DNA of 63,419 bases, counting the filler, from Thraustochytrium aureum (lineage: Eukaryota): the NCBI GenBank assembly GCA_012862495.1. It is 5 parts of 4 records of this genome, joined end to end, with 100 filler letters (N's around TTAATTAATTAA, not from the genome) between each part and the next. Parts side by side here need not be neighbours in the genome. Positions count along the whole stretch, not along the records: positions 24,318 to 43,667 come from BLSG01000193.1; 4 more parts are not named here. One strand, written 5' to 3'. Positions 1 to 63,419 of this stretch are shown piece after piece. Both the position numbers and the translations under genes were made by a program. The number at the start of each line of letters is the position of its first letter. The first letter of the stretch is position 1. The notes beneath the pieces were generated by a model that did no database searches, was not told the origin of the DNA, and saw only the letters and a list, made by a program, of their open reading frames with translations.

Positions 1-193
1 ACCAGGTCCAGGTTGAGGTCGAGGTCGAGGTCGAGGACGAGGACGAGGACGAGGCGCGGCGTGTGGCGCGACTCGCGACGCGGCTGGTGCTGCCGGGCGG
101 GGACGTGGATGGGCGGAGCTTTGGAGACGTGGCCCGGTTGAACGCTGCGAGGCGCTGGCTTGGCGAGGTTGGGCCTGGCGAGCCACGGCGGCG

Positions 194-802
194 ATGGCGC
201 AGCGGGGCGGCGGCGATGAGGGCAATCCGCTGATTTTTAAACGTGTGTGGGCGTTCTTGGGGTCGCAGGGCTGGAGCCGAGCCGAGCCGGGATTTCGGGG
301 CGAGAAGCAATGCGTTTTCGTGCGACGCAATTGCGACCTTGACCTTGAATCCATGAAGGATGGCAGCGACTACTTTGTTGGGGAAAGGGCCGTGCTCGAC
401 TTTGTCTGGAACCGGAGCGAGGTCCTCTCAAAGTACTTTTTGTTTGTGTCCGGGAACCTGTCAAAGTTCCCCAAGAAACAGCGCCGCAAGCTAGCCAAGG
501 CCATGGCCAGGGCGAAGCAGAGCAAGGCCAACAGCCGAGCCGCTCTCGCGCCGCCGGATACCTTGCCACTAGCGCTCAGCGGCGTTTGCGAGGGAGGGGA
601 AAAGCAGGCAAAGCGACGCCGCCTCCTCACCAATTCCTCCCGCGTAAACTCGTCCAACCCGTCAAATTCCTCTCCAGGCAGCGACGCTGACGTTGAATCA
701 TCGACCGAGGAGACGCCATTCGACCTTGCGACAGGTCCTGCTGTCTTGGCATCCGCAGCGTCTGGCGACTCACCAGACGAGGGCGAAGGGTCCTCAAGCA
801 GG

Positions 803-833
<31 letters not shown>

Positions 834-1576
834 GCACGTGTGTCTCTGGCGCACAGGTCGCCTCTCGCGCGCGGCCATTACTCGTCGCAGAGCGGGAAAG
901 CTCGCTCCCGCCCATTTACTGAGCTACGCGAGCTGGTGCGCCTGGTTCGAGCGCACAATCGAAGAGCTCGGGGGCTGGGGCGTCGTTGAAGGCCAAAATG
1001 TGCGATACGGCTCGAACGATTTCGTGGCAGTGCACAGCGGCATTCGCTACACGGAATCGCGTGGCGCGCAGCTCTGCGTCGCGCCAACGCCCGCAGCGCC
1101 GAACCGCGCGGAAACGGCTGCAGTCCCTTCGCCCTTGCCAACTTCGACCAGCAAACCTGATGAGGACCAGTCCTGCCACCCTGAAGACGCCGCCACGCCC
1201 TCAATGGCTAAGACGGTCTGCAGTGACGCGTCTGACTCGGAGGCGGGCGAAGACTCGATCGTGACTGTGCAGTTCTGCGCCCAATATGGCCGCTCCAACA
1301 GCAACTTGGTGCAGATGTGCATTCGTCTCCTTGGCATCCGCCCGGACGACCGCTTCGTAGACATCGGGTCCGGGATCGGCCAGGTCGTTCTCCAGGTAGC
1401 CACACCGCGGGCTGCCCCGCGGTCGGACTCGAGCTTCTCCCGAAGCGACACCAGACAGCACTGACCCTGCTAAAGGTCCACAGCGCGTTTGTCGAGCGGT
1501 GTGCGGTGCCAAGCGGCGCGGTGCGCCTTATCCAGGGAGACTTTACCAAGCGCTGCTTCCAACCGCTCATTCTCGG
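194..1576 (+). CDS. DOT1-like class I SAM-dependent (histone H3K79-type) methyltransferase, frameshifted, 3' end lost in gap
   Basis: Joining ORFs 194-922, 838-1464 and 1317-1576 gives LLGIRPDDRFVDIGSGIGQVVLQVA|HTAGCPAVGLELLPKRH...VRLIQGDF, matching DOT1 motifs I, post-I and II. One extra C is needed at ~908 and one at ~1400. Confidence 0.7.
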
Positions 1577-2389
1577 NNNNNNNNNNNNNNNNNNNNNNNN
1601 NNNNNNNNNNNNNNNNNNNNNNNNNNNNNNNNNNNNNNNNNNNNNNNNNNNNNNNNNNNNNNNNNNNNNNNNNNNNNNNNNNNNNNNNNNNNNNNNNNNN
1701 NNNNNNNNNNNNNNNNNNNNNNNNNNNNNNNNNNNNNNNNNNNNNNNNNNNNNNNNNNNNNNNNNNNNNNNNNNNNNNNNNNNNNNNNNNNNNNNNNNNN
1801 NNNNNNNNNNNNNNNNNNNNNNNNNNNNNNNNNNNNNNNNNNNNNNNNNNNNNNNNNNNNNNNNNNNNNNNNNNNNNNNNNNNNNNNNNNNNNNNNNNNN
1901 NNNNNNNNNNNNNNNNNNNNNNNNNNNNNNNNNNNNNNNNNNNNNNNNNNNNNNNNNNNNNNNNNNNNNNNNNNNNNNNNNNNNNNNNNNNNNNNNNNNN
2001 NNNNNNNNNNNNNNNNNNNNNNNNNNNNNNNNNNNNNNNNNNNNNNNNNNNNNNNNNNNNNNNNNNNNNNNNNNNNNNNNNNNNNNNNNNNNNNNNNNNN
2101 NNNNNNNNNNNNNNNNNNNNNNNNNNNNNNNNNNNNNNNNNNNNNNNNNNNNNNNNNNNNNNNNNNNNNNNNNNNNNNNNNNNNNNNNNNNNNNNNNNNN
2201 NNNNNNNNNNNNNNNNNNNNNNNNNNNNNNNNNNNNNNNNNNNNNNNNNNNNNNNNNNNNNNNNNNNNNNNNNNNNNNNNNNNNNNNNNNNNNNNNNNNN
2301 NNNNNNNNNNNNNNNNNNNNNNNNNNNNNNNNNNNNNNNNNNNNNNNNNNNNNNNNNNNNNNNNNNNNNNNNNNNNNNNNNNNNNNNNT

Positions 2390-2999
2390 ACGAAGTAGAG
2401 CTCAAGTCTGGCTCGGCAGTGCAGACCAAGGTAGAACTCCGTCCAGTGTTCCTGCTGCCCAGAGTCGAGCCGGGCGCTCTCGTTTGTCTTAGGGTGCGCA
2501 CAGGGGCGGTTCGTCGCGACTCGCGGACGTGCGCGTGGAGCGCGTACTCGCCGTCTGTCGCATACCACGCGCCGCTACAAACCCTTGCAATAGCCAAACT
2601 ATTCTTCGACACGGAGACGTCGTGCATTTTACGGTGGTCAGAGCCTGCATGCGTACAGATACAATGGCGTGAAGTGGCGCTTCCCAGCACGTGTACGCCT
2701 TGGAAGTCTACGACCCCCGCTCACGTGCACGGCACGCAGTGCCGCAAAAAGCGCCTCAGCCAACGTGGGCAGCTTGTGCAGTTTCGCATTCGAGCCTTCA
2801 ACCCCAAAACGCTTCTTACAGGGCCCTGGACACCCGTCGCGGAGCTCAAGTGCACTGCAGAGCCGCCTTGCGAGCGGGTCGCCGCCGCAGACCCTCCCGG
2901 GGAGGGCACCGAAACGCAGCCTGGGACGCGTTGCGCTCCGGTCCAGCCCGGCGAACGTCTCTCTGGCGCGGGGGCTGAGCATTCTTCATGCTCAGCCCA
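2390..2999 (+). CDS. Fragment with fibronectin type III-like domains, between two gaps
   Basis: Contains LRVRT..WSAYS and ILRWSEP..VQFRIRAFN..TGPWTP, typical FN3 strand patterns. Linkage to the upstream gene is unknown. Confidence 0.5.
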
Positions 3000-3815
3000 N
3001 NNNNNNNNNNNNNNNNNNNNNNNNNNNNNNNNNNNNNNNNNNNNNNNNNNNNNNNNNNNNNNNNNNNNNNNNNNNNNNNNNNNNNNNNNNNNNNNNNNNN
3101 NNNNNNNNNNNNNNNNNNNNNNNNNNNNNNNNNNNNNNNNNNNNNNNNNNNNNNNNNNNNNNNNNNNNNNNNNNNNNNNNNNNNNNNNNNNNNNNNNNNN
3201 NNNNNNNNNNNNNNNNNNNNNNNNNNNNNNNNNNNNNNNNNNNNNNNNNNNNNNNNNNNNNNNNNNNNNNNNNNNNNNNNNNNNNNNNNNNNNNNNNNNN
3301 NNNNNNNNNNNNNNNNNNNNNNNNNNNNNNNNNNNNNNNNNNNNNNNNNNNNNNNNNNNNNNNNNNNNNNNNNNNNNNNNNNNNNNNNNNNNNNNNNNNN
3401 NNNNNNNNNNNNNNNNNNNNNNNNNNNNNNNNNNNNNNNNNNNNNNNNNNNNNNNNNNNNNNNNNNNNNNNNNNNNNNNNNNNNNNNNNNNNNNNNNNNN
3501 NNNNNNNNNNNNNNNNNNNNNNNNNNNNNNNNNNNNNNNNNNNNNNNNNNNNNNNNNNNNNNNNNNNNNNNNNNNNNNNNNNNNNNNNNNNNNNNNNNNN
3601 NNNNNNNNNNNNNNNNNNNNNNNNNNNNNNNNNNNNNNNNNNNNNNNNNNNNNNNNNNNNNNNNNNNNNNNNNNNNNNNNNNNNNNNNNNNNNNNNNNNN
3701 NNNNNNNNNNNNNNNNNNNNNNNNNNNNNNNNNNNNNNNNNNNNNNNNNNNNNNNNNNNNNNNNNNNNNNNNNNNNNNNNNNNNNNNNNNNNNNNNNNNN
3801 NNNNNNNNNNNNNNN

Positions 3816-4155
3816 CAGCTTCTACCGAGGCTGCATCGCTTCTCTCACGATCGACCGCGGCGTCTGGGCAACTCGTCGCGCTCGGGGCCTTCGAGGCCCC
3901 TTGCCGTTCGCGCCGACGTGGCGTGCTGTTTCCCGTGGACCTTTTGCCTCTCGCGGCCCTCGGCGAGTTGCACGCGCCAGGCTCGTTCTCTTCGCCAGTC
4001 TTCACGGCGGGCGGCGTCGCTTTGCTTCTCTTCGTTGCCGCCCCTTTGCTTGATTCCGTTCCGGCTGCCAGCTGCTGCACGGTCACCTGAGCGGGTGCTA
4101 CGTACGCGTCATCCTCGGCATCCGCGCCGATGCAGCCCTGCGTCGAGTTGCCCAT
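3816..4155 (-). CDS. 5' fragment of unknown protein (MGNSTQGC..., possible N-acylation)
   Basis: ATG-initiated ORF running into a gap, with a low-complexity polar N-terminus. Confidence 0.35.
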
Positions 4156-4594
4156 CTTCCAGCCCGCTCGCTCAAACAGGCCGTAGCGAGAAGCCAGGCA
4201 CTAGCGCGAGTCTGGTTGCCGACGTTCGAGTTTAGCGGCGGCCTGCAGTCGCTCGTTCGAGCAGAACAGCTCAAACGGTCGTAACGGTCACGGCCCGTTG
4301 ACACCCAAAACTCTCGCTTGCCATCGATCGATCCACCTCTCGTCGTGCGCCGCTCTCACGCGCTCCGCGATGCCCCTCGATCGTTGGGCGCGCAGAAGAC
4401 TTGCCGAGATAACGGCGACGAAGCGACGACGCGTTGGACAGCCAGAGCCTTGGCTTGCATCAGAACACGCAAGAAGCGTGGCTCTTGGTCAATCAAATCG
4501 TGAAATGTCTCATTTTCTTTCGTTTTTGCGAGCTCGCGGGAATCTACGCCGTAGCAGTCGGCTGAATGGGCACGAGCGGCGCGCACAAGCACAG

Positions 4595-5854
4595 TCAGGG
4601 CGCCGGTGGCGGCGGCTGTGGCGCCGCGGGCTCCGGATCCAGCTTGTAGAGCCGGTAGAGGACGTCCCGGCTCCCAAACCATGCCGTGTTTTCCCACGAA
4701 GCGATAACGACGCCGTCGCCAGGGGCGGGAACGTCGCCCGACACAGTGCGGCTCGTCGAGCACTCCTCCGCCGTGAACTCTCTGGGCGGGACGAGCGTCA
4801 ATTCTGAGCCACAAGCAGCGCGCACAAAGATGATCTTGAACGCTATTGGGGCAAGCCGTGTGAGAAACTTGTAGGCGATCGAGTCGCCCTCGGAGACCTT
4901 GATTTCAGCCGTCACGGTCGTTCCTGCGCCCACGTTGATCTCTGTGAAGCACTTGTGCGTGGGTAAGCAAGGCGGGCCAGTTCCGTCGAGCTCGGCGGGC
5001 AGCTGGTCGGGCTCGATAAACTCTGCAAGCCGCGGCTTCCAAGCCTCTGGGCCGCCGAGGATCTCGATCTTGGACACTGTGCGGGGATCCAGGAAGCCCT
5101 TGATGATGTTCCAGGCGAAAGAAAAGCTGAGCACGCAGGCCGAGGACCACAAGGGGTCAGCAAACGAGCGCATCGGCGCTGGCAGGCGAGCCACCGAGGC
5201 GGGTGCTAGTGCAAATGCGCTCTCTGGGCAGGCAACTTACATTCCAGGGCTGTTGATGATAAACATCTTGCCCATCGTCTCTGGGTAGTTATCGGAATCC
5301 ACCTTTGAGAGCGCCTTGACAAAGTCAACAGTCTCTGAAGAGAGCATGCCGACGGTGAGGCCCTCCAAGTCGAGGATCGACAAGGTCTTGTTAACCGTGC
5401 GTCCGCGCACCTCCGTCGCATGTGCATACTTGTCCTGCAGCTCCTCCATGAGGCAAACGTGGAAACGGGTGAACTTTTCGTCTGTCGTCAGGCAGTGCAG
5501 CGCTTGGATGTCCACTCGGCCCGTCTGCTCGTACCAGATCGGCCGGCCGTCCTTGCAGTGGCCGGCATAGTTGCCCCGATAAAACTGGGCGACCTCCTCG
5601 ACGGGCGAGCCGAGGCAGGCCGCCTTGCCGTCCCGCACGCAGGCGCTCGCAAACTCAGTGCGCCAATGCACGGCTGCGGCGATCTGCGCCGCCGCTGCAT
5701 CCACGTTGAATTTTCGCGCCTGCAGAAAGCGCTGCAGCGCGTCCTCCTCAGGCTCGGCCTTGAAGCAGACCACCTTGAGGTCCACGTCGTCCGCCTCGAG
5801 TTTGGCCCTCAGCTGCGCTTTCAGCGCGTCAACATCAACGGCCGGGCTCGCCAT
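4595..5854 (-). CDS. SEC14/CRAL-TRIO lipid-binding protein with C-terminal GOLD-like domain; intron 5127-5240
   Basis: Motifs LQRFLQARKFNV, CKDGRPIWYE, DNYPETMGKMFIINSP and FLDPRTVSKI..LPAELDG. A GTAAGT...CTGAC...CAG intron restores the frame (PGI-FSFAW). Confidence 0.92.
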
Positions 5855-6015
5855 CCTGGTCGGTCGCTGTGCGCACTGGTCTGCTGCGCGCTGGCTTGCC
5901 TGGGCCTACAGGCCAGGAGGTCTCTGGGTACTGAACTCGAGAGAGCGTGCGAGCTGTTCTGCAGCGAGCTCTGCCAGGCTGGCCGTCCGGCGCTGCCTGC
6001 CTCGTCCGTGGCGGC

Positions 6016-6053
<38 letters not shown>

Positions 6054-6831
6054 NNNNNNNNNNNNNNNNNNNNNNNNNNNNNNNNNNNNNNNNNNNNNNN
6101 NNNNNNNNNNNNNNNNNNNNNNNNNNNNNNNNNNNNNNNNNNNNNNNNNNNNNNNNNNNNNNNNNNNNNNNNNNNNNNNNNNNNNNNNNNNNNNNNNNNN
6201 NNNNNNNNNNNNNNNNNNNNNNNNNNNNNNNNNNNNNNNNNNNNNNNNNNNNNNNNNNNNNNNNNNNNNNNNNNNNNNNNNNNNNNNNNNNNNNNNNNNN
6301 NNNNNNNNNNNNNNNNNNNNNNNNNNNNNNNNNNNNNNNNNNNNNNNNNNNNNNNNNNNNNNNNNNNNNNNNNNNNNNNNNNNNNNNNNNNNNNNNNNNN
6401 NNNNNNNNNNNNNNNNNNNNNNNNNNNNNNNNNNNNNNNNNNNNNNNNNNNNNNNNNNNNNNNNNNNNNNNNNNNNNNNNNNNNNNNNNNNNNNNNNNNN
6501 NNNNNNNNNNNNNNNNNNNNNNNNNNNNNNNNNNNNNNNNNNNNNNNNNNNNNNNNNNNNNNNNNNNNNNNNNNNNNNNNNNNNNNNNNNNNNNNNNNNN
6601 NNNNNNNNNNNNNNNNNNNNNNNNNNNNNNNNNNNNNNNNNNNNNNNNNNNNNNNNNNNNNNNNNNNNNNNNNNNNNNNNNNNNNNNNNNNNNNNNNNNN
6701 NNNNNNNNNNNNNNNNNNNNNNNNNNNNNNNNNNNNNNNNNNNNNNNNNNNNNNNNNNNNNNNNNNNNNNNNNNNNNNNNNNNNNNNNNNNNNNNNNNNN
6801 NNNNNNNNNNNNNNNNNNNNNNNNNNNNNNN

Positions 6832-7963
6832 GAAGGTGTGGTGGTCGCTGTGGCGCTGCAGCTTGTGCAAAAAGGCGTTTGAAAGGACGGTGCGGGGCGT
6901 TCCACGAGTGCGTGGGATCGCAGGCCTCGTACTTGCCGTTCGAGAGCTTCTTGCGGCTCAGGCCGTAGTGCTCGACGTAGTTGACCATCTCGAGCAGGAG
7001 CGCGGACCCGAGGCCCTGCAGATAAAAGAGCTTGAGCGCGCGCATCCCGCCGCCAGAGGCCTTTGCAATCAAGCTGCCCCACGCCAGGGGGACCACGAGA
7101 TTGGCGAGCATGCGGGCCGGGCCCTCGATGTGCCAGGCGCTGAGCCAGCCTCCAACGAGGGTGCGCGGGAGGAACGTGTAGAATGGCTCGTTGAGGCGCG
7201 CGCTTGCAGGGTCCTCCGGGGTGGCAACCTTGTCGTGGTGGCCGACCAGGTGCTCGGCGCCCCAATGCACGTAGTTGACGTTCATCAGCAGCGCGTAGCC
7301 GAGCAGCTTTTCCAGCTTGGACTGCTTGTGGATGAGCTCGTGCGACACGTTGATGCCAATCCCGTTCAGGATCATCAGCGTCCCGAGCGCGCCGACCACG
7401 TCCAGCGACGTCATGCGGTTGCGCTTGTCCACGATGGCCGCGATGGTCTTGGCTGTCGTGGCAAGCTCCAGGACTGCCCACAAGTAGAGCGGGAGCCGGA
7501 ACTTGGCCGTCAACGACTTGTGCTCCTTTTGGTCCTCCTTGGTCGGGTTGGCCCAGTCCTCTGGCGCGGCCAAGTCGAGCAGGGGCACAAGCGCAAACAC
7601 GGCCCACATGATGTTGCGAAAGCGGGGCCACGCGCCCACCTGGGAGCCTGGCTGCGAGGCGAAGAAGCTGCCGCCGAAGGCGAAGCATGGCCACAAGCTC
7701 AATGACCTGCACGAGCGTCGGAAACCAGTACTCTGCGGCCCCGGTCCACCCAAGGTCCACCTTTGTCCGCCTCGCTTTACGAAAACCTTGTGCGTCCCAT
7801 CCTTGTCGCGCACACGCACGACCTCGTCCTCGTGCGCATCCTTGCGCGCCGTCAGCGCCCGCACAGCCATGTGCGCGGTGAGCCAGCTCAAAAACGCGCC
7901 AGCGGCCGCGGCGTGCGGCTGCTCCACCGCGAAGGTGCGCAACTTGCTGGCACTCGCGCCCAT
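6832..7963 (-). CDS. alkB: Alkane 1-monooxygenase (AlkB-type membrane di-iron hydroxylase), 3' end in gap
   Basis: All His boxes are present: HELIHK, EHLVGHH, NYVEHYG and SWNA..LQRHSDHH, the last after a 1-nt frameshift at ~6885. VATPEDPASAR is also present. Confidence 0.9.
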
Positions 7964-8855
7964 GATTGCTGGTCGACCTCGCGTGCTGCGGACCACCAGC
8001 ACCTCGCTAGCTGTCAGCGCGTGCGCGAGGATCGCCTTCTCTGGCAAACGCCTGTGAAACCTGCCGCGGAGATGGGGTTCTGCCGGCTCGGGGCTCGGCC
8101 AGTGGCGCATCCAACGTGCGCATGGCGCGAGCTTTCCCAAGCACAAGCTGCGGCCTCAATCCTCGAGTGAAACCGGACGTTGCGCAACACCGCGAGGCGC
8201 AGAGTTCGCTTTCCAGGCCAGCCTGCCAGAGGGTTTCGGTTGCAAGACTCGTAACGACTCGCAGCTCGAGTCGCAAGTCGTCCCACAACTCACTCAGCAG
8301 CAACGTTCATGCATGCCTGATCAGGTGATTGCGCTGTCCTTCGCTCGCGATGGATTCCACCAAACGCGAAGAACACCTGTGACAGAACCGCCGGAGCACG
8401 ATCCACAACCACGCGACAACAACCACGCAACGACGTGGCTTTGGCAGCGCGTGTTGGCCGGCCCCGCGCGACCGGCTCTGCTCTTTGAAGACTCGCACAC
8501 CCCGGGCTTCGAGATGATGGCTTGCACGACGACTACTTGGCTTGTCCTGTGCCCGAGGATGATCTGATCTTCGTGACTCCTCCCCCCGAGCAGTTTGGAG
8601 GCTTTGGCATTGGATTGCAGATGCGCGGTTGCCGCTGTTGCCGGCGGAGCAGGAGGCTCGCGGGGTCGCAGAGACACGCCAGAAGTTGGCTGCCTTCGGC
8701 TACTTCGGCCTTTGTGTCACTGCTCCATGCGGTTGGACGCTCACGGTGCGAGAGGAGGCTGGAAAGGGTCGCGGCGCGGCGCGACGCGACGCGACGCGGG
8801 AATTGCGAAGGCCAAAGTCGCGGCCTTTAATCTTATCTGATCATCAAAAGGACTC

Positions 8856-9000
8856 GGAGGACGACGGGGCGCAGTGATTAGGGAATCTGCTGCGCCGTTG
8901 ACGACATGAGGCTGCACGCTGTCGAGGGCGTTCTGGAGGACGACGGGGCGCAGTGATTAGGGAATCTGCTGCGCCATCGACGACATGAGGCTGCACGCTG
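8856..9000. repeat. Two 66-bp direct repeats (period 79), each containing an inverted repeat
   Basis: 8856-8921 and 8935-9000 differ at 2 nt. Each has the hairpin GGCGCAG-TGATT-AGGG-AATC-TG-CTGCGCC. Confidence 0.9.
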
Positions 9001-9316
9001 GAGAGTGCGTGGAGGCCTGCCTGCATGCCTGCCTTCGTCGCGCAAAAGATACTTGAACCGCGCATGCCCGTTCGACGTGTGAGTCCAAACATCCGAGCAA
9101 CGACCGTCTGCGCATCTCTGTAGGGCTGACTCTAGCTAGAGCTCGAGACAACTACATCACGAAGCCAGCGAAGGCGCGACGCGGGGCAAGCGAGACAACT
9201 CGTTCCAGAGATCAATCTTTCCAACTTGCCAGAGGGGGCCACGGGCCTTCTACTACAATGTGGTGGTTGCTGGTCATTCGGCGAACGATGAGGCCAGCGA
9301 GGCGAGCGCGCTGTGG

Positions 9317-11480
9317 TCAACCTTGCCCTCGACAACAGACCCACGAGAGTCGATGACATCCCGCGGCAGAGGAAAGCCAAAATGTGTCGTCCGTGTCGTG
9401 GGCCGTCATTTTGGCCGCCATCGGGTTGACCTTGGTACGCTTGGTGCGGTTCTCAAAGGAGGAGCGGCGCGACACGGTGTTGTCACCACAGGAAAGACAA
9501 GGGTTTTCGTAGCGCACGCCGTCCTGGGTGGTCCACAGCAGCTTGTGGCGGTGGTAAAAGAGCTTGCCCTTCTCGATCATGCCCAGCTTGGAGTAGCGCG
9601 GGTTGACGATGACCTGGTCAGAGCAGCGAAAGTAGCAGTCGTCGTAAAGGTAGTCGCCAAACTTGAACGGATGATTCGAGGACCGCCCCGTGCGCACCTT
9701 TTGGATGAGCGGCCGCCTGTACAAGCGCGCAGTGGACCGGCCGCGGCAGTACAGAGTGTCCAGGCCGAGCGCCGCAGCGACTGCCCCATTGTAGGCGTCG
9801 GTGACCCAGTTGAGAAGCTGGCACGGCGAGTAGAGGGCCAGCGCCAGCGTGTTGAGCCAGCGGATGATTGCGCGGTCAAAGAGATGCGTCCGCTTGAGGA
9901 GGAGGTTGAAAGCGAGAAAGGTCGTCACCGGGACGTCGAGCAGGATGACCAAGAGCCCGCCGACCAAGGCAAAGAGCTGCTCGACCACGCAGAACGGGAG
10001 CAGCAAAGGGTTGAATCCTTCGCCATAGATCCTGTCGATTGTGATGGCAGAGCTGGCGGGCGTCGTCATCCAGTAGCAGACCATGCTCGGCGGCGCGCCG
10101 GGCGAGGTGAGGTCGATCTCGTTGCCAAGGAACCGGTTGGCCACGCCGCGCTGCCAGTGGAGGAGGGGGCGGTACACTGAGCAGTACTCCTCGACGGGCT
10201 TGAGGTCGTCGACAAGCTGGCGCACGTAGCCGCTGCGCGGCACGTAGATTCTTGGAAAGTAGAACGGCCTGGAAGGAAAGTCAGAGTGGCTGAACCCACC
10301 GTATATCCCGGCGTAAGCCGTCTGCACAAGGCAAGCCACATTTATCGTCGACCCGATGAGGAGCACCAGGCTCGGGCCGTCGATCTGGTCGTTGAGCGCA
10401 GGGGATCTTGAGCTCGTCCGCAATTAGCTCGGCAACCTCGCCAATCGAAGCAAACAGGGAGATCAGCACCCGCTTCGTAGACATGGACATGCCCATTCGG
10501 TACGACATGTGCAAGTGCAGCGACTCGTGGGCATAGAACCGTGAAATCGCACCGAACAAGATTGACTGCGGCGCGATCCACTCCTCCGCGGCGATCCCCG
10601 CAACGATGATACCTGCCACGAGTGAAATGGACCGATCGCCTTCGACAATCGAGATGGCGCAACTCCCGACGATAATCAAGATGGCGATTACGGCGTCAGA
10701 CCACTTGTTGTCGTGCTGGTCCTGCAGCCACTGGCTCCAGACCCGGGTTTCGGGCTTGGGCAGATCGCTAATAACGATGCGGTCTACGCGGCGCGGTGCG
10801 AGCTGGTCCCAGTTCAGAAAGAAGTAGACCTTTTGGTACGCCGAAACGTACTCGCTTGCCCTCGAGCCCTCGTGCGGGCGAGCGGCGCGGTTGACCGTGG
10901 TCAGCACCTGGTCGAGCTCCCAGATCATCGTGTGACGATCCGTCAGCCCGTGGATCTCCAGCTCCATGTAAAAGATCGGGGCGTCGTCGCCGATCGCGTC
11001 CTTTGCAAAGATGTAGAGCGCAAAGGCCCGGTCCGGCAAGACGTTGATGAGCGAGGTGCCGATCAGCTCGCGCCACAGCTCAAAGTCGCGCCAGTACATG
11101 TCCGTAGAGTCCCAGGGCGCAAAGTCCAGCTGGGCCTCGATATCGCGGGCATCGTCGTCCAACCCCTCGTTCGCGCCTTTGCCCAGCACGCTCGCGATCC
11201 CGCCGTCCATCACGCGGATGGTGTGCCCGCGGCACGAGGCTTCGCCGTACTTTACGGAATCGGACTGGACCATGTCGCGGATGAAGCGGTTCAGCCGCCA
11301 CGGCCGGTCGCGCTTGAGCAGGACCGTCCGGTCGCCCTCCTTGAGGTTCAAGGTGGCGAGCTCCTGGATGGCGCCTTTTTTCAGGCGACCATAGTTGCGC
11401 ACGTGCTTGCCATCCTTGCGAAACTCGCGCTCTTGCGCCGCGGTGAAGTTTTCCACCTTGAGGTACTTGTTGGCCGCCAT
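9317..11480 (-). CDS. Unknown ~720-aa multi-pass membrane protein (two ORFs joined by 1-nt frameshift at ~10401)
   Basis: ORFs 10281-11480 and 9317-10423 have protein-like composition and hydrophobic segments. Removing one base of GGGG at 10401-10404 joins ELKIP-ALNDQ. Confidence 0.65.
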
Positions 11481-12312
11481 TGTGCCCGCGCGCTGCTCGC
11501 GTCGCGACCTGGTCGTCTGCGTGGATGCCTGCTTTTGATCGGGTACTGCGGAGCAATTGCGCCCTGCACTTCTGGGGCTCTTTAGTAGTGCTCGATGTGA
11601 GTCGAGCCGCCTCCTTCCACGGACATTTTAGTACCTAGCTAGACTCTGCAGATGCTCGCGCTGCCGCCCTCCGACTCGGCGCGCTGGGCCTGGTCAAACG
11701 AGCGAACGCTCTTCGCTTGCGGAGGCTGCAGCGCCCCGCAAGAAGCCAACGCATCATCATCCAAGGGCTACGAGTTGGATGCGAACAAGCAAGTAAAGCA
11801 AGTAAACTACAGCTAGGTACAGTACTCTGCCCTACTGATGAGGTGAGCATCAAAGTCCAGCTGCACTGCCAGCACAGGCGATGCTCTGGCGGCCGAGAGC
11901 GGGAAGCTAGCTGGCTCGCCAGGTATGCGAGCGCAGCCTCCCTGGTCTTCCTGAGCTGGCTTCGAATCGGCAAGGTGCAGGGAAAAGACTCGCGAGGAAG
12001 GACGACGTGCACACCCACCTACGGACGTAACGATACCTCTGCCAAGACGAAGCCCAGCAGGCACGCTCGACATGGTGCCGGCCCCGTGACGCGAAGGCGA
12101 GAAGATTCAGTGCGTCCAAGAGATCAAGAGCCGCCACAGCGTGGTCTGAGGTCTGACAGAGGCATGTCGTGCACCCTCTCGTGGTACCGTTACGTCCTCG
12201 TCCTCATGCGAGTCCTTGCTTTTTCATCCGTCGCGGTGCTCGGGACTCTGCAGACGCCGATCGCAGGCATGGCAGTCCGGCTTGGCGCGCGCGCTGCAGT
12301 TGGGCCGAAGAC

Positions 12313-14589
12313 ATGTGCGACCCCGTGGAGCGTAGCGCGGGTGGCGGCGCGGATGTAGAAGAACAAAAGGCGCCGAAGGTTGCAGACGGCGCCGTGGCGC
12401 CCTGGCTCGAGCGTGTCCGCGCAAGCGTCAAAGAGTCGGTCGAGTGGCAAGCCCTCACGCAGCAGGTGTACCGACACGTGCAGAGCGCGTTGGAGAAGAA
12501 CAAGGTGCTTTATTTCGCAGACCTCTCCGAGGACGAGAAGCGGCTCATGATCGACGACATCGAGGAGTCGATCGCCGACGGCCCGGTGTACCGCAACCTA
12601 AGCAAGTCGCTCGACGAAAGAATAGAGTCAAGCTTGCTCAAGGCTGCGGACGACGCAATCGGTCATGGCCCTGGCGAGGAGCCCAGCACGCGGCCTGAGC
12701 GCATCGTTCGCGTCGCGGCCAAGGGCGTCGGCGACATGCTTCGATGCGTTCCGAGCAAGGTTACGCTAATTCGCATGCTCCTCAACCAGCACGTACCGCT
12801 CGTGCTCCGCACCCAACTCTGGGATATGTTTCTGCACGATGCGCAGGCCCTGCAGGCGTACAGGAATCGAGTGTCGGTTCGTCGCATCACGACCATCGCT
12901 GCAGATGACTCTGACGTGACTGCGCGGTGCCAGGAGGTTTTCGAAACAGAGCTGACAGAGGTCAAGAACGCCTCGTTCATGACCATGCTTGCCAAAACAG
13001 TGCTCTCCTACCGCAGCTCTTCGGCGGGCTTCGTGGACGACTGCGAGTACTATCTTGTGGTACCACTCATCCTCGTTTTTGCGCGCGGTTACAGCGACTT
13101 GCCGCGCGTCGTTGAGGCCATGCACGCCCTCCTTACCCTCCCTCGGCCCCGGTGTCCTGACAGGGCCTTGGACGCCGCGGCCACACTCGGTCGTGCTCAG
13201 CTCGCTGAGCTGTTTGTGGCCGCGCTGCGAAGGGCAGACCCCGCAATGCTCAACCACCTCACCGCGTCGGTGGAATCGGAGACCGCACGCCTTGCGGCGG
13301 ACGCTGGGGGGCTGTCGATGGAGAGGCGGCCCACCGCGGCGCTCCTGCTCGACGTTGTTGCGGTTCCCATCGAGCGACTATTCGTTGGAATTCTGTGCTC
13401 CGAGACGTGCCTGTACGTCTGGGACCAGTGCCTCCTTGCTGGTTTCGACAAGCTTGTTCTTCCCTTTGCGGCAGCCATCGTCGCCCTGCTCAAGGACCAG
13501 ATTGTCGTCAAGTCTACCGTTTCGGCCATGCAACAGGTCGTGACAGATCAGGCCAAGTCCATCAAGCCAACGACGCTCGCGAGGTTCATGGAAGCGACTT
13601 TTCTCGATGGGGTGCGCGCAGACTTTGGGCTCCCTCTCCGAAATAACACGCACTGGAAGGACGACCCTGTAGCCCCGCTTTCCGAGGCCGCAGTTCGCCA
13701 AACGGAGCAAGCGGCTGCAATTGGGAATGAGGCGCTCGAGGCGCCTTCCACGGCGTCCGTGCCAGAAAGCGACGGCGTGGGTCTGCGCGACGCAGCCGAT
13801 GTCAAGGCGGCGCTTGAGCGCCGACTCACTGAGCTGTATCCGGGCGCGCCCACAGCGCTGCCGACTGACCCTGTCGGTGGCCAAGCAGCCGAGGGTGGTC
13901 CTGCCCCAGTGAGCGGATTTGGGCTAAAGCAGGCCGGTGCAAAGGGGAACAACGACCCAGGTGGCCCAGAGGCGCCTAGTGGGCCAGAGGCGCCTAGTGG
14001 GCCAGAGGCGCCCAGCGGCCAAGTAGATAGTGAATCAGAGAGCAGCGCGCCCGTCGCCGCAGTGGCGAGCCCCGAAGGCGCAGCGAGCAATAGCGACGGC
14101 TTTCGGCTCCCAGTCGTCAACCTGCGCCTGCACGGACTCGCTGACTCGGTTCGGCGCGCGGGTCAGCTCAACCCCGGCGCAAACCGGGAAGATTTGGCTG
14201 CCGCGCTTCTCAAGCTGCACCCTGGTCTCGGTGGCCAGCACATCAATGCGCCAGTGCTGAAAGTCAACATGAAGGCGAGCAACGTGGCTCTATTCCGCAC
14301 GCTTAAGACCGGCGAGCCTGTTTCGCTCGCAACAGAGATTGTGGAGGACGAACTTGAGCGTGTGGAGGCGCCCAAGGACAACATTCCCAAAATCACAAAG
14401 CACCTCCTCAGGTTCTCCGAGACGAAGGCCGGGTACGAGCGCGGGGAAGGGGACAGCGTAAGTAGTAGCTCAGGAGACGCGGCTGAAGTCGAGGCGCCGG
14501 GTCTAGACCCGGCGCTACGCGAGATCGTTTTGGAGGCTTTTCGCGCAGTCGAGGCCCTGCGAGCAATAGCTCGGGAATCTGCGGCGTGA
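12313..14589 (+). CDS. TBC/Rab-GAP-like domain protein with low-complexity C-terminus
   Basis: Long uninterrupted ORF. VPLVLRTQLWDMFL and ERLFVGILCSETCLYVWDQCLLAGF resemble TBC helices. Confidence 0.6.
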   Translation: MCDPVERSAGGGADVEEQKAPKVADGAVAPWLERVRASVKESVEWQALTQQVYRHVQSALEKNKVLYFADLSEDEKRLMIDDIEESIADGPVYRNLSKSLDERIESSLLKAADDAIGHGPGEEPSTRPERIVRVAAKGVGDMLRCVPSKVTLIRMLLNQHVPLVLRTQLWDMFLHDAQALQAYRNRVSVRRITTIAADDSDVTARCQEVFETELTEVKNASFMTMLAKTVLSYRSSSAGFVDDCEYYLVVPLILVFARGYSDLPRVVEAMHALLTLPRPRCPDRALDAAATLGRAQLAELFVAALRRADPAMLNHLTASVESETARLAADAGGLSMERRPTAALLLDVVAVPIERLFVGILCSETCLYVWDQCLLAGFDKLVLPFAAAIVALLKDQIVVKSTVSAMQQVVTDQAKSIKPTTLARFMEATFLDGVRADFGLPLRNNTHWKDDPVAPLSEAAVRQTEQAAAIGNEALEAPSTASVPESDGVGLRDAADVKAALERRLTELYPGAPTALPTDPVGGQAAEGGPAPVSGFGLKQAGAKGNNDPGGPEAPSGPEAPSGPEAPSGQVDSESESSAPVAAVASPEGAASNSDGFRLPVVNLRLHGLADSVRRAGQLNPGANREDLAAALLKLHPGLGGQHINAPVLKVNMKASNVALFRTLKTGEPVSLATEIVEDELERVEAPKDNIPKITKHLLRFSETKAGYERGEGDSVSSSSGDAAEVEAPGLDPALREIVLEAFRAVEALRAIARESAA
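13963..14016 (+). repeat. 3 x 18-bp coding tandem repeat (GPEAPS)x3
   Basis: GGSCCAGAGGCGCCYAGY repeated three times. Confidence 0.95.
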
Positions 14590-14811
14590 GCGCACCCCGG
14601 TGAGGGATCTGGAGGAGACTGGCAAACTCCCTGGCCTGGCCTGGCCTGGCTTGGTCGAAGATGGCCTGGCTTGGTCGAGGCTGGAGACTTGCAACATGTG
14701 AAACTATAGATTGCTAGAGTGCATTGGTCTCGCCCGCTGTCCGGGCGGCGTTGCGCTGCCCGGCGCGACTCGCGTTTGAGAGACGGCTGGGCGGGGCGGG
14801 GCGGGGCGGTG

Positions 14812-15594
14812 TCACCTTTCGTCTAAAAAGTCGTGCTCTGTTTTGGGCTCCTGGTTGACGCCTTGCATTTCAGCATCCTCGGCGCCGTCGTGCACCTGCG
14901 CAGCGTCGCTCACGTCGCCGTCCGCATCGTCGTCCCCTTGGCGCTGCTGCTCGAGCTTCATCTGACGCTGCTCGGCCTCAATAGTCCCGTCCACGACGTC
15001 GACAAGGAAATCGTACACGTCCGTTTTCAGGATCGCCTCGTGCACGTCTTCTTTCAAAAGCGTGCGGCGCTTGTTGGCCTCCGCCTCGAGCCAGGCGCGC
15101 TGCGTGAGCTCGAGGATGAACATCCTGCACGCGCGAGCAAACATAGCCGGCGCCTCTGCGCTTACCATGCGCACGTCCTCGTCTGCCTTCATTATGCGCT
15201 TGATCCTTGCCAGCGGGAGGTCGCTGTGGGTTTTGAAGTCGGTGTTTGCCACGTCCAGGTCGATGCTCTCTTGGCACATCTCTCTCCAGAATGGCGCTAG
15301 CACTTGCTCAAGCTGCTCATTGGTCACGGTCGAGCGTGTCTCTGCGCCGGCGCCCTCCATGGGCTCCGGGGCCCCCGCTCCAGCGCCACCACCACCGCTA
15401 TTTGTCGTGGCCCAGCCTTGGAGCGCGGCGTTCGCCGCAACCTGCTGCTGCTGCTGCCGCTGCAGGTGTCCAAATAGCTCTTGTTGGTGTTGAATCTGCT
15501 GCATCTGCTGCTGCTGCAGCACCATCTGCGGGTCCGGCCGCAGCCCCGAGGGGTCGCCGTTCGTTTGTATCGCATCCTCCATCTTCTCGGCCAT
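14812..15594 (-). CDS. NFYC: Nuclear transcription factor Y subunit C (HAP5), histone fold
   Basis: LPLARIKRIMKADEDVRMVSAEAPAMFARACRMFILELTQRAW...NKRRTL, plus a Q-rich N-terminus. The true start may lie in the gap. Confidence 0.93.
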   Translation of the reverse strand: MAEKMEDAIQTNGDPSGLRPDPQMVLQQQQMQQIQHQQELFGHLQRQQQQQVAANAALQGWATTNSGGGGAGAGAPEPMEGAGAETRSTVTNEQLEQVLAPFWREMCQESIDLDVANTDFKTHSDLPLARIKRIMKADEDVRMVSAEAPAMFARACRMFILELTQRAWLEAEANKRRTLLKEDVHEAILKTDVYDFLVDVVDGTIEAEQRQMKLEQQRQGDDDADGDVSDAAQVHDGAEDAEMQGVNQEPKTEHDFLDER

Positions 15595-15765
15595 CCCNNN
15601 NNNNNNNNNNNNNNNNNNNNNNNNNNNNNNNNNNNNNNNNNNNNNNNNNNNNNNNNNNNNNNNNNNNNNNNNNNNNNNNNNNNNNNNNNNNNNNNNNNNN
15701 NNNNNNNNNNNNNNNNNNNNNNNNNNNNNNNNNNNNNNNNNNNNNGCAGCCTGCACGTACCGCCC

Positions 15766-15862
15766 GCTGCCTGCCTGCCTGCCTGCCTGCCTGCGCGCCT
15801 GCGTGCCTGCGCGCCTGCGTGCCTGCGTGCCTGCGCGCCTGCGTGCCTGCGCGCCTGCCTGC
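15766..15862. repeat. GCCT/GCGT/GCGC tetranucleotide microsatellite upstream of NF-YC
   Basis: Directly visible. Confidence 0.9.
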
Positions 15863-16893
15863 CCGATGCGTGCGTCAATTGGGCTCGGCTCAACGCGCGG
15901 CGATTTTCAATGAACAATAGAACAATAGAATGTTCCTTGACAGGGAATTATAGAACAAGTCGCTGCGAAGCTGGCTCCACTTGTACGAGTAGCGTGTGTG
16001 TGTGGCATGTGGATTGGCCGTGCTGGCGGCAGAACAGAAGAGTGCGTGCGCTCCGGCAGACGTCGCTGGTGATGACGACCGGGGCAGCCATACGTAGCTT
16101 TCGAAAGGTGAGTACTCTACCTATGTCGGTAAGTGGGCGCTCCCTCGTTTGCTTTTTTTCACTTTTGGCAGCCTGCTTTTGGTTGGCGAAAGTGCGAGTT
16201 GGCGTTCGCTCGCTCGCTGCCTCGAACTTGAACTCGGCCTGCACCCGGCCTTTGGCACTGCTGCCCAGCCGCTGGGCTGAGGCCAGACGTGCACCCTTTT
16301 ATCGCTCTTCTGTCTGATGAGGCCAGGCTTTCTTCGCTCTCAGGCTCGCCCTGCACCACTGGCAGGACCGCCACGTCCGTCCATGTTCGAGTTCAGGTGG
16401 GGGTACAGTGTGCGACAAGGTGACGAGCGTGGGGGATGCGAAAAACTCCCTCTTTGGCGTTCGGCGAGCGTGGGAGGTCGGCCGAGCGGATGGAAAAAGT
16501 AGGATCCCGCCCGCTTGGACAGGTCCCGTGGCGCTTCATCAAACAAGGAGAATCCGGCCTCGTTGGCGACGGCCGCTTGCTGGACCCCGCTGATTTCGGC
16601 CAGGTGCTCCGCTTGCCGCGAGCAGGATCTGGCTGTAGAATTCACTCGCCCCCTTTGCGTGCCGCTTGCGTTTGGTCTCGGGGCTCATCGAAATGCAGCG
16701 CGCACACCCCGTCTCTATTTCTCCCGCTCCTCGCGTGTGAAGGTGGTAAATCGCGCGCCAAAGCGTGAAAGCCGAGTCGTGGATGGCTGGCTGGCTCTAG
16801 CTGAGCTCGCGGCAATCTCATCAGTCAATCAATCCCCCATTCGCCGACCAGAGCTTGGAATTCCGAGTCGCCGGCATCTGCAACCAACCAAAC

Positions 16894-19800
16894 ATGCGCT
16901 TCGCAGGCCCGATCATCGCCGCCGCGGCGGCCCTTGCGGCGAGCCCAGCGCGTTCGATCGAGTCCTTCGCTGCCCTGCCCTGCAACAGCAACCTGAAGAC
17001 CCCAGAGTCCGCTACCTGGACAGTATGGCCGTCAGGTGTGTTGTTTTCAGGCGGCGTTGCACGAGTCCCGTGCGGCCGCGCGGTCAAGGTGACCGCGACA
17101 ACTGGCGACCTCAACTTGGGAGGCCTGCATGTCGAAGGCTGGCTCAAGTTCGAGGACGACGCCGACCGCACCTTGCAGTCCAAGTTTATCGTCGTGGAAG
17201 GNNNNNNNNNNNNNNNNNNNNNNNNNNNNNNNNNNNNNNNNNNNNNNNNNNNNNNNNNNNNNNNNNNNNNNNNNNNNNNNNNNNNNNNNNNNNNNNNNNN
17301 NNNNNNNNNNNNNNNNNNNNNNNNNNNNNNNNNNNNNNNNNNNNNNNNNNNNNNNNNNNNNNNNNNNNNNNNNNNNNNNNNNNNNNNNNNNNNNNNNNNN
17401 NNNNNNNNNNNNNNNNNNNNNNNNNNNNNNNNNNNNNNNNNNNNNNNNNNNNNNNNNNNNNNNNNNNNNNNNNNNNNNNNNNNNNNNNNNNNNNNNNNNN
17501 NNNNNNNNNNNNNNNNNNNNNNNNNNNNNNNNNNNNNNNNNNNNNNNNNNNNNNNNNNNNNNNNNNNNNNNNNNNNNNNNNNNNNNNNNNNNNNNNNNNN
17601 NNNNNNNNNNNNNNNNNNNNNNNNNNNNNNNNNNNNNNNNNNNNNNNNNNNNNNNNNNNNNNNNNNNNNNNNNNNNNNNNNNNNNNNNNNNNNNNNNNNN
17701 NNNNNNNNNNNNNNNNNNNNNNNNNNNNNNNNNNNNNNNNNNNNNNNNNNNNNNNNNNNNNNNNNNNNNNNNNNNNNNNNNNNNNNNNNNNNNNNNNNNN
17801 NNNNNNNNNNNNNNNNNNNNNNNNNNNNNNNNNNNNNNNNNNNNNNNNNNNNNNNNNNNNNNNNNNNNNNNNNNNNNNNNNNNNNNNNNNNNNNNNNNNN
17901 NNNNNNNNNNNNNNNNNNNNNNNNNNNNNNNNNNNNNNNNNNNNNNNNNNNNNNNNNNNNNNNNNNNNNNNNNNNNNNNNNNNNNNNNNNNNNNNNNNNN
18001 NNNNNNNNNNNNNNNNNNNNNNNNNNNNNNNNNTCCCTGCGGGGGGCGCTTACCGTAACCGCCCCATCTTTGGCGTCCTCTTCGTTGGCGAGTCAGCGGG
18101 ATACTGGACCGACGCCCTGGCCCCCAACGTTGTGCGCGAGTCGACGTTCACCCACTTTGTCGACATGCCTTGCCGGCACGCCGCGGCGCTGTCTTCGGAC
18201 GTGGAGCGTTTGGAGGCCAAGTTTCACGCGGGAACGAGCGCGACGGGGCTCACGCTGCTTGGGGGCACGCAGCTTGCTTACATTGATCCGCGCCCATTCT
18301 GGACCGGGTTTGAAATTGCGCAGACACGCGGCTCGACGCCCTGGCAGACAGTGATCCGGACTGATCTTGGGTTCGTCGTGTCTCCGAATGCGGCCATGGT
18401 TGACCCCTCTCGCTGCTCGCTGGACCGCTCGTGGAACGCCTTCTTGTGCTCGGACGTCTGCTTTCGCACTGTCGCGTTTGCAGTGGACGTGCTTCCGAAC
18501 CGCACGGTGGCGGGCCCCCTTGACGACCCCGCCGTCTTTGAAGACCTGCGCTTGCACCTCGCCTGGGTGGACACGGAAGGCACCACCAAGTCGCTCGTGG
18601 TTCGGCCGTACTACAAAGTCGAGTATGATGGCACCTTCAACGCAGTTCAGGGCCTTGTATTTGCAGCCAACCTTCTCGACCTCGAAGGCCTCGGTCTGAG
18701 CAACCCCTTCTACACCGTCACGCTCGAGGGCAAGGCGGTCGGGACCATCCTCAACGAGCGTGCTATCAGGGTACGCAACGCAGACCAGATGGGCGGGTGC
18801 GGGGCGAACGCGATGCGATTCCGCTTCCCTGAAACTGCAAAGGTCCGGTATGCGGCGGCAGCCGGAACCACCCGCGCGGCCTGCCCGGTCTCAAGCGCGA
18901 GTGCCACGGTGCCGACCAACTTTGACCCCGAGCACGTGCATTGGGACTCGTGCGACTCGGGCCGGGACATGCTCGAGGTTTCACTCGCGCGTGCTGGCGG
19001 TGACCCAAATGGCGTCGTGGTGCAGATGCATCCTGGGGACCTGGCCAAATGCCTCCCGACACAGGCTTGCCAAGTTCTGTACAAGGCGTCCGTGTGGAAG
19101 TTCAATAACAACGGGACGAACCAGCACCCAAGCCAGACGCGGCCGCGGGGTTTTATGCACCCCGAGTACGACGACAACGACGGTTTCTGGGGTTCGGGAC
19201 GAGGCGAGTTGGGTTACCGCGACGAGAAGGAGCGAACCGACATCTTGCATCCCAACCAGGGCCTGACCGCGTACTTTCGTACCTCGTTCGACCTGGCCAA
19301 CACTGCTTGCTACTCGAAGCTGACGTTCGGCGTGCGCTACGACGAGGGCGTGCGCTTGTACCTGAACGGGGTGGCGGTGATTAACCTCAACCTCCCTGAG
19401 GGCCCGATCGGGTTTGACACGAGAGCACTCGCCTACTATCCCGGCGAAGACGAGTTTGTGTACATCACGCTTCCGGCGGAGAAGGCACGCCTGTTGGCTG
19501 AGGGGAAGAATGTTCTTGCTGCAGAGGTGCATCAGAGCTGGGCCACGGAAGACGCCGATGCGAGCTTTGACCTCGAGGTATTCGCAACACTTGCTCGCGG
19601 CTGCTCTGGCGCAAACATGCGCGAAGAGGTCTGCGATGGCATCGACAACGACGGGGACGGCACCGTGGACAACGGGCTGGATGGCAAGCCGCTCTCGCGG
19701 CCCTGCAAGTCGCCATGCGGAGAGGGCGTCGAATTGTGCGTGTCGGGTGCATACACGTCCTGCTCAGCTCGCATGCCCTCGCCAGAAGTCTGCGATGGCA

Positions 19801-21088
19801 TCGACAATACATGCGACGGCGTGGTGGACAACAATCACCACACCCTCTACAGCCCGCTTCTGGAACAAGTGTGGCGTACAGCCCGCGCGCGGCCGCCCGC
19901 CTCGACTGCGCCAGCGGAGAGGCCTGCTATCTGGGCAAGTGCGTGCCGGTTGTTGCAGAATCGAAACCGGGCGTCCTGTTCTCGCGCGGCAGCGAGTGGG
20001 CGTTCTGGGACTCGGCTAGCAGCACACCGCCGCGCAACTGGCCTTCCGTATCAGATGCTGACTTGGCCGCGGCCAGCAAGGGTCGCGGTGAGCTCGGCTA
20101 CAACGACGGCGACGAGCGAACTGTGGTTGGAAACGGCGCGACGCCTTGGGCAGTCTACTTTGCCCGCAAGTTTGTGGCGCCGCGCCGCGTGCTAGCGCTT
20201 GAGCTAGGGCTGCTCTGCGACGCTGGCTGCATTGTGTCCATCAATGGCGTCGAGGTGCATCGCGTTAATCTCCCAGCTGGGCCAGTCGCTCCCCAGACGC
20301 AGGCGACAGACTCGGGCTCCGAGGTCGACTACAGGACAGTTGTTGTCACAACGGGCCTCGACGAGATCATGGCGCCAGTCGGCTCACCCAACTTGATTTC
20401 CGTCCAAGTGCATCGGCGGTGGAGCGACATGAGCTTTGACATGTATGCCGCTGCGCAGCTCGCCCAGAGCTGCGCGGATGCCGCAGCGCCGTCGTCGCGT
20501 GGGGACACAGTCGACATCACGGGGGCGGCGTGCGTTGTTGAAACGTCCTCCACTTTAGTGGCGCCAGAGTCAACGTGGAAGTACACGCCGTGGCCCAAGG
20601 ATTCTGCCCCTACGGGTCCGAGTGGGTTTGGGCCCGAGTGGACCCTCGGCGGGTTTAGCGACGCCTCCTGGGCGGTCGGCAAGGGCAAGATCGGGTTTGC
20701 GATCTCCTACCTTGCGACGGACGCGGGAGCGCTGGGCCCGAGCAACCCAATGACCATGTACTTTCGCAAAGCGGTGACCATAGCCAAGCCGCAGTGCATC
20801 GTGTCGTTCATGCCCAAGCTCTGGGTGGAGGACGGCGCGGTCGTTTATGTAAATGGCCACGAGGTACACCGATTCAACCTGGAGGTTGGCGTGCTCAACC
20901 CAGAGACCTCGGCAATCAGCTACAACACGGCATTCAGCCCGACGCCGGTGCCCGCACTCGCGGGCAATGTTTTCCGGGAAGGCGAAAACACGATCGCCGT
21001 GGAGGTTCACCGGCAAAAGTGGAGTCTCAATATGGGGTTCGACTTGGGCATGGACCTACAGTGGGACATCAACTGCCTCAACATGTGA
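16894..21088 (+). CDS. Large secreted mosaic protein: signal peptide, G8-like domain, three galactose-binding-like jelly-roll repeats, two CDGIDN metal-binding repeats
   Basis: N-terminus MRFAGPIIAAAAALAA, then G8-like VPCG..LGGLHVEGWLKF..IVVEG. Repeats of W(K/A)F..G.G.(L/I)G(Y/F)..YFR..F..D.G..(Y/S)(L/I/V)NG.EV.R.NL..N.(L/I)..EVH..FD occur at ~19080-19600, 19970-20460 and 20560-21070; EVCDGIDN occurs twice. There is a gap at 17202-18033 and a frameshift at ~19860-19890. Confidence 0.75.
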
Positions 21089-21402
21089 GCGAGCGAGCGG
21101 CCACGCGCGAAGTTTTGAACATAACTGAGAGTAACTCGAACTCGATCGATTTTTTGAAAACAACAGAACAGATGTACGTCTTACCAGCAGCGAGCGCCAC
21201 GAGAGCTGCATGGTCTGGCATGCATAAGGCGAATAAATATCCGTCCACCTTCAGAAACGCCGCAGCCGTGCCCGTGTGCGAGGTTTTTGTCGAAAGAAAG
21301 CAGATGCGGCTGCTCGGAACCAGACGGAGATTTGTATTTGCCTCAAGCACGAAACGGCAGATGAAACATGTCTTGATCAAGACTGGTCGAGCACTACGAA
21401 CG

Positions 21403-23983
21403 CTACGCGTCCACCGGCTTGGAGAATGAGCAAGTAATGAGCGCACGCCAATCATTCAAGAGCTCGTCTTGCCTGTCTCGGCGCGCCGCGTCGTAAAACA
21501 GGCCAGCGGCTCGCGAAGCCTCCAAAATCGCGCTTGACAGGGCCTCGCGCAGCCGCGGGTCGCCAGCGATCTGCAACGCTCTCTCAACGTACTCTGTCAT
21601 ACTGTAGGTAGTGAGGCTTGCCCCAAGCTCTCGATTCACGCTCTCCCGATGAAAGATGTACTCGTAGATCCCACGTGCGTGCTGCTGGATCCAGGGAATA
21701 CGGTGCGCAAACACAACAACAGGCGCGCCAACTGAAAGCGCCTCGAAGTGGCTTACGCCACCACTGAACGGGAAAGTGTCAAGCACGACGTCTGCGACAC
21801 GCCCAACCAGTGCGAGGAATAGGGGAAGCGGTTGCTGCGGCACCACGATGATGCGGTGCGGTTGGGCTGCTCCCTCTACACGCGCCTTGACCCGATTGAT
21901 CCACTCGGGCCGCTGCGACCCGATGAACACAAGCAAAGCTTTGGCGTCGCGGCGCAAGATCGACCCCAGAGCCTGGTCCATGAGCGGGTGGAGTTTGTAG
22001 GCCGTTTGGTGGCACAAGTAGACGTGCGCGCCAAGCAGCTCGGCCGGCCCAAGCCACGGTGCGTGCGGGCCGAGCAGCGCGATTCGCGCCGCGGCCCCTG
22101 TCTTGGATCGCTGGCGGCGGAGGGAGCGGAAAGAGCGTTGAGAGGCCCTCCATGAGCCAGAGCCTTTCCGAGTACTTGCGGCCGTCCTTTGCTGGGTCCC
22201 AATTGCGCTCGAGCAGCGGCGAGCTGATGAACCAGTCGATGGTTGGCATCCCAGTCGTCACCGGATGACCCCAAAACACGATTTGAACGGGGGCCATCCG
22301 CCCAAGCGCCGCAAAATATGTGAGATACTCCATCCCAATCTCTGGAAAGACGAGTAAATCAAGGCTCTCTGCCTCCACAGCGCGGCGAATCTCGAGGACG
22401 TTGTCGATAACAGAAGCCTTGCTCGTCTTGATCGTGATCGCGCGCCATGCGAGACGCGCAATCTCGGCGCTAAACTCGTCCTGGCGCGCTGTGCTCGGAA
22501 AGAAGACGAAGATATCCCAGTGCTCGCTCTCGCTGGCTTGGGCGAGGACGCGAATCGTGTTGCTGACGAGTTTTGAAATAGAGTGCTCGGCGAAGAACTC
22601 GGTCAGGAAGCCAATGCGGAGCCGGCGGCGCGGGCGGCCAACGCTTGTCCACGCAAAACGCTCCTCCCCATTCGAGTACCTGGTACAGGCACACGCTGGC
22701 TCAGCCGGACCGTGCTTGGCGCAGACTAGCTGCCCGCGCTGGGTTTGTGGCGCAGCGATGGGTGCTGCGAGTTCAGGCACGAGCTCCAGGAACAGCCGCG
22801 CTTGGTCCTCGCGCGCCGCCAAATTGGGAAAACCAAGGTACACGTAGTAGTAGCCAAGGTCGGTGAACATGTCGCCAAGCGCGCTCGCGGGCGGCCTTTG
22901 CTCTGCAGCAAGCGCCGGGGCCTGCGCCAACAGCTCGTGAAGCGCGTCGTCGTACCGCTGCCGTGTGGCGCCCACCTCCGATAGCGACCCGTAGACTCTG
23001 TTGAGGGCAAGGTCGGAGCGGACGCGGATCGCCGTTGCCAGGCCGTCTTGGCCGTTGCCCTGCAACAGGCGCCGCGCTTCATCCCAGTGCATCCGGGCCG
23101 CGTGCGCCTCGCCTTTGTCCTGCAAGAGGTTGCCCAGACTCGCGTGCGCGTAGAGACACCCTGGGTCCAGCTCGATAGCGAGCCGGAAGCTCGCTTCTGC
23201 CGCTGCAAGGTCGCCGCTCGCAAGCAAGGCTGCCCCCATGTTGTTTTGGAGACTGCCATTGTGTGGCTCGAGGGCGAGAGCGTTTGCAGTGGCGCTCACC
23301 GCCTCGTCGGCTCGGCCCATACGACGCAGAACGGTGCCCATATTCGCGTGGGCATTGACCATCCTGGGGTCCAGCTCTATTGCTCGGCGATATGCCTCAA
23401 CAGCCTGAGGGGCCAAATCGAGCATATCATACGCCATACCCTGGTCAAATGCCACTTCAGCAGACCCTGGCCGCGCCCGCTCGGCGGCGTGGAGCGCGCG
23501 TAGCGCCTCCCAGGCGTTCGATGGGTCACCATTCGGAGTGTTATACAGCAAGGCCTTGGCCAGCAACACGTTAGCATGAAACGATACGGTGGCGTTGCTC
23601 GATTCGTTTCGCGCGCAGAGCCTAAACTGCTCCTTGGCTGCGTCGGCACGCCCCAGGGCCAGGAGCGCCTGACCTGATGCAAGACGAGCGGCCGGGTCGA
23701 CCTTGTTCGCGATGGGCCGGGCAACGCCGCCAGCGGACGCATTGGACAGCTGTGCAATAAAATCCCGTGCCCTGGTGTTGCTTTCGTCCCTGCGAAGCAC
23801 CGCGTTCGCCACATCGAGCGCGACACTGTGCAACCCACTTTGCTCGAGTATGTCGCACGTGTCCAGCGCAAGCTCGGCGCTTTCGAACTCGAGTTCGATC
23901 GCCAGCGGCCCCCCACAGCACAGTAGTAGTACCAGCACCAGGGCCATGAACTGCGGCCATCTCGCTCGTCTGGGTCGTGGCAT
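21403..23983 (-). CDS. TPR-containing GT41 (OGT/SPINDLY-like) glycosyltransferase with N-terminal signal/anchor; frameshift ~22070
   Basis: TPRs at ~23050-23700. Motifs LRIGFLTEFFAEHSI, DLLVFPEIGM, RMAPVQIVFWGHPVTTGMPTIDWF, CHQTAYKLHP and DVVLDTFPFSGGVSHFEALSVGAPVV. Confidence 0.88.
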
Positions 23984-24217
23984 GGCTGGTCCAACCCCTC
24001 AGCCACAGTCAGCGAAAACGGTGCGTCCAGCCTCGTGAATCTTGAGACAAACAAATGCGACTCTGGGTCGCGCCAAGCGCCAAGCCAGTGCCCGCTCGGG
24101 AGTGCCAAGGGCGCCCCACGGCACTCCGCAGTGGGCGCTCGCTCGTTGTCCCTGTTGTGGTGTCGTGCGTGCGTGGCCTTGGCCCCGGGCAGGTGGGGTT
24201 TCGCCACGTTGGCTTCG

Positions 24218-24317
24218 NNNNNNNNNNNNNNNNNNNNNNNNNNNNNNNNNNNNNNNNNNNNTTAATTAATTAANNNNNNNNNNNNNNNNNNNNNNNNNNN
24301 NNNNNNNNNNNNNNNNN
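24218..24317. other. Artificial 100-nt scaffold spacer with six-frame-stop linker TTAATTAATTAA (also 43668-43767, 59796-59895, 61963-62062)
   Basis: Identical N44-TTAATTAATTAA-N44 structure occurs four times. Confidence 0.97.
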
Positions 24318-24351
24318 TACAGTACTTGTCGTGAGCGACAAGCTTCTGGCC

Positions 24352-25623
24352 ATGGCAGACGCAGCCCCTGCGCACCACGAGCTCCGCGAAAGCGACGACT
24401 TTGATGACGCTGCGCTCACGGGCCTGCCCACACGCAAGCGCCAGCGGGTTGCTCCAGGAGCCGCGAGCCATTCAGAGGAAGGCCCTGCGCCCCTGGAGTG
24501 GCGCGTGGGCCGTAGCGAGATGGCCCACGACCTCATGCGTGCTTGTGGCCTGCTGCACGCCCTTCGAGTCGTCGCCCCGGAACCAGCCACGCTGCGCGAG
24601 ATGGCCGCGTTCCACGACGAGGACTACCTCGGCGCACTGGCAGGCTGGCGGCGCCTTCTTGACGCGCCAGACTCGGACGAGCTGGCCGCGAGGGATCTAG
24701 CGCGCTTCAACCTCGTCGACGATTCGGCCGTCTTTCCGGATGTTGACCACCACGCGGCCTGGGCGGCTGGAGGCACGCTCGCCGCAGCGCGCGAGCTCGT
24801 CGCGGCCAGGGCGTCCATAGCAATCGTAAGTCGAAAGGGCCGCGCGCCGGCTGCGCCGGCTGCCTGCTCTGCTCCGACGCCCTGCCATCTGACCGGCGCG
24901 GGCGCACGCTCGGCATCGCGCAGAACTGGACCGGCGGCCGTCACCACGCACAAAGGGCCCGCGCGGCTGGGTTTTGCTACGTGAACGACGTTGTTCTTGG
25001 CGTCCTCGAGCTGCAGCGCCGCTTCCCCAAGGTCCTTTGCCTCGACATCGACGTCCACCACGGCGACGGCACCGAGGCCGCGTTTCTCCACTCGGACAAA
25101 GTGTTCACCTGCTCGTTCCACCAATATGAGCCCGGGTTCTACCCCGGAACTGGAAGCCCGTCCAACGTGGGTCGCGGGCGCGGCTGCGGCTTCAACCTCA
25201 ACGTGGCTTTGCCGAGCCTCACATCAGGGGGCGACTTTGTTCTCAAATTCAAGGCCGTGCTCCGGCAGGTCTTGCCCGCCTTCCGACCGCACGCCGTTGT
25301 GCTTGTGTGCGGCGTGGACGGGCTCGCGCGAGATCCTCGCGGCGGTCTGCGCCTCGACATTTGTCACTATGTCCAGTGCGCAGAGTTCCTTCGCGGCATC
25401 CTGGGCCACACCGCAGCCGCGACCGCGAAGGGCCGCAGACCCCGCGCCCCGTGCGCGACGCGCCCCCACGCCCCTCTTAGTTCTCGGCGCTGGTGGCTAT
25501 CACTTTGCTGACACTGCGCGGTGCTGGACGCGCGTCACGGCGGCGCTCGCAGGTGCAACGGTGCCGGACGAGGTACCCGACCACGACTTCTTCGAGTTCT
25601 ATGGCCCCTCGTGGCGTCTTTAG
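24352..25623 (+). CDS. Class I histone deacetylase (HDAC8-like); intron 24826-24923, frameshift ~25460
   Basis: AFHDEDYL, then AI|NWTGGRHHA..AAGFCYVND after splicing GTAAGT...CAG. Also DIDVHHGDG, FYPGTG, CGVDGL and LLVLGAGGY. Confidence 0.92.
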
Positions 25624-26028
25624 TCTGGCCTCGAGGCTGATCGATGGCCCGGCGGCCGCCCTGGCTACCTATCTCCATCCACTCGTCGGACGGACGCGTG
25701 CTTGGCCCAGCATCGCGAGTGAACCCGTGTCAACCTCAAGGCGAGGACCACCTGCGTCAAACGTTATATCCGTTGAATTTGGTCAATTCAATCAACAGGT
25801 CAGCCGAGTCGTTGCTGTGCCCACGGGCCGCGACGCAGACCGCAGCCACTGCTGCGCGCGCGCTCGCGAAGACTAGGGCGTCGAGCGAGAGGGCTGGTTG
25901 GTTTGCGTGTTGATCCCGTTCGGGCTGCGCTCGCTTGACCGCGGCAAGGGCAAGGTGACAAGCGGCTTGGCAAGCCGCGAGGAAGGCGGAAGCCCAGGAG
26001 GCGGCGATTATTCGGCGCAGGGCGCAGG

Positions 26029-28463
26029 ATGGAGCCGGACCAAGCCGCCTGTCAGGACGAGCTCTTGCAGCGCGTCCTCGATGAGAAACTCTGGCTAAGT
26101 GAGAGCGGCCAGAGCGCCCGAAGCCTGTCCTCCGCGGCGTCGGCCGCGGTCCTCCCCGCGAGCGCAGACGCACGCTGCGAACAAGCCGAGGCCGCCGGTA
26201 GCGCGGCGGCGGGGCGCCTACGGCTTGCCCGCGTCAAGTCCGAAGAGTTTCTTCGCGACCTCAAAAACCTCCACGGCCGCGCGCGACTCACCCCGCCGCC
26301 TCGACCGTTCCTGCGGAGAGCGAACCGCGGCAACGAAGGCGCGGGCCGACGAGCTCTCTTCAAGGCACTAATCACGGACCTGCTCAACAAGGTGGTCAAC
26401 GAGTTTAACGCCAAGGGGCAGGCGGGAAATGGCGCCACCGCCACCGCCTCGGAAGCAGCCGACCAGGCCGCCGAGGCCTGGCTCACGTCGACAAGCACCT
26501 ATTACATTATTCGAGAGCTGGCCCCACTGCTCGTTGACGGGTTGAGCGAGCTGGTGGCCGCCTCCGAGTTCGTCTCGGCGCGCAAAGCCGCGCTCGCCGC
26601 GAGCTCCGCCAAGCAGGTCGCCGAGCACGCTCCCGGCGGGGGCGGAAACAACGAGCTCGAGAAGGCCGAGGAAGAGGAGCGCATGGTCCTCATGCCGCTC
26701 AACTTCCTCGGGGCTTTTCTCATGCGGCACAACCCTGCGCACCCTGCGGCGTTGCTGAGGTCAAAGTCCAGGCGACGCGAGCGCGCCCAGTTCGAGTGCT
26801 CGACGATCGTTCACGAGTTTTTCGCCGAGCAAGCTGTGCGGCGTCGCATGGACGGAAGGCGCGCTCTATGGCGCACAGAGCAGGGCAAGGCGCTGATGGG
26901 CATCTGGAANNNNNNNNNNNNNNNNNNNNNNNNNNNNNNNNNNNNNNNNNNNNNNNNNNNNNNNNNNNNNNNNNNNNNNNNNNNNNNNNNNNNNNNNNNN
27001 NNNNNNNNNNNNNNNNNNNNNNNNNNNNNNNNNNNNNNNNNNNNNNNNNNNNNNNNNNNNNNNNNNNNNNNNNNNNNNNNNNNNNNNNNNNNNNNNNNNN
27101 NNNNNNNNNNNNNNNNNNNNNNNNNNNNNNNNNNNNNNNNNNNNNNNNNNNNNNNNNNNNNNNNNNNNNNNNNNNNNNNNNNNNNNNNNNNNNNNNNNNN
27201 NNNNNNNNNNNNNNNNNNNNNNNNNNNNNNNNNNNNNNNNNNNNNNNNNNNNNNNNNNNNNNNNNNNNNNNNNNNNNNNNNNNNNNNNNNNNNNNNNNNN
27301 NNNNNNNNNNNNNNNNNNNNNNNNNNNNNNNNNNNNNNNNNNNNNNNNNNNNNNNNNNNNNNNNNNNNNNNNNNNNNNNNNNNNNNNNNNNNNNNNNNNN
27401 NNNNNNNNNNNNNNNNNNNNNNNNNNNNNNNNNNNNNNNNNNNNNNNNNNNNNNNNNNNNNNNNNNNNNNNNNNNNNNNNNNNNNNNNNNNNNNNNNNNN
27501 NNNNNNNNNNNNNNNNNNNNNNNNNNNNNNNNNNNNNNNNNCCGCGATTGAGGAGCTGTCGCAGCATAATGCCGTCTCAAGATCGGCGTCGACCATGCGC
27601 GGCGCCTCGTCCTCGAGGCTGAGGCGCTCGATGGCGACCTGGAGTGCGAGCTCGGAGCGATCATCACGCAGTCGCGCGTCGACCTTGATGTCGCGACGCG
27701 ACGCACCGACGACGTCGAGAAGTTGTTCTGTGCCGCCAAATCGCTCTACCAGGAGCGCGAGTCGCGGGCACAGGCCGCGCGGGACGCGCGCGCTCAGGAG
27801 GCCAAGCGCCAGGCCGACGAGCTCGAACGGCAGCGCCTCGCCGAGCTCGCGGAGCGCAAGAGACGAGACGCTGAGGCATCCAGGGTAGCGGCTCTGCGGT
27901 CGATACACCACCCTGGGGGCTCGGGTGCCGACGAGCAGGAGGAAGACGACGCCAGACGGGCCCTCGCAAGGGCGACGCTGATCGCCGAAGAAGAGCGAGA
28001 GCGGCTCGCCGAGCAGGCGCGGCTCGACGCGCAGCGCCGGGTCTCGCGCAAGCGCGGAGGCGAGTCGCGCAAACGTATTTCGAAGGGCGACATCTCGCAG
28101 CTCAGCAAGTCTGGCAACGCGAAGGACCTCAAGGTGCTCCTCGAGCAGGCCGCTGAAAAGACGGCCGACATGGCCAAGCTTGTCAACGAGACGGACAAGA
28201 ACGGCTCGACGCCCCTGATGCACGTGGCCTGGCCTGGCAACCTCGAGTGCGCCGCCTTGCTCCTCAGCCACGGGGCGGACCCGCTTGCCACAAACTTGCG
28301 CCTCAACACGCCGCTGCACTTTGCCTTTGAGCGCGGCCACGTCCAGTTTGCGCGCTTGCTGCTGGACCACGGCGGCGAGCGCGCGCTCAACATCAAGAAC
28401 GCGCTGGGCAAGACCCCGACGGACCTCAATCCGGCAATGCGAGCGCAGCTCGGGCTCGCGTAG
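26029..28463 (+). CDS. Protein with Dpy-30/RIIa-like docking motif (EFCAB5-like), coiled coil and C-terminal ankyrin repeats (gap 26910-27541; may be two genes)
   Basis: YYIIRELAPLLVDGLSEL...PLNFLGAFLMRHNP. Ankyrin motifs GSTPLMHVA, LNTPLHFA and GKTP. Confidence 0.6.
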
Positions 28464-28576
28464 TTCGTACCTTGTATAATTATGAGACATGACAAGCACA
28501 CAGAGTAAAAGTGAACAACAAATACATTGCTGGCCTCTCCGATACACGAATCTTGGCAGACCCCCGGCCTGATTCG

Positions 28577-30425
28577 CTACCGCTCGTCCGCACCGCCCCC
28601 GCCGCCCTCGCTAATGTACTCGTAGAGTCGCTTGTACTGCTCCTGCAGCTCTTGGTTTTGCTCGCGCAGCTCTGCGAGTTGAACCTCCAAGCCCCCCTNA
28701 GGCTCGCTCGCAGCCGCAGTGCTCGTCAGTGCGAGGACGGCATCCGCCCCGACGGCGCGACCTCGCCGCTCGGCGTCGAGCTCTGCCCGCAGAATGCGCT
28801 GCTGCCCGCGCTCTTCGTTCAGGGCTGCCTCCAGCTGCGCGCTCGACTCCTTCGCCGCGGTGAGCTGCAGTTTCNNNNNNNNNNNNNNNNNNNNNNNNNN
28901 NNNNNNNNNNNNNNNNNNNNNNNNNNNNNNNNNNNNNNNNNNNNNNNNNNNNNNNNNNNNNNNNNNNNNNNNNNNNNNNNNNNNNNNNNNNNNNNNNNNN
29001 NNNNNNNNNNNNNNNNNNNNNNNNNNNNNNNNNNNNNNNNNNNNNNNNNNNNNNNNNNNNNNNNNNNNNNNNNNNNNNNNNNNNNNNNNNNNNNNNNNNN
29101 NNNNNNNNNNNNNNNNNNNNNNNNNNNNNNNNNNNNNNNNNNNNNNNNNNNNNNNNNNNNNNNNNNNNNNNNNNNNNNNNNNNNNNNNNNNNNNNNNNNN
29201 NNNNNNNNNNNNNNNNNNNNNNNNNNNNNNNNNNNNNNNNNNNNNNNNNNNNNNNNNNNNNNNNNNNNNNNNNNNNNNNNNNNNNNNNNNNNNNNNNNNN
29301 NNNNNNNNNNNNNNNNNNNNNNNNNNNNNNNNNNNNNNNNNNNNNNNNNNNNNNNNNNNNNNNNNNNNNNNNNNNNNNNNNNNNNNNNNNNNNNNNNNNN
29401 NNNNNNNNNNNNNNNNNNNNNNNNNNNNNNNNNNNNNNNNNNNNNNNNNNNNNNNNNNNNNNNNNNNNNNNNNNNNNNNNNNNNNNNNNNNNNNNNNNNN
29501 NNNNNNNNNNNNNNNNNNNNNNNNNNNNNNNNNNNNNNNNNNNNGCCTTTTCTTCCTTTTTTCGAGGTCTCGTTCGGTTTCAAGATTGATAGAGTTGCTC
29601 TTGGTTTGTGGCACTTTGTGGGATCGTTTGGGCGCGTTGACGCAGGACGAGTACTCTGCTCTTGGCGTGCAGAGGCTGAAAAGGGCCTTCATGGCTGCGA
29701 GCAATGGGCCAATAGCTTTCTCGAAAGTGTCCATGGTCGTCAACAATGTGGCCGCAGGAAGGGAGTCTTCGAGCAGCTGCGCGCATTTCATTTGGGCGGT
29801 CGGTGAAAAGGTCGGAAATGTGCGCGCTGACGTTGGGCCCGACGTCGAACCTCGCGGCGGCCGCCTTCTGCGAGTGCACAAGTTCCTCTACTTTGCCCTG
29901 CGTCATCGTTGTCGTGCCCGTTCCAATCGTGTCGCGACTCTTGGTCAAGTTCAACCAGGCCACCGGGGCGAGGACAGCCAGCCCGTCACAGCCCGCCTGG
30001 CACTTCGTCACTTGGTTCACCGCGCGGTCTTCCACCTCAGCAAGCACGCCGCTGCCCTCTCCAGCGGTCTTGGACGCAGTGCTGCTGTCGCCCTCGAGCG
30101 GCTCGGCAAGTTGCACCGTCGCACCGATCTCCCGGCCCACAGCGACTCTGGGCTCTCGTACTTGTGATGGGAGTTGAGCAAAGCCCCCGGGCGAAGCTCT
30201 GTGGCATAAACGGTAGAAGGGTTGTCGTGGTCGGCGATCTCTAGAGCTAGATCGAGTTCCACTGACAGACACGCGCTTGCGCGCTTCCGTCGACACGTCT
30301 CGGTCTGGGGCTCGCTTCATCGTGCAGCCGTGCCCCGAATCGAGCGCCCTGCGTTCAATGCACGCGCTCACGGTCGACGCATCCGAGTCCATCGCGTTCT
30401 GGGTGGCCTCGTTTTTGAGTCTACG
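28577..30425 (-). CDS. Fragmented coiled-coil protein (gaps and frameshifts)
   Basis: C-terminal heptad-rich sequence LEAALNEE...LAELREQNQELQEQYKRLYEY. Upstream pieces lie in several frames. Confidence 0.4.
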
Positions 30426-30922
30426 NNNNNNNNNNNNNNNNNNNNNNNNNNNNNNNNNNNNNNNNNNNNNNNNNNNNNNNNNNNNNNNNNNNNNNNNNNN
30501 NNNNNNNNNNNNNNNNNNNNNNNNNNNNNNNNNNNNNNNNNNNNNNNNNNNNNNNNNNNNNNNNNNNNNNNNNNNNNNNNNNNNNNNNNNNNNNNNNNNN
30601 NNNNNNNNNNNNNNNNNNNNNNNNNNNNNNNNNNNNNNNNNNNNNNNNNNNNNNNNNNNNNNNNNNAATCAGGAATGGCAAGATCGCCACGTAGAGTATG
30701 CACGCGTGCGTGGCGGTCGTGGTTGTGGTTGGGGCTGGGGCGGGCTCACGCTGGCGCGCATCATGATCGTTCTGCAGATTTCACGGTACGTACTCTACTC
30801 GAGTATACATAAGTAACCTGGCTCGCGCAGAGTACTCCTGGCACTACGAGTTGTAGAAAAGAAAGAGACCCTCGGTTTTCCTTTGCATGTTTGCCTTGCG
30901 AGAGAGTCGTGCCACTCGACCC

Positions 30923-33900
30923 TCACGCCGTCGATGGGCTGTCAAGCTTGATGACGTCGACGCCGTCCTGGATTGGATGGATGCTGGCTGGCGAGCCGCG
31001 GCCCTCGCGGCTGATTGGCGCGGACAATGTCCGAATCGCTCGGATAAAAGAGCGTGTTTTGCGAGACGATAATGTACGAGGGCAAGGCCGCGACGACGCA
31101 CGTGAGCAGCGCTGCGTACCAGAGCGTCGGACTCTGCATTGTCTCCCAGATCCCTGTCGCCTTGTTGACCGAGGAAAGCATGTTGGGAATGGTCTTCGTT
31201 TCGGACCACAAATAGCACGTGCCAAACCACAAGATGAACGACGCCGCGTACGCGGCGATCATGATCCGGTTCACGGTCTTGTTCTCGAGCCAAAGGCGCA
31301 TTGTGACAACCACGCTGACACACAGGTGAACGAAAGTGCCCAGGATCCAGATGTCGTGCGCACGCCCGCTCTCGTCCGTGGCGGTCGAGGGCCACCAGGC
31401 CAATGAGCCGACCAATAGAAAAGTGATGAGCGCGGACTGCGTAAAGCCCTCGCCAATCCAGCGCCAAAAAATGCGCTTGGAAAAGAAGCGCGCCAAATCG
31501 CTGCGCATGCTCCCCTCGCGGTAAAGTTCGGGGTGCGCCATGCAGCAAGTGTCGCTTATGTCTTGGTCAAAAACCCCGAAGAAGAGGATCGGGAACGAAG
31601 TGTACACGAGGTTGTAGCCCTGGTAGAAAGGGTAGTCGAGGTAAAAGTTTTGCCCCGAGGCGAGGCACACGAAAGCGTAGAAGAACTGGGGGAGGACCAG
31701 AATGGCGTTCTTGTAGAACATGTAGCAGACGAGGATGCCGACGCGGCGCGCGCTCCAGCGGCCGTGCACAAAAGCAGCCGGCGCAAAAACCGGAACCGCG
31801 CAATCGCAAAGTCTGCCGCGTTTGCGGCCTGCAGGCCTTCCTGGCCGTAGATCCCGATCCCCACATGCGCCTTCTGGATCATGGGCACATCGTTCGCGCC
31901 GTCGCCCACAGATAGGGTCTTGACTTGCGGGTCAGAGTCGCGCACGCTCTGCACGATGGTCGCCTTTTGGTCAGGGCTGACGCGAGCGCAGATCACCGAT
32001 TCGCAACAGTTTGCGATCGCCAAGAAGGCCGGCATGCGCTTGAAGGTTGTGAGCGCAAAGACGCTCTTGGTGTCGATGACGAGGCAAAAGGAACGACTGG
32101 TGGCCTGTTTGGCCTCGAAGCTCGCCGTGAGCGCGTCAAGCTCCTTCTCCAGGAGCTCTTCGGTGATCTCACGGTACTCGTACGCGTCGAAGAGCATGTA
32201 GAGCAGCTCCATATCGTGCGTCCAGAGCGCGCAGCTGAAGCCGATGTTTACTGCCGTGTCAACCTTGTCTCCGGTCAACATCCAGACCTTGATACTGGCC
32301 TTCCGCACGGCCGAGATGGTTTCTGCCACCTCCTCTTGTAGCTTGTCCTCAATGGCCGTGCAGCCCACGAGGCAGAGCTCCGCCTCGATCTCGTCCTCCA
32401 GGGCTGCGATTCCTTCCTTGCGGTTCTCGAGCGCCACGCTGGCGTCGTGATACCTTGCGCTCCATTTCTCGTACGTCTCGCGGGAGAGCTCGCGCGTTGC
32501 GACGCAGAGCGTTCGCAGGCCCTCGGCAGCCAAGAGGTCCAGGCTCTCGAGGGTCTGCTTGGTGGCTGGCGCCTCTCGCTGCGAGGCGCTGAGGCGGTCG
32601 AGGATCACGTTGTCGGCGCCCTTGCAGTGGAGAATGATCTTCTTGGTCTCAGGGTCTTCAACGATCACCGAGCTCCGCTTCCGGTCGCTCGTAAATTCAA
32701 GGTTTTGCAACACCTGATACTCGACCAAGCCAATCATGGCCGCCTCGGGGTCCTGGCTGCTGTGCACGGGACGCTGCTCGATTACCATCGACTTGCGGCC
32801 ACGACGGACGAGCGAAAACCCGTTCTCTTTGGCAGCGTGGACCAACGCACCTTCGTCCGGCGAGCTGGCCGAGTACACGAGCGAGCCGTCCTCCCCGTGC
32901 TCTGGAATGACCGCGTGGTTGAGGGCGAGGGACTGGAAGAGGCAGCGCATGGCTGCGCTATCCTCCTTCGTGCTTGCTGCTAGCACGGTGGAGGCCTCGG
33001 ACGCAACGCGGAAGAGCTGGTTGTTGCACGAGCAAGCCTTGAACTTCATCTCGTTCGCAGTTAGCGTTCCAGTCTTGTCCGTGAAGATGTGCTCGATGCA
33101 GCCGAGCTCCTCGTTGAGTTCGGAGCAGTTCACCTTGGTGCTGCGCTTGGTCTCCTCGTGAAACATGCCGAGGTCCCACGAAATGAAAAAGCCCTGGCCG
33201 AACTTGACCATGTCGATCGTGACCAGGAGCGAGATCGGGATAAAATTCGTGAAGATGATCACGTAGTTGAAGAACCGCAGCACAAGCTCTGCCATAAAGT
33301 GGTGGTCCTCAACGGAGAGGTAATAGTAGTCGGACGACTTTGCCATGAGCAAGCTCGACGTGATCGCGGCGCTGATACAAAACAGGCACTGCATGCCGAA
33401 GATATACATCATGAGCTGTTGCGCCCCGTCCATGCACGAGCTCGTCTTGAAGCTTGTTACAGCAGCGTTCATGTGCAACTTGGTCTCTGCGCCGGCGTAC
33501 ACAACCACGCCAATCGCCCAGGTCGAGTTGCGCATCTGCGAGCCCCGAAGCAGAAGGTTCTTCGGACCCAGAGCGACCTTGATCTCGGACCCGGCCGACG
33601 ACCGGTACGAGATGGTGGCGTCAAAGGCCTCGAGGAGCTTGTTTGGGCCATCGCATACCAGGGTCGTGTCCTCCCCGAATGCGCGGAGGTCGTCTGGGAG
33701 GTCTGGAGCCACCTGACGCTGCTTGAGGTTGGTCTCTCCGTCAAGTCCAGCGGTCATCACGTAGACGACACGGTTGACAGAGTCGCTGCACGATAGCAGC
33801 GCGATATCGGCCGGTATCCGCTCGCGGTTCTTGAGCTTGACGATGGACCCCACCTTGAGCGAGCTCCAGGCCCTGTCCACAAAAACCATTTCGCCGTTCT

Positions 33901-34276
33901 CGTCAAAGTGCCCAAATACTTGAACATGCCTGTTGTTCTCGATGCGGTCAAACCGGTGGCGCGAGTAGTCTTCGAGAGCGTCCTTGACTGCCGTGACAAG
34001 GAGCACAAACGCGAGCGGCATTGCCATCGAGGGGTCGCCCTGTGTAATGGAGACCTCCATCCATGTCTGCAGAAACATGATAAGGAGAAAGTAGATGTTG
34101 GCTGCCCTGTGGAACTGCTTGTACAGGTTGAGGACTGGAAAGTTTAGCAGCGAGTAGTGGCTCGTCTTGATCGAGTTGTCTTTGACGTCTAGTTCGCCGG
34201 CTTGGACGACCTCCCCAGCTGGTTTGCGCAAGTTTACTAGAATGCTGCGCTTCACGGCCACGCCGCTCACCGAGGA
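30923..34276 (-). CDS. P4-type ATPase (phospholipid flippase); start in gap, frameshifts ~31770 and ~31005
   Basis: LDGETNLK, FIPISL, DKTGTLT, SSPDEGAL, CKGAD, WMLTGDK, GDGANDV and VHGRW..YMFYKN. Confidence 0.95.
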
Positions 34277-35608
34277 NNNNNNNNNNNNNNNNNNNNNNNN
34301 NNNNNNNNNNNNNNNNNNNNNNNNNNNNNNNNNNNNNNNNNNNNNNNNNNNNNNNNNNNNNNNNNNNNNNNNNNNNNNNNNNNNNNNNNNNNNNNNNNNC
34401 CAAGACGCGGCCCCAGACGCGCCAGAACCGCCAAGCCCAGCCGCGTTTCACTATTCGGCTTCCTGGAGCAAAGCCTTGGCGCCTTCGCGTTGACGGAGGC
34501 GCGGGAGGCCGCCTCCGCCTTGCTCTTGCGCTCTGCAAGAACGCGCAGCCGCGGTACAGTCGCCAAAATGGACAGCCGCTGGCGCCGCTCCTGCCCGTGC
34601 CGCGCTGCGACCTGCGGCCCGCTCTGCCGGGCCGGCCCTTGCGCAAGGTCCACTGCGCCGTGCGCCCGCCGCACGTCGCGCGCCAATACAAGCCTTGCTC
34701 GAGGCCAAGGAGTGTCGTCAGCCAGATCGATCTAGCTTCGGTTGCCGGATAAAAAGCGTGTTGTCGCCTCTCCCAGTGGCCGGACCTGATCAAGAGCGGC
34801 CTCAGCGCGGCTGCGACTTCGTCCAGCTCCCCTCACACGCGCTCATGCCCGTGCCCAGCCGTGCTGTTTGCCATTTCTGTGCGAGGGAGGGTGGGTGGTA
34901 CGTTGCAAAGCGAGTGCGTTTTCTCGCGCCGAGTTGCCGCCAACTTTCGATGCGTTGAGCTCGCTCTCCCAGCGCCGCACCAGCGCCGCGGCGCCGCCTG
35001 AAGCAGCAGCTGCAGGAATGCGCTTCTCCTTTCAAAACCTTTCCAATCGCCCTGCACGCAGCGGCAGTGTAGGCGCTCTGTGCGGGCCGGCCTGCATGCC
35101 CTTCGAGAGCGGCAACTCTCACTTTGATGTTTTCGGCTCGGCCAGGAGGACAAACGTAGTAGCACGGACGCGGCGATGAGCGGCCAACAAGTGCAAGAGC
35201 GTCCGAGAGCGGACGGGTCAAATGGCGCTGCAAACTGCAGCTGGGGAGGAGGGAGAGCAGGCCTGCGAAGGCTCGGGAGAGTCGTTGGAAGCCGAGCAGC
35301 TACATTCTCTCTGCTAACGGACACTTTTCCCGCTAAATATACTCTAGCGAGGTGCAGCTGAAAACACAGCGGGCTGAGTGTCCGTTCGCCGTCCCATCCA
35401 CGCAGCCTTGGACGCCGCTGCGGCGATCGCTACGCTACCGTGGTGGGTGGGGCCATTGCGACGCCAAGTTCTGCGCGCGCGCGACCGACGCCTCGATCAA
35501 GCCGCGGGGAAGGCCTTCTCTGCTCCGCCTCTTGGGCTTGCCTGCCCAATTAGGGCTTGAGCCTGGGCGCATGCGCGTCCTGCATGCATCTGGGCCGCGA
35601 AATGCCGA

Positions 35609-38056
35609 CTACTCGAGGGGAGGGAGCTGCGCCAAGACCTGAAAGAGCGCGTCCAGGTCGTAGGTCCGAGGGGCATTAGCGCGCACGGCGACGGCCGCAG
35701 CGGCGATCCAGCGATCCTCGATGGCAGAGTACCGTGCTTGCATGCGAGGAAAGGCATTGTCGCCGGAGAGGCAGGCCTCGATCCAGGCCGCCCAGCGAGG
35801 CAGATAGACGTTTTCGGCGAGATCCGCAGACTCGCGCGAGGCGTACGAGTGCAGCAGGTCCGAGTGCGGGGACCAGTACGTGAAAAGGGTGCGAAAGTCT
35901 GCCAACTGGGCGCGGTCGACGCCCGCCCAGTCGACGTCGTCCATCGCCGTCCGCCACATCCAATGCGTCCGAAAGAGCGCCACGGTCGCCCGAATAAGTG
36001 CCAAGATCCGGTCACCCGCTATGCGCGCGTCGTCCTCGTCCACGCCGAGGACTGCGCGGTCAAGAGCCCTGACCGCAAATAGCACAGCGTCCGAGATGAC
36101 CTGGCGCCAAAAGTCGACGAGGTCATAGGCCAGCGTCTGAAACGAGGGTTCCACGCCGCCCTCGTCGAGCTGCACCGCCTCGAAAAGCTCGCGCGCGCCA
36201 CGGAACATGTCGGCGGCGCAGTTGACAAACTCTTGCCGCTTGTATGCGAGCGCCGTGGGCTGGAAGGTGGCATGCTCCATTTCAAAGCCCGGCCGCATCT
36301 CAATGACCGATTTCGTATTGCCCCACCCGGCGCGCTTCTGAGCACGGTTGTAGACGGTTTGCAGAGCGCACTGCCAGGCCGACAAGACGAGCTCTGTGGA
36401 CTTGGTTTGACGGCCGCCGAAGTGGTACCGTGCGTTCACCCAAGAAGCAAGCCACCGCCTTTCCGCTTCAGAAATTGGGGGCGCTTTGGGGGTGTGAGGC
36501 GTCATGCGGGCCGGACGGCGCCTTGCGCAGAGCTGCCCTTTTTCGAGCTGAGCCTCGGCGTCCCCTGCCCGGCCCGCTCCAGCCTCTGTCCACGCGAGGT
36601 CTAACACAAAATCGTAGACTATCTCGTTCTGCTCGATTGCCTCCATGGCCAGGCCGATGCCTTGGACGTTGCGGGAAGTGGCCAACGCCGCGTTGACTTC
36701 GCGGCGCACATGCGCGATCTCGCCAGCCAGACCCTTGGTGCCACCGAAGTTGTGCAGGTACGTCCAGACAAGCTGCTCGTCGCGGAGAACGGGGCGCAGC
36801 CGGCGCCACTGCGGGCGCTTCTCGGCGTGCAAGTCAAGGTAGAGGACGCGCTCGGCGGGCACGGCCCGCATAAAGTCGGCCACCTTTGGGGTGCCCCACT
36901 CGTCGACGTTGTGGGCAAAGCACCACATCTGCACGACGAGGACGGCGGTTGGGTCGCAGGATACAACGGGATCGTAGACGGCGCGAAAGGCAGCTGCAAC
37001 GTCGGTGGTCCCGGGACTCATCTCGTTGAAGAGGTCCACCGAGTAGTACCTTTCGGGAAAGGCGGCGAGCTCGTTGCGGTACTCGATGAGCTGCTCCCGC
37101 AAGAAGGCCTCCGAAATGACCCGGGCGATGGGGGCATCTGGGCGCAACCTCGCGAGCCCCGAGTAGGCGTTGAAAAACCCGGACCAGCTGCTCGCTTTCT
37201 CGGTGTCTTTGAGGCCGAGCTGGCCAGGGACGTGCAGGTTGAACGCAGGCAGGACCGGATTGATGCCGAGGTGGCCCATCCTGGCCAGGATCCAGTGCTG
37301 AAGGTCAAGCTGCGCGCGGAGCCAGCTCTCGCTGAGCGGCGCCCCGAGTCCCTGCACGTTGCCCATCCGGTGCCAGGACAGGTACGCCGCGCTCGTGAAG
37401 AAATCGTTCCGCTTGAAAGGTCCGCTGCCGGGCGGGACAAGCCTGGACCAGACGCGCTGCCAAAGCGCCTCTTGCCCAGTGTGTGCGAGAGCAATGTTAA
37501 TGCCGCGCAGGCTCATCCAGTCGAGTTCTTGCTCCCAGCGACGGCGGCCCCACCATGCCATGGAATAGCTCCACGTGACCTGGTTGAGGTAGTAGCGGTG
37601 CTTTACCCGGGACGCGCACGGTCTTGCAAAGCAGGGCAGCGCTGCGGCGAGGTCTTGCGTGCGGGCGGCGAAAAGCCGGTCAAGGCAGGCCGCGCTGCGC
37701 TGCAGCGGCTCGCCGCGCGACGCCCACGACAAGAGCTCCACCCCGCAAAATGACCTGTACAGGGTGCCCAGGCCGCGGCCGAGGGCCGAGATGGTCGTAC
37801 CGCGAATGCGCAGAATCGCGGCTGTGGCCCCGCCCTCGCGGGCTTCCTCTGCCAGCTGGAACTGGAAGCAGTCCGTGCCGCCTTCCGCTCCGCACAGCCC
37901 GTCGTGGGCCTCGAGGCGAAAGTGCAGGCGGTCGACATCGCGCAGGGGGACTCGGCGTCGCGCCAGCAGGTAGATCCCTCGCGTATCCGGCTGGCGGATC
38001 GCAGCCCCTTCCGGCGCCTCGCCGCCGCGGCACACCGGTGCAGGCCCCACGCCAAG
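35609..38056 (-). CDS. NAGLU: Alpha-N-acetylglucosaminidase (GH89), N-terminus in gap
   Basis: RYYLNQVTWSYSMAWW, WEQELDWMSLRGIN, WHRMGN, DLFNEM, LHNFGG and GIGLAMEAIEQN. Confidence 0.93.
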   Translation of the reverse strand, partial: LGVGPAPVCRGGEAPEGAAIRQPDTRGIYLLARRRVPLRDVDRLHFRLEAHDGLCGAEGGTDCFQFQLAEEAREGGATAAILRIRGTTISALGRGLGTLYRSFCGVELLSWASRGEPLQRSAACLDRLFAARTQDLAAALPCFARPCASRVKHRYYLNQVTWSYSMAWWGRRRWEQELDWMSLRGINIALAHTGQEALWQRVWSRLVPPGSGPFKRNDFFTSAAYLSWHRMGNVQGLGAPLSESWLRAQLDLQHWILARMGHLGINPVLPAFNLHVPGQLGLKDTEKASSWSGFFNAYSGLARLRPDAPIARVISEAFLREQLIEYRNELAAFPERYYSVDLFNEMSPGTTDVAAAFRAVYDPVVSCDPTAVLVVQMWCFAHNVDEWGTPKVADFMRAVPAERVLYLDLHAEKRPQWRRLRPVLRDEQLVWTYLHNFGGTKGLAGEIAHVRREVNAALATSRNVQGIGLAMEAIEQNEIVYDFVLDLAWTEAGAGRAGDAEAQLEKGQLCARRRPARMTPHTPKAPPISEAERRWLASWVNARYHFGGRQTKSTELVLSAWQCALQTVYNRAQKRAGWGNTKSVIEMRPGFEMEHATFQPTALAYKRQEFVNCAADMFRGARELFEAVQLDEGGVEPSFQTLAYDLVDFWRQVISDAVLFAVRALDRAVLGVDEDDARIAGDRILALIRATVALFRTHWMWRTAMDDVDWAGVDRAQLADFRTLFTYWSPHSDLLHSYASRESADLAENVYLPRWAAWIEACLSGDNAFPRMQARYSAIEDRWIAAAAVAVRANAPRTYDLDALFQVLAQLPPLE

Positions 38057-38236
38057 NNNNNNNNNNNNNNNNNNNNNNNNNNNNNNNNNNNNNNNNNNNN
38101 NNNNNNNNNNNNNNNNNNNNNNNNNNNNNNNNNNNNNNNNNNNNNNNNNNNNNNNNNNNNNNNNNNNNNNNNNNNNNNNNNNNNNNNNNNNNNNNNNNNN
38201 NNNNNNNNNNNNNNNNNNNNNNNNNNNNNNNGCGCG

Positions 38237-39489
38237 ATGGAGGGCGACGGGGCGCTGGTGTGGGCGCTGCTGGGCGATGCGGTGAGCGCGGCGATGCACT
38301 GGTATTATGACGAGGATGCGCTGGCGGAGCAGTTTGGGGCGGTGCCAACGGAGGAGATTGTGGCGGTCCCGCGCGGCGTCGCGCACCCGGACTCGCATGG
38401 GTACTTTGGTGCGGTGGACCCGCTCGACAGGACGCAGCACCCGTTTGACCTCTTCCATGACCGCGCCGCGATGTTTGCGGTGCGGGGGCAGCACTACCAC
38501 GCCACGCTCGGACACGGCGAGGTGACGCTCACCTGCGCACTTGCCGTGCAGCTGCAGCTGGAGCTCGCGGCGCGCGGCGGCGCGTACGACGCGGCAGCGT
38601 ACTTGCGTAGATACGAGGAAACGCTGCTGGTGCCCGGGCGGCATCACGACCTCTACGTGGAGAAGTCGCACAGGTCGTTTTTCCGCCGCAAGGCTGCCGA
38701 GCAGGCGGCCTTTGGAGACGGGGTGCCACCGCGCGGGGACGGCGAAGAGGACTGCCTCGGCGGCCTTGTGCTCGCGCTGCCGCTGATGCTGCGTCGGCGC
38801 GACGATCCGGTCGCACAAGTCGACGAGCACGGTGGCCCGGTCGAGGTGCGGCGTGGCGCGGACGCCTGGGTGACGCGCGAGCAAGGCCCTGCTATTGAGG
38901 GGACAGCACTGCCGGCGCGCAAGTTTACAGCTGGAGCCTGGGTGGCGCGCCGCAGCCCGCTGTGGGTAGACGCTGCGTCGCACGTGGCGCTGACTCACGG
39001 TGAGCTAGGGCTTGTTCTTGCGCAAGTGCCTTGGAGGCGGCCTTTGGCGCCTTGCGGAGCGGCGCCGACCCTCGCGCGACGGCACGCGAGCTGCTGCTGT
39101 TGTCGTGCCGATACAGTGAGACCGCGCGCGCCTTGCTCAGGGCGCCGAGCGATTTCGACGTGGAGCTCTGTGATGCGGTGCGACGTGTTGGGTCGGCCTG
39201 TCGCGAGGGTTCGCCGCGGAGTGTGTCCAAGGCCCTTCGCGGGACCTGGCTGTGCGGTCCTCGGTTTCAACGATGATATTTGCGGATGGGGGCGCTCGGC
39301 GGGGTGCTTGTGCTCTTCATGGCTTGGCTCGAGCACCGCGCCGAGCTGCGCCCTGAGCGGATGCTGGCGATCAACGCCCACCTTGGCGGGGACAACACAC
39401 ACCGAGGTTCGCTGCTTGGTGCGCTGATGGCGAGCACGGACCGTTCGTTGGAGCCTCGGCAGTCGTGGCGCGACGTGTGCAAGCTGTAG
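38237..39489 (+). CDS. ADP-ribosylglycohydrolase-family protein, probable selenoprotein (in-frame TGA 39274-39276); frameshift within ~39003-39030
   Basis: GALVWALLGDAVSAAMHWYYD, HYH..LGHGEVTL, PGRHHDLYVE and C-terminal NAHLGGDNTHRGSLLGAL. ORFs 39031-39276 and 39280-39489 are in the same frame, separated only by TGA TAT. Confidence 0.82.
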
Positions 39490-39516
39490 GGGTCTAGGCG
39501 GCCGTCGGTTGGTTTG

Positions 39517-39599
39517 CTCGATCGGGCCGAATGACGGCGTGTGTGCCTCAAGTCCCCACCTTTGGGGGGCGGCGCGACGCTTGAGGGTGCCCGGTCGGG
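39517..39599 (+). promoter_or_regulatory. Eukaryotic type II SECIS-like element in 3' UTR
   Basis: Helix I GATCGGGC/GCCCGGTC. Core ATGAC (39531-39535)/TGAG (39582-39585). Helix II GGCGTGTGTGCC/GGCGGCGCGACGCT with two bulges. Unpaired AA at 39550-39551 and apical mini-helix CCCCA/TGGGG. Confidence 0.78.
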
Positions 39600-39798
39600 G
39601 GACGGCGTTTCGGCGAGCCAGCCAGCCGGCTTGGAGGCGAACGAGACTCGGCCTCGTTTCTGGCCCCGGACGTCTGACGCAACGGGGGGAACAAAACGGC
39701 ATGTGAGCAACACAATTGATGCAATAGACAAGAACAAAAAGTGACCATAGGTGCAGCCCAGCAGTGCAGCGGGGATCCAGAGCGTGCCGGAAAACTCG

Positions 39799-41070
39799 CT
39801 AGATCTCAGCATGGGCGGCGCTTTCTGCGTCAAAGGACGTGTGCTTGGAGCCGAACGAGACTCGCTTGGAGTCATCTGCAGCGGACATGGCCAGCGAGTC
39901 GCGGGAGGCGACCGAGCCCAGGCTGGTGCGCGAGGGCTTGCCGTCAAAGTGGTAGAATTTGTAGGCCATGTAGATGAGAATCGCGACGCAGTTGGCGATG
40001 CCGCACGCGTCCTTGACCGTCTCGTTGTACCAGTACGAGCTGTCCGCGTAGAGCTCGTAGACGTCGGCGAAGGTGAGGATAACGTAGCGCATGAGCAGCG
40101 TGAGCGTGCGCGCCTGCACGAACAGGTGCGGGTCGAGCGTCAAAAACGAGCGCGGAAAGTTGACAAAAATCGCGCTGATCAACACGACGCAGATCACCGC
40201 GAAGTGCTCCTTGCGCTCGTCATACGAAAAAGTGGCGTTCCAGGTGCAGTACATGATAACCCAAAACCAATCCGTTTCGTAGACCATGTCGTAGAAAGCT
40301 GCGTGCGAGTTGTCAATGAACAGAACGTGGCGCCAGGTCGGGCGTAGGTTTGCGAAAAAACAGACCTTGCGGTCCCAGCGGTTGAAGTACGCGCGGGGCA
40401 TGGCCAGGACGAGCCAAAAGCCGGCAAATCCGTTAAAGTAGTTTCCGCGGGACAGGTCGGCGGCGGTGGCCTCGGCGATGTTGACTGCCAGGGCGCCCCA
40501 GAGCAGCCAGCACCAGACGTTGCTGTCGAGGAGCTCGTTAGGGGGGAATAGTCGATCGCCCATAAAGCGGCCGAACGCGAGCCATGGGTCCCAAACGCCT
40601 TCTTCGTAGAAGCCCACCTTTTCGTTCTTGTTCTGGCGCAGGATGTTGTCGATGCGGAAGGTGGCCACGAAAAAGGCCCCCGCGAAGACAGAGAATAGCT
40701 TGATGAACTCGAACGCGCTCTCCAGGTCGCCCTTGAGCCCTGCGTAGGGGATGATGAGGAGGAGGAGCGAGACCGTGAGCACAAAGCCCAGCACGGGCCA
40801 CACGCGGTTGAGGCCGTAGAAGAGCATGAACGCGAGAAAGCAAAGGAAGAGCGTCATGCCGAAGAACCAGCAGTTGGTTCCGAGGCAGCGCGCAAGGGGG
40901 GCGCTCAAGGTGACGTTGGTCAGGTCGTCCCCGACTTGGTATCCGGGGAGCTGCACGTTGGTCACCAAGCTCGTGGTGACAAAGAATGCGGCAAGCACCA
41001 GCAAGAGCAGCCCGGCGCACGCCAACTCTGCGCGCGCCTGTCGCACCGGCTTGTTTCCGCGCATGCCCAT
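39799..41070 (-). CDS. Multi-pass membrane protein, DUF5692-like (start uncertain; ORF open to 41283)
   Basis: FEFIKLFS, LAVNIAEA..D, NGFAG, DM...WFWVIMYCTWN and QARTLTL resemble DUF5692 motifs as I recall them. Confidence 0.6.
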   Translation of the reverse strand: MGMRGNKPVRQARAELACAGLLLLVLAAFFVTTSLVTNVQLPGYQVGDDLTNVTLSAPLARCLGTNCWFFGMTLFLCFLAFMLFYGLNRVWPVLGFVLTVSLLLLIIPYAGLKGDLESAFEFIKLFSVFAGAFFVATFRIDNILRQNKNEKVGFYEEGVWDPWLAFGRFMGDRLFPPNELLDSNVWCWLLWGALAVNIAEATAADLSRGNYFNGFAGFWLVLAMPRAYFNRWDRKVCFFANLRPTWRHVLFIDNSHAAFYDMVYETDWFWVIMYCTWNATFSYDERKEHFAVICVVLISAIFVNFPRSFLTLDPHLFVQARTLTLLMRYVILTFADVYELYADSSYWYNETVKDACGIANCVAILIYMAYKFYHFDGKPSRTSLGSVASRDSLAMSAADDSKRVSFGSKHTSFDAESAAHAEI

Positions 41071-41744
41071 CCGCAGCTGCCGCCCTACGTGCACGCCAAG
41101 CTCAGGCATGGTGACCGTCGTGAGCTTGAGGCGACCAAGTCGGATGCTGGTTGCCTCTGGCGCAGAAAGCGCGGGCAACGAGCTCAGGAAGCGAGAGCCA
41201 CGAGCGCAGAAAGCGAGAGCAGCGAGCTGGGCGTCAGGGTCTGCAGTACTGGGCACCAGCGCCGCGTCCCACGCCAGAGCCAAGGCCGGCCTTGTCTTGC
41301 CGCTGGATACACCGCGTGATCCGCCTCTAGTTTCGCGCCGTCCTTGCCCCGTTCATGTTGGCCCGGGCAAACCGGTCCGGTACGCACCCATGACAGAAGC
41401 GAATCAGTCCGAGAGGGCGATTGCCAGTGGAGTAGGACAAGCCAAGCGATCGAAGTCGAACTGCAAGGAAACAGGTGTGCACCCTACGTTCAGGCTCAGG
41501 CTGGCTGGCTTTCGACGGTAGGGTAGGTAGTAGGAAGGAGTACTTTCGAGGCAGTGCAGCCATTTGCGCTTGCGTCCCACCCGACTGGGCTGGGTGGTTT
41601 GGGTCGGTCAAAGCAACTCAGAAACGCAGAACACACAGCACAGTTTGTTTGGAATGCGAGACAGCCAGCATGAGGCATCAGCCAGCATGAGGCGTCAGCC
41701 GCACACGCACAAGGTCAATAGATTCGAGGCCGCTCGCCGCCACG

Positions 41745-42857
41745 TCAGACGTAACTGTCTGTTGTGTCGACTTGCGTCTCGTCAAAGTTCTCCCGCCGGA
41801 AACCCATCGAAGTCGCAGGCACGCCCTCGCCCGACTGCGGCCCGACCGAGCTTGACATGCCGCTCGAGTTGATGCTCTTGGCCTCGCTGGCAGACAACGA
41901 GGTTTTCGCTGTCCGCAGGCCAGTGAGCACAAACATGATCCAGGAGATGGCGAGGAAGTAATCGTGCTTGTTCCAGAGGAACGGCCAGACGAACATGACG
42001 GCGTAGATGACGCCGACGATCGGGGCTTGCCTCATCGGCACGGCTTGCATGTGCTGGAGCTTCTCCTTCATCCTTTTTGTCTTTTCGAGCTTGGCCATCT
42101 CGTACGACTGGTCCAGCGTCTTGGTGAGCTTTTTGGTCACGTAGATGGCCTGCGCTGCGAGCCACAGCCCCGTGAGGCACATGATGAGCGTGCTGGCCAG
42201 GTAGACGGCCATCTGCGACTCGGGGTTGGCGATTGCAACGAAGGGCAGGAAGGCGGCGAAGAAGTGCATGACGAAGAACAGGTAGGAGACGCGGCGGTTC
42301 CAGGTGATGATGGGCCCGGTTTCTTGGCGCCGTGCATGACGGCCTCAGCAGCGCAGGCTGGAACAGGGACGTAGCAAAGGTAGAAAACGATGCGGATGAT
42401 GGCGTAGCAGACGGAGACCGCGTAGGTGATCCCGATGCGCTCGTCGTCCTTGAACAGCTTGATCACCGACATGACGATGATGGCCGGCGCGCCCAAGCCA
42501 TACCACAGCACCATGCCGGCGGCGCCGCGGTTGTCCTTGAGCGAGTAGCGCTCGCCTCTTTTGCTTGGCGGCCTTGATCTCCATGTACGAGTCGTACCGC
42601 GCGCGCAAGTAGGGGATGGAGAGCCCGACGGCGATCACCTGCATGCCCAGCAGGATGCCCCATGTGACCTTGTACGCCGTGATGTTGATCTGGCAGTCGA
42701 ACCCGTCGCCGTTTACCCAGTCGGAGAGCCCAGTCCAACCGGGGTGGCACACGCAGACGCCATTCACGCAGTCGCCGTGTCCACTGCAGACGCCCAAAAT
42801 GTTATCCCCAAAGCTCCAGGCCGGGTCGTTGATATACGCCAAGCACTGGTCGGCCAT
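41745..42857 (-). CDS. N-terminal EGF-like domain plus multi-pass (about 7) TM protein; several frameshifts
   Basis: CSGHGDCVNGVCVCHPGWTG..DC followed by hydrophobic helices spread over ORFs 42345-, 42137- and 41745-. Confidence 0.7.
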
Positions 42858-43123
42858 GCTGCCTGCGTCGCGCTCGCTCGCTCGCTCGCTCGTCCGCCGG
42901 CCAGCCCGCCCGTGCGCGCGCCAAACTCGTCTTTTCGAGCGGCTCGCTGACTCGCCCGCACGCAGCTCCTCGCGAGGTTCAAGGTCTGGCTGTGCGTGAA
43001 ACTCTGCCACGTCGTGATGCAGACAGGGGCTGCAAGCAAGCGAGCAGAGCACAAGAGCACTGCGAAGGACGCGGCAGGACGCGGCTCGAGCCCACCATGC
43101 GGCTCTCCCCAGCCCAACCTCCA

Positions 43124-43208
43124 AAACAGCAAAAAAAAACCAAAAAAAAACCAAAAAAAACCAAGTATTTTTCTAAAACATGTTTTTTTTGAATAAAACA
43201 AAAAACAA
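43124..43208. repeat. A/T-rich low-complexity tract in a GC-rich background, upstream of the EGF-TM gene
   Basis: Runs of A8-9 separated by CC, then T runs. Confidence 0.8.
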
Positions 43209-43767
43209 CGAGGGGGCTGGGCCGGAGTTTTGGGAAACGCGCCGCTGGCACTCACAGCAAGGTGGCGCGGTGCACACCTCGGGTCTGCGAGCTGTTGCCT
43301 CTCGGAGATATGGGCGGCGAGTGGGTCTTGACGTGCTGTCAAGAGGTCGCCCTATTCTCGAAGTGGAGCGCTACGTGAGCGCTGACTGGCTGGATGGCTG
43401 GCTGGCTTCTAGCCTCTGACGGCTGTTCCTCCAGCCCCGAGCGAGTCGGATTCTCGTCCCGCTGTCGGTCGGCAAGGCGTCCTGCTTGCCTGCTTGCCTG
43501 CCTGTCTGCCAGTGCGGTGTCACGGCGTTGAGCCAGCCAGCGTCGTTGGGCGCGCCGAACTGCGATTCCAGGCCGAGTGCGAACCGCGAAGAATTGATCC
43601 GCTGCGGCAGAGGAGAGTGCGAGGCTGTGCGTCGCGCAACCGTCACTTGTCGCCAACGCGAAGGCCCNNNNNNNNNNNNNNNNNNNNNNNNNNNNNNNNN
43701 NNNNNNNNNNNTTAATTAATTAANNNNNNNNNNNNNNNNNNNNNNNNNNNNNNNNNNNNNNNNNNNN

Positions 43768-44478
43768 CGAGATGGCTGGGAAGAGCGCCAGGAGAGCGTG
43801 GAGGAAGAGGAAGAGGAGGATATGGTGGAGGAGGTGCAGGACGGGGAGGTCGTGGTGAGTGTGCAAAATCCGGCGATGCCTGGACCGCCCAGACGCTCGA
43901 CGCCGTCGCCTGCAACGGCGAGCAAGGCGGAGAGGCGGCCGGCTGCCAGAGCGGCGCCAAACCGTAGCTTCAGGGAATTACTGGGGTTGCAAGAGCCGGC
44001 CAATCGGGAGCAGGTGGATGCGCACTTGGTGAAGATGGCGTACTTGCGCGTGGCGCAGTTCCTCTTGTCGCTCGTGTCCTTCGCCAGCGTGATCGCGCAC
44101 AACAACAACGCCGTTATCCTCGTTGGGGGCGCCTTCCTGAACTGGGAGCTCGCCATCGGCATTTTGGTGTTCCTTTTTGCGATTGGGACTGGGGTCTTGT
44201 CGTACCTGTGCATGGGGACAGGACCGATCGAGCCGAGACTCGTCGAGCTCTTGGTGCGCTCCTCCATCATTGGCGATCTCATTTTCGTATTTATGACGCT
44301 CAGCGCCTTCACGGCAGGGGCGGGCTTTGGCATCGAGTGTGTGTCGTCGGCGTTCATCTCGTGCACGGCTGCGCGCTTGGCGGCGGCGTTTATGTTCTTC
44401 TTGTGGCTGACGTTTCTGTACGCGGTGCCACTTTCGTACTATCTCGTGCGAGCCAGCTTGATGCTCTCCGAGGCCTAG
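43768..44478 (+). CDS. Four-TM MARVEL/CASP-like membrane protein (5' end may be truncated)
   Basis: LRVAQFLLSLVSFA...DLIFVFMTLSAFTAG..C..C...AAAFMFFLW. Confidence 0.65.
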   Translation, partial: RDGWEERQESVEEEEEEDMVEEVQDGEVVVSVQNPAMPGPPRRSTPSPATASKAERRPAARAAPNRSFRELLGLQEPANREQVDAHLVKMAYLRVAQFLLSLVSFASVIAHNNNAVILVGGAFLNWELAIGILVFLFAIGTGVLSYLCMGTGPIEPRLVELLVRSSIIGDLIFVFMTLSAFTAGAGFGIECVSSAFISCTAARLAAAFMFFLWLTFLYAVPLSYYLVRASLMLSEA

Positions 44479-45724
44479 CGGGGCTGCGTTACCCTCTTAC
44501 ATAGGTGTACAGAATGGTACAGTAAGAAGAACCTGCAACTGTGTGACCTCCGCCAGCCAGCGCGGGCGCCGCCCTGAACTCAACGGACCGACAGCGGCCG
44601 CAAGCCCAACAGACTATCGTTCTTGCTTCCTTTTCTTTTTTTNNNNNNNNNNNNNNNNNNNNNNNNNNNNNNNNNNNNNNNNNNNNNNNNNNNNNNNNNN
44701 NNNNNNNNNNNNNNNNNNNNNNNNNNNNNNNNNNNNNNNNNNNNNNNNNNNNNNNNNNNNNNNNNNNNNNNNNNNNNNNNNNNNNNNNNNNNNNNNNNNN
44801 NNNNNNNNNNNNNNNNNNNNNNNNNNNNNNNNNNNNNNNNNNNNNNNNNNNNNNNNNNNNNNNNNNNNNNNNNNNNNNNNNNNNNNNNNNNNNNNNNNNN
44901 NNNNNNNNNNNNNNNNNNNNNNNNNNNNNNNNNNNNNNNNNNNNNNNNNNNNNNNNNNNNNNNNNNNNNNNNNNNNNNNNNNNNNNNNNNNNNNNNNNNN
45001 NNNNNNNNNNNNNNNNNNNNNNNNNNNNNNNNNNNNNNNNNNNNNNNNNNNNNNNNNNNNNNNNNNNNNNNNNNNNNNNNNNNNNNNNNNNNNNNNNNNN
45101 NNNNNNNNNNNNNNNNNNNNNNNNNNNNNNNNNNNNNNNNNNNNNNNNNNNNNNNNNNNNNNNNNNNNNNNNNNNNNNNNNNNNNNNNNNNNNNNNNNNN
45201 NNNNNNNNNNNNNNNNNNNNNNNNNNNNNNNNNNNNNNNNNNNNNNNNNNNNNNNNNNNNNNNNNNNNNNNNNNNNNNNNNNNNNNNNNNNNNNNNNNNN
45301 NNNNNNNNNNNNNNNNNNNNNNNNNNNNNNNNNNNNNNNNNNNNNNNNNNNNNNNNNNNNNNNNNNNNNNNNNNNNNNNNNNNNNNNNNNNNNNNNNNNN
45401 NNNNNNNNNNNNNNNNNNNNNNNNNNNNNNNNNNNNGGCCCAGAATGAGACCCCACAGGCGGCAATCACACCGGCGTCACGCTTGAGCTCCTGGTCGCTG
45501 AGCGCTCGTGCCAGCGCGCTCGACAGGCTGGGCCCAGTCTCTGCCGCGCTTGCGGCCGTGCTGTCCCGCCTCCCTGGCGCTTGCGGCCCGCCATCGCCGG
45601 CCTCGATACCCATCAACCGATCGCTAAGCGCGAGCGACAATGCCGTTGATTGCGAAGCGAGCGCGAGCCGCTGGCAGCTTTGCCCTCCGCAACGCTACCT
45701 CCTGCGCAAAGTGCTGGCGCACGC

Positions 45725-48700
45725 TTATCGTTTGGCGCTTGGCGGTGGGAGCGCGTAGCGATCCTGGGCCGGCGCCGCGCCGGAGTGGCGCGAGACGGAG
45801 GCCGCGACCTTGGCGTCGCGCTGCGCGACCTGCGCCTGGGCGCCTCCGTCGAGCTCCTTTGGACGATAGTAGTGCGGCGCGATCTCCACCAGCCACGGCG
45901 CCTCCACTTCGATTACCTCGCGCATGTACTCTTGCTTGGTGAATTGCAGCTGGTGGTACAGGAGGTACTTGGGCTTGGGCTCGAGCTTGTACAACATGCT
46001 CGAGGGGTGGAGGTGCACAACCTGCGAGTTCTTGACGGTCTTGTACGAGCCGTCCTTCTGCAGCTTGGCCACGTGGTAAAAGTAGCCCGCCGTGATGGCC
46101 TTGCGCACCGCGCGAGAGTCCTCGCTCGAGCGCTTGTCCAGCTCGACGCGGTCTGCGAGGTCCGAAAGCTGCTCGCGGATGTCGCGCGCACGCCGCATGC
46201 TCCGTATCTGCACATAGTTTTCGTAGCACCACTGCGTGCTAAAGTTGGTCTCGCGCCACTGCTCAAACACGTTGAGCAGCGCCATGTGGTCACCACCGGC
46301 GCCTTTGCCGCGCCCGAACGCGGCCTTGGCGGCCTCAGCATGCACCTTTTTGTCCTTGGGCGCGTAGAACACTGCGCCGCCACAGTCGAGCATCGCGCTG
46401 ATCGTAAGCACCTGCTCGACGCACTCGTACTTTTCCGCGGCGAGGAGCATCTTGGAGAGCATCGGGTCTGCCGGGAATTCCGCCATGCGCCGGCCGAGCT
46501 TGGTCAGCTCGGCCTTGTCGTTGAGGGCGCCAAGGGCGTAAAGCAGCTCGAGGCACTTGACCAAGGTCTCGGCCGGCGGCGGGTCCATCCACTCAAAGCC
46601 CACCAAGTCGTGGATCCCGAGTGACTTTAGCATCAGCACGACGCTGGCAAGGTTGGTGCGCTGGATCTCTGGCGTGGTGGTCTCTTCGAGCTCGTGCTTG
46701 AACGACCAGGCAGTGAACAAGCGAAAGCACTTGCCAGGGGCTGTGCGGCCCGCGCGGCCGGCGCGCTGCATAGCGCCCGCCTTTGAAACCGGCGTGACCT
46801 GGAGCGAGTCCATGCCAGTGCGCGGGTTGTAGCTGGTCTGCTTGCAAAAGCCCGTGTCCACCACGAAGCAGATGCCGTCGATCGTCAGCGAGGTCTCGGC
46901 GATGTTGGTCGCAAGGACGACCTTGCGAGCCCCGCGCGGGGTCGGCGCGAAAACCTTGGCCTGCTCTTCTGACGGCAGACTGGCGTAAATGGGGCAAATG
47001 ATCAGCTCAGCGATGCGACTGCCAAGCCCTCGCGTGCGCTCCTGCAGCAGCTCGCGGCCGGCCTCGATCTCCTCCTGCCCAGTCAAAAAGATGAGGATGT
47101 CGCCTGGTGGCTGAGTTACGTGGATTTGCAACGTCGTCGCCACCGCAGCGGCCAAGTAGTCGGCTTCTGGGGCACGCGTGTACAGGACCTCGACCGGGTG
47201 CATCCTGCCGGGGATGTTGAAAATCGGCGCCCCACCAAAGTATGCCGAAAACTTTTGCGCATCCAGTGTCGCACTCGCAATGATGAGCCGCAGGTCTCGC
47301 CGGTATCGCGCGATGTCCTTGAGCAGCCCGAAAAGGATGTCCGTGTTGAGCGTGCGCTCATGCGCTTCGTCGATCATCATCACGCTATAGTCGGCGAGGT
47401 CTGGCGCAGTGAGGAACTCGCGCAACAGCATCCCGTCCGTCATGTACTTGATTAATGTGCGCTCTGACGTGCAGTCCTCGAAGCGCACGGCGTAACCGAC
47501 CTCACTGCCAAGTTTGGTCCCCGTCTCCTGGGCGACACGCGCTGCCACGCTCATCGCTGCAACGCGTCGTGGCTGCGTGCATCCGATGCGCCCCAAGGCC
47601 GAGTACCCTTCTTCCTTGAGGTACTGCGGTATCTGCGTCGTTTTCCCCGACCCCGTCTCTCCCACAACGACCAGGATCTGGTTGTCCTTGATCGCTTGCA
47701 AGAGCTCAGCGCGGTGCCCAAAGATTGGCAGCGAAGCACGGACTTCCTTCATGGACAATGCCGCATGTCCCGCGCTCGGTGCGCCCCCGGCGTCTTGTTG
47801 AGGAGGTCGATCGTCGTCGCCCCCGGTCTCGCAGTTGCGGCGCGCCTCGACCTGTCCGCGTGAGCGCGTTCTGCTCTCCTTGTCTTTGTCGATAACCTCA
47901 CGCGAGACAAACTCAATTTCGTCCTCGAAGACGAGATCATACCCGTCTGCGCCGCCTCCCGGCTGCGTTGCGGATCCGCCAGGCCCGCCCGATTGTCGAC
48001 TCGCTCGTGGTGCCTGGCTCGCTGCGAGTCGTGTTTGCTGCTCCTCCCACTCTTGGATCTCCGTCTTGGCCTTGCCGGGCTGCTCCTCCTCGTACCGGCG
48101 CTGCAGGAGCTGTTGCTTTCGGCTGGCATCGAGGCGGCCCGCGTCGTCTTCGTAGGCATCTGGAAGGACGTAAAAGTCACCCTTCGCCTCGCGGTCCACC
48201 TCCTTCCGGCGATCGATGAGCGCTTTGAGCCGCTTGCGGGCCTCCAAGTCGCGGCGCTCGCGCTCGGTCAGCTCGACGCCTTGAAACGCCGTCTCCTCGT
48301 GCTGGATCATCGCCTCCAGCAACCTCGCCTCGCGCTCCTCGCGTTTCTTTAAGTAGACGTACCGCGACTCTTTTCGGAGCTCGTCCACGGAGAACTCGGC
48401 GCGCAGTCGGTCGCTCTCGTCGACCGCATTTTTTTCATTCGCGTCTGCCTTTTCTTGGGCCCGCTCTTTGGCGCGCTTTCGGAGGCGCTCGCTTTCTTCG
48501 CGGCCCTGTTCGCCCGTGCCGACAAACTCTTGGTACTCGCGGAGCTGCCGTTCATACTCTGTCTCGTCCGGCGGCGGCGGCGCGCGCTCGGGATTCGCGG
48601 CGGTTGCCTGGGTGGACCCTCCATCCTGCGCGCTGGCAAGGCCATCGCCTGCAGGAGCGGCTCTGCTGCTTGCGGCAAGGTTGGCAGAATCGCCTTGGTC

Positions 48701-49129
48701 TGAGTCGACGTCGTCGGACCAGCCCCCAGCTGACGCCTCGCGAAACTCTTCCTGCCGGCGCTCGCGCCTGTTGCGCTTGCGCTCCTTTCTATCTTTGCGG
48801 GGCTTGCTGCCTTCAGACTCGCGTGGGCGGCTCTTGCTGCCTTCTTCCTCGCGTGGGCGGCTCTTGCGCTTGCTTGAGCCGCTGTTGGCCGCGTCCTGCT
48901 GCTTGGCAGAGTGGTCAACTTGGTCCTCGACGAGCCGGTACTGCCGCGAGGCACGGACCAGGTCGGCGTTGGATCGCCCTTGGGCCGGCGCGCTTGAGCT
49001 GGCGCCTCGGCCAGCCCTCTGCACGAGCTCTTGTGCAAACGCTCTCGTTGCCTGAGAGTTGGGCAGGTCCGCCCGCACTAGTCGCTCGAAAGCGTAACCT
49101 GCCGAGCTCGCGTTCGCCGCAAGCGCCAT
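45725..49129 (-). CDS. DHX16: Pre-mRNA splicing DEAH-box helicase Prp2/DHX16 (5' end in gap)
   Basis: [32 protein letters not shown] and QRAGRAGR, plus the DHX16-type [11 protein letters not shown]-terminal region. Confidence 0.93.
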
Positions 49130-49486
49130 NNNNNNNNNNNNNNNNNNNNNNNNNNNNNNNNNNNNNNNNNNNNNNNNNNNNNNNNNNNNNNNNNNNNNNN
49201 NNNNNNNNNNNNNNNNNNNNNNNNNNNNNNNNNNNNNNNNNNNNNNNNNNNNNNNNNNNNNNNNNNNNNNNNNNNNNNNNNNNNNNNNNNNNNNNNNNNN
49301 NNNNNNNNNNNNNNNNNNNNNNNNNNNNNNNNNNNNNNNNNNNNNNNNNNNNNNNNNNNNNNNNNNNNNNNNNNNNNNNNNNNNNNNNNNNNNNNNNNNN
49401 NNNNNNNNNNNNNNNNNNNNNNNNNNNNNNNNNNNNNNNNNNNNNNGCAGGAAGAAGAGGGATCGTGCGACTTGCGGCAGGTGGCC

Positions 49487-50201
49487 ATGGTGCGTTAGTG
49501 CTGGCGCGAAAGGGTCGCGGCGGGCGGCGTGTGCTAATGATGCGGGTGGGCGGGCGCAGGCGAATCAAGCCCAGAAGAAGCGCGAGGCCAAGGCCAGGGC
49601 GCTCGTGAGGTACTTTGGGCTGGCGCTTGCTCTGGTGAACGTTGCCTACTTTGCGTGCCAGTTCGTGCTCTTTGAGGAGCCGGAGGAGGGAGTCTGGAAG
49701 AGCGCGGCGATTCATACAGTGCTCTCGGGTGCGCTGTTCTACCAGGTGGTGTCTTGCGAACGTCAAGGGTTTGACTACGAGTACGTTTTGCGCTGCCCTC
49801 GCTTGTTCGGGTCGCGGCGCCGCAGGTGCTTGGCTGACCTGCTTGGGAGCGGGCACTTTCAGTTACTACTTTGATGCGCTCGTCCTCAACATCGCGGTGC
49901 AGGCCATGTCGCTCTACTCGGCCAAGGCTTGGTACCTGTTCTACATCGTGAGTTTTTCCAGCTGGCCGCGGCGGCAGTTCCCGCCGTGAAGCTAGCACTG
50001 TGCATGACGTTTGCTTACTCTCTCTCTCTGCCGCAGATCCCCGCCTTTCTGGTTTTCAAGGTCGGCAAGTTTGCCAAGGGGTACATGTTCCCAGGCCAGG
50101 AGCCCGCTGCCCCTCCGTCGGAGGAAGAGCTGGCCCGGGCAGCCAAAAAGGAGCGCAAGGTGGAGCGGCGCCAAGCGCGCGGCGGCGTCGCGGTCCGTTA
50201 G
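49487..50201 (+). CDS. TMEM208: TMEM208/SND2 (DUF788); introns 49490-49559, 49781-49862, 49948-50036
   Basis: Spliced product M-ANQAQKKR...DYYFD...AWYLFYI-IPAFLVFK...KKERKVER. Three GT-AG introns restore the frame. Confidence 0.85.
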
Positions 50202-51151
50202 AGAGCGTGCGGGCAGGGCGCGCGCTTGCGCTTCTGAGGCTACAACTGAAAAAGGTCGGCATCGCAAGAAAGACAGGCTTGCGTCGAGCGAAGCGCCGCA
50301 GCGTGCTCTTCAGGGTCCAAGGTGCATGCGCTGTGCCAAATCATGGCGGTCTTTTTCTTTGATCAAGCGGGCGGCCCCAGGTGGGGGAGCACCGCTTGGC
50401 TAGCTCAAGTACTCAGCCCGCGCTGCCTACCACGTATGACTCGGTTGCAACCAAAGGACTTTCAACAGCTAGCTCCCGGGCACTGCTTGAAGCCCCCCCT
50501 CCTCGCTGACCCTCTCTGAAGGGTCCGTGCTGGTGCGTGCTTGTTTCTCTCGGAAGGCTCCAGGCCCTGAACATCGCCTCGAAGTCGCCTTGTTTCCGCC
50601 CTTTTGGCAGATTCAGCTCGACGGGCATCCTCGCAGTCGGCGCCCATGCTTGTGCATTTAAAGATCTGCCCTGACGCGTCCAGCGTCGGCCCGCGGCGAA
50701 CAGAGTTGGCCTGTGCGCCGGACTTGCGGGAACCTACTCCATCGCCCGCATCGAGGTCATCCACGACGATGTCGAAGGCCTGGCCGGACACCGAACAAAA
50801 CGATCAGCGCCCAAGCCTGTCGTGTTGGATGGGCTGCTGTGGCGCGCACAGCCAGACCGAGACCGAGTTGAGCCGGCGCGGTACCGACCTGGGAGCTGGA
50901 CTTGCAACCCGCGCNNNNNNNNNNNNNNNNNNNNNNNNNNNNNNNNNNNNNNNNNNNNNNNNNNNNNNNNNNNNNNNNNNNNNNNNNNNNNNNNNNNNNN
51001 NNNNNNNNNNNNNNNNNNNNNNNNNNNNNNNNNNNNNNNNNNNNNNNNNNNNNNNNNNNNNNNNNNNNNNNNNNNNNNNNNNNNNNNNNNNNNNNNNNNN
51101 NNNNNNNNNNNNNNNNNNNNNNNNNNNNNNNNNNNGGAGAAGAAGGTCGAG

Positions 51152-52428
51152 ATGGAGATTCTGAAGGCTGTGCAGGCGACCTCGTAAGTCGGTAGGCGTC
51201 GGAAGGCGTTGGAAGGCGTTGGAAGGCGTCAGAAGGCGTCAGAAGGCGTCGGAAGACTTGTGCGTCGGAAGGCTTGTCGTCGGAAGGCTTGTGCGTCGAG
51301 CAGAGGCGTGCACGACCGCGGTTGGGGCACTAGATTTGGATGGAAATGATGAACTAACTGGACGCGTCTGCGCTGTGAACGCCCTGCAGCGACGACGCTG
51401 CGGTGAGCAAGCTCTCCGCCAAAGTGAAAGGCTATTATGAGGACGACTTTATCGAAATTTTCGTCGGCAAGGCCGCCAAGCGGTCCCCTCTGATCAACCG
51501 AGGGTACTATGCGCGCGTCAAGGCCATGGACACGGTCGTGCAACGGTTCGTGAGCTGCGCAGGCGCTCGCGCGCAGGTCGTAGCGCTCGGGGCTGGGAGC
51601 GACACGACATTCTTCCGTTTGAAAAAGAACAACGCAGCTCCAGCAAAGTACGTCGAAGTCGACCTGCGCGGCGTTTTGCTCAAGAAGCTCAAGGTCCTGG
51701 CCGAACACGAGCATGTACGAAATCTTGCGGGCGTTTCGCTAGACGACGTAACGCTGTCGCGCGTGGCCTGCCGCAGGCTATGCTCCAGTCGAGCGACTAT
51801 GCCCTCGCCTGTGTCGATCTCCGCGACACACAGAGCTTGGAGAGCGTGCTGAGGAGGGTAGAGGGGTTTTGACTTTGGCGCGCCTACATTGCTGGTGTCC
51901 GAGTGCGTGCTTTGCTACGTGGACCCACTCTCCTCAGGCAAGCTGCTGTTGTGGGCACGCGAAGCGTTCGCTGCTGTCGCGTTCGTCACGTACGAGCAGA
52001 TTCTTCCGGACGACGCGTTCGGGCGCACGATGCTGGGCCACTTCGAGTCGCGCGGGTGCCCGCTCCTCGCGATACGCTCCTTCCCCGACCTCGATGCGCA
52101 GCGCAATCGATTCGCCGCGCTTGGCTTTGGTCAGGTGGAAGCACTCGACATGAACGACGTTTACTACAAGTGCCTCGACAGAGATGACTTGCGCCGAGCA
52201 GAGAGGCTTGAGATTTTCGACGAGTTTGAAGAGTGGCACCTCATGCAAGCCCATTATTGCGTCGTCCTGGCGGTGAACGATACGACCGGATCAGAGGGCT
52301 GCCCTGGCGTACTTGGCTCGCTCCGGCTTCAGCCGCGATCTACCGACGAGTCGGCGCCAGGGGCACCAGGCGCGCCAGTCAGGCCCGTGACAGTCTCGAG
52401 CAACGGGAATGCCCCGACGCTCCCCTAG
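51152..52428 (+). CDS. LCMT1: Leucine carboxyl methyltransferase 1 (PPM1); intron 51184-51389, frameshift ~51760
   Basis: AVQATS-DDAAVSKLSA..GY, PLINRGYYAR, QVVALGAGSDT, LVSECVLCY and FDEFEEW..HY. Confidence 0.92.
51191..51297 (+). repeat. GGAAGGCGTY decamer tandem array inside the LCMT1 intron
   Basis: Six 10-mers followed by three 15-16-nt variants. Confidence 0.9.
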
Positions 52429-52724
52429 CTTGCGAAAGAATGTGCCGTATTATCTTTTCTTGGCCTGGGCTGTGGGCTGGCTCGCGCTTGTTCTGCTGAG
52501 ACAATCGAGACAAAGACAGAGAGGAGGCGGGTGGCTTTGCTGGCCTGACTTGGGCGACTGACTCTCCAGAGTACCTTCGCTGCTTGCGCAACTGCGCGAG
52601 AGGCCACGAGCGGCCTGCCTGCTGATGGCAGGTGGAGCTGTGAGCGCGAGCTATTTCCCCGTTCGGCCACAGGAGCGGCAAGAGTGTTGCCAGCGTTGGC
52701 AAAGCCAGACGCGGAACGTTTTAA

Positions 52725-52829
52725 TTGCTTGGCTACTTGAAGGGAAAGGGGCGTGCTCTTGCTTGCAAGACCTTTGCTTGGCTACTTGAAGGGGGCGTGC
52801 TCTTGCTTGCAAGACCTTTGCTTGGCTAC
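52725..52829. repeat. ~2.3 copies of a 44-49-bp tandem repeat with TCTTGC/GCAAGA internal inverted repeat
   Basis: TTGCTTGGCTACTTGAAGGG...GCGTGCTCTTGCTTGCAAGACCT is repeated. Confidence 0.9.
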
Positions 52830-53890
52830 AGAGGACCGACCCTTGTTGCGAGGAAGATCGTTAGCCCGTTCAAATCGACTCGAGCCTAGGCCACGGCCAC
52901 GATATTCAATCATCACTTGACCTTGTTTACCGGTATGTACCAACAGTGGAGTAGCCGACAGTGGAGTACGCGCGTACTCCGCTCTCTCTAGCTNNNNNNN
53001 NNNNNNNNNNNNNNNNNNNNNNNNNNNNNNNNNNNNNNNNNNNNNNNNNNNNNNNNNNNNNNNNNNNNNNNNNNNNNNNNNNNNNNNNNNNNNNNNNNNN
53101 NNNNNNNNNNNNNNNNNNNNNNNNNNNNNNNNNNNNNNNNNNNNNNNNNNNNNNNNNNNNNNNNNNNNNNNNNNNNNNNNNNNNNNNNNNNNNNNNNNNN
53201 NNNNNNNNNNNNNNNNNNNNNNNNNNNNNNNNNNNNNNNNNNNNNNNNNNNNNNNNNNNNNNNNNNNNNNNNNNNNNNNNNCACGCGTGTGCGAAGGAGC
53301 GTCGGTTGCTCTGCAAACGACAGCTCGCTCCGAGCCTCGCGATAGCGCAACGAAAGTCTGTCTCGAGCTTGAGGGGTTGTAGCAAAAGCCCTTGAAGAGC
53401 TGCAGAGTCGCCGCAGAGCACGGGTGTTCACCACTTCCGGGCTCCGACGCGACCGCCACGGCCTTCAACGTGAGCCACCCGCCAGCGAATCCGTCGGTCG
53501 CTCCGAGCCAGCCAAAGGCGGCGGAGAGCGACCTTGTCGACGTTGTTGCGTTCATGATAGTGTTCAAGATGTTTGCGAAGCACAACCTGAACGCCTTTGG
53601 GACAACGCCGGACCGATCGGAAGGGAGTAAATACTCGCCCACGATAGAGTCGGAGGGACTCCAAGCTGTCGCTGGGTCTGCAAGCAAGGAGCTGGGCACC
53701 GGCTTTTTAAATTCCCTTCAACATCACACGCGTCGGCGGCGACAGCGCACAAACGAACGAGTGCGCGCCAAGCCCATAAGGAAACCCGTGAGGTTTGCGC
53801 ACAGCCCAGCCCGAAACCGAAACCAAACCCGGAAACGAACCCGCGCAGAGAGGCGCTCCCGGTTACTTCCAAAGCGATCCACCGAGCCCC

Positions 53891-55523
53891 TTATGAGGCC
53901 ACCGTCCCCGCGGCAGTACCCTGTCCCGGGCCGCCGCTACCGCCCGGCTGCAACTGTGACGCTGGCGGCTGCCCCGACGCGCCGCCACCCTCTGCGGTAA
54001 TGCTGAAGAGCGCGCTACTCTGCATGAAACCATTCGCAAGGGTCGCTGCAGCCGCGCTGTTGGTAAACAAGCGGCGCTCCCACGTCTGCACGTCAAAGTA
54101 GAGGTAGTCGGCCTGCACCTGCTGCTGCTGCTGGTCGGCACCGTCCTTGCCGTTTGCAGGCGCAAACCACACCTTGTGATCCTTGTGGTACCGCCAGCCG
54201 CGATTGTACAGCTCCTGCGCCGCAAGCACCTGCGCAACGTCGCGCGGCATTGCGTAAAACACGTAAAAGAGGGACTCAAACTGCAGCTGCGCAAAAAGCT
54301 CCGGCTTGAGCGTCGTTTTGGGCGACTGCCCAGCTGCCTTGGCGATATTGTAACAGGAGGGCAGCTGGAACTGCGGCTCGCGCGACGAGGCCCGGTCGGA
54401 CCACGGAGACGCAAACGATGTGTGCAGCGACTCTGACGAGTTGAGGTTGAGCCCCAGCGAAGTCAAGTCTGTCCCAAGCGAGAGGACGCTGCGGTCGGCG
54501 TCCTCCATCCGAATCACGCTCAGAAGGCCCAGCAGGCCGTACTGTTGCTCAGGTGGCAATATTGTCCTCTTCTTGCTGCCAGCAGGTTTGCCGTTTCCTT
54601 GTCCGATGCTGCTGCCCCCGCCGGGCTTCATTGGATCGCTGCCCTGTGGTGCCCCAGAGAGCGAGGACATGCCCAATATCGGGTTGTTTCCTACCCCGCT
54701 GCCGATCCCGCTGCTCTCGAACCCGTTTTGCTGTTGCTGTTGCTGCTGCTGCTGCGGCGGCCGTCTGGGGGCTTGCTGCAGCTGATGCTGGGGCAAATAA
54801 AACTGCTGTTGTTGCTGCTGAGATTGCTGTTGCCTGTAAAACGGTGGCCCACCTGGCTGGCTGCCCTGCTGCTGCTGCTGCTGCTGCTGCTGTGACCTGC
54901 CAATGCTGCCCAATCGACTGAGTTGGTCAGCGATATCCCCGGAGGCAGAGCCTGCCCCGCCAAGCGCAGGGAAATCTTCGTTCTGCATGTTGAAGTCGCT
55001 CTGTCGCTGCCCCAATCCTATCGGGTAGCTCCCCACTCCTGGCCCTTGCGACGACCCGTCGCCGCGATTCTGGGCCAAGGCTGGAAAATCTGACACGTCG
55101 AACGGTGCCGAGCCGTCCAACGCACCTGGGAGCCGCGTTCCGTAGCTGCTCGAACCTGACCTGCTCATCATGACGGCAGACCCGCCCAAGTGCTGACCCA
55201 TCATGCCTGTCTCGCCCGCGAGGCCGGAGGAGTGCAGTCTGAGTCATTCCATTCCAAGCGCAAATGTGCGTCAGCGATTGACCCTGCGTCGCCCGCCATT
55301 CAAATACTTGACCAAAAAACACCAGCAGGTGCACGGCACGGCAGACTGCCCGACAAATAACTTACCCTGAGACGGACCGCGGAAGGTACGCGCCACCTCC
55401 CATCCCTGCGTCGTGCATGGGCATGCCCATCTGTCCGGAATACCTGTTGCTTGCGCTGCCAAGCATCTGCTGTTGTTGCTGTTGGTCGCCCATGCCCATT
55501 TGCATGCGCTGCTGGCTCTGCAT
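53891..55523 (-). CDS. CNOT2: CCR4-NOT subunit NOT2; probable intron 55239-55365
   Basis: DFPAL motifs, YGLLGLLSVIRM, LGTDLTSLGLNLNS, FASPW and LFYVFYAMPRD..ELYNRGWRYHK. Confidence 0.92.
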
Positions 55524-56763
55524 GACGCCTGATCAACCGCCGCGCGTCAGCAACCCAGCCCACCTCCCCACCCCGTCCGTCCGTCCGTCCGTCCGCCGCC
55601 GCCGCTCGGCCGCACTTTAATCTTTATTTCAAACGCTGTCGCGCCGCAGCCACCACTCACCACTCGGATCAAAGGCAACCCCGCCAGCGCTCCCAAACCG
55701 CTGCTTGCCGGCGTCCANNNNNNNNNNNNNNNNNNNNNNNNNNNNNNNNNNNNNNNNNNNNNNNNNNNNNNNNNNNNNNNNNNNNNNNNNNNNNNNNNNN
55801 NNNNNNNNNNNNNNNNNNNNNNNNNNNNNNNNNNNNNNNNNNNNNNNNNNNNNNNNNNNNNNNNNNNNNNNNNNNNNNNNNNNNNNNNNNNNNNNNNNNN
55901 NNNNNNNNNNNNNNNNNNNNNNNNNNNNNNNNNNNNNNNNNNNNNNNNNNNNNNNNNNNNNNNNNNNNNNNNNNNNNNNNNNNNNNNNNNNNNNNNNNNN
56001 NNNNNNNNNNNNNNNNNNNNNNNNNNNNNNNNNNNNNNNNNNNNNNNNNNNNNNNNNNNNNNNNNNNNNNNNNNNNNNNNNNNNNNNNNNNNNNNNNNNN
56101 NNNNNNNNNNNNNNNNNNNNNNNNNNNNNNNNNNNNNNNNNNNNNNNNNNNNNNNNNNNNNNNNNNNNNNNNNNNNNNNNNNNNNNNNNNNTCTGGCGCT
56201 CTCGCTCTCTCTATCTCTCTCCCTTTGGCCCACCGCCCTCCCCAGCAGCGCTGGAGGCCGGCCCAGCAGCGTGCCCTTGCGGTGTTGTTGTTGGTGATGG
56301 GGCGGGGTATTGCGTACTGCGCGAGTACTGCGTAGGTACTTATACTGTAGTTTGCAACGGTACGTGCTGCGTTCTGGGGCACCGAGGGGCGGGAGTGGTG
56401 CGGGTGGTGGTGCGGGGAGGACAGCGCGCGGGGCGTCCGTCCGTCCGCTCGGCAGTCTGCCCAGCTCGGCCGGCTCGGCGCATCTTGTGACGTGCCACCG
56501 GAGTCGAAATGTGCGACCGAGGAGAGCGGAGAGGAACAAGTGAGCGTTCCGAAAGGTGGCAAGCAACGGCCGGAAGGGACAGCACTGTGACATTGGCGTG
56601 TCGCACGGCGGGAGCCCATTCGTCCATCGATTGGTCGAGCGCGGTGCGACAGGGGTGGGGCCAAGGACGGAGCTTGGACGCTCGGCTCCTGCAAGCTTGG
56701 TTTGGCTCGGCTCGGCTCGGCTCGGCTCGTCTTGGTTGAGGTTCGACAAAGCTGTTGAACGCG

Positions 56764-57960
56764 ATGGCGCCAAGCTGAGCGCGACGCCGAAGTGTGGCAA
56801 GACAGGGACGTGCGGTTTGATGTTTCTGCGCGCGAGTTCCTGTCCCGGGTCGGCGAAGTTGATATCGATGCAATCAACTCGGTCGAGGACACGAAAGGGA
56901 ACAACGGGGTGCGAGGGAGGCCTTTCGGTGAGCAACCTGCGCTTGCGGTGGGTCTCGCACAAGTCCATCAAGGTCAACCTCAGTAAGTGCCCGTTTGCGT
57001 GCCATGCTCGGGCCAATATGTGCCGCTAGCGCCCCACGACGCGGCCACACTGACAAGGGTTGCGGCCGCGACAGGCATCGGATTCAACTGCATCAACACA
57101 CTCCGCATCCGCAAAGCCCAGTCCAAACTGCGCGGCGTGACACAAGCTCTATTTGTGATGGCCCTGCACGAAGGCACGCGGTACGAGTTCATCTTTACCT
57201 CGCTGGTCAGCTCGAGCCCGCGGCTCTTCACAACCGTGCAAGCCGTTTTCAGGGCCTATGAGACGAGCCGCCTGTATCGCGAGCTCAAGCTCCGGGGGGC
57301 CATTATCAAAGACCAGGCCTCAAGACGCTGCCAGACGAGGAGATCCTCGAGAAGATCACTGGCGTGTGGAATCTGTCGTCCGACCAAGGCAACTTGGGCA
57401 CCTTTTACATCACCAACATCCGGATCGTTTGGTTTGCCAACCTGGCCAACAACTTTAACGTGAGCGTGCCGTACCTGCAGATCAAGTGCCTGCGGAAAAA
57501 GCACTCCAAGTTCGGAGAGGCCATCGTCGTGGAGACGACCGCGCAAGAGGGCGGCTATGTGCTCGGGTTCCGCGTTGACCCCAAGTCCAAGCTCGACGCC
57601 ACGGTCGAGACCATCGAGCGCCTGCACGAGGTGTTTTCGAAGAACCCCAACTTTGGTGTCGCCTTCTCTTACGACTCGGTGCCCGAGCCACTCTCGCAAG
57701 TTACGGAAAAACGGGTCGAGGAGGATGCTGAAATCGTCGAGGACTACGACGAGTTCATCCCCGCCTCGTTCTCTGCTTTGAAGGGCAGGCAGGCGTATGT
57801 CACGAGGCCACGCCGGCCGACGCGGGCGAAGACGACGGCGAGGGCCAAGGCGGCAAGCCAGTTTTGCCAGTGTACGACAAGCTCCTTGGCTGCGCCGTGC
57901 AGCCGATGGGGCCTGGCTCGACGACCGCGTCATTGTGGTCAATGGTGTCCTCGTGAATAG
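56764..57960 (+). CDS. BBS5: Bardet-Biedl syndrome 5 protein; intron 56983-57074, several frameshifts, 3' end uncertain
   Basis: [41 protein letters not shown] and [14 protein letters not shown]. Confidence 0.93.
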
Positions 57961-58113
57961 CGCGCGGATCTCCTGTCTTGAGAGGCGCGGGAGCATGGTC
58001 TACAGAAAGCTGTGCTTGGATGTTTTTTTATCTTCGTTGATGCTCCCATGTGCAAGCGGCGCGCAACGAGCTAGCTGTGGCGCTTGCAACCAACGCGCAC
58101 TGCCCTGGGGCAG

Positions 58114-59258
58114 CTAAAGCCGCGGGACCGCTCCCAGGTCCTTGAGATGGCGAACGCGGCCGAGGACGCTGACCCTGTCAGGGCCCGAAAACGCCTCGAT
58201 GGCCTCGGGCTTGCCGTGCGCCGCGAGCATGGCCCCAGAGCGCTCGGCCACGGCGTCGCAGCGCATGAACGGGTTGACCAGCTTCTCGAGACCTATGGTG
58301 CTCGGCACAGTCGGCAACTTGCCCTCGCGGCGCTGCCGGCACCACGCCAGTTGCTCGTCGACGCGTGCGTTGCCGGGCTCGAGCCAGGCCGCAAACTCCA
58401 AGTTGGACACCGAGTACTCGTGGCCGCAAAACACCAAGCAGCTATCCGCGAGATTCCACAGCCGGTCGTAGAGGGTCAGCTCGAGCTCTGCTGGGCCCAT
58501 CTCGAAAAGGCGGCCGACGCCAGCGTGAAACAAGGCGTCGCCAGAAAACACGGCTGCCTGGTCGACCTGGTCCTGGACAGGGACATGAAAGCAGACGTGG
58601 CCTTGCGTGTGCCCTGGCGTTTCGATCACGTCAACGCGGTACTCGCCGATCTGGAACGAGTCGCCGTGCTGGACCGGCTCGGTGAGTCCGGATACGCCCG
58701 CCCAGCGCTCGTTCTTGGCCCCTATGATCTTGATCCCGGGGAATTTGCTCGCAAGCTCTTCGTTGCCGCCGCAGTGGTCGTGGTGGTAGTGCGCTGCGCG
58801 GAGGGGCCCGAGAGGGGGGGCGTCAGCGCGCCTGCGCGAGCTGGCGACTCTTGCCAACGAGTCGGCGCGAACTTACTCGTGAGGATGCGTGTGAGCCGCA
58901 GGTCGGCTTGCGGATCTCTCGCCCGGCGCCGGTCGATTGCGGCGAGCACCGCGCTAGGGTCGGCTGGGTCCACCGCGGCCACCTCGCCCGTGGCGCCGTC
59001 AACGATCAAGTATGCATAGTTGTCGCCCATCATCGGAACGAGCTGCACTTCCAGCCGCGGCCCGAGCTTGTGCAACGCGGCCGCGCAGTCCGAGTGCGGC
59101 GCCTTTCCCGCAAACCCGCTCAGCATCCTCGAGTGCACCAACTTGCCCACGGGCGTGCAATACACATGATAGAGCGCCCTGTCCATCCCGACCCGCCGGA
59201 GCTGCCAACCAGCAAGGAGCAAGCCTCCGCCGACCGCCGCCGTCCCCCACAGCGCCAT
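58114..59258 (-). CDS. Hydroxyacylglutathione hydrolase (glyoxalase II/PNKD-like metallo-beta-lactamase); intron 58794-58876
   Basis: DNYAYL, spliced LTTHYHHDHCGGN, TPGHT.GH, FSGDALF, CGHEY and PSTIG.EK..NPFMR, with an N-terminal hydrophobic extension. Confidence 0.92.
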
Positions 59259-60093
59259 CGCGACCAGCCGCTCGCGCGCCGACGCCCGCCCTACGCGCGT
59301 CCGCCTGCTCGCTCCCGCCGGCGACGATCGCACCTAGCCAGCCGCTCGCGCACCAACGCGGTCCTGCGCGCGTCTGCAGTCAACCAGAACGATGAAACTC
59401 TGCTCGAGCACCTGCGTCCTGCGCTCGCTCGCGGCGGCGGCGACGACCGCGACCGCCCCGCACGCGCCCGCTCCCGGAAGCAGCGATCGCGATGAAGCAG
59501 CTCTGCCAGGCCAGCAGCACGCGCGCCTCCGCGCCTGCCTTCGCGCGCTCGGAGGCTTGCACGAAGGCAGCATCCTCCTCCTCCTCATCATCGTCGGATT
59601 CCTGCATGCCCGGATGCCAGCATCGACCTCGCAAGACCCGCCCCGCACGCGCCCGCTCCCGGCGCTGCTCGCCGAAGCGGCTCTGCCATGCTTGCACGCA
59701 CTCACGCCCGCCTGTCGCCGCGCACGCACGCACCCACGCACGCGTGAAAGCAGGCGCGAACGCAGGCACGCAGGCAGGCAAGGCACTCATCCACGNNNNN
59801 NNNNNNNNNNNNNNNNNNNNNNNNNNNNNNNNNNNNNNNTTAATTAATTAANNNNNNNNNNNNNNNNNNNNNNNNNNNNNNNNNNNNNNNNNNNNGCCCC
59901 TGCATGCGGAAGAATCGTGGAAAGCTGGTCCGCGATTCCAGTCTTTGTAGATTTGGGGCGCTGTCGCTTCCGGGTTTGACGCTCGGAGCGCCGGCGTCGC
60001 TAGGGTGTCGTTGAAGGATGTAAGCACGCACGCCGGTGAGCAAGCAGGCAAGCAGGCCCGCTCGCTCGCTCACAGACGCGCATGCTTGCGCGT

Positions 60094-61374
60094 TTACTTG
60101 TGCGATGCACGCGCGCGGGGCTTGGCCCGCGCGACCTTGGGAAAGCTCGAGGAAGACGAACTGAGGTGCAAAGAGGCCGAGCTGGAAGACCGGCCTGCGC
60201 CATAGGCGGCGCCGTCGTTCTGCGCGGTGTAAAAGACCTCCTCAGGATGATATGTGATCATATCGTCAAAGATGAGGCGCTGCATGACGTCCTTGGGCAT
60301 CTCACCGCGGTAGCCCTGCTCAAAGTCGAGGTCGAACATGTCGGAGGCCACTGGGACCTCGTTCTCGTCGTGCAAGTCGGCAAGGTACGGGTGTTCGAGC
60401 GCCTCGTCGATGGTGCAGCGGCCGCGGGGGTCGAACACCAGCATCTTGTCGAGCAGATCGAGCGCCAGGGGGCTGCAGCCCGAAAATGCGCTCATGCGCG
60501 CCAAGTTGCGTTTCCGGTGCTTGCCAAAAGACTGGATGGCGCGGCGCGCGCTCGCGTTCGAGATAAAGTCCATCTCGTCTGGCGCAGGCGTTCCGAGCAG
60601 CTCGATGATGACCTGCAGCTGGTGCATGTAGTCCTTGCCCTGGAACAGAGGGCGGCGCGAGAGGATCTCGGCAAAGATGCAGCCTACGCTCCACGTATCA
60701 ACGCCGCTGCCGTAGTACTTTGAGTCTGTAAGGAGCTCGGGGGCACGGTACCACCGGGTTACCACATACTCGGTGAGCGTGTCCTCATACTCGGTGTTTA
60801 CGCCGCGCGCGAGGCCAAAGTCGCAGATGGCCAAGTCGCAGTTCGAGTTTACCAGGAGGTTTGAGGGTTTGAGGTCGCGGTGAAGCACGTTTGCGGAGTG
60901 GATGTATTTCAGGCCGCGCAGGATCTGGTACAGAAAGTACTGGGCGTGCTGGTCGCTCAGCGGCTGGTTGGACGACACGATGCGGTCCAGGTCGCACTCC
61001 ATCAGCTCGGTGACAATGTAGATGTCTTCAAAGTCTAGCGTGTGCGGCGGCATCACGCTGATGTCGACCAGCCCGATCACGTTCTCGTGGTCGCCAAGGT
61101 GTTTGAGGAGCTTGATTTCGCGCAGGATGCGCTTGGCGTCGATCAGGTCCTGGAACGCGTCCGTCACTTTCTTGATGGCGACCTTGGTTCCGGTGAGGAC
61201 GTCGTCTGCGGAGCAAACGAGCCCGTACGAGCCCTGGCCGACTGCGCGCAGGTTTTGGTAGCGTGTCTCGACCTGAAAGATGGTGCCGGAGATCGTGAAC
61301 GTGTGAAACTGGCGCCGCGGGGGCCTCGGGGGCTGCTCGAGCGACATGGCCATATCCATTTCCTCGTGTGACAT
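60094..61374 (-). CDS. Mitogen-activated protein kinase (TEY activation loop)
   Basis: GQGSYG, VAIKK, HRDLKPSNLL, DFGLAR and TEYVVTRWYRAPE. Confidence 0.96.
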   Translation of the reverse strand: MSHEEMDMAMSLEQPPRPPRRQFHTFTISGTIFQVETRYQNLRAVGQGSYGLVCSADDVLTGTKVAIKKVTDAFQDLIDAKRILREIKLLKHLGDHENVIGLVDISVMPPHTLDFEDIYIVTELMECDLDRIVSSNQPLSDQHAQYFLYQILRGLKYIHSANVLHRDLKPSNLLVNSNCDLAICDFGLARGVNTEYEDTLTEYVVTRWYRAPELLTDSKYYGSGVDTWSVGCIFAEILSRRPLFQGKDYMHQLQVIIELLGTPAPDEMDFISNASARRAIQSFGKHRKRNLARMSAFSGCSPLALDLLDKMLVFDPRGRCTIDEALEHPYLADLHDENEVPVASDMFDLDFEQGYRGEMPKDVMQRLIFDDMITYHPEEVFYTAQNDGAAYGAGRSSSSASLHLSSSSSSFPKVARAKPRARASHK

Positions 61375-62558
61375 TTTGGTCTCGAGTTCTCTTGCTCGCA
61401 CTCCAGCTGTGGCCGTTCAGGCTGTGTCTTCTGCCCGGTTCACGTTCTCCTCGCTCGCTCGCTCGGCTTTGGCTTTGGCGCTGACCTGGACTGGCAGGTC
61501 TTTCTCGCGCGCTTCACGGCTCTGTTCTCCAACGTCGCGCCGGCGTCAAACGCCAAGGTGCAGCAGCGGGGCCTTTTTCGTAGTCTGGGGGGTCAATCGC
61601 AGCCTCCGTTCTCACGTTGGTGGGGGTCTGGAGCCAGCCCAGCCGCCGTCCGACTTGCGCAGACTCGACCGCGGCGCGCAGCCCGTCGACGCGGCGTTTG
61701 CCTTGGCGCCTCCAGCCCGTTGCCAGCCCAACAGCCCGGCTCGCCCGCACTCGTTGCTGGCCGCTCTGCGCGCTGTTTGCAGCATTGCCGTTCGTGCAGA
61801 GCAAGGCAGAGCAGTGCGTTGAGTCGGCAAGCAGAACAGGTGTAGTGGACGCGTCTGCTGAGAGGGAGAGAGAAGACCGGCGGCAGGCCAGAGCCTGAGC
61901 ACTCACTCTTCTGCAGAGCGAGCAGAGTGAGCAGACCATGAGAGCGAGCAGAGCGCTCTGCTNNNNNNNNNNNNNNNNNNNNNNNNNNNNNNNNNNNNNN
62001 NNNNNNTTAATTAATTAANNNNNNNNNNNNNNNNNNNNNNNNNNNNNNNNNNNNNNNNNNNNCCCAGCTCACGTTCGCGCACTGCGGGATGCCATCGTGC
62101 GTCCATCGCGATTCTGCATTCCGCCTTCCTGTTCCTCGTGGAAACTTCGAGAAAGACAATTTAGCGCCGCACTCGCAACGCTATGAATCATAAACCACGT
62201 TACTTCATGGATGATTGGTCCGTGGAGCGGCGCTCTGGCGGGGAAAGCGGCACAGCGGATTCTAGCTTATGCCAAGAAGATGCGAAGTGGAAGCAGCGAC
62301 GCGGGTGAGCTCACCGGAACCCATTTCAATGGGACAGAGTAGTATTTATTTTTGTTGGTATTTTTTCATAGTGTTTAGCCTTTTGGCCCGAAACGGACAA
62401 GCCGTGTTTCTTGATTGGCTGGCTTCGCAGATGCCGATCGATTGGCCTCAGCGACGTGCGCCGGAGCTGCTGCAGGGCGCGGCCTACGCTGTTCTGCTCT
62501 TGCGCGGGTGCTGCGGCGACGTCCTTCGTGGTGCTTCCGCCCGGCACCTGGTGGCATC

Positions 62559-63209
62559 ATGGCCAAGAAAAAGAAGGCCGGCAAGGAGGCCGACAAGGCC
62601 GGAGCCGCAGCCGCGGCCGAGGCGAAAGTGGCCGAGGAGGAGGCCGCGCCGGCCGAGCCGCCACAGGAGAGCATTCAGGTCCGGCGGATGCGCAACAATA
62701 TCAGGAACGCGTTTCTGCTGTTTGATAAGGAGGGCGAGGACCGCGTCATCCGCGAGGAGGTGGGCACGATCATTAGGTATCTCGGCCAGCACCCCAGCGA
62801 GCAGGCGCTGGTGGAGGAGATCCTGCCGGCGCTCGACAGCGACGAGCCAGACGCGTACGTGACGCTGGCCAAGTTTGAGCCGCGCATGCTGCAGATGCTC
62901 CAAGCGAACGAGTTTCCGCCCGAGGGGCAAGACGTCATCGTGTCCGCGTTCCGGGCGCTCGACGAGGACAGCAAGGGCTATGTGGAGGCAGACTACCTGA
63001 AGGAGCTGCTGACGCAGATGGGCACGCCGTTTCGGGGCACCGAGCTGGACTCGTTCCTCAACGTGGCCAAGGACATCACAACGGGGCGCATCTACTACGA
63101 GGACTACGCCTCGCTTTATGCCAATCAGGTGGACGCCAACGCAGAGTACTGGAGAAACGCCAAGCTGCACGCCGAGTCTGTGCTCGAGTCCAAGCTCGGC
63201 GGCCAGTAA
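62559..63209 (+). CDS. EFCAB2: EF-hand protein, dynein regulatory complex subunit 8-like
   Basis: AFLLFDKE...REEVGTIIRYLG..PSE, AFRALD..SKGY, GTPF..ELDSFL..AKD..TGRIYYEDY. Confidence 0.8.
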   Translation: MAKKKKAGKEADKAGAAAAAEAKVAEEEAAPAEPPQESIQVRRMRNNIRNAFLLFDKEGEDRVIREEVGTIIRYLGQHPSEQALVEEILPALDSDEPDAYVTLAKFEPRMLQMLQANEFPPEGQDVIVSAFRALDEDSKGYVEADYLKELLTQMGTPFRGTELDSFLNVAKDITTGRIYYEDYASLYANQVDANAEYWRNAKLHAESVLESKLGGQ

Positions 63210-63419
63210 CCAGCCACTGTAGAAAGCCTCTTCTTGTTCTTGTGCATTTGGTGCACCCGTCTTCATCTTGGTGCTGATGGCGAGCAGGGCCTCGCGTGCC
63301 AGACCAACCCAAGCCATGGCGGATCAGCGCAGGAGCCGGGCGGCGCGCCCCTTGCCGGCCAGCAGCAAGTGCTCTAGCAGAGCAAGCACAAAGCCTGAAG
63401 ATGGCGAAGAGCCTGCCGG

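What the first reader, a model, noticed from the sequence alone, without database searches (positions are those of the whole stretch)
38237..39599. Probable unannotated selenoprotein: ADP-ribosylglycohydrolase with in-frame UGA and a 3'-UTR SECIS
Seen in sequence: the frame ...CGPRFQR-TGA-YLRMG...NAHLGGDNTHRGSLLGAL-...TAG is broken only by TGA 39274-39276, and the conserved family C-terminal motif (GGDN..RG..LGAL) lies after it. A SECIS-like hairpin begins about 30 nt after the TAG. Established knowledge: eukaryotic Sec insertion needs such a 3'-UTR SECIS, and SelJ is a Sec-containing member of this superfamily. Inference: from memory, homologues of the HWYY/HYH subfamily read roughly FSxACYI here, so UGA would replace Cys before Tyr. 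This subfamily looks different from classical SelJ, which would suggest an independent Cys-to-Sec gain. Caveat: the assembly is indel-prone, and adding one T gives RFSTM instead.
Basis: partly seen in the sequence, partly recalled or inferred. Interest (0 to 1): 0.92.

Follow-up and report, generated by a model that had tools for sequence, protein, structure and literature searches.

The report
Hidden selenoprotein clade, ADP-ribosylhydrolase fold
A protist gene carries an internal UGA 'stop' and a selenocysteine-signal hairpin, and its relatives in other eukaryotes carry the same UGA where bacteria have cysteine, so it very likely encodes an overlooked selenium protein, predicted to use selenium beside an ADP-ribose pocket that has lost the usual metal-binding residues.

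Summary
Confirmed and widened. TGA 39274-39276 is real: contigs of three runs span it without a gap. The assembly error lies elsewhere, a missing T after 39014; with it the gene is one 417-codon frame (38237-39489, U347). A type II SECIS starts 42 nt after the TAG. The site is Cys in 34 of 39 full-length homologues outside the gene's clade. All 9 true relatives fetched as DNA have TGA there (8 with an open frame through GGDN..R, 1 after an intron), five with a complete or nearly complete SECIS. 33 of 57 clade-marked database proteins stop exactly before this site. In prokaryotic genomes the pattern gave 0 TGA against at least 119 TGC hits. The UGA forms make one clade (SH-aLRT 99) with a private invariant Cys. 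The fold is ARH/DraG. Sec precedes the equivalent of adenine-stacking DraG Tyr212, and most metal ligands are replaced. Sec insertion and function are inferred, and the organism's Sec machinery could not be checked. No SelJ sequence could be fetched, so 'independent of SelJ' is untested: this is either a new family or a large, unrecognised SelJ-related branch.

The parts
38237..39489 (+). Intronless CDS of an ARH-fold (PF03747) protein, 417 aa with U347; the assembly lacks one T after 39014
   Evidence: read-through relatives score PF03747 at E 1e-33 and 4e-30 over the whole model
38297..38308 (+). HWYY motif; the His stands where DraG has the Glu-flap Glu28
   Evidence: H in 38 of 38 clade rows and 38 of 39 others; DraG alignment
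38753..38755 (+). Cys173 (EEDCLGG), clade-specific invariant Cys, candidate partner of Sec
   Evidence: C in 38 of 38 clade rows; C in 2 of 39 other rows, 18 of which are gaps
39014..39015 (+). Assembly frameshift (one T missing)
   Evidence: 3 of 4 runs show the extra T; the fourth's loose end agrees
39274..39276 (+). In-frame TGA, inferred Sec347, followed by Tyr equivalent to DraG Tyr212
39385..39408 (+). GGDNTHRG motif after the UGA (DraG GGDADT: first Asp kept, second Asp and Thr replaced)
39516..39599 (+). Type II SECIS-like element: helix I, AUGAC core 39531-39535, helix II, unpaired AA 39550-39551, apical mini-helix, UGAG core 39582-39585
   Evidence: no Rfam hit

Best explanation
The gene has an in-frame UGA at a conserved cysteine position and a 3'-UTR SECIS-type hairpin, so it very likely encodes a 417-aa selenoprotein of the ADP-ribosylhydrolase fold, predicted to work as a Sec/Cys redox enzyme or switch at an ADP-ribose-type pocket rather than as a classical two-metal hydrolase. 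Shown: the UGA, the open conserved frame after it, the hairpin, the same UGA (often with SECIS) in relatives, Cys at this column in other homologues, and the ARH fold of a relative's model. Inferred: SBP2/eEFSec-dependent Sec insertion (about 0.93). Inferred, about 0.5: Sec347 sits just before the adenine-stacking Tyr and acts as nucleophile or redox residue, resolved by Cys173 on the neighbouring GNG-equivalent loop. The replaced metal ligands (Glu28 to His, Asp60/Asp61 to Leu/Thr or Asn, Asp245/Thr246 lost) mean the substrate or chemistry differs from DraG, ARH1 and ARH3.
For: TGA spanned without gaps by contigs of 3 of 4 runs from 2 studies. Nearest proteins P0003 (Mucochytrium quahogii) and P0004 end at GP[KR]WNR, the residue before the UGA. 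33 of 57 clade-marked hits end at this point; 1 of 93 unmarked do. 9 of 10 fetched loci are homologues: 8 have TGA plus 114-143 open codons with GGDN..R, and L003 has TGA after a 92-nt GT-AG intron. SECIS complete in L001, L005, L009 and nearly complete, cut by the contig end, in L004 and L007. L009 hits Rfam SECIS_1 at 33.8 bits, E 0.0014. Helix II has 2 compensatory and 2 one-sided changes among 5 sequences. The U column is Cys in 34 of 39 outside homologues and in clade member P0030. Six Pfam-bearing window ORFs (3602 codons) use TGG 60 times and TGY 61 times, and one ends at TGA, so UGA is not generally reassigned (partly circular, as the ORFs are stop-to-stop). Model pLDDT 90.1, pTM 0.92; 9 ARH chains at Z 20.7-28.7, next 3.6. 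DraG mapping (residue roles from PMC7050489 section 22).
Against: No genome is held, so tRNA-Sec, eEFSec, SBP2 and SPS2 are unchecked; no tRNA in the window. The window's hairpin has no Rfam match and an unremarkable z-score; only 1 of 9 loci hit SECIS_1, below the gathering score. Seven of the nine loci are close AT-rich relatives, so the DNA evidence covers about four lineages including the window. For P0003, P0004 and most truncated proteins the stop codon itself was not seen, and L003 shows an intron donor can create a false TGA at this spot. The end-motif pattern was written after looking at the hits. The covariation rests on 5 related sequences, with 10 of 500 shuffles as high. No coordinates were available, so Sec-Cys173 proximity is not measured. 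No activity data.
Confidence: 0.9

Rival explanations
1. It is a selenoprotein but simply a divergent member of the known SELENOJ family, with one ancient Sec at the same site, perhaps already among the algal SELENOJ genes of Jiang et al. 2020.
For: SELENOJ is the known Sec-bearing branch of this superfamily (PMC13134290 passage). Algal SELENOJ Sec and Cys forms are reported (PMC7539508 passages). From recall, with no call, SelJ shares the N-terminal His-Trp-x-Tyr motif and a Sec about 30 residues before a GG..RG motif.
Against: No hit among the 150 listed of 412 or the 47, nor any of the 22 look-ups, was named SelJ or crystallin, though most carry no name. The best relatives outside the clade are Cys forms, many bacterial, at E 1e-12 to 1e-29. 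Prokaryotes gave 0 TGA against at least 119 TGC. Jiang ranks SELENOJ among the least widespread algal selenoproteins.
Confidence: 0.35
2. UGA is a true stop or a regulated read-through; the product is a truncated 346-aa protein and the hairpin is incidental.
For: Databases list these proteins as ending here, and the downstream part as separate small ORFs (P0199-P0208). Window hairpin z -1.33 and no Rfam hit.
Against: The stop is TGA in 9 of 9 loci, never TAA or TAG, including AT-rich genomes that end the gene with TAA. The downstream frame keeps the core helices of the fold (model helices 300-375). SECIS elements follow. The column is Cys elsewhere.
Confidence: 0.05
3. UGA is read as Cys or Trp by a variant nuclear code, or the TGA is a sequencing artefact.
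For: The assembly has a nearby indel and many N gaps.
Against: Three runs agree on TGA. TGG and TGY are used normally and TGA ends genes in the window and in L007 and L008. Relatives with GC 0.31-0.68 all keep TGA at this one site.
Confidence: 0.03

Closest known systems
SELENOJ / SelJ and jellyfish J1-crystallins (Castellano 2005; not readable here, described through PMC13134290 and PMC7539508)
   Same: Sec-containing protein of the ADP-ribosylhydrolase superfamily with a 3'-UTR SECIS; function unknown; from recall a similar Sec position.
   Different: Not retrieved by any profile of this clade. This clade's nearest kin found are HWYY/GGDNxHRG Cys proteins of bacteria and protists. It has U-Y, an HP.S..Y insertion and an invariant DC/EC cysteine. 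Direct comparison could not be run.
Uncharacterised bacterial and protist PF03747 'HWYY...SPACY...GGDNCHRG' proteins
   Same: Same motifs, same replaced metal ligands, Cys at the Sec column (34 of 39).
   Different: Cys rather than UGA (0 TGA vs at least 119 TGC pattern hits); they mostly lack the clade's second Cys; separate side of the tree.
DraG of Rhodospirillum rubrum (2woc/2woe), MJ1187 (1t5j), ARH1, ARH3, Tri1
   Same: Fold (Z 20.7-28.7); Tyr212 equivalent, Thr59 and Asp243 kept.
   Different: Glu28, Asp60, Asp61, Asp245 and Thr246 are replaced, so the binuclear Mn/Mg centre is probably absent. 9-23% identity. Far below the NCBIfam cut-offs for DraG and Tri1.

Membership tests
Eukaryotic selenoprotein gene | In-frame UGA with conserved coding sequence on both sides | tested here: met
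Eukaryotic selenoprotein gene | UGA aligns with Cys or UGA in homologues | tested here: met
   Cys in 34 of 39; TGA in 9 of 9 loci
Eukaryotic selenoprotein gene | 3'-UTR SECIS (AUGA/GA core, helix II, unpaired AA) | tested here: met
   own pattern and folding; Rfam missed the window element but hit relative L009
Eukaryotic selenoprotein gene | Sec machinery in the genome | not testable with these tools
   no genome held
Eukaryotic selenoprotein gene | Se incorporation and a transcript that includes the SECIS | not testable with these tools
   only contigs; run type guessed
ADP-ribosylglycohydrolase superfamily (PF03747) | Profile match and alpha-helical ARH fold | tested here: met
   read-through relatives 117 and 106 bits against cut-off 26.2; fold; the window's C-terminal piece alone scores only E 0.011
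Catalytic ARH classes (DraG, ARH1, ARH3, Tri1) | Binuclear metal ligands Glu, Thr-Asp-Asp, Asp-x-Asp-Thr | tested here: not met
   His; T-L-T/N; D-N-T/C-N/H-R; the ligand list beyond Glu28 and Asp97 is recalled
Catalytic ARH classes (DraG, ARH1) | Adenine-stacking Tyr (DraG Tyr212) | tested here: met
   Tyr after Sec in 9 of 9 full-length clade rows; alignment offset checked with D97N
SELENOJ | Groups with fish SelJ and J1-crystallins in a tree | not testable with these tools
   no SelJ sequence reachable
SELENOJ | Sec at the SelJ column | not tested
   only recalled similarity; alignment figures and supplements unreadable

The most novel reading that the evidence does not exclude
An undescribed, widespread eukaryotic selenoprotein family (labyrinthulomycete-like stramenopiles, a unicellular holozoan, AT-rich and GC-rich metagenome lineages). 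It gained Sec independently of SelJ at a nucleotide-pocket cysteine of a metal-less ARH fold and co-acquired a resolving Cys. It would be a non-thioredoxin redox enzyme acting on ADP-ribose-type substrates, hidden because databases cut it at the UGA, and it would give the first mechanistic handle on Sec in this fold.
Probability: 0.5. Interest if true: 0.8.

Novelty: new variant of a known kind. Interest (0 to 1): 0.66.

Why it matters
Most selenoproteins are thioredoxin-like oxidoreductases, and the one Sec-bearing ARH-fold family, SELENOJ, is described as functionally uncharacterised (PMC13134290). This clade shows Sec at a defined place, next to the adenine-stacking Tyr, in a pocket without the metal ligands and with a private second Cys. 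Easily expressed bacterial Cys homologues exist, so the role of Sec in this fold becomes testable, and a link between selenium redox chemistry and ADP-ribose metabolism is suggested. In practice, at least 33 representative proteins at 50% identity appear truncated at this codon in public collections and need re-annotation.

Tried and rejected
No RNA holder was listed on record. X2 and X3 contigs stop at 39508/39500 and resume at 39601, leaving the hairpin uncovered while X1 covers it; one study, run type guessed, so no evidence either way. X5-X8 do not reach the UGA. Rfam missed the window hairpin. MAFFT could not align the GC-rich type II element with the short AT-rich ones, so no covariance model was built. 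The search for related loci found no conserved stretch in three alignments, so a DNA pattern was used; it needs HWYY plus HP[DN]SW.Y[FY] without an intron, so it samples the clade narrowly; 1 of 10 loci (L010) was a chance match and was dropped. Automatic counting of truncation columns failed because MAFFT scattered the C-termini; an end-motif count was used instead. The bootstrap tree did not finish; support is SH-aLRT only, unrooted, 92 rows x 259 columns filled in at least 80% of rows; fragments, two-domain and very long hits were left out. PDB search with the 3-row profile gave nothing. ESM Atlas gave only generic ADP-ribosylglycohydrolase clusters at 0.91-0.92 with low recognition; the second search did not complete. 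Literature: nine searches found no description of this clade. Read: passages of PMC7539508 plus its section 5; passages of PMC3316567, PMC13134290, PMC3473315, PMC6627142; term search of PMC13188914 (0 hits); passages and section 22 of PMC7050489; term searches in the supplements of PMC13134290, PMC12822975, PMC2958745, PMC6627142 (no SelJ sequences). Castellano 2005 is not held, and the supplements of PMC7539508 (Fig. S6B, algal SELENOJ alignment) and PMC3473315 were unreadable; these bear directly on novelty. Earlier scan findings: none on this family. No complex job was sent; no binding claim needed it.

Full report
Observation. The region holds an ORF from ATG 38237, just after an N gap, and a second frame 39004-39489 with one TGA at 39274-39276. 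The two are one gene. Contigs of runs X1, X2 and X4 carry an extra T after 39014, and X3's loose end agrees, which gives 417 codons with UGA at 347. X1, X2 and X3 span the TGA with no gap. X1 may be the source sample; X2-X4 are a second study at 95-99% identity. No intron is needed: the nearest homologues align through the middle of the ORF.

The hairpin. 42 nt after the TAG lies AUGAC, an 11-pair helix II with one bulge, unpaired AA, an apical mini-helix and UGAG, closed by a long helix I: a type II SECIS by established criteria. My pattern found 6 hits on both strands of the window; this is the only + strand hit. Energy alone is unremarkable (z -1.33) and Rfam gave nothing.

Homologues. The only two close proteins, P0003 (Mucochytrium quahogii, 45% identity) and P0004 (MMETSP), both end in GP[KR]WNR, matching GPRFQR before the UGA. 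This suggests, but does not show, a labyrinthulomycete-like source. A profile search gave 412 hits at E<=0.001, 150 listed. 57 of the 150 carry an HP.S..Y insertion; 33 of these end in FSxR, FSIS, ISNR, FPIA or GPxWNR, 21 are fragments or end elsewhere, and 3 have the C-terminal GG[DE] motif. Of the 93 without the marker, 1 ends so and 39 are full length (pattern written after inspection). P0030 reads FSVR-C-Y and runs on to GGDN, the one Cys member of the clade. P0008 is a EukProt 'Clim_evm' gene, a label I recall as the holozoan Corallochytrium limacisporum. In alignment A9 the window's U column is Cys in 34 of 39 full-length homologues outside the clade.

DNA of relatives. A pattern scan of JGI metagenomes gave 10 loci, 9 true homologues. 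Eight have TGA in frame (ISNR-U-YIR in seven AT-rich loci, FSVR-U-YAQ in L008) followed by 114-143 codons containing GGDN..R. In L003 an intron donor makes a false TGA, but the codon after the 92-nt intron is again TGA followed by Tyr. SECIS elements are complete in L001, L005 and L009, nearly complete in L004 and L007, and cut after the AUGA by the contig end in L002, L006 and L008; L003 ends in coding sequence. L009 scores 33.8 bits on Rfam SECIS_1 (E 0.0014, gathering 35). Five aligned elements keep helix II with 2 compensatory changes (10 of 500 shuffles as high; related sequences). Databases split these genes in two (P0199-P0208). In GTDB genomes the same motif pattern gave 0 hits with TGA and at least 119, all bacterial, with TGC.

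Phylogeny. In an unrooted IQ-TREE quick tree (92 rows, 259 mostly N-terminal columns) the 45 UGA-type, truncated and P0030 rows form one side of a branch (SH-aLRT 99). The window groups with P0003 and P0004 (97) and then P0008 (95) (FastTree agrees, 0.995). There is no outgroup and no SelJ, so the direction of change is not shown. Cys in all bacteria sampled makes Cys-to-Sec at the base of the clade the simpler reading.

Structure and mechanism. An AlphaFold model of relative P0165 (U as C; pLDDT 90.1, pTM 0.92) matches only ARH-fold chains (Foldseek best E 3.8e-9; Z 20.7-28.7 for nine chains, next 3.6). Profile alignment to R. rubrum DraG (offset 5 fixed by the D97N variant) puts the Tyr after Sec on Tyr212, which stacks the adenine of ADP-ribose (PMC7050489 section 22). 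Glu28 is His in 76 of 77 rows; Thr59-Asp60-Asp61 reads T-L-T/N; Asp243-x-Asp245-Thr246 reads D-N-T/C-N/H-R. All characterised ARH enzymes need a binuclear metal centre, so classical catalysis is probably absent, in the bacterial Cys forms too. A Cys at the GNG-equivalent loop (window Cys173) is present in 38 of 38 clade rows but in 2 of 39 others (18 gapped). From recalled ARH structures both loops line the ADP-ribose site. I therefore infer a Sec347/Cys173 redox pair or Sec nucleophile acting on an ADP-ribose-type ligand (about 0.5). A redox-switched binder or a His/Asp single-metal enzyme (His21, Asp138) are the alternatives. Distances could not be measured.

Relation to known families. It works like a eukaryotic SECIS-dependent selenoprotein and is an ARH-superfamily member, but not a DraG/ARH1/ARH3/Tri1-class enzyme. 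SELENOJ is the known Sec branch of the superfamily, uncharacterised, reported in fish, sea urchin, amphioxus (PMC13134290) and some algae (PMC7539508). No SelJ sequence was reachable, and the algal alignment figure was unreadable. From recall the Sec site is probably homologous, so membership is open: about 0.35 that this is best called divergent SELENOJ, about 0.5 that it is a separate family with its own gain. Nine paper searches found no description of it; the library lacks most subscription journals.

Verdict. A real gene and very likely a selenoprotein (0.9), representing a broad, systematically truncated eukaryotic clade. New variant of a known kind; interest 0.66.

Noticed in passing
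window 35609-38056 (-) and gap 38057-38231: An alpha-N-acetylglucosaminidase (NAGLU, E 4.5e-93) lies head-to-head with the finding; both starts and any shared promoter fall in or beside a 175-base N gap. X2 holds 110 bases reaching into the gap.
   Followed up: no
window 39799-41352 (-): Convergent membrane-protein-like ORF (517 codons stop to stop) without a Pfam match; X2 and X3 contigs on it end at 39601, right at the 3' foot of the SECIS hairpin.
   Followed up: no
L013, L016, L033, L049, L052, L064 (downstream ORF): In 6 of 60 scanned neighbours of bacterial Cys forms (60 of 84 extracted from 119 loci), all Planctomycetota, the next gene has an FGE-sulfatase domain, 3 with DinB_2, the EgtB/OvoA/SenA-type architecture (name recalled); also 2 rhodaneses and 1 SBP56. 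One lineage, so only a hint of a sulfur or selenium link.
   Followed up: partly
L001, L002, L004-L007, L009 C-termini: The AT-rich subgroup adds a C-terminal tail with a conserved CxxCxxGxC motif, a possible metal site or second redox motif, absent from the window protein.
   Followed up: no
L003:2061-2152: An intron interrupts the codon just before the Sec UGA, and its donor creates a false in-frame TGA; this can mimic Sec truncation in unspliced gene calls.
   Followed up: yes
P0010 and P0114: Tandem two-domain Cys/other-type members of the HWYY family (780 and 775 aa); P0010 is from Creolimax fragrantissima.
   Followed up: no
P0071, P0095, P0109, P0115, P0134: A well-supported subgroup (SH-aLRT 95) of full-length homologues has lost the Cys at the Sec column (P, S or A).
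   Followed up: no
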